From: a virus
Virus record (IMG/VR): IMGVR_UViG_3300045988_023605
Location: 1 to 19,032 of that record
Length of the DNA stretch: 19,032 nt
Direction: 5' to 3' (one strand)
The notes under the pieces were generated by a model. The model saw nothing but the letters and a program-made list of their open reading frames with translations, did no database searches and was not told the origin of the DNA. A program made the position numbers and the translations under genes. Within the stretch, counting starts at the first letter, position 1; every line of letters starts with the position of its first letter. Below are positions 1 to 19,032 of the stretch, in pieces.

Positions 1-107
1 GAGGGGTGTGGGTTTGTGTGAAGATTTTCCCTTGTGGTTTTTTTTATTTGTGTATTATTTTTTTTTGTTCTGCGTCTCCGTTGACGCTTTGTTTTGTTTA
101 CGCCTCT

Positions 108-136
108 ATTATATTTTTTTTGCGCTTGCCTGTCAA
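108..136 (-). promoter_or_regulatory. Outward-facing consensus promoter TTGACA-17 nt-TATAAT (left ITR copy)
   Basis: On the minus strand: TTGACA (136->131), a 17-nt spacer GGCAAGCGCAAAAAAAA, then TATAAT (113->108). The predicted start near 101 points at the genome end (position 1). Confidence 0.6.
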
Positions 137-145
137 GTTTTTTTA

Positions 146-162
146 TTTTCGGGCGTGTCGTT
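146..162 (+). repeat. 17-nt direct repeat TTTTCGGGCGTGTCGTT, copy 1 in the ITR
   Basis: Identical 17-mer at 146-162 and 286-302, mirrored in the right ITR. The core CGTGTCGTT recurs at 7924, 13375 and 16473. Confidence 0.9.
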
Positions 163-170
163 TTTTTTTA

Positions 171-185
171 TTGACACTGTGTCAA
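171..185. promoter_or_regulatory. 15-bp palindrome TTGACAC-T-GTGTCAA (candidate operator overlapping a -35-like TTGACA)
   Basis: Perfect 7-bp arms around a single central base. It contains TTGACA on both strands. The matching -10 on the plus strand is poor (TATATG/TATGCA around 192-199). Confidence 0.45.
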
Positions 186-220
186 TGGTTGTATATGCAA
201 CAATCTGCGTTCGGCTAGGT

Positions 221-238
221 TACGGTTACGTAACCGTA
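221..238. repeat. 18-bp perfect palindrome TACGGTTACGTAACCGTA in the ITR (mirror at 18795-18812)
   Basis: The sequence reads identically on both strands. It overlaps a GGTTAC GGTTAC tandem. Function unknown. Confidence 0.9.
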
Positions 239-285
239 GCTATCGGCCGTTCTGTGGTTGTCTTTTATTTTTTTGCTTTGTTTTG

Positions 286-302
286 TTTTCGGGCGTGTCG
301 TT
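286..302 (+). repeat. 17-nt direct repeat TTTTCGGGCGTGTCGTT, copy 2 in the ITR
   Basis: Identical to 146-162 and 140 bp downstream of it. It lies just upstream of the inward early promoter. Confidence 0.9.
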
Positions 303-312
303 GTTTTGTTTG

Positions 313-326
313 TGTTATGATATAAC
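313..326 (+). promoter_or_regulatory. Inward early promoter in the left ITR (extended -10)
   Basis: TGtTATGAT (313-321) overlaps TGaTATAAC (318-326). It lies 28-35 nt upstream of ATG 354, with the RBS AAGGGAAAGGAAA between them. Confidence 0.6.
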
Positions 327-353
327 TATCAAGTTCAAGGGAAAGGAAATAAA

Positions 354-611
354 ATGATTAAGGTTAATGCTTACGTTATCGAGATTGAGACGGATAATGT
401 ATATAAAGTTGGTATCGAAGATGTGTATACCGGCACTGTTTGTAATAATGGTTTGGTCGATAATTCTGTTACCACTTTTGATTCTGCTCTCTCTTCGGTT
501 ATTGAGTCAATGTTGAGCTTTGATTATGACTATATTGAGGTTGCTCAGGGCCTCTCGAAAAAGGGGCGTCCGTGTCGTAAGTATGTTATCTCAATTGATA
601 ACGGCGACTGA
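354..611 (+). CDS. Hypothetical early protein (85 aa), the only plus-strand gene
   Basis: The ATG is preceded by the RBS AAGGGAAAGGA, which lies inside the ITR. It ends at TGA 609-611 and is followed by a bidirectional terminator. I recognise no motif. Confidence 0.7.
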   Translation: MIKVNAYVIEIETDNVYKVGIEDVYTGTVCNNGLVDNSVTTFDSALSSVIESMLSFDYDYIEVAQGLSKKGRPCRKYVISIDNGD

Positions 612-626
612 CATAAAAAGTAAAAA

Positions 627-649
627 CCCCTAGGCCAACAGTCTAGGGG
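627..649. terminator. Bidirectional intrinsic terminator between convergent genes
   Basis: Hairpin CCCCTAG-N9-CTAGGGG, flanked by AAAAA upstream and CTTTATT downstream, so a U-run follows on both strands. Confidence 0.75.
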
Positions 650-660
650 CTTTATTCATG

Positions 661-1323
661 TCATACGAGATATTGTGTCGTGCCGTTTACGGCTTTTAGT
701 GCGACGTATCGTGTCTTGCCTGACCCGCCTACGTAGTGCGCCCAAATATACCCGCCTGCGATTATGCCGCCACTCATGAGGTTGACAGTCTGTCCTTTGC
801 GGTATTGTGCCACTACTGCACCGTGGATACTTGGTGCTGAACGTACGTTAAGCACTGGTACGTTGACGCGATAGGTGCGTGCGGTGATTGCGACGGTGTT
901 GTTGTTACTGTTGCCGGTGCTGTTTCGTGGATGGAAATAGCCAATGATGCCGTTTTTGCTGATATCGAGGTATCCGGCGCGGTTGGGGTTTTGGCTGATA
1001 GTTTGCAGAGTACCGTTGCCGTTGTCTTTGATCACGACGGCAACGTGGTTCATTCCGCTGCGTTTCCAAAAAGCCACGTCACCGTAAACGGGCGTATAGC
1101 TTGCTGATTTTTGCTCAAACGTGTTTTGCAGTGCTTTGGAACGATCGTATCGTTGTGTGTACACGCTTGCGGCGTAGCCATCCACCGTGTTCGTATCGGC
1201 GGCTGGAATACCGTACACGTTGCGCGCGTAGGAACTCCATAAGTCCCAGCATTGGCCACCATATGCGCCGTCCATGTCAATTGTTTTGCCATTGACTGAG
1301 TTAATCCACTCTTGGATATTCAT
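661..1323 (-). CDS. Endolysin: N-terminal CHAP amidase/peptidase plus C-terminal SH3b-like cell-wall-binding domain
   Basis: CHAP signature: DMDGAYGGQCWDLW (Cys), GDVAFW, HVAVVI (His), SQNPN. The C-terminal YRVNVPVLNVRSAPS...GYIWAHY is SH3b-like. The RBS AAGGAG sits 6 nt before the ATG. Confidence 0.9.
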   Translation of the reverse strand: MNIQEWINSVNGKTIDMDGAYGGQCWDLWSSYARNVYGIPAADTNTVDGYAASVYTQRYDRSKALQNTFEQKSASYTPVYGDVAFWKRSGMNHVAVVIKDNGNGTLQTISQNPNRAGYLDISKNGIIGYFHPRNSTGNSNNNTVAITARTYRVNVPVLNVRSAPSIHGAVVAQYRKGQTVNLMSGGIIAGGYIWAHYVGGSGKTRYVALKAVNGTTQYLV

Positions 1324-1333
1324 TTTTCGCTCC

Positions 1334-1510
1334 TTACATTGTTTGTGTCAGATATAATGTTGCCGTCACCCACGGTGTTGCCGTGATTAGCATGAAGATG
1401 AATGCGGCATGGTGGAATTGCGGATATTGGACGGCGTAGGACGCGAACCACATCGTAAGCCCTATAGTCGTGAGTCCGCTTAGTATCCAATATGAGATGA
1501 TTGTGTTCAT
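1334..1510 (-). CDS. Small two-TM membrane protein (58 aa) in the lysis cassette; not in the ORF track (<60 aa)
   Basis: Hand translation gives MNTIISYWILSGLTTIGLTMWFASYAVQYPQFHHAAFIFMLITATPWVTATLYLTQTM. Its ATG overlaps the holin stop (ATGA at 1510-1507). Its TAA overlaps the endolysin RBS (TAAGGAG). Confidence 0.55.
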   Translation of the reverse strand: MNTIISYWILSGLTTIGLTMWFASYAVQYPQFHHAAFIFMLITATPWVTATLYLTQTM

Positions 1511-1869
1511 TTTCTGTGCTTAGCGTTAGGCGTGTTCTGTGCGAAAATCTGCATGAATGGCGCGTCCGCCAATTCCGGATTAATTACAGTGATATTTTCA
1601 AGGATTGACGTGAGTTCGATTAGGCATATTCCTCCGACTGTGCAGACGAATACGGATACCGGCAGCCCCAAGTCAACATGCAGGTTAACTTCATCGATAA
1701 ACCATGCTGTCAACGTGAGGATTATATAGGCGAACTTGTGGCCTAATCCCTCACGCATTTTTTTCGAGCTTAAATTGTCCTGCATGATGGCTTTCGCCAC
1801 GCCGGTGATGTAATCCGTGGCGATGAAGAACGTCACTGCGATAGCACACCATACGTCCGCTGTTGTCAT
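1507..1869 (-). CDS. Holin (phage_holin_4 / TcdE-like family)
   Basis: 120 aa with about 3 TM segments. The N-terminal pattern DYITGVAKAI...SSKKMREGLGHK is typical of that holin family. It lies adjacent to the endolysin. Confidence 0.85.
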   Translation of the reverse strand: MTTADVWCAIAVTFFIATDYITGVAKAIMQDNLSSKKMREGLGHKFAYIILTLTAWFIDEVNLHVDLGLPVSVFVCTVGGICLIELTSILENITVINPELADAPFMQIFAQNTPNAKHRK

Positions 1870-1884
1870 TGTTATTGTTCCTTC

Positions 1885-2952
1885 CTATTTGCCTAGCAGT
1901 TTTCCGATTATCAAACCAAAATCTGCTTTGACTTGTGAGTCGTCGAATCGTATTTTGCCAAGTCGGTAGCCGGTAGTGAGTCGCCTTATTATATCGTCTG
2001 ACTTTTTGACGTACCATGTTTTTTCGTCAACGTGGTTCGGATCGAGTGTGTAGATGGGGCGAGTGTTGTCTTTTGGAATACGTCGTGAAACATATTGTGA
2101 AACATGTCCGTCACGCTCAGACACGGATATCCATATGCCGAAACGCGCATAGTCGGTGGTGTCCAAAATGTAGGACAGCTCACCGTCTGACGGTATAGAC
2201 GCTAGTAATGTGTCCGATTCATCACGGAACTTGTTGCGAATGGCGTAATCCGCATAGTCGCCGTCGTACTGCTCAAGGAATCTGCCAAACTTCGACTTGG
2301 CGACTTTGGCCGAGAAACCGCCATAGTCCGCTAGTTCGAGACAGATAAAACCGCCACAATAAAGCTTGTATTGTTGCCGGTTGGCTTGTTGTGCTCCTAT
2401 GTCAAGCCTGTATTTTGCGAAATACGGGTTAGCCTTTTGAACCGCGTTCGATAGGAATAGTACTTTTGTTCTATCCTGCCACCTGTCTACCGTATTGTAA
2501 AATTCGGAAAATGAGTTGACTTCATTACTCAAGAAACGCAGATTATCGGGGAAGATCTCGTCGAAGATAATAAGATGAACTTTTGGATAGGCCACCGACT
2601 TGAGTCCGCCCGCTTGCGAGAGGGCGACGAAATAGCAGCATGTCCGCCAATCCTTTTCATCCCACGACGTCTTATGCACCTGCCCTTTTTCGCCGTTCAC
2701 GCGAAATTCATACGAGGGGAAGAACTCTTGGATATCCTTGAAAAAGGTCTCCTTGCGGTGCTGCTCCACGTCGGTTCGGCGCAAATAAATGAACTCATGG
2801 TCATGCTTGAGATATTCTTTTATGCCGTATCGTTTCGCGGCGAACGTTTTGCCTAGGCCACGTGCGCCGATGATGAAATTCCACGGCGCGTTTCGCGTCA
2901 GCAAATTGTGCAGGTCATAATAGTCGCTCTCGTTAAGTGTTTGCAATGCCAT
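1885..2952 (-). CDS. DNA encapsidation (packaging) ATPase, phi29 gp16-like
   Basis: Blocks collinear with phi29 gp16 as I recall it: NFIIGARGLGKTFA (Walker A), FIYLRRT, LIIFDEI (Walker B), LSNAVQKANPYF and a C-terminal IRFDDS. Confidence 0.95.
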   Translation of the reverse strand: MALQTLNESDYYDLHNLLTRNAPWNFIIGARGLGKTFAAKRYGIKEYLKHDHEFIYLRRTDVEQHRKETFFKDIQEFFPSYEFRVNGEKGQVHKTSWDEKDWRTCCYFVALSQAGGLKSVAYPKVHLIIFDEIFPDNLRFLSNEVNSFSEFYNTVDRWQDRTKVLFLSNAVQKANPYFAKYRLDIGAQQANRQQYKLYCGGFICLELADYGGFSAKVAKSKFGRFLEQYDGDYADYAIRNKFRDESDTLLASIPSDGELSYILDTTDYARFGIWISVSERDGHVSQYVSRRIPKDNTRPIYTLDPNHVDEKTWYVKKSDDIIRRLTTGYRLGKIRFDDSQVKADFGLIIGKLLGK

Positions 2953-2975
2953 GCTTGCAACCCTCCTAAAAACTA

Positions 2976-3011
2976 GTGAAGGGCGTGCGCCATGACTCGC
3001 ACGCCCTTCAC
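2976..3011 (-). terminator. Strong intrinsic terminator/attenuator directly upstream of the ATPase RBS
   Basis: Perfect 14-bp stem GTGAAGGGCGTGCG-N8-CGCACGCCCTTCAC. On the minus strand it is followed by UAGUUUUUAGGAGGG, a U-run that runs into the RBS. Confidence 0.7.
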
Positions 3012-3072
3012 CAACCTATCATATGGCGGCTGTTTAAGGGGAAAGGTCATCACATAACCGCCGCCGTTATCA

Positions 3073-3081
3073 AGTATAGCA
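3073..3081 (-). promoter_or_regulatory. Extended -10 promoter TGCTATACT, 5 nt after the tail-lysin stop
   Basis: It has the same TGCTATA core as the boxes at 13418-13426 and 15929-15937. It would start a ~100-nt structured leader ending at the 2976-3011 terminator. Confidence 0.5.
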
Positions 3082-3086
3082 CACTT

Positions 3087-4310
3087 TTAGAATGCGGGCG
3101 GATTAGACTTGCCATCCCATACCGAAAGCAGAGAGTATGCCTGATTGTATCGCGTCGTGTACGGGCCGAACGGGAACGTGCTCAGAATATTGTTTTTAAG
3201 CTGTACGAGGTTAGACGCTTTCGGCACTTTCAAGGCATTGGCAGGCGATTGGTGATATGCGGTGATCCAAAGAATCTGCATTTTCGTGTCACTATATTCC
3301 TTTGGATATCCTGCGTAATCCTCCGCGAACTGCTTGCGCTGCCCCTCGCGCGACTCACCGCGTCCTGCCCACGTGCGGAACGCGGCCGCTTCCGCCGAAG
3401 TGAGCGAACGCTTGAACGCGCCGCCCGACTCCATGAGGGCCGCGATTTCAGGCGCGGCTGTTTTGAACGCTTCGTATCCGGTTGGATCGGCGGTTTTCAT
3501 TGCGTTGAGCACCTGCAATCGGCGCTCGAAACTCCATTGTGCGATACCAATGCCTTGCAAATTGGCCGCTTCGACTGCATCCCAGCGCAAACCGGCCTCA
3601 ACCGTGCCCACCACATATAAGGCGTAAGAGTTTTCGGGCGATATCGACGTTGAAGGATGCGCCTGTCCGTTATCGCTGGAAGGTTGGGATTGTGACGCTT
3701 TTTCCGAAAAATTGTTGGCGGTTGTCTTATAGAATATGCGAGTCCGCGTTCCGGCATTATCGCTTTCGTGCAAATAAAGGTTGTCGCCTTGCCAATGTAT
3801 CCACGCGCCACCACGTGCCGAGTCGGCGGAACCGTGACTATTGTCGCCTGTCGGATTCTTCTCCGTCGAAGTCGTGCCACCCCCTTCGCCAAGCGCTTTC
3901 GGATGCAGATACCCCAGAAACGCCGTCAAGTCGAAACTCATGCGCTGCGCTGGGTTAGGGTTTTGAGATAAGACGGTGATGCGTCCGTTATGCACGCCAT
4001 CCTCTATGACAATGCTCACGTGTGAGCCGGTGTGTTGGCTGGAAAAATTCCAAAACGCCACGTCCCCCTTGACGGGAGAATAGTCAGCGGGTTTCTTCTC
4101 GAAAATCTGCGCCATCTTCGCGCTCGTCGGGAAGCGCGTGTAGTTTCCCTCGGCGTAGCCGGTTGGCGTGATGCAGTCGGACACCGAAGCACCGTATAAG
4201 TCCATGCAGTATTTCGCCCACAAGTCCCAGCACTGTGCGCCATAGGCGCCGTCCATGTCCCAGTATCGGCCTTGCGTCTGTTTTATCCAATCATCAAAAG
4301 TAATAGCCAT
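3087..4310 (-). CDS. Tail-associated peptidoglycan hydrolase: N-terminal CHAP plus C-terminal lysozyme-like domain (functional analogue of phi29 gp13)
   Basis: The N-terminus has WDMDGAYGAQCWDLW, GDVAFW, HVSIVIED and SQNPN (CHAP). The C-terminus has VGTVEAG...GIGIAQWSFERR, which resembles phage tail-lysozyme domains. It sits at the end of the tail module. Confidence 0.85.
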   Translation of the reverse strand: MAITFDDWIKQTQGRYWDMDGAYGAQCWDLWAKYCMDLYGASVSDCITPTGYAEGNYTRFPTSAKMAQIFEKKPADYSPVKGDVAFWNFSSQHTGSHVSIVIEDGVHNGRITVLSQNPNPAQRMSFDLTAFLGYLHPKALGEGGGTTSTEKNPTGDNSHGSADSARGGAWIHWQGDNLYLHESDNAGTRTRIFYKTTANNFSEKASQSQPSSDNGQAHPSTSISPENSYALYVVGTVEAGLRWDAVEAANLQGIGIAQWSFERRLQVLNAMKTADPTGYEAFKTAAPEIAALMESGGAFKRSLTSAEAAAFRTWAGRGESREGQRKQFAEDYAGYPKEYSDTKMQILWITAYHQSPANALKVPKASNLVQLKNNILSTFPFGPYTTRYNQAYSLLSVWDGKSNPPAF

Positions 4311-4336
4311 GCCATTATTATAGTGGCATGGCTATT
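4302..4336 (-). promoter_or_regulatory. 13-bp perfect hairpin enclosing the tail-lysin start codon
   Basis: AATAGCCATGCCA-N9-TGGCATGGCTATT. On the minus RNA the 3' arm contains AUG GCU AUU (codons 1-3 of 3087..4310). It is followed by ACUUUUGAU. I see no Shine-Dalgarno upstream of this ATG. Confidence 0.6.
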
Positions 4337-4353
4337 GCTGGTTAGGCCGACTC

Positions 4354-5862
4354 TCACCCTATGTGAGTGGCAAAGCTCAGATAGACTTCGGTGTTATCCG
4401 GAATTGCGGTGGTGGTCCCAATCTTGCAAGCTCTAATATCATTGTCATAAGACAGATACAGCAGTTTGTTAAGGCTATTCGGAATGAAGTAGTTCATCGT
4501 ACTACGCGCAGCGGCGGGCACCTGAAAAATACTCGCATATGCACCGGCGTTTCCAACCACTTTGCCTTGAATATGGCATGTTACCATGTCGCCGTCCACG
4601 TGGAATTTCGAGTGCGTGATTTCGCCGTGCGCGTCCTGTCCAGCCACATAGCCATCCCACGAATTTCGCACGGTTGCGCCATCCATCGCTTCGCAAATCA
4701 GCTTGAGAAGCACATCATTGCCCGAGTCGTTGGGATGCACGTCATCACCGCTACTCCAATCGCGGGAGCCGTTAAGCCACTCCCAGCCGTACGGAATGAC
4801 TTCGACATGTTTCATACCGCACGCGGTGATGATTCGGTCACGTGCCTTGAGTACGCCACTATTATAGATAGACGGGGGTGTGAAACCGCAGATGGTCGGA
4901 ATGGTCTGAATTTTCGCGTGCGGGAAATTGGTGCGCGCATAATCCAACAAGGTCAGTACGGCGCTGGTGAGCAGCGAGTCGGTTACGGATCCGTCCGAAA
5001 CATGGGTTTTATCATTGATGCCACCGGCTACGAGAATCCGTGTCACGGCGTCTTTGTCGCCCGAATAACTCTTAAGTTGTTGAATGAACGTAGTCGGCCC
5101 GTTAAGGTATCCCGCGTCATTTCGTGCGAGATTGGTCACAGTCGCACTCCTACGTTCACCCAGTCGGTTGGCCCACGATTTTGACGTAGCCGACGCGCCA
5201 GTGCCATAAGAGATACTGTCGCCGATTACTATGATATTTTCGTGAGTCAGTCCGGTGAGTATGTTGACTCGTCTCGCCACGTCTGCAACGTCAGTGCTTG
5301 CTTTGTCCCACTTGGTTTTATTTGTGGCCGCATGGTCAGCGGTGTCCGCACCTAACGCGGTGAGGATGGCGTTATTGTTGTCGGCCTTGCTGTTTGCGGT
5401 ATCCGCTTTGCCGATTGCGGTATCCGCTTTGCCGATTGCGGTATCCGCTTTGCCGATTGCGGATGTGGCGTCGGTGCTTGCTTTGTCCCACTTCGTTTTA
5501 TTTGCCGTGGCGTGAGCGGTGGTATCCGCGCCTAATGCAGTGAGAATTGAGGCGTTCGTATTGGCTTTTCCGGTTGCGGCGGCGGCGTCGGCCATCGCCT
5601 CGGTAGCGTCCGCACTCGCCTTATTCCACTTGGTCTTAGCTGTGGTGGCGGCGTCTACGGTGTTGTCTCCAAGCAGTGCTTTGGCTACTTCTTCGTCGTG
5701 CGTTTCACGCGACTCTACGGCTTCGATGCGATTGAGGTGCGTTTCGAGCGTGGTATCGATAGTGTGCATACTGCCGTTGTAGCCGTCCCTTAAGTCGGCT
5801 GGGTCATTGTCGCCGTAAAGATTCAAGCCATAATTGTCGGTTTTCGTATATACGGTAGCCAT
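4354..5862 (-). CDS. Tail appendage/fibre protein with repeat-rich stalk and SGNH (GDSL) esterase domain
   Basis: The N-terminal anchor motif is shared with the two upstream ORFs. There are KTKW(D/N)KAS(T/A)DA repeats and a (KADTAIG)x3 tandem. SGNH blocks: VIGDSISYG (I), NDAG (II), GGINDK (III), DDVHPN (V). Confidence 0.85.
   Translation of the reverse strand: MATVYTKTDNYGLNLYGDNDPADLRDGYNGSMHTIDTTLETHLNRIEAVESRETHDEEVAKALLGDNTVDAATTAKTKWNKASADATEAMADAAAATGKANTNASILTALGADTTAHATANKTKWDKASTDATSAIGKADTAIGKADTAIGKADTANSKADNNNAILTALGADTADHAATNKTKWDKASTDVADVARRVNILTGLTHENIIVIGDSISYGTGASATSKSWANRLGERRSATVTNLARNDAGYLNGPTTFIQQLKSYSGDKDAVTRILVAGGINDKTHVSDGSVTDSLLTSAVLTLLDYARTNFPHAKIQTIPTICGFTPPSIYNSGVLKARDRIITACGMKHVEVIPYGWEWLNGSRDWSSGDDVHPNDSGNDVLLKLICEAMDGATVRNSWDGYVAGQDAHGEITHSKFHVDGDMVTCHIQGKVVGNAGAYASIFQVPAAARSTMNYFIPNSLNKLLYLSYDNDIRACKIGTTTAIPDNTEVYLSFATHIG
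5396..5458. repeat. Perfect 21-bp x3 tandem repeat (GCGGTATCCGCTTTGCCGATT) inside the fibre gene
   Basis: Three identical units at 5396-5416, 5417-5437 and 5438-5458, with degenerate units on both sides. In frame, they encode TAIGKAD heptads. Confidence 0.95.
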
Positions 5863-5867
5863 TTATG

Positions 5868-6050
5868 TTAGTCCTTTTCTCGAATTTCGGTGTGCAGTTG
5901 GTTTAGAGTCTGGTCAATCATGCGCATGGCTCTGTTGTATCCGTCGCGCAAGTCCATTGGTGTCGCGTCATTGTAAAGTGGCAATCCATAATGGCGGGTC
6001 ACGTCATATTCCGCGACATCCACTGGTGTGGTCTGCTGCCCGTTTGCCAT
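5868..6050 (-). CDS. Anchor-only paralogue of the tail-fibre N-terminal module (60 aa from ATG 6050)
   Basis: The ORF-track start at 6059 is TTG, and I prefer the ATG at 6050 (MANGQQ...). It contains HYGLPLYNDATPMDLRDGYNRAMRMIDQTL, the motif shared with 4354..5862 and 6056..6409. Confidence 0.6.
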   Translation of the reverse strand: MANGQQTTPVDVAEYDVTRHYGLPLYNDATPMDLRDGYNRAMRMIDQTLNQLHTEIREKD

Positions 6051-6055
6051 GACTA

Positions 6056-6409
6056 TCAATCCCCCGAAGCGGTGGTGGAAACGAATGGCAAACCCTCCGC
6101 TGTGATCTTCGTGTCGTTGAGGTTTTTGACGGTGTACTGTCCGCCACTGGTGGCCGGTACGCGGTTGAGGAAGTGGTTAAGCGCGGTGCCGAGCGCGTTG
6201 GCGTTAGCGGCGCTCAGTCCAAGAGCGGTAACGAACACTCCCAAACCTTCCGGCAAAGATTCCGGGGTAGGAATTGCGTCAATCCTGTCCGACTGCGTTT
6301 TTAGTGTCGTGTCGATAATATCCATGCTGCGGTTGTATCCGCCTTGGAGGTTTGGCGCGTCCGTTGCGTCGTACTTTTCGAGGTTATAATTTGGGGTTTT
6401 GCTGGTCAT
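6056..6409 (-). CDS. Small tail-appendage protein (117 aa) with the shared N-terminal anchor module
   Basis: It contains NYNLEKYDATDAPNLQGGYNRSMDIIDTTL. The RBS AGGAAGGA precedes the ATG. It lies within the tail module. Confidence 0.7.
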   Translation of the reverse strand: MTSKTPNYNLEKYDATDAPNLQGGYNRSMDIIDTTLKTQSDRIDAIPTPESLPEGLGVFVTALGLSAANANALGTALNHFLNRVPATSGGQYTVKNLNDTKITAEGLPFVSTTASGD

Positions 6410-6427
6410 TTCCAGTAATCCTTCCTA

Positions 6428-7027
6428 TTATTTTGCGACTTTCATAAAATTATTATCCACAATGCCGTTGGCGAGGTTTTCGACGGTCAACGGGTTGACG
6501 GGTTCGCCGTCATCCACGTGTACGTCGCGTGGCGTGATGCGCGGCTCATCATTGTGGAAAATGGTCTTATTGCCAAGCACGGCGAACTCCAAGCACGTGT
6601 GCGCTGCGGCCATTGGCGCCGAAAGTTGGGCCATCTGGTTAACGCGTGCGCCGAACACGGCAAGCTCACGGTACATGTCGCGGTTCGTGTTTTTCGAGTC
6701 CTCGTACTTGCCGCGCGTCGGATTATAGGTCAGGTCAGAGTCTTCGTACTGTCCAACCTGCTTTTCAAGGTCGTCTAGCGTCTTGTTGATGCGCTCGAAC
6801 TGCTCGTTAAAATCGGCTATCAGCTGTTTGATGGCTTCGACGTCCGCGTTCTCGTCTTTGGCGAGGTTATCAAGCTGTTCGCGCAGTTCGTCCAAGTGGC
6901 TTGCAACCTCTTGCACGTAACCGAGCACGGTCAACGTGTCACGGTACGAAAACGGCTGAACCGTCGTAAAATAGCGTTGACGCGGGTCAATGTCAAGCGG
7001 CGCGGCGCACATGTTAATTCCGTTCAT
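6428..7027 (-). CDS. Structural protein with a coiled-coil segment (tail/appendage associated); function unknown
   Basis: The ORF-track start at 7039 is TTG and sits inside the RBS (TTGGAGGAA), so I prefer the ATG at 7027 (MNGINM...). The central part is rich in heptad-like charged repeats. Confidence 0.65.
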   Translation of the reverse strand: MNGINMCAAPLDIDPRQRYFTTVQPFSYRDTLTVLGYVQEVASHLDELREQLDNLAKDENADVEAIKQLIADFNEQFERINKTLDDLEKQVGQYEDSDLTYNPTRGKYEDSKNTNRDMYRELAVFGARVNQMAQLSAPMAAAHTCLEFAVLGNKTIFHNDEPRITPRDVHVDDGEPVNPLTVENLANGIVDNNFMKVAK

Positions 7028-7060
7028 GTATTCCTCCAATCCGTCTATGTCAAGTATACT

Positions 7061-7873
7061 CTAATGACCCAGATCGTAGGCGAGCGAGGTGGAATACAAT
7101 TGCGGCACGTTGGTCATATTGTCGCCACTGCCCCACATACCTAAAAATAGGTCTTCAAGCGAGTGAATAACCATCATGTCAATATTGAGCATGGTGTTAC
7201 GCCAATCCTGCAAAAGTTGGGATTGCGAGCCACTGGTACCGAGCGTATGCGACACGCTGTTGCCTTTGTCTGACGAATGCGAAAAATCGGTGTTGCTGGT
7301 ACTGGATGCCGTGGTGCTGCTGTCCTGCTGTGTGCTCGTATGCGTGTTGCCAGTCGAGTCGGTTTGCGACGCGCTGGTGGCGTACTGTTTAAAATCATTG
7401 ATACGAGTCTGCGGAAACTCGGAATTAAAAGTCATTGACGAATTGTCGGCCTTAGTGTCGGACGTGCTGTTCGCCGTTGACTCGTTCGACTGTGTGCCGC
7501 TCGATTTTCCGCTGGACTCGTTCGTGCTGGTCGAGTCCATTTCCTGCCGGATATCGGACGTAACGAACGGGTCAAACTTGCGCTGGGCCGACAAATACAG
7601 TTGGTTGAAATAGTCCATCTGTTCGCGCATGGTACGCCCCAGATAAAACACGAACATTTGCGGTGTTTCACTGCCGATTTCACGCAACGCATAGTGCGCC
7701 ACTATTTTTTCGTTCAGTTTCGTCCTATACGCTTCGTCGAAAATCGGGTAATACTGCGAGGATAAATGCAGTTTTTCGTCCGTGTCGAAACCGCGTGCAA
7801 TCAGATTGCCAAGCGTCAGCGTATAGTCGGCCATGCTGTCTTTGATGGCGTACATGCTTAAGTCCTGCGTCAT
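7061..7873 (-). CDS. Lower collar protein (phi29 gp11 position) with a long Ser/Thr-rich central segment
   Basis: It lies immediately downstream of the portal with an ATGA stop/start overlap. The N-terminal YALREIGSETPQMF block resembles lower-collar proteins as I recall them. About 105 residues (113-218) are S/T/N/Q-rich. Confidence 0.7.
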   Translation of the reverse strand: MTQDLSMYAIKDSMADYTLTLGNLIARGFDTDEKLHLSSQYYPIFDEAYRTKLNEKIVAHYALREIGSETPQMFVFYLGRTMREQMDYFNQLYLSAQRKFDPFVTSDIRQEMDSTSTNESSGKSSGTQSNESTANSTSDTKADNSSMTFNSEFPQTRINDFKQYATSASQTDSTGNTHTSTQQDSSTTASSTSNTDFSHSSDKGNSVSHTLGTSGSQSQLLQDWRNTMLNIDMMVIHSLEDLFLGMWGSGDNMTNVPQLYSTSLAYDLGH

Positions 7874-8814
7874 TGTTCATCCTCTTTCTTGTTGCCGTCA
7901 ACGTCCAATAATCCGCCCGAAGTCGTGTCGTTCCACTCGATGCCGATAGGTTTGCCGGAATCGGCCATTTGCGGCCATAACCGGTTAATCGTGTCACACG
8001 CCTGTTGACGTGCTTTCAGATAACTCAGACGGAAAACGTTCGTACGGGAGTTTCCAGCCGTCACTTCCGACTCAAGCAGACGCTCCTTCTTTTCCGTCGT
8101 GCTGTTATCGACGCCGAGGCAGTTGACGAGTTCGTTCCATATCTGCGCCTTGGTGGTGATGATCTTATCCGCCAAAAAGGGGGTCATGTTGGGAAATGTC
8201 TGAAACATTCCAGTAATGTCGGCAGTATCGTAGACGTAGATATATGGATCTCCGTCTTCGCGCGCCTTCATGAGGTTTTCTGCGGTGAGTTTATTGGTTT
8301 CGGACGTGGCGATAATCAGCGGCACCGAAATGTTGTCTAGGTTGACGTCAAGCGCCCTGTCCGCAATGGCGAGTCGTGTCGCGTAATTCCACATGACATC
8401 AATCATGGTGCAACGCAATTGGTTGTCCCAAATCGGCACGCACTGCTTGCTCCCAATCTGCGGATGAGAATAATTCGTGGCAACTGGCTGGAATAACGTC
8501 GGATTATTATAATTATTGACGCCGCCGATATTACCCGACGTGACCATAAAACGGTGCACACCCCTACGTTTATCGGGGAAAAAGAGCGCCAAGCCATTCT
8601 CGAATAATGTCAGTTCCAAATATCTTTCGTCGATATACGGGGGCAAATTAATCCACTTGAAACGGCTTACCGCCAACATTTCAATCAATTTCATGTATTG
8701 GTTGATTCTCAGGCTTTGCCGCATTTCGGGTAGATTGAGATTGCTCCACATCGAGCCGAGCACGCTTTGGTTATCCCAGTGCGCAGCCTTCTTCGCATTG
8801 TTGCGTTTGCTCAT
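7870..8814 (-). CDS. Portal / upper collar connector protein (phi29 gp10-like)
   Basis: Blocks collinear with phi29 gp10: FKWINLPPYIDERYLE, WNELVNCLGVDNSTTEKKERLLESEV and ARQQACDTINRLW. The ORF-track start at 8820 is GTG. I prefer the ATG at 8814 (MSKRNN...), which has AAGGA about 8 nt upstream. Confidence 0.93.
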   Translation of the reverse strand: MSKRNNAKKAAHWDNQSVLGSMWSNLNLPEMRQSLRINQYMKLIEMLAVSRFKWINLPPYIDERYLELTLFENGLALFFPDKRRGVHRFMVTSGNIGGVNNYNNPTLFQPVATNYSHPQIGSKQCVPIWDNQLRCTMIDVMWNYATRLAIADRALDVNLDNISVPLIIATSETNKLTAENLMKAREDGDPYIYVYDTADITGMFQTFPNMTPFLADKIITTKAQIWNELVNCLGVDNSTTEKKERLLESEVTAGNSRTNVFRLSYLKARQQACDTINRLWPQMADSGKPIGIEWNDTTSGGLLDVDGNKKEDEQ

Positions 8815-8836
8815 AGTCACAGTCCTTAATAATAAT

Positions 8837-8861
8837 GGAGAGAGTTTATTACGCTCTCTCC
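8837..8861 (-). terminator. Hairpin between tail knob and portal genes (possible weak terminator)
   Basis: GGAGAGAG-N9-CTCTCTCC. On the minus strand it is followed by AUUAUUAUUAAGGA. The U-tract is weak. Confidence 0.4.
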
Positions 8862-8871
8862 ATTATATATG

Positions 8872-11100
8872 TCAGTATACGATGCCTGATAGCGGCACGT
8901 TATCCGCGTAGTCAGTGACTCCGATTTTGCTGGGATCTGTCCATACCGTCACACCGGACTCGAAAATACCTTTGACTGTCAAGCGGTATTCTTCCGGACA
9001 CGTCGAAGACCTTACGTACAGCTCATGCAATTTCCAGTAAGTGAAATTGCTCATTGCCATGAGGTTTTCCGGCAACCGCATAAACCTCTGGACATAGTAG
9101 CCGTACCTTAACCACACTTCGCCAATGGAGCGCATGGCGGCCGGTGGTATCTGTCGGAACCGTACCATGACGCCAATCAGACCATTAGCCAAATTAAAAG
9201 CGTCGCCACCCAACGCTCCCGACGTGGTAGGGGGTACTGTTTGTGTCTGTTGCACTTGGGCGTTGATGCCCGCAATGGTGTTCTCGTAATCGCCTTGCGC
9301 GGTGGCTTGAGCAAGCTGCCTGTTCATATCCGCGAACTGCATTGTCTGTTGGTTGGACAAATTGGTTTGCGCAAGCGAGTAGGCGTTGGCCTGTGAGGTG
9401 CTTGCGTTGTTAGTGGTTTGCGTGTTCGCAAGCTGCTGGTTCGCCGTCGAAACGTTGTTGTCGTAGGTCATTTGGTTTGTCCATGCGCCGATTGCGGTGC
9501 CTGCGATGGAACCAGCCACACCGCCAATATTGCCCGCGACGGCTGAACCAACGGCGTTCGCCACCCCCGAACCGATAGTGTTCAATTGCGACATTTGGTT
9601 ATTGAAGCCGAGGTTTTTCAGCGTTAAATCGGTGCCCATTTGCGCGCTCTGGTTGCTGATGGCGTTCATGGCGTTGCGGTTGGACGTGCCGAGCCGATTC
9701 TGGGCGCTTGCGTATGACGTGCCGAGTTGGGCTTGCGCGTAGGCGTTGTTGATGCCCATTTGTGTTTTCTGCTGTGCCCAATCGGCCGACTGTTGCGCAT
9801 ACGCCCTCGAGTAGGCGCTATTAGCCAAGGCCAAGGCACTACCGTTGTTGACCGTCATGAAGGTTGGAAAATTGGTGATACCGAAACTTGCGTTGAGCAT
9901 GTCGCCCGAATCAATCGGCAAACCGGAATTGTTCGGCAACGGAGATTGTTCGCTGACATCTCCGGCGTTATATCCGAGCGGGTAAAAATTAAGTCGCGGC
10001 GACGGTGGCGCGTAGTCCCATGACTCACGAATGGTTAAGTCAGCGCTTGGAATCTGCTCAGGATTATAAGCAATCACAGTCCCGTTAAGACACGAGCATT
10101 CCAATATGGCGTATGGCGCGGTACGGAATTTTCGCAGATACCTATAACGTTCCGGCAGCTTGAAATTATCTCGAAAATTCGTGATATGGATAATGTCGGC
10201 GTAGCGGCTTTTAGCATCATTATGTCGCACCTCCAAGCGGTAGCAGTCGCCACGCCAATCAATCATGTGATCGAAGAACACGCCCGGCTTCTGTTGGTTT
10301 TTCAGCAACGCTTCCGGAAGCTGAGGGGTGGCGTAGATGCCGCAAATACCCTGCGTCACCCAAGGGTATTCCGCACCCGCGCCCATCACAGCGAGGAAGT
10401 CCAAGGCGTCCGAGAAATAGTATAATGCGGTGCCGTTTGTGTGGTTTTCAAATGCGCTGCCGTCCGCGCACGTGGTTTTCGGAGCGCTTGCAGTGCCGGG
10501 GTCGGCGTCCAGTTTCGTGGTGGACACTACGAGCACGCCGAAGGTGGTGTAACCGTTTGTCTCGCCAATCAGGCTCTTGTATTGCTGTCCCGTGACTACC
10601 GTTGCTTTGCCGGTGTCCAAGCCTTCGGGCAGGTCGAGATAGGTGCGGCCCCAGTCTTTCCAAGCGTTTTCGTTCGCCACGCCGACATGCCCACGCTCGA
10701 CGTAGGCGTTACCGAGCTGGATATCGTGCTGGAACGACTGCCACACGTCAAGTTGGATGTTGAGCTGTGTGGTGTGCGCGTTGACGTAATCGCACGTCTG
10801 GACAAAATAATACCAACTACGTGGGGTGTCAAAATCGTAGTCGTTCGTCGCAATAAGGTAGTTGTATTTCGACGCTTGAGCGAATGGAACCGGCAACCGT
10901 ACCGGCAGCCCGTATTTGGCCATTGTACAGTCGGTGAACTCGATGCCGTCCAGCCGGTCAAAATACTCCTTCTGGGCGTTTTTGTCCCATTTTACGATAT
11001 CCCTGTATCCCATGTCCCAAGGTACGTTGCAAAGCTTGAACCGCGTGTTCGGCGTCCATTTTGCGTACGAAAAATTAATCGGTAGGTCATTTGCGCTCAT
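8872..11100 (-). CDS. Tail knob / distal tube protein (phi29 gp9-like)
   Basis: Blocks collinear with phi29 gp9: WYYFVQTCDYVNAHTTQLNIQLDVWQSF, ERGHV, PYAILECSCLNGT, YGYYVQRF and IFESGVTVWTDP. There is an internal Gly/Ala-rich hydrophobic loop GSGVANAVGSAVAGNIGGVAGSIAGTAIGAW. The RBS is AGGAGG. Confidence 0.9.
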   Translation of the reverse strand: MSANDLPINFSYAKWTPNTRFKLCNVPWDMGYRDIVKWDKNAQKEYFDRLDGIEFTDCTMAKYGLPVRLPVPFAQASKYNYLIATNDYDFDTPRSWYYFVQTCDYVNAHTTQLNIQLDVWQSFQHDIQLGNAYVERGHVGVANENAWKDWGRTYLDLPEGLDTGKATVVTGQQYKSLIGETNGYTTFGVLVVSTTKLDADPGTASAPKTTCADGSAFENHTNGTALYYFSDALDFLAVMGAGAEYPWVTQGICGIYATPQLPEALLKNQQKPGVFFDHMIDWRGDCYRLEVRHNDAKSRYADIIHITNFRDNFKLPERYRYLRKFRTAPYAILECSCLNGTVIAYNPEQIPSADLTIRESWDYAPPSPRLNFYPLGYNAGDVSEQSPLPNNSGLPIDSGDMLNASFGITNFPTFMTVNNGSALALANSAYSRAYAQQSADWAQQKTQMGINNAYAQAQLGTSYASAQNRLGTSNRNAMNAISNQSAQMGTDLTLKNLGFNNQMSQLNTIGSGVANAVGSAVAGNIGGVAGSIAGTAIGAWTNQMTYDNNVSTANQQLANTQTTNNASTSQANAYSLAQTNLSNQQTMQFADMNRQLAQATAQGDYENTIAGINAQVQQTQTVPPTTSGALGGDAFNLANGLIGVMVRFRQIPPAAMRSIGEVWLRYGYYVQRFMRLPENLMAMSNFTYWKLHELYVRSSTCPEEYRLTVKGIFESGVTVWTDPSKIGVTDYADNVPLSGIVY

Positions 11101-11116
11101 AAAGTCCTCCTAAAAC

Positions 11117-11149
11117 AATAGGTGCGAGAATTATCTTCTCGCACCTATT
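11117..11149 (-). terminator. Intrinsic (probably partial) terminator after the major capsid gene
   Basis: An 11-14 bp perfect stem (AATAGGTGCGAGAA-N5-TTCTCGCACCTATT). On the minus strand it is followed by GUUUUAGGAGG. Confidence 0.7.
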
Positions 11150-11169
11150 TTACTGGCCTGCGTCTATTG

Positions 11170-12888
11170 TCAGGCGGCGGCAACGGTGACTTTCACCGTT
11201 CCAGTAGCTCCTGCGAACTTCACAGTGACGTTGGCGGCGCCTGCCGCGGTTCCAGTCAGGACGCCGTTAGGGGTGATGGTCGCGTTAGCGGCCACAGTCC
11301 ACAGTGCGAGGTTGGTCACGTCTGCGGTGTTGCCGTCCGTCTTGGTGGCGATAGCCTTAAGCGCGACATGGCCGTTCACTTTAACCGACTTTTCGCCTTG
11401 GATCTCGATGGACTCGATGGCACCAACCTTCCAGCCGCCAAGCCAAGCGCCAACCACCGGCACGGATAGTGCAGCGGAAACCGTCTGGTCGATTTCGGGG
11501 TGGGCGGGGTCGATATAAGTAGCCTGTGCCGTGACCTTGAGCACTTCGGCGGTCTCGTCGAGACCACAACGCAAAATACCCCCGTTGTCGATGGCTGTGA
11601 ACTGCGAAGACGCGCCCTCGACGGCGTACGTAATGCCAATCGGCTGGAACGATGCCGTATCCTTGTTGGCGCTGGTAATGACTGACTCAACCTGCACGAG
11701 GTCGCCACGCGACACGTTTTCGGGGGTGATGGCGGGCTGTCCATACTTCTTCACGCGCAAGGTAAACTCAGGCTTCGAGGTGGTGAGCGTATCCGGCAGA
11801 GTCACGGACTCGTTGGAGCCTTCACCCGTCCAGAAAAGAACCGCGTTCGCAAACGGATTCGGAGTGATAGACCCCCTATGTTTGTAGAAAATGTTGCGCG
11901 TTCCGTCAATCGGGTTCACGGGGGAGTTGGTGGTTTCAAGCATTTCGTCCCAGCAGAAGAAGAAGTCTTCCGTGGTCAGCACGGCCTGCACCTTACCGGC
12001 CGCGCCACCGATGCCGAACATATCCTCCGGAATCGGGATAATACGGTAGGGGACGTTGACTTTATCAATGTTAAACGCGGCGGCGAGAGCTTCGACGTTG
12101 AGTGCGGCGATTACCTGCGGAGTGGCGAAGAGGATGGCTTCGCTATCGCGCCACGGCGTCACCCAGCTCATAGCATTATAGCGCGGCATGGCACTCATTG
12201 GCGACGCCTTCAACTCGTTCGCCACCTGCTGAATAAGACGCAAGAGCCCCTTCGCGTCCGCTTCGGTCGAGTCGGCCTTGCCGACGTCGGGAGTATGCAC
12301 GCGGTAGAAACCACCCTTTCGCGCGTACTCAGCAAACGTCTGGGTCTTCATCAAGTACATGTCGTTCCTATCCGAGAGGATAGGAGCGTTCATGATTTCG
12401 CTGATGTAATCCGACATGCCACTTTCACCATCGAATGCCGTAAGCAAGGCGTCTTCGGGGATGGTGACGGGGTAATAATGGTCGAAAGTGAGGGGGTGAA
12501 ATACCGAAGCAGTCGGGAGAGAGTAGCGGCCATACACGTCGTCGCCCAAGTACTCTTTGTTGAAATTGCGAGTGCGGGCCTTGACCAAGCCGACTGCCGC
12601 CTGTTCATAGGTGCTGCCGTAGCGCTTGAGAGTGCGCGGCGAACCAATAAGCTTGAGCGGGTCGTCCCAATCAGCGTGTTGGATGTAAAGCCCAATCAGT
12701 CTCTGAATAAGCACCCCAGTAAACTCATCACGCAGGTAGGGGAAGTTGCGCATGGTGTCCACGGCGTTGCGGATATTGCCTTGCGTCGCGGACGGGATGC
12801 GAGTTTGGAACTGGGGGGAGGCGGCGTTACGGACGGCGTTGAAGATCTCAACGTCACCTTTACCGGCCAGTGGTCGAATATTGGACAT
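11170..12888 (-). CDS. Major capsid protein (phi29 gp8-like HK97 fold) with C-terminal Ig-like (Big_2-type) domains
   Basis: Blocks collinear with phi29 gp8: EIFNAVRNA, LLTAF, LAAAFN, EDFFFCWD and FANAVLF. The C-terminal ~180 aa look like two Ig-like repeats (…ALWTVAANATITPNGVLTGTAAGAANVTVKF…). The RBS is TAGGAGA. Confidence 0.93.
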   Translation of the reverse strand: MSNIRPLAGKGDVEIFNAVRNAASPQFQTRIPSATQGNIRNAVDTMRNFPYLRDEFTGVLIQRLIGLYIQHADWDDPLKLIGSPRTLKRYGSTYEQAAVGLVKARTRNFNKEYLGDDVYGRYSLPTASVFHPLTFDHYYPVTIPEDALLTAFDGESGMSDYISEIMNAPILSDRNDMYLMKTQTFAEYARKGGFYRVHTPDVGKADSTEADAKGLLRLIQQVANELKASPMSAMPRYNAMSWVTPWRDSEAILFATPQVIAALNVEALAAAFNIDKVNVPYRIIPIPEDMFGIGGAAGKVQAVLTTEDFFFCWDEMLETTNSPVNPIDGTRNIFYKHRGSITPNPFANAVLFWTGEGSNESVTLPDTLTTSKPEFTLRVKKYGQPAITPENVSRGDLVQVESVITSANKDTASFQPIGITYAVEGASSQFTAIDNGGILRCGLDETAEVLKVTAQATYIDPAHPEIDQTVSAALSVPVVGAWLGGWKVGAIESIEIQGEKSVKVNGHVALKAIATKTDGNTADVTNLALWTVAANATITPNGVLTGTAAGAANVTVKFAGATGTVKVTVAAA

Positions 12889-12908
12889 TATATTATCTCC
12901 TAACTGTT

Positions 12909-13190
12909 TTAGTCAAACAGATCTTCGATTGACTCTTGCGTCTCGTCGTTGTCGCCATCATCGTCGGACGGTGCGGGGTCATTGTAGCCGAGCGTATCCA
13001 GCATGGCTTTCAATGCAGCCAATTCTTTTTCGAGCGAGTCAAGGCGTGCGGAAACGTCCGGCTCCTGCCTCGGATCCGATTCCGATTCCTCTTTCGGCTT
13101 AACCTCGTCATCCACGGTTTCCGTCTGCCGTTCCTCTTCGGTCGGTGGCGTGGTAGTATTTTCTTCGCCGTCAGTATTTGGGTCTGCCAT
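12909..13190 (-). CDS. Scaffolding protein (phi29 gp7 position)
   Basis: 93 aa, very acidic, with a helical LDSLEKELAALKAMLDTL segment. It lies directly upstream of the capsid gene and is the first gene after the late promoter. Confidence 0.7.
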   Translation of the reverse strand: MADPNTDGEENTTTPPTEEERQTETVDDEVKPKEESESDPRQEPDVSARLDSLEKELAALKAMLDTLGYNDPAPSDDDGDNDETQESIEDLFD

Positions 13191-13226
13191 GTAAGCTCCC
13201 TTCGTATTGGTCGATATTCCGTTAAA

Positions 13227-13235
13227 ATTATATCA
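13227..13235 (-). promoter_or_regulatory. Late promoter (extended -10 TGATATAAT, no convincing -35)
   Basis: The reverse complement of 13227-13235 is TGATATAAT. It lies 37 nt upstream of the scaffold ATG and directly downstream of the early terminator. Confidence 0.6.
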
Positions 13236-13244
13236 TGCGGCAGG

Positions 13245-13411
13245 AGGAATAAATGACCCTCCAATCACGGAGGGTCTGAATCGTCCTATCAGAGCGCGGA
13301 TTGATAATCGTAGGGCACTACCACCACGGTAGCAAATCATGGTCGGCGGCATTCTCAGCCGTGGCAATCCGACACGTGTCGTTCCCAGTCGAAAATCGAC
13401 GCTCACAAGAC
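13245..13411 (-). ncRNA. Candidate ~165-nt structured small RNA (possible phi29-type packaging RNA)
   Basis: There is no ORF. It has its own extended -10 box (13418-13426) and terminator (13255-13276). A 5'/3' closing helix contains strand-specific G.U pairs. There is also a bulged hairpin and a second hairpin whose loop is complementary to the bulge (details in findings). Confidence 0.45.
13255..13276 (-). terminator. Intrinsic terminator ending the early block / small-RNA unit
   Basis: GACCCTCC-N6-GGAGGGTC (8-bp perfect stem). On the minus strand it is followed by AUUUAUU. Confidence 0.75.
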
Positions 13412-13417
13412 ACAACA

Positions 13418-13426
13418 ATTATAGCA
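13418..13426 (-). promoter_or_regulatory. Extended -10 promoter TGCTATAAT overlapping the polymerase stop codon
   Basis: The reverse complement of 13418-13426 is TGCTATAAT. Its TAA (13421-13419) is the stop of the polymerase CDS. The predicted start is near G13411. Confidence 0.5.
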
Positions 13427-14870
13427 TGACCATTGTGCTGTAATCATCCATGACTTGCACACCATGTCTAAACCTTTCGTAGGGGATAGGCTGAGAAAAC
13501 ATGTTTCCGGCCATACAGACGTCCACTTCGCCGTCTTCTCTCCATCCTTGATAACGGTTCATGCCAAGTATGGTGAGTTTTTCGTATTTGGCGGCGATTT
13601 TCCATTTTCCGAGTTCGGTTGGATGTATGTCGCATGATTTCACCGGCTCCCAGCCGGATAGGATACAACCGTCCGTATTGGCGTACAGCAATCGGTCAGA
13701 GTTGGTATGGCACACGTCCATAAGCTTGCGGCGGGCGTAGGCGTTGACCCAAATTGGCACGGGCAGATAGTCGGTTTTCAGGTTCGATTCTTCACGTTGT
13801 GCGACATCCCAGTCAAGAGTTATTCCGTCTTTGGAGAGTGGGAGCATGACAGCGCCTTTTGGCAGACTCGCCATTTTGCCTACGAGAGCGTTCATGACTA
13901 GTTTTGCCATCTGCCGTTTCTCGCCCGTCGCCTTCTGTTTCATATCCCCCCATTCATCGACGAACGAACGGAAGAAACCTTTGGAGCGACGAAATTTCCA
14001 CCCCCTAACATGCTTGTAGATGCTCACGTCATAATTCCGATAAAGCAGTTCTTGGTCGATGTCGGTCAAGACACGCGTGATATATCCACGCGTTGAGGTG
14101 AGTCGGTTGAGTCCGTACACGCTGCGGTTGTCGAGTAGAAAAGGGTAGCCGTCCGGTTTGAGTTCCGCGCGAAACGTGAGTTCATCGCAATGCAACGGCA
14201 TGTCATTGTCCTGCACGTATCGCCCTTCGTATGGTTCCGGTTCGCCCCAAGGAAGCCATTTATCTCGTAATATGGACGGATACATGGAATTGCAGTCAAC
14301 GTCGATAGCCTTTCCATAAACCCCCTCTTTGACGAACATGAAACCGCCGATATAGGCGTCATGCAATGACTTTTTGATTTCGACGTCGAGTTGTGGGAAT
14401 TTGTTGTAATACCATTTCCACTCGCCGGATGCGAACGCTTCCATGCTCGCGCCGCCCGCCGTGATTTTGCATAAGCCACGGTTATTGTATTCTCGCAGGA
14501 TGTTGAGCAGTTGTGTGTCGGTCATGGTGAGACGGCAATTTTCCCGTAAAAGGTTCGATATGTCGAAGAATCGTGCGGAATTTTCGCGGTCGATACGCGC
14601 GCTAAAGCTGAAAAATTTGCCTTTTTTCGACACTATCGCATCCCAACTCAAATTAGAATTATGCTCGTTATGAGGGAGGGAGTGTACGACATGCGCGATA
14701 AACGAGTCTAGCAGTTCTGGGTCGGTCATGTAGACGATGAGTTTGCCGCCTGACATGATGGACGCCAAAAGGCGGTTAGGCGCGGTGATGTCACGCAGGA
14801 CGGTGCCGTCCGTAAAGCGTATAACGTTATCCGCACACCATAATCCCACTCTGTTATCTAGCTTGGTCAT
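13419..14870 (-). CDS. Protein-primed family-B DNA polymerase (phi29 gp2-like), compact 483 aa
   Basis: Motifs: YxGG (AYIGGF), motif A DCNSMYP, motif B KLVMNALVGK, motif C YANTDG. Long blocks are collinear with phi29 gp2: ITAGGASMEAF, LPWGEPEPYEGRYVQDNDMPLH, a TPR2-like insertion before WVNAYAR, LGKW, and a C-terminal VMDDYSTM. Confidence 0.95.
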   Translation of the reverse strand: MTKLDNRVGLWCADNVIRFTDGTVLRDITAPNRLLASIMSGGKLIVYMTDPELLDSFIAHVVHSLPHNEHNSNLSWDAIVSKKGKFFSFSARIDRENSARFFDISNLLRENCRLTMTDTQLLNILREYNNRGLCKITAGGASMEAFASGEWKWYYNKFPQLDVEIKKSLHDAYIGGFMFVKEGVYGKAIDVDCNSMYPSILRDKWLPWGEPEPYEGRYVQDNDMPLHCDELTFRAELKPDGYPFLLDNRSVYGLNRLTSTRGYITRVLTDIDQELLYRNYDVSIYKHVRGWKFRRSKGFFRSFVDEWGDMKQKATGEKRQMAKLVMNALVGKMASLPKGAVMLPLSKDGITLDWDVAQREESNLKTDYLPVPIWVNAYARRKLMDVCHTNSDRLLYANTDGCILSGWEPVKSCDIHPTELGKWKIAAKYEKLTILGMNRYQGWREDGEVDVCMAGNMFSQPIPYERFRHGVQVMDDYSTMVML

Positions 14871-14897
14871 GGTATAACTTCCCTTGCTTGCTGTCCG

Positions 14898-15860
14898 CTA
14901 CTTTTCCAGTGCGCCCGCTTCCGTCATCCAACGGTCAAACTGCTTGCGGGAGCGCTGATAGCCATTACTGTTATCGCGAAATATCGATGTGAAGCCGTGG
15001 CGAACTGGGTCGTACACAGTCCAGTCGAACACGACACGGGGGGCGTCCGTCTGTTCGATAAACGCACGTTTCTGCGCGGCCGATAGTTGACGGAATCGTT
15101 TCAACCGTTTCGAGCCGAGCGTGGTGGCTAGAATCTTCTCGAACACCTCATAGCGTCCGCGACTCATGTAAGACGGCCATTCGTGTTCACCGTACAAGCC
15201 TTTATCCTGTTTGCCCGTCTTCCGCTTTTTGGACGGTTTGCGTTTCTGTTCGGTGCGCAATCCCAGTATTTCGGCGACGTCGTGCATCTGCTCAAGCAGT
15301 TCGTTACGGTGTCCGCTTTCCAGTTGGGAGCGTACGAATGCTTCGTCACTCAGCACGTTCGTCATTTGCAAAAAATCAGTGAGTTTTGACGGGATGATCT
15401 GGTTTCGTCCGAAACCTTCGCCGGTGGTGCCGGTGATTTCTGCTGCACGCTGCTCGTACACGCTTTTCGCGGGCATGGCCTGAGCCCTGTTCCATTCGTT
15501 GATTTTCCGTCGTGCCATATTGATTTTCCGCTGCTGTTGTCTGAGCAGTTTACGTCGTTTCGCCACCGGTTCCGCGTCAATCTGCGCGTTGGTGATGGGC
15601 GTGCGCTGGGCGAACATGATGTCTTTCTTCGTCGGCTTTTCTACGGCGGTGGCATGATATGGTGTTGCTTTCGCTTCCGCTATGGCCTGCTTCTTCTGCC
15701 GCTCCCACTCCTTGCCGAGCGTTTTGGCGATGTTGACCAATTGTTTGTCCGCGGTTTTGGCGAGATTAGAGCGCGAGTAGGCGCCAAGCTGCTTGATGTT
15801 GCGGGCGGCGCGTGCTTGCGCGGCTTGACGTGCCTTGACATGCTTTTGCTTCCGAGACAT
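14898..15860 (-). CDS. Putative terminal protein (replication primer)
   Basis: Positional inference only. It is a 320-aa Lys/Arg-rich protein immediately upstream of the protein-primed polymerase, as in phi29 (gene 3 then gene 2). I could not see sequence similarity to phi29 TP by eye. Confidence 0.55.
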   Translation of the reverse strand: MSRKQKHVKARQAAQARAARNIKQLGAYSRSNLAKTADKQLVNIAKTLGKEWERQKKQAIAEAKATPYHATAVEKPTKKDIMFAQRTPITNAQIDAEPVAKRRKLLRQQQRKINMARRKINEWNRAQAMPAKSVYEQRAAEITGTTGEGFGRNQIIPSKLTDFLQMTNVLSDEAFVRSQLESGHRNELLEQMHDVAEILGLRTEQKRKPSKKRKTGKQDKGLYGEHEWPSYMSRGRYEVFEKILATTLGSKRLKRFRQLSAAQKRAFIEQTDAPRVVFDWTVYDPVRHGFTSIFRDNSNGYQRSRKQFDRWMTEAGALEK

Positions 15861-15882
15861 ATGGCACAGTCCTTAAGACGGC

Positions 15883-15906
15883 GAGAGCACCCAAATGGGT
15901 GCCCTC
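15883..15906 (-). promoter_or_regulatory. 10-bp hairpin in the 5' leader of the terminal-protein mRNA
   Basis: The minus RNA is GAGGGCACCC-AUUU-GGGUGCUCUC. One pair is G.U on the minus strand but a C.A mismatch on the plus strand, so the hairpin is strand specific. No U-run follows. Confidence 0.5.
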
Positions 15907-15928
15907 TATGAATGAACGCTACCTAACG

Positions 15929-15937
15929 ATTATAGCA
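15929..15937 (-). promoter_or_regulatory. Extended -10 promoter TGCTATAAT upstream of the terminal protein / polymerase genes
   Basis: The reverse complement of 15929-15937 is TGCTATAAT. It lies 7 nt after the SSB-like gene stop (15944-15946). Confidence 0.5.
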
Positions 15938-15943
15938 AGCTGT

Positions 15944-16381
15944 TCACTTGGTTTCCTCGTCCACCGGCTCAATGCTGAAAAACTTGAAGCCGCGGCGAGA
16001 ACGACGTTCCACCACCTTGATGCACAGCGGTTCCGTCCAAGTGTTCGGCGTGCCGAAAATACCGAACATGGTGTTAAGTCCAGCGGCGAGAGTCGGGGAG
16101 GTGGCCGCATACGCCTTATTGTCATCGGTCACGATAATGACGCGCACGGTGTTGGAGATTTCTCCCGTCTGGTCGTCGGTCACCTGCACGGCCTGCGCGA
16201 CTGCGTTCGTCATATTCAACGGCTCGTTAAGGTGTTCGTCAAGCTTTTCGGCGTTCTGCAATGCGCTGTAAAGCTTGATTTTACCTTCACGGGTGGAAGT
16301 GTCGATGAAGTGCTGGACGGTGCCGAGTTCGGTGTTTTCGGTGTTGAATGCGACGAGTGCGTTATTGTTGTTGTTTTCCAT
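15944..16381 (-). CDS. Putative single-stranded DNA-binding protein (phage SSB-like)
   Basis: 145 aa. The pattern KIKLYSAL...L...V...TGE...VRVIIVTDDNKAY.ATS...GL..MF.IFG.P..W.EPL.IKV resembles the Firmicute-phage SSB family as I recall it. It sits upstream of TP/polymerase, like phi29 gene 5. Confidence 0.5.
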   Translation of the reverse strand: MENNNNNALVAFNTENTELGTVQHFIDTSTREGKIKLYSALQNAEKLDEHLNEPLNMTNAVAQAVQVTDDQTGEISNTVRVIIVTDDNKAYAATSPTLAAGLNTMFGIFGTPNTWTEPLCIKVVERRSRRGFKFFSIEPVDEETK

Positions 16382-16437
16382 TGTTTAACCTTTCCTAGAT
16401 TGTTTTTGTTTTGTTTTCAGGCTTGCGCCTAAAATCT

Positions 16438-16466
16438 TTTATATCACATGCCGTCATTATTTTCAA
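16438..16466 (-). promoter_or_regulatory. Promoter for the SSB-like gene: TTGAAA-17 nt-TATAAA with extended TG
   Basis: The -35 TTGAAA is the reverse complement of 16461-16466. TGaTATAAA is the reverse complement of 16438-16446, and its TGA is the stop codon of the upstream CDS. The motif AACGACACGCC lies 4 nt upstream of the -35. Confidence 0.6.
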
Positions 16467-16758
16467 TGTCGGCGTGTCGTTTTGTATGTTCTTCCGGTTT
16501 CCACTCTTGAGGTTTCTCGAAAGTGGCATACTTGTAAAAAGTTTCCTCATTCATAGAAACTTTTTGCGAAAAAATGTTGATGGAACGCGGCATGAAGTTC
16601 GGAAACAGTTTCTTCGCACGAACCGAATACGCGCGTTCGTCCTTCAAGCGTCCATCGATAACGTGTTCGGCTTCCATGAAGTCGCCGCCCACCAATTCCA
16701 TGCCCTTGAGCACGGCATAGACGCGCGTGCGGAAAATATCGGTTTTGGTTCTAGCCAT
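16444..16758 (-). CDS. Hypothetical early protein (104 aa from ATG 16758), in the position of phi29 gene 6
   Basis: The track start at 16800 overlaps the upstream gene by 38 nt. The internal ATG at 16758 has AAGGAG 9 nt upstream and follows the upstream stop (16763). The C-terminus is acidic. Function unknown. Confidence 0.65.
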   Translation of the reverse strand: MARTKTDIFRTRVYAVLKGMELVGGDFMEAEHVIDGRLKDERAYSVRAKKLFPNFMPRSINIFSQKVSMNEETFYKYATFEKPQEWKPEEHTKRHADIENNDGM

Positions 16759-16762
16759 GTGT

Positions 16763-17278
16763 TCACACTCCTTGTAAGATTTTTTGCAACTCATCGTCAT
16801 TATATCGTTTCGTGTCTAGTCTGTCAAAATTTTTGAACACTGCGATAATCAAGTTTCGTGCTTGCTGGTTGTCGAAAATCGTGCAACAGTCGTATGACGT
16901 GCCGCCCTTGACGGCGCAGACGGCACACCATGCAACCAGATTAGGCGGATTGACGGATCCGTCCAAATATTCCACATCGAACGTTCGAGATAGGGCGGCG
17001 GCGAGTCCGTCCCACGTGGTCAGACTGCCGCAGATCTGTGACACGGCGACAACCGCTTGTGTAAACCATGCGCTAGGCGCGTCACGCCACAGTTCGCATA
17101 GCATGTTCACGGCACGACAGCAGGTTTCGAAATCACCAAACCCCATGTCGAAGCGCTTAAGGTTCAGTTCACGTTTATGGCCTTTTGTGGCGCGGACAAT
17201 GCGTTTGCTTTCCATGACAGAGTCGTCGAAGTTACGCATGCGATAAATCGGACGTCTGTCATCACCGCGCCTAAACAT
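16763..17278 (-). CDS. Hypothetical early protein (171 aa)
   Basis: Long ORF in the early block. Its ATG overlaps the stop of the upstream small ORF (ATGTTTAG). I recognise no motif. Confidence 0.7.
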   Translation of the reverse strand: MFRRGDDRRPIYRMRNFDDSVMESKRIVRATKGHKRELNLKRFDMGFGDFETCCRAVNMLCELWRDAPSAWFTQAVVAVSQICGSLTTWDGLAAALSRTFDVEYLDGSVNPPNLVAWCAVCAVKGGTSYDCCTIFDNQQARNLIIAVFKNFDRLDTKRYNDDELQKILQGV

Positions 17279-17447
17279 AATATCGTTCCTCGACTCGAAA
17301 ATATGAGATGTTTTCCGTATGAGAGCGGATAGCCACCCACCTTTTAATCAAGTCTGCCGCGTCCTTGTATGAGGGCGCGTAGCCGACTTCGATAGGCGGT
17401 TTACGCGCATCCCTCAAGTACGCGAGAGCCACGAAAGTGCTGTACAT
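17271..17447 (-). CDS. Hypothetical early protein (58 aa); not in the ORF track
   Basis: Hand translation gives MYSTFVALAYLRDARKPPIEVGYAPSYKDAADLIKRWVAIRSHTENISYFRVEERYYV. It starts 3 nt after the stop of 17451..17654 and overlaps the next ATG, filling an otherwise unexplained 170-nt gap. Confidence 0.55.
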   Translation of the reverse strand: MYSTFVALAYLRDARKPPIEVGYAPSYKDAADLIKRWVAIRSHTENISYFRVEERYYV

Positions 17448-17450
17448 GTC

Positions 17451-17654
17451 TCAAAACTCCAATTCGTCAACAAAATCGCTGTCGCCGTATAGCCACATGG
17501 TCGCCCACAATTGTTTATCAGGGCAGCGTTTCGGCGGATTGGTGGCGCTCCGCTTATGATGCCTGCCCGCCCAGAACGCACGCAGGCGCCAATAACTGTC
17601 AGCATCCGGACACGTGACGCATATCCATGAATGTATCCAACCACGAAAATACAT
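17451..17654 (-). CDS. Hypothetical early protein (67 aa, Trp/Cys-rich)
   Basis: The RBS TAGGAG is 6 nt before the ATG. It packs tightly against its neighbours. I prefer it over the overlapping frame 17414..17644. Confidence 0.6.
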   Translation of the reverse strand: MYFRGWIHSWICVTCPDADSYWRLRAFWAGRHHKRSATNPPKRCPDKQLWATMWLYGDSDFVDELEF

Positions 17655-17656
17655 GG

Positions 17657-17902
17657 CTAACTCCTATCCTTGAGTGGTTTGGCTGCGATATCCATAGCGT
17701 CCAGCACCATAGCACGCATTTCATTTGCCTTCGTAGGGTCATAACCACACCGCGCAACACCCTCAGTCAAACCTACCGGCGTATGAGATTCCACATTATA
17801 TGTCAGATAAAACAACTGTTGGTGAGTGCAGTATTCTATACGCACATCACCCCCCCATATGGGACTGTTGAACTTTCCTACACGAATATCACCATAACGC
17901 AT
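17657..17902 (-). CDS. Hypothetical early protein (81 aa)
   Basis: The ATG has the RBS AAAGGGTGA. It packs tightly with the downstream ORF. Confidence 0.7.
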   Translation of the reverse strand: MRYGDIRVGKFNSPIWGGDVRIEYCTHQQLFYLTYNVESHTPVGLTEGVARCGYDPTKANEMRAMVLDAMDIAAKPLKDRS

Positions 17903-17921
17903 TTTTAATCACCCTTTCCAA

Positions 17922-18161
17922 TCAGATACCGTAAAGGAAAACGAGTAGAGCGACGACAACCAAACACAATGTCACCGTGATGGCAATAAGAGACATCACT
18001 TCACGAAAATCATCATGCGTAACATCACTCAAGCCGACAACGGCGAGAGAAATACCCACCAAGAGCGCGAAAAACAAAATTGCACACCCAATAAACCGGA
18101 AAACCACCAAAGCAACCACTCCTATATCATACCAAAAACGACAACAATGCCGATAACGCAC
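17922..18161 (-). CDS. Small multi-pass membrane protein; 5' end uncertain (GTG in track; see split-ORF finding)
   Basis: The C-terminal ~65 aa form two clear TM segments. The first ~13 residues in this frame (RYRHCCRFWYDIG) look non-native. A 22-aa hydrophobic ORF (18122..18190) with a good RBS and ATG lies one frame off upstream. Confidence 0.5.
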   Translation of the reverse strand: MRYRHCCRFWYDIGVVALVVFRFIGCAILFFALLVGISLAVVGLSDVTHDDFREVMSLIAITVTLCLVVVALLVFLYGI

Positions 18162-18190
18162 GTGCAGATAACGAGCACTGAAGCGAACAT
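18122..18190 (-). CDS. 22-aa hydrophobic mini-ORF, probably the true N-terminus of the membrane protein
   Basis: ATG 18190 has GGAG 7 nt upstream and starts 1 nt after the stop of 18192..18446. It encodes MFASVLVICTCVIGIVVVFGMI. It joins the 17922..18161 frame by a -1 shift at the T5 run (18134-18138). Confidence 0.45.
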   Translation of the reverse strand: MFASVLVICTCVIGIVVVFGMI

Positions 18191-18191
18191 G

Positions 18192-18446
18192 TCAAACTCC
18201 AAACTGCAAAGCTTGCTTTACAAGGTGCGCGTTCAATTCCAATTTATCCAAATGTTCGATAAATGCCACACCCTCGTTTAGATCAAACGAACTGTACACG
18301 CTCGTCCAGACCCCGCAGATGCCGTTCCAGACATAGAAGTTATAGTATGGCGCGTAACCGCCATCGTCGTTACGATACTCCCAACGGAACCTCCATATAC
18401 GATTAGTCTTTACATCAGTAACGTCGAAGTTACCTTGACTCTTCAT
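18192..18446 (-). CDS. Hypothetical early protein (84 aa)
   Basis: The ATG has a strong RBS AGGAGGGG. It starts 2 nt after the upstream stop. Confidence 0.7.
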   Translation of the reverse strand: MKSQGNFDVTDVKTNRIWRFRWEYRNDDGGYAPYYNFYVWNGICGVWTSVYSSFDLNEGVAFIEHLDKLELNAHLVKQALQFGV

Positions 18447-18448
18447 GA

Positions 18449-18679
18449 TTATTCACCCCTCCTATTTGCATGATAATAATCAACGGAACCATCCGTCCGC
18501 CAATACTTCAGATTAGACAATTCCACGCCCGTCTCCCTACGAAGCTCACGACGCATACGCTCCTTCGCACCCTTGACGGTAACGACGTTGCCCAACGAGA
18601 AATAGTGCGCGTTATTGTGGTCAGTGAATGCCACTGTGATGAACTTGTTCCACCAATCAAACGAAACAACGGTGTTCAT
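18449..18679 (-). CDS. Hypothetical early protein (76 aa), first gene of the right-end early block
   Basis: Its promoter, RBS and ATG(A) lie inside the right ITR and are identical to those of 354..611. Confidence 0.7.
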   Translation of the reverse strand: MNTVVSFDWWNKFITVAFTDHNNAHYFSLGNVVTVKGAKERMRRELRRETGVELSNLKYWRTDGSVDYYHANRRGE

Positions 18680-18706
18680 TTTATTTCCTTTCCCTTGAAC
18701 TTGATA

Positions 18707-18720
18707 GTTATATCATAACA
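18707..18720 (-). promoter_or_regulatory. Inward early promoter in the right ITR (extended -10)
   Basis: Mirror copy of 313-326. It drives the minus-strand early block starting at ATG 18679. Confidence 0.6.
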
Positions 18721-18896
18721 CAAACAAAACAACGACACGCCCGAAAACAAAACAAAGCAAAAAAATAAAAGACAACCACAGAACGGCCGATAGCTACGGT
18801 TACGTAACCGTAACCTAGCCGAACGCAGATTGTTGCATATACAACCATTGACACAGTGTCAATAAAAAAAAACGACACGCCCGAAAATAAAAAAAC

Positions 18897-18925
18897 TTGA
18901 CAGGCAAGCGCAAAAAAAATATAAT
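18897..18925 (+). promoter_or_regulatory. Outward-facing consensus promoter TTGACA-17 nt-TATAAT (right ITR copy)
   Basis: Mirror copy of 108-136. TTGACA is at 18897-18902 and TATAAT at 18920-18925. It points at the right genome end. Confidence 0.6.
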
Positions 18926-19032
18926 AGAGGCGTAAACAAAACAAAGCGTCAACGGAGACGCAGAACAAAAAAAAATAATACACAAATAAAAAAAACCACA
19001 AGGGAAAATCTTCACACAAACCCACACCCCTC

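Follow-up and report, generated by a model that had tools for sequence, protein, structure and literature searches.

The window, i.e., the whole stretch of 19,032 nucleotides that was analysed, represents a complete linear phage genome with perfect inverted terminal repeats (ITRs) of 357 bp. Each ITR contains one perfect consensus promoter, which faces outward. The phage is akin to the Bifidobacterium phages BP1 and BD811P1-3. A protein comparison with phi29 revealed that the portal is 27% identical to gp10 (E 2e-32) and that the packaging ATPase is 27.8% identical to gp16 over 95% of its length (E 1e-34), in line with the two homologues that had been assigned in a first-pass annotation made without database searches.

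The DNA polymerase is encoded by the ORF 13419..14870. Directly 3′ of its stop codon, between the polymerase gene and the head genes, a unit of about 165 nt is located (window 13411->13247, minus strand). It is located where the early operon ends, on the strand shared with the polymerase, and the late genes follow directly downstream, the start of the late operon being the ATG at 13190. The unit is present in one copy per genome, its region has a mean column identity of 83% in six phages, and the annotations of BP1 and BD811P1-3 do not contain this RNA gene.

Promoter, terminator and coding potential of the unit

The following elements border the unit:

13426->13418, minus strand: extended -10 promoter TGCTATAAT of the RNA gene; the TAA of the box (13421-13419) is the polymerase stop codon
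13276->13247, minus strand: 3′ hairpin GACCCUCC-GUGAUU-GGAGGGUC followed by AUUUAUU, an intrinsic terminator and possibly a "domain II"
13235->13227, minus strand: second extended -10 box TGATATAAT, the presumed promoter of the late (head/tail) operon and the 3′ border of the RNA unit

The transcription start was predicted to be G13411 or an adjoining base, 7 nt downstream of the TGCTATAAT box. The genome of 19 kb has only three TGNTATAAT sites, all of which belong to the coding strand, and the RNA unit is flanked by two of them. The TGYTATRAT box is kept in 88 of 89 distinct relatives, the 5-7 nt that separate the -10 box from GUCUU vary freely, and a TGRTATRAT box is found downstream of the RNA element in 84/89. 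At the other end, no site on the coding strand resembles a terminator more than the hairpin 13276->13255 together with AUUUAUU does. Its stem (helix 9) exhibits double changes in seven of the eight pairs, and the loop is conserved: G[UC]GAUU is found in all displayed rows of alignment A5, and the distant L171 and L090 have GUGAUU and GAGAUU, respectively. Both the promoter and the terminator had been proposed in the first-pass annotation, and both held, the former by the conservation of its box and the latter by the covariation of its stem.

The earlier claim that the gap 13191-13418 has no ORF was not correct in the literal sense, because a mechanical ORF of 61 aa with a TTG start spans the gap (13233..13418). 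It is not conserved, however. Stop codons close all three sense frames in 57 of the 89 relatives, the lengths across relatives are evenly distributed over mod 3, and the indels do not occur in threes. A coding function of this ORF was therefore rejected. It can be concluded that the window contains, at 13411->13247, a promoter-to-terminator unit of a structured non-coding RNA; a transcript has not been observed.

Secondary structure and covariation of the RNA

Two alignments were used to characterize the fold, an unfitted MAFFT alignment of 79 distinct sequences and a model-fitted alignment of 89 distinct sequences. In the former, 95.6% of the cells were paired, compared with 37-49% in slid controls, and 25 pairs with double changes were found versus 5-8 in the controls; the observed values were reached in none of 500 shuffles. 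The model-fitted alignment yielded 93.4% paired cells (slid controls 34-48%) and compensatory changes in 39 of 55 pairs (slid controls 10-15). The single-sequence MFE z-scores were alike on both strands (-2.76 and -2.67), and thus the folding energy cannot identify the strand. The bias of wobble pairs does: 355 G.U cells stood against 67 A.C cells, and canonical pairs made up 93.4% on the minus (RNA) strand versus 87.6% on the other strand. The existence and the structure of the RNA are therefore solid, while its function is unmeasured. The parts of the fold are, in 5′ to 3′ order:

13411..13283, minus strand: domain I, 129 nt, the two ends of which pair with each other and close it, as supported by covariation in alignments A2 and A5
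13411-13405 and 13404-13399, minus strand: 5′ strand of the A helix, A1 GUCUUGU and A2 GAGCGU, with the partners 13289-13283 and 13297-13292, respectively
13397-13390 and 13386-13384, minus strand: 5′ strand of the inner A helix, A3 GAUUUUCG and A4 GGG, predicted with RNAalifold
13378..13338, minus strand: C/E arm, of which helices 4, 5 and 7 all covary
13378-13376 with 13340-13338, minus strand: C extension CAC/AUG
13374-13369 with 13346-13341, minus strand: C helix UGUCGG/CCGACC
13368-13362, minus strand: one-sided 5′ bulge AUUGCCA
13365-13362, minus strand: GCCA, the last four bulge bases, adjoining helix E; proposed bases of the interlocking ("right-hand") loop
13361-13358 with 13350-13347, minus strand: E helix CGGC/GCCG (CACC/GGUG in the L206 clade)
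13357-13351, minus strand: E loop UGAGAAU, almost invariant as UGA[GA]AA[UC]
13334-13328, 13327-13323 and 13322-13316, minus strand: D hairpin, consisting of UGCUACC, the loop GUGGU and GGUAGUG
13326-13323, minus strand: UGGU in the D loop, partner of the bulge bases GCCA
13315-13313 and 13310-13303, minus strand: 3′ strand of the inner A helix, CCC, UA and CGAUUAUC, pairing with A4 and A3
13302-13298, minus strand: internal-loop bases AAUCC, directly 3′ of the 3′ strand of the inner A helix
13297-13292, 13291-13290 and 13289-13283, minus strand: 3′ strand of the A helix, GCGCUC, the 2-nt bulge UG and AUAGGAC
13282-13277, minus strand: single-stranded linker GAUUCA from domain I to the 3′ hairpin, variable in sequence

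The closing helix (helix 1, A1 plus A2) was 97% paired in the 89 distinct sequences, with double changes in 7 of 12 pairs. Examples, given as alignment columns, are 20-141, where G-C is replaced by A-U or C-G, and 11-151, where U.G is replaced by U-A, C-G or G-C. The inner A helix has tandem U.U or U-A positions in the middle of A3, and in the divergent L210 A3 forms a perfect 8-bp helix, GUCGCGUG/CACGCGAC. Covarying pairs of the inner helix are the columns 24-130, 28-126, 29-125, 35-120 and 36-119, and GUGCCCUAC-GA, which belongs to the evidence for its 3′ strand, is nearly invariant. The long-range pairing of A3 was adopted because it is supported by the L206/L210, L093, L172 and L077 clades. 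A local hairpin GUCGA-UUU-UCGAC (13399-13387), which was a candidate for an extra hairpin, is supported only by L080 and was rejected. The D helix (helix 8) showed double changes in all seven pairs and was 99.8% paired, and the D hairpin adjoins A4 without any unpaired base between them.

The four bulge bases and the D loop also changed in concert. The pairing is retained in 97.8% of the cells, the D-loop partner being UGGU or UGGC across the family. Column 61-109, which connects bulge and D loop, contains G-C in 62, G.U in 15 and A-U in 12 sequences; it is unpaired in none, and A is never combined with C. About 11 changes were inferred overall; counted by side, the independent changes number about 6 and about 8. 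In 8 of the 89 sequences the fourth position of the kiss has a mismatch.

The elements that the first-pass annotation had folded by eye were thus largely confirmed. Its closing helix and both hairpins held and are backed by compensatory changes, as is the terminator. The complementarity of GCCA and UGGU held as well, with both sites present, and the expected covariation between bulge and loop was found (13365-13362 with 13326-13323). The D hairpin had been given as 5 bp and was corrected to 7 bp. The two extra small hairpins that had been suggested did not hold up; these parts are better described as an A helix that is long and interrupted, and as 3 additional bp of helix C.

The RNA element is present directly after the polymerase stop codon in every related contig that retains the region, with about 145 matches to model R1. 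The broader model R2 produced matches of full length at the corresponding site of distant clades, i.e., in L090 with 28.5 bits (E 2e-5) and in L171 with 15.2 bits (E 0.037), as well as in the honeybee BadAztec-like contigs L218 (13.8 bits, E 0.084) and L221 (12.1 bits, E 0.22). L090 has a hairpin CCGA-UUGAGU-UCGG, the loop of which is identical to the E loop of phi29, while its D arm could not be resolved from a single sequence. In BadAztec4 and L171 the bulge ends with AAACC beside helix E, as it does in phi29. Among the elements of the BadAztec/L171/L090 type, the bulge was read as AAACC or AGACC and the D loop as GUGGU. The 3′ hairpins of BadAztec4, L171 and L090 lack the U-tract, they are not followed by a second promoter, and they continue directly into the ribosome-binding site with which the late genes begin. 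In these three, the RNA might form the 5′ leader of the late mRNA, unless processing, or a termination that needs no U-tract, releases it. At the inspected loci of a very distant gut clade (L228-L250, polymerase 28-30% identical to that of L090) the polymerase gene was not followed by a gap, and locus searches with the polymerases of BadAztec4 and L077 retrieved only near-identical contigs. A 176-nt gap follows the polymerase gene in L225.

A probable divergent packaging RNA and its alternatives

The structure and its genomic context make it likely that the RNA is a highly divergent counterpart of the phi29 packaging RNA (pRNA) in a phi29-like Bifidobacterium phage. The packaging function and the assembly into a ring were inferred from the architecture and the gene context. 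If so, it is the first pRNA counterpart outside the Bacillus phages that has strong comparative support. The first-pass annotation had proposed the unit as a candidate pRNA, and this proposal was supported: most of the checks were favourable, the Rfam model RF00044 spoke against it, and the packaging role is still an inference.

By analogy with phi29 the following course can be envisaged. The extended -10 promoter over the polymerase stop codon would start the transcript at or near G13411, and the hairpin with the U-tract would end it about 165 nt later. GCCA and UGGU would then pair between neighbouring RNA molecules, and therefore a closed ring of five or six copies could assemble at the portal vertex of a prohead that is still empty. 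The C/E/D region with its invariant E loop would hold the ring on portal and capsid, while the long A helices, which are conserved in sequence, would project outward and dock the gp16-type packaging ATPase. The docked ATPase would pump the protein-primed linear genome into the head, and the RNA would depart before the tail is attached. That the bulge-loop pairing is intermolecular rests on the analogy with phi29, as the sequence cannot separate a kiss in trans from an internal pseudoknot.

Searches with existing models did not reveal any pRNA. RF00044 had no match in the window at the gathering threshold or at E<=10, nor on the 206-nt region 13225-13430, while the phi29 pRNA, used as a control, scored 145.4 bits. 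Scans of the window with the whole of Rfam gave only chance-level matches (Hatchet with E 0.97 and two miRNA models), and Rfam scans of BadAztec4, Av-1, L171, L219, L090, L210 and L077 found no pRNA. Conversely, the models R1 and R2 found nothing above noise in phi29 and Av-1, missing the pRNA of phi29. The RNA is thus not a member of the RF00044 sequence family, and its homology with the Bacillus pRNAs rests on architecture and not on a scored alignment. A better pRNA elsewhere in the genome was not found. A location at the genome ends in the style of phi29 was rejected, the run-off of about 100 nt from the ITR being A-rich and unstructured (-11 kcal/mol).

An alternative would be a cis-acting leader or attenuator at the boundary from early to late genes, which controls read-through into the late genes and has no role in the motor. 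It could act in the manner of a riboswitch, of an attenuator that depends on a protein, or of an antitermination RNA; the read-through could originate from the polymerase operon or from the promoter of the element itself. The position of the element precisely at the border of the early and late genes, which share its strand, its end in a terminator, and the resemblance to a 5′ leader in BadAztec4, L171 and L090 speak in favour of it. It is nevertheless improbable. In the clade of the window phage the separate late promoter after the terminator is conserved (84/89), and therefore late expression does not need read-through. An antiterminator was not found, as the longest pairing between the 5′ arm of the terminator and domain I was 4.5 nt, compared with 5.1 in shuffles, and no Rfam riboswitch or leader family matched. 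Furthermore, the complementarity of bulge and D loop and the one-to-one geometry of a pRNA have no role in an attenuator. A further possibility is that there is no RNA gene, but a conserved DNA signal (e.g., a replication or packaging site) or a small protein gene. The 61-aa ORF and the high conservation of the region (83% in six phages) could be quoted in its support. It is practically ruled out by the closed frames in the relatives, by variation that tracks base pairing with the excess of G.U over A.C cells, and by a promoter and a terminator that bracket the folded part precisely.

Alternatively, the RNA could be a trans-acting small RNA of the phage with another job, e.g., a decoy for a host factor, a regulator of replication or transcription, or an anti-defence RNA, in which the kiss is an internal pseudoknot and the likeness to pRNA is convergent. 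The structure of the RNA is compatible with this view, no functional measurement exists, and neither the Rfam model nor R1 or R2 connects it by score with the Bacillus pRNAs. An internal fold-back kiss cannot be excluded from the sequence, because the C arm (9 bp) and the D arm (7 bp) are similar. The phi29 pRNA has, however, arms of these same lengths (C 9 bp, D 6 bp), and there the pairing is intermolecular (PMC5066667). Coincidence would have to account for the order of the helices, the side of the bulge, the position of the kissing bases, the length of the E helix and the size of the D loop, and in addition for the coaxial D/A junction, the linker with a putative 3′ domain, the position after the early operon and the exclusive occurrence in phages with gp10/gp16-type motors. 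The phi29-like E-loop and bulge sequences in relatives also speak against a convergent small RNA, which is thus regarded as unlikely.

The pRNA interpretation can be extended to a bolder reading, which also appears likely: a true, very divergent pRNA occurs in a large group of Bifidobacterium phi29-like phages, with lineages from the human gut, from sewage and from the honeybee gut (more than 140 contigs), and the RNA-dependent motor is not confined to Bacillus phages. In reviews, pRNA is presented as a peculiarity of the phi29-like Bacillus phages (PMC5066667; PMC11476376, 2024), and what exactly it does in the motor is still under debate. If the reading is true, the RNA ring would be an ancestral part of the motor, common to phages of Firmicutes and Actinobacteria, and dozens of natural variants of the interlocking loops, the three-way junction and the A helix would become available for the study of pRNA. 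A second family, unrelated in sequence, would separate the required features (arm lengths, position of the kissing bases, E loop, D/A stacking) from those specific to phi29, e.g., the CCA bulge and the U-rich junction, and its occurrence in another phylum would be relevant to the question of an ancestral or an acquired origin of the RNA. Mechanistic and nanotechnology work would have about 90 natural variants of the sequence at hand, and, provided that the packaging role is true, an unannotated essential gene would be added to the genomes of Bifidobacterium phages. The claim is directly testable, because BP1 and BD811P1-3 are cultured phages, with B. pseudocatenulatum and B. dentium as their respective hosts.

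Comparison with phi29 pRNA and other systems

The RNA shares with the phi29 pRNA (RF00044 consensus) the order A - C (5′ bulge) - E - C′ - D - A′ around a three-way junction and a long A helix in which the two ends pair with each other. In both, the C helix has 9 bp with one interruption and a one-sided 5′ bulge, the kissing four bases are at the 3′ end of the bulge beside helix E, and these last 4 nt pair with 4 nt of the D loop and covary with them. The E helix of 4 bp, the D loop of 5 nt and the stacking of D on A without unpaired nucleotides are also identical. The total length is about 165-174 nt and domain I comprises about 120-130 nt in both RNAs (129 nt here versus about 117-120 in phi29). 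In pRNA a single-stranded linker and a 3′ domain follow (PMC5066667), to which the 6-nt linker and the 3′ hairpin may correspond here.

The differences concern details of these parts. The bulge has 7 nt here and 9 nt in phi29, the E loop is UGAGAAU versus UUGAGU, both of which contain UGAG, and the D helix has 7 bp instead of 6 bp. The junction from A to C is 5 nt long and A-rich, whereas it is U-rich in phi29. The putative 3′ domain consists of one hairpin only, which also serves as terminator, whereas that of phi29 consists of the helices B and F. The A helix is built from four segments and contains an internal loop rich in U.U as well as a 2-nt bulge in the 3′ strand, while that of phi29 carries a CCA bulge in the 5′ strand. 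This three-base bulge of phi29 is needed for ATPase binding. Its absence weighs little, because it is specific to phi29 and its close kin.

The setting is similar as well. Both phages are protein-primed podophages of about 19 kb with a gp10-type portal and a gp16-type ATPase, and in both the gene of the RNA has its own promoter and is located after the operon of early replication genes, on the strand of that operon; for phi29, the position at the end of the early region with an own promoter has been described (PMC6266182). The earlier statement that the gene sits at a different genomic place than in phi29 was thus not supported. It is located in the middle of a unidirectional genome before the late genes here and near the genome end in phi29. 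The hosts also differ, an actinobacterium here and Bacillus for the phages with phi29 pRNA; the family RF00044 ("Phage_pRNA") comprises the Bacillus phages phi29, PZA, B103/Nf/M2, SF5, GA-1 and relatives.

Packaging RNAs have also been predicted for phi29-like phages of other hosts, namely for the Streptococcus phage Cp-1 (cited in PMC6266182) and for the Actinomyces phage Av-1 (misc_RNA 16295-16402, NC_009643), the host of which is likewise an actinobacterium. These predictions rest on the folding of single sequences, whereas the present element has covariation in about 90 distinct sequences. The feature of Av-1 overlaps ORFs on the opposite strand and was not found by RF00044, R1 or R2.

Folded RNAs whose loops join by a few Watson-Crick pairs are also known, e.g., the HIV-1 DIS dimer and ColE1 RNA I/II. 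Those are dimers or antisense pairs, whereas here a bulge and a hairpin loop of one type of molecule are complementary to each other. A mutually complementary bulge and loop is the arrangement that gives closed rings in pRNA.

Genome setting and transcription signals

With perfect inverted terminal repeats (ITRs) of 357 bp at both ends, the 19,032-bp window represents a whole linear phage genome. It shares 76-80% identity with Bifidobacterium phages BP1 and BD811P1-3 and with one human-faecal contig, and the minus strand carries all major genes. Gene order, taken from the BP1 annotation, begins with small early genes, then SSB, a gene of terminal-protein size and DNA polymerase (13419-14870). 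After a gap of 228 nt come an acidic protein of 93 aa, major capsid, tail, portal, adaptor, tail enzymes, endolysin, packaging ATPase, holin and endolysin. The portal shares 27% identity with phi29 gp10 (E 2e-32) and the ATPase 27.8% with phi29 gp16, the latter over 95% of its length (E 1e-34). The portal (7870-8820) has the N terminus MSKRNNAKKAAHW after a GTG-called start, a basic stretch resembling MARKRSNTYR of phi29 gp10, which is suggestive only. The RKR of phi29 gp10 is reported to contact pRNA. The following signals were located:

1-357 and 18676-19032: ITRs, perfect inverted copies
136->108, minus, mirrored at 18897-18925, plus: ITR promoter, 12/12 consensus TTGACA-17-TATAAT, outward, toward the genome end
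13426->13418, minus: promoter TGCTATAAT, overlapping the polymerase stop codon
13276->13255, minus: terminator hairpin followed by AUUUAUU, the best terminator-like site on the coding strand
15929-15937, minus: third TGNTATAAT site (TGCTATAAT), between an SSB-like ORF and the terminal-protein-sized ORF (14898-15860)

The first-pass annotation had described a promoter-to-terminator unit at 13245-13426, and the sequence there was verified to be as described. The genome holds three TGNTATAAT sites (0.5 expected), all in coding-strand orientation. Two of them bracket the RNA unit; the third is likely to be another promoter of the same class. In the window's clade the presumed late promoter 3' of the terminator is conserved. 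The claim that the gap contains no ORF held only in part: a mechanical ORF list includes a 61-aa TTG ORF crossing it. Nonetheless, stops interrupt every one of the three sense frames in 57 of the 89 distinct relatives, and the gap lengths are evenly distributed over mod 3, showing that the gap is non-coding.

Two other sites were considered. A rival pRNA at the genome ends was rejected, because the predicted run-off from each outward ITR promoter is about 100 nt, A-rich and unstructured. A GC-rich strong hairpin (GAAGGGCGUGCG...CGCACGCCCUUC, 2967-3021) in the 135-nt spacer that separates the endolysin gene from the packaging ATPase gene surfaced solely as a miRNA match at chance level (E 6.6); it might be a terminator or regulatory hairpin.

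Conservation and folding of the RNA

A gap of 227-230 nt is common to five GenBank relatives, and compensatory changes were already present in their alignment. In a polymerase-based scan of viral contigs the element lay directly 3' of the polymerase stop in 78/78 loci; later scans of viral, genome and metagenome collections contributed further loci, some clearly divergent. R1, a covariance model derived from the first alignment, matched the window once only (184 bits) and each of about 145 related loci once, always at the equivalent position. None of the annotated Bifidobacterium phage records that were checked contains an RNA gene in the polymerase-late gap. The RNA, in minus-strand sense, is composed as follows (helices named after phi29 pRNA):

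13411-13405 with 13289-13283, minus: A1, GUCUUGU/AUAGGAC
3' strand of A, minus: 2-nt bulge, UG
13404-13399 with 13297-13292, minus: helix A2, GAGCGU/GCGCUC
between helices A2 and A3: internal loop
13397-13390 with 13310-13303, minus: A3, GAUUUUCG/CGAUUAUC
13386-13384 with 13315-13313, minus: A4, GGG/CCC
A-to-C junction: AACGA
C helix: CAC/AUG plus UGUCGG/CCGACC
13368-13362, minus: one-sided 5' bulge, AUUGCCA
E helix: CGGC/GCCG, loop UGAGAAU, nearly invariant
C-to-D junction: AUU
13327-13323, minus: loop GUGGU of the D hairpin (UGCUACC/GGUAGUG), which adjoins A4 without spacer
13365-13362 opposite 13326-13323, minus: kissing pair, GCCA/UGGU
after domain I (13411-13283): single-stranded linker, GAUUCA
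13263-13268: loop of the 3' hairpin, GACCCUCC-GUGAUU-GGAGGGUC, followed by a U-tract

The structure scored on the unfitted alignment (79 distinct sequences) had been written down from the helices of the first-pass annotation. There, 95.6% of cells pair, compared with 37-49% when the 3' partners were slid by 1-3 columns, and both sides change in 25 pairs versus 5-8 in the slid controls; 0/500 shuffles matched the observed value on any measure. In the model-fitted alignment (89 distinct sequences, divergent clades included) 93.4% of cells are paired versus 34-48% in slid controls, with compensatory changes in 39 of 55 pairs versus 10-15. The latter alignment is biased towards the structure, the former is not, yet the answer was the same. 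RNAalifold independently returned the same helices plus one long-range pairing, which replaced our initial local hairpin reading. The helices, originally folded by eye, were supported by two of the checks the first-pass annotation had proposed, RNAalifold folding and compensatory changes in relatives.

Double changes occur in all helices but A4, whose three G-C pairs lack them in the main clade. The D helix covaries at 7/7 pairs, the E helix becomes CACC/GGUG in one clade (L206), and A3 is a perfect 8-bp helix (GUCGCGUG/CACGCGAC) in the related locus L210. G.U cells outnumber A.C cells (355 versus 67) and the canonical fraction is higher on the minus strand (93.4% versus 87.6%), indicating that the RNA is a minus-strand transcript. 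Taken together, the gap almost certainly contains a structured RNA gene.

The claimed complementarity of bulge and D loop also held. Among 89 sequences the first pair is G-C in 62, G.U in 15 and A-U in 12, without a single unpaired case; both middle pairs are C-G, with four U.G; the last is A-U in 72, G.U in nine and mismatched in eight. Parsimony on a neighbour-joining tree gave about six changes of the bulge base and about eight of the loop base, and A never stands opposite C; close relatives within one clade (L077) differ, with A-U versus G-C. Such covariation is the signature expected for a selected pairing.

Two further observations were made. In the middle of A3 (13392-13394 with 13305-13307; columns 25-27/127-129 of the model-fitted alignment) most relatives have three tandem U.U oppositions, a U-rich internal loop, replaced by Watson-Crick pairs in divergent clades; it could act as a flexible hinge or as a site for protein or metal. 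The 3' hairpin loop GUGAUU is kept in distant clades (L171, 3122-3135; as GAGAUU in L090, 3993-4005), while its stem covaries freely; therefore this hairpin is probably more than a terminator, e.g., a protein-binding "domain II".

Distant lineages and alternative explanations

With a broader covariance model (R2), full-length matches also appeared directly 3' of the polymerase stop in lineages further removed: L090, a contig of a Bifidobacterium MAG (CALNAE010000010.1) whose polymerase has 36% identity to that of the window (28.5 bits, E 2e-5), L171 (15.2 bits, E 0.037) and, weakly but at the expected position, the BadAztec-like honeybee-gut loci L218 (13.8 bits, E 0.084) and L221 (12.1 bits, E 0.22). 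The distant elements begin about 7 nt after a -10 box overlapping the polymerase stop and have a long covarying A helix. The D loop GUGGU also occurs in the distant relative BadAztec4, L218-L221 and L171; the L090 D arm is unresolved. In L171, L090 and BadAztec4 neither a U-tract nor a second promoter follows the 3' hairpin. As in phi29, the bulge of BadAztec4 and L171 ends in AAACC beside helix E. L090 has a hairpin CCGA-UUGAGU-UCGG (3914-3927), whose loop and flanking GA...UC equal those of the phi29 E hairpin CUGA-UUGAGU-UCAG. These phi29 likenesses were seen by eye in few sequences and serve as leads rather than tests. In a gut clade still further removed (L228-L250, polymerase 28-30% identical to that of L090) a 116-118-aa ORF directly follows the polymerase in the loci inspected, so these have no RNA gap there; locus L225 has a 176-nt gap after the polymerase (2725-2900).

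A leader or attenuator at the early/late boundary would agree with the position and with the layout of the distant clades. It is unlikely, however, because in the window's clade a conserved late promoter lies behind the terminator, no antiterminator pairing exists, and interlocking loops would be useless to an attenuator. An unrelated trans-acting RNA with an internal pseudoknot cannot be excluded from sequence alone, but it would need many coincidences and is likewise improbable. A DNA-level signal or a small protein is ruled out by the G.U bias and the ORF analysis, and is all but excluded.

Comparison with phi29 packaging RNA

The Rfam phi29 pRNA model (RF00044), a search proposed in the first-pass annotation, matches phi29 pRNA at 145 bits; it gave no match to the window, not even when the 206-nt region was searched at E<=10, and none to the relatives tested. 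Conversely, R1 and R2 gave no score against phi29 pRNA, and the window RNA lacks the CCA bulge of phi29. Therefore, membership in the Rfam sequence family fails. Packaging RNAs have been predicted from single sequences for Cp-1 (PMC6266182) and Av-1; none of the models used here supports either prediction. The annotated GenBank "packaging RNA" of the Actinomyces phage Av-1 (L086, NC_009643; 16295-16402) overlaps two other-strand ORFs and is unmatched by RF00044, R1 and R2.

The architecture was compared using the RF00044 consensus structure. The order of elements is the same: A, C with 5' bulge, E hairpin, C', D hairpin, A'. Both RNAs have a C helix of 9 bp with one interruption, a 4-bp E helix, a 3-nt C-to-D junction, a 5-nt D loop with kissing positions 2-5, and no unpaired bases from D to A. 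The bulge has 9 nt in phi29 and 7 nt here, with the kissing four at its 3' end beside E in both; the E loops are UUGAGU and UGAGAAU, and the D helices have 6 and 7 bp, respectively. Domain I is followed by a single-stranded linker and a conserved 3' hairpin, a layout that recalls the linker and 3' domain of pRNA (PMC5066667), with one helix where phi29 has two (B and F). The first-pass annotation had assigned the RNA a different genomic place than in phi29, which was not supported: the locations correspond, the phi29 gene lying 3' of the polymerase operon and on that operon's strand, the window RNA directly after the polymerase.

In the literature consulted, pRNA is described as unique to Bacillus phi29-like phages (PMC5066667; PMC11476376), and a 2025 Infernal survey added 12 pRNAs without mentioning Bifidobacterium (PMC12670572). 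The window RNA likely works like pRNA and is probably its very distant homologue, the packaging role being inferred by analogy. Its pRNA role is regarded as probable, with strong comparative support.
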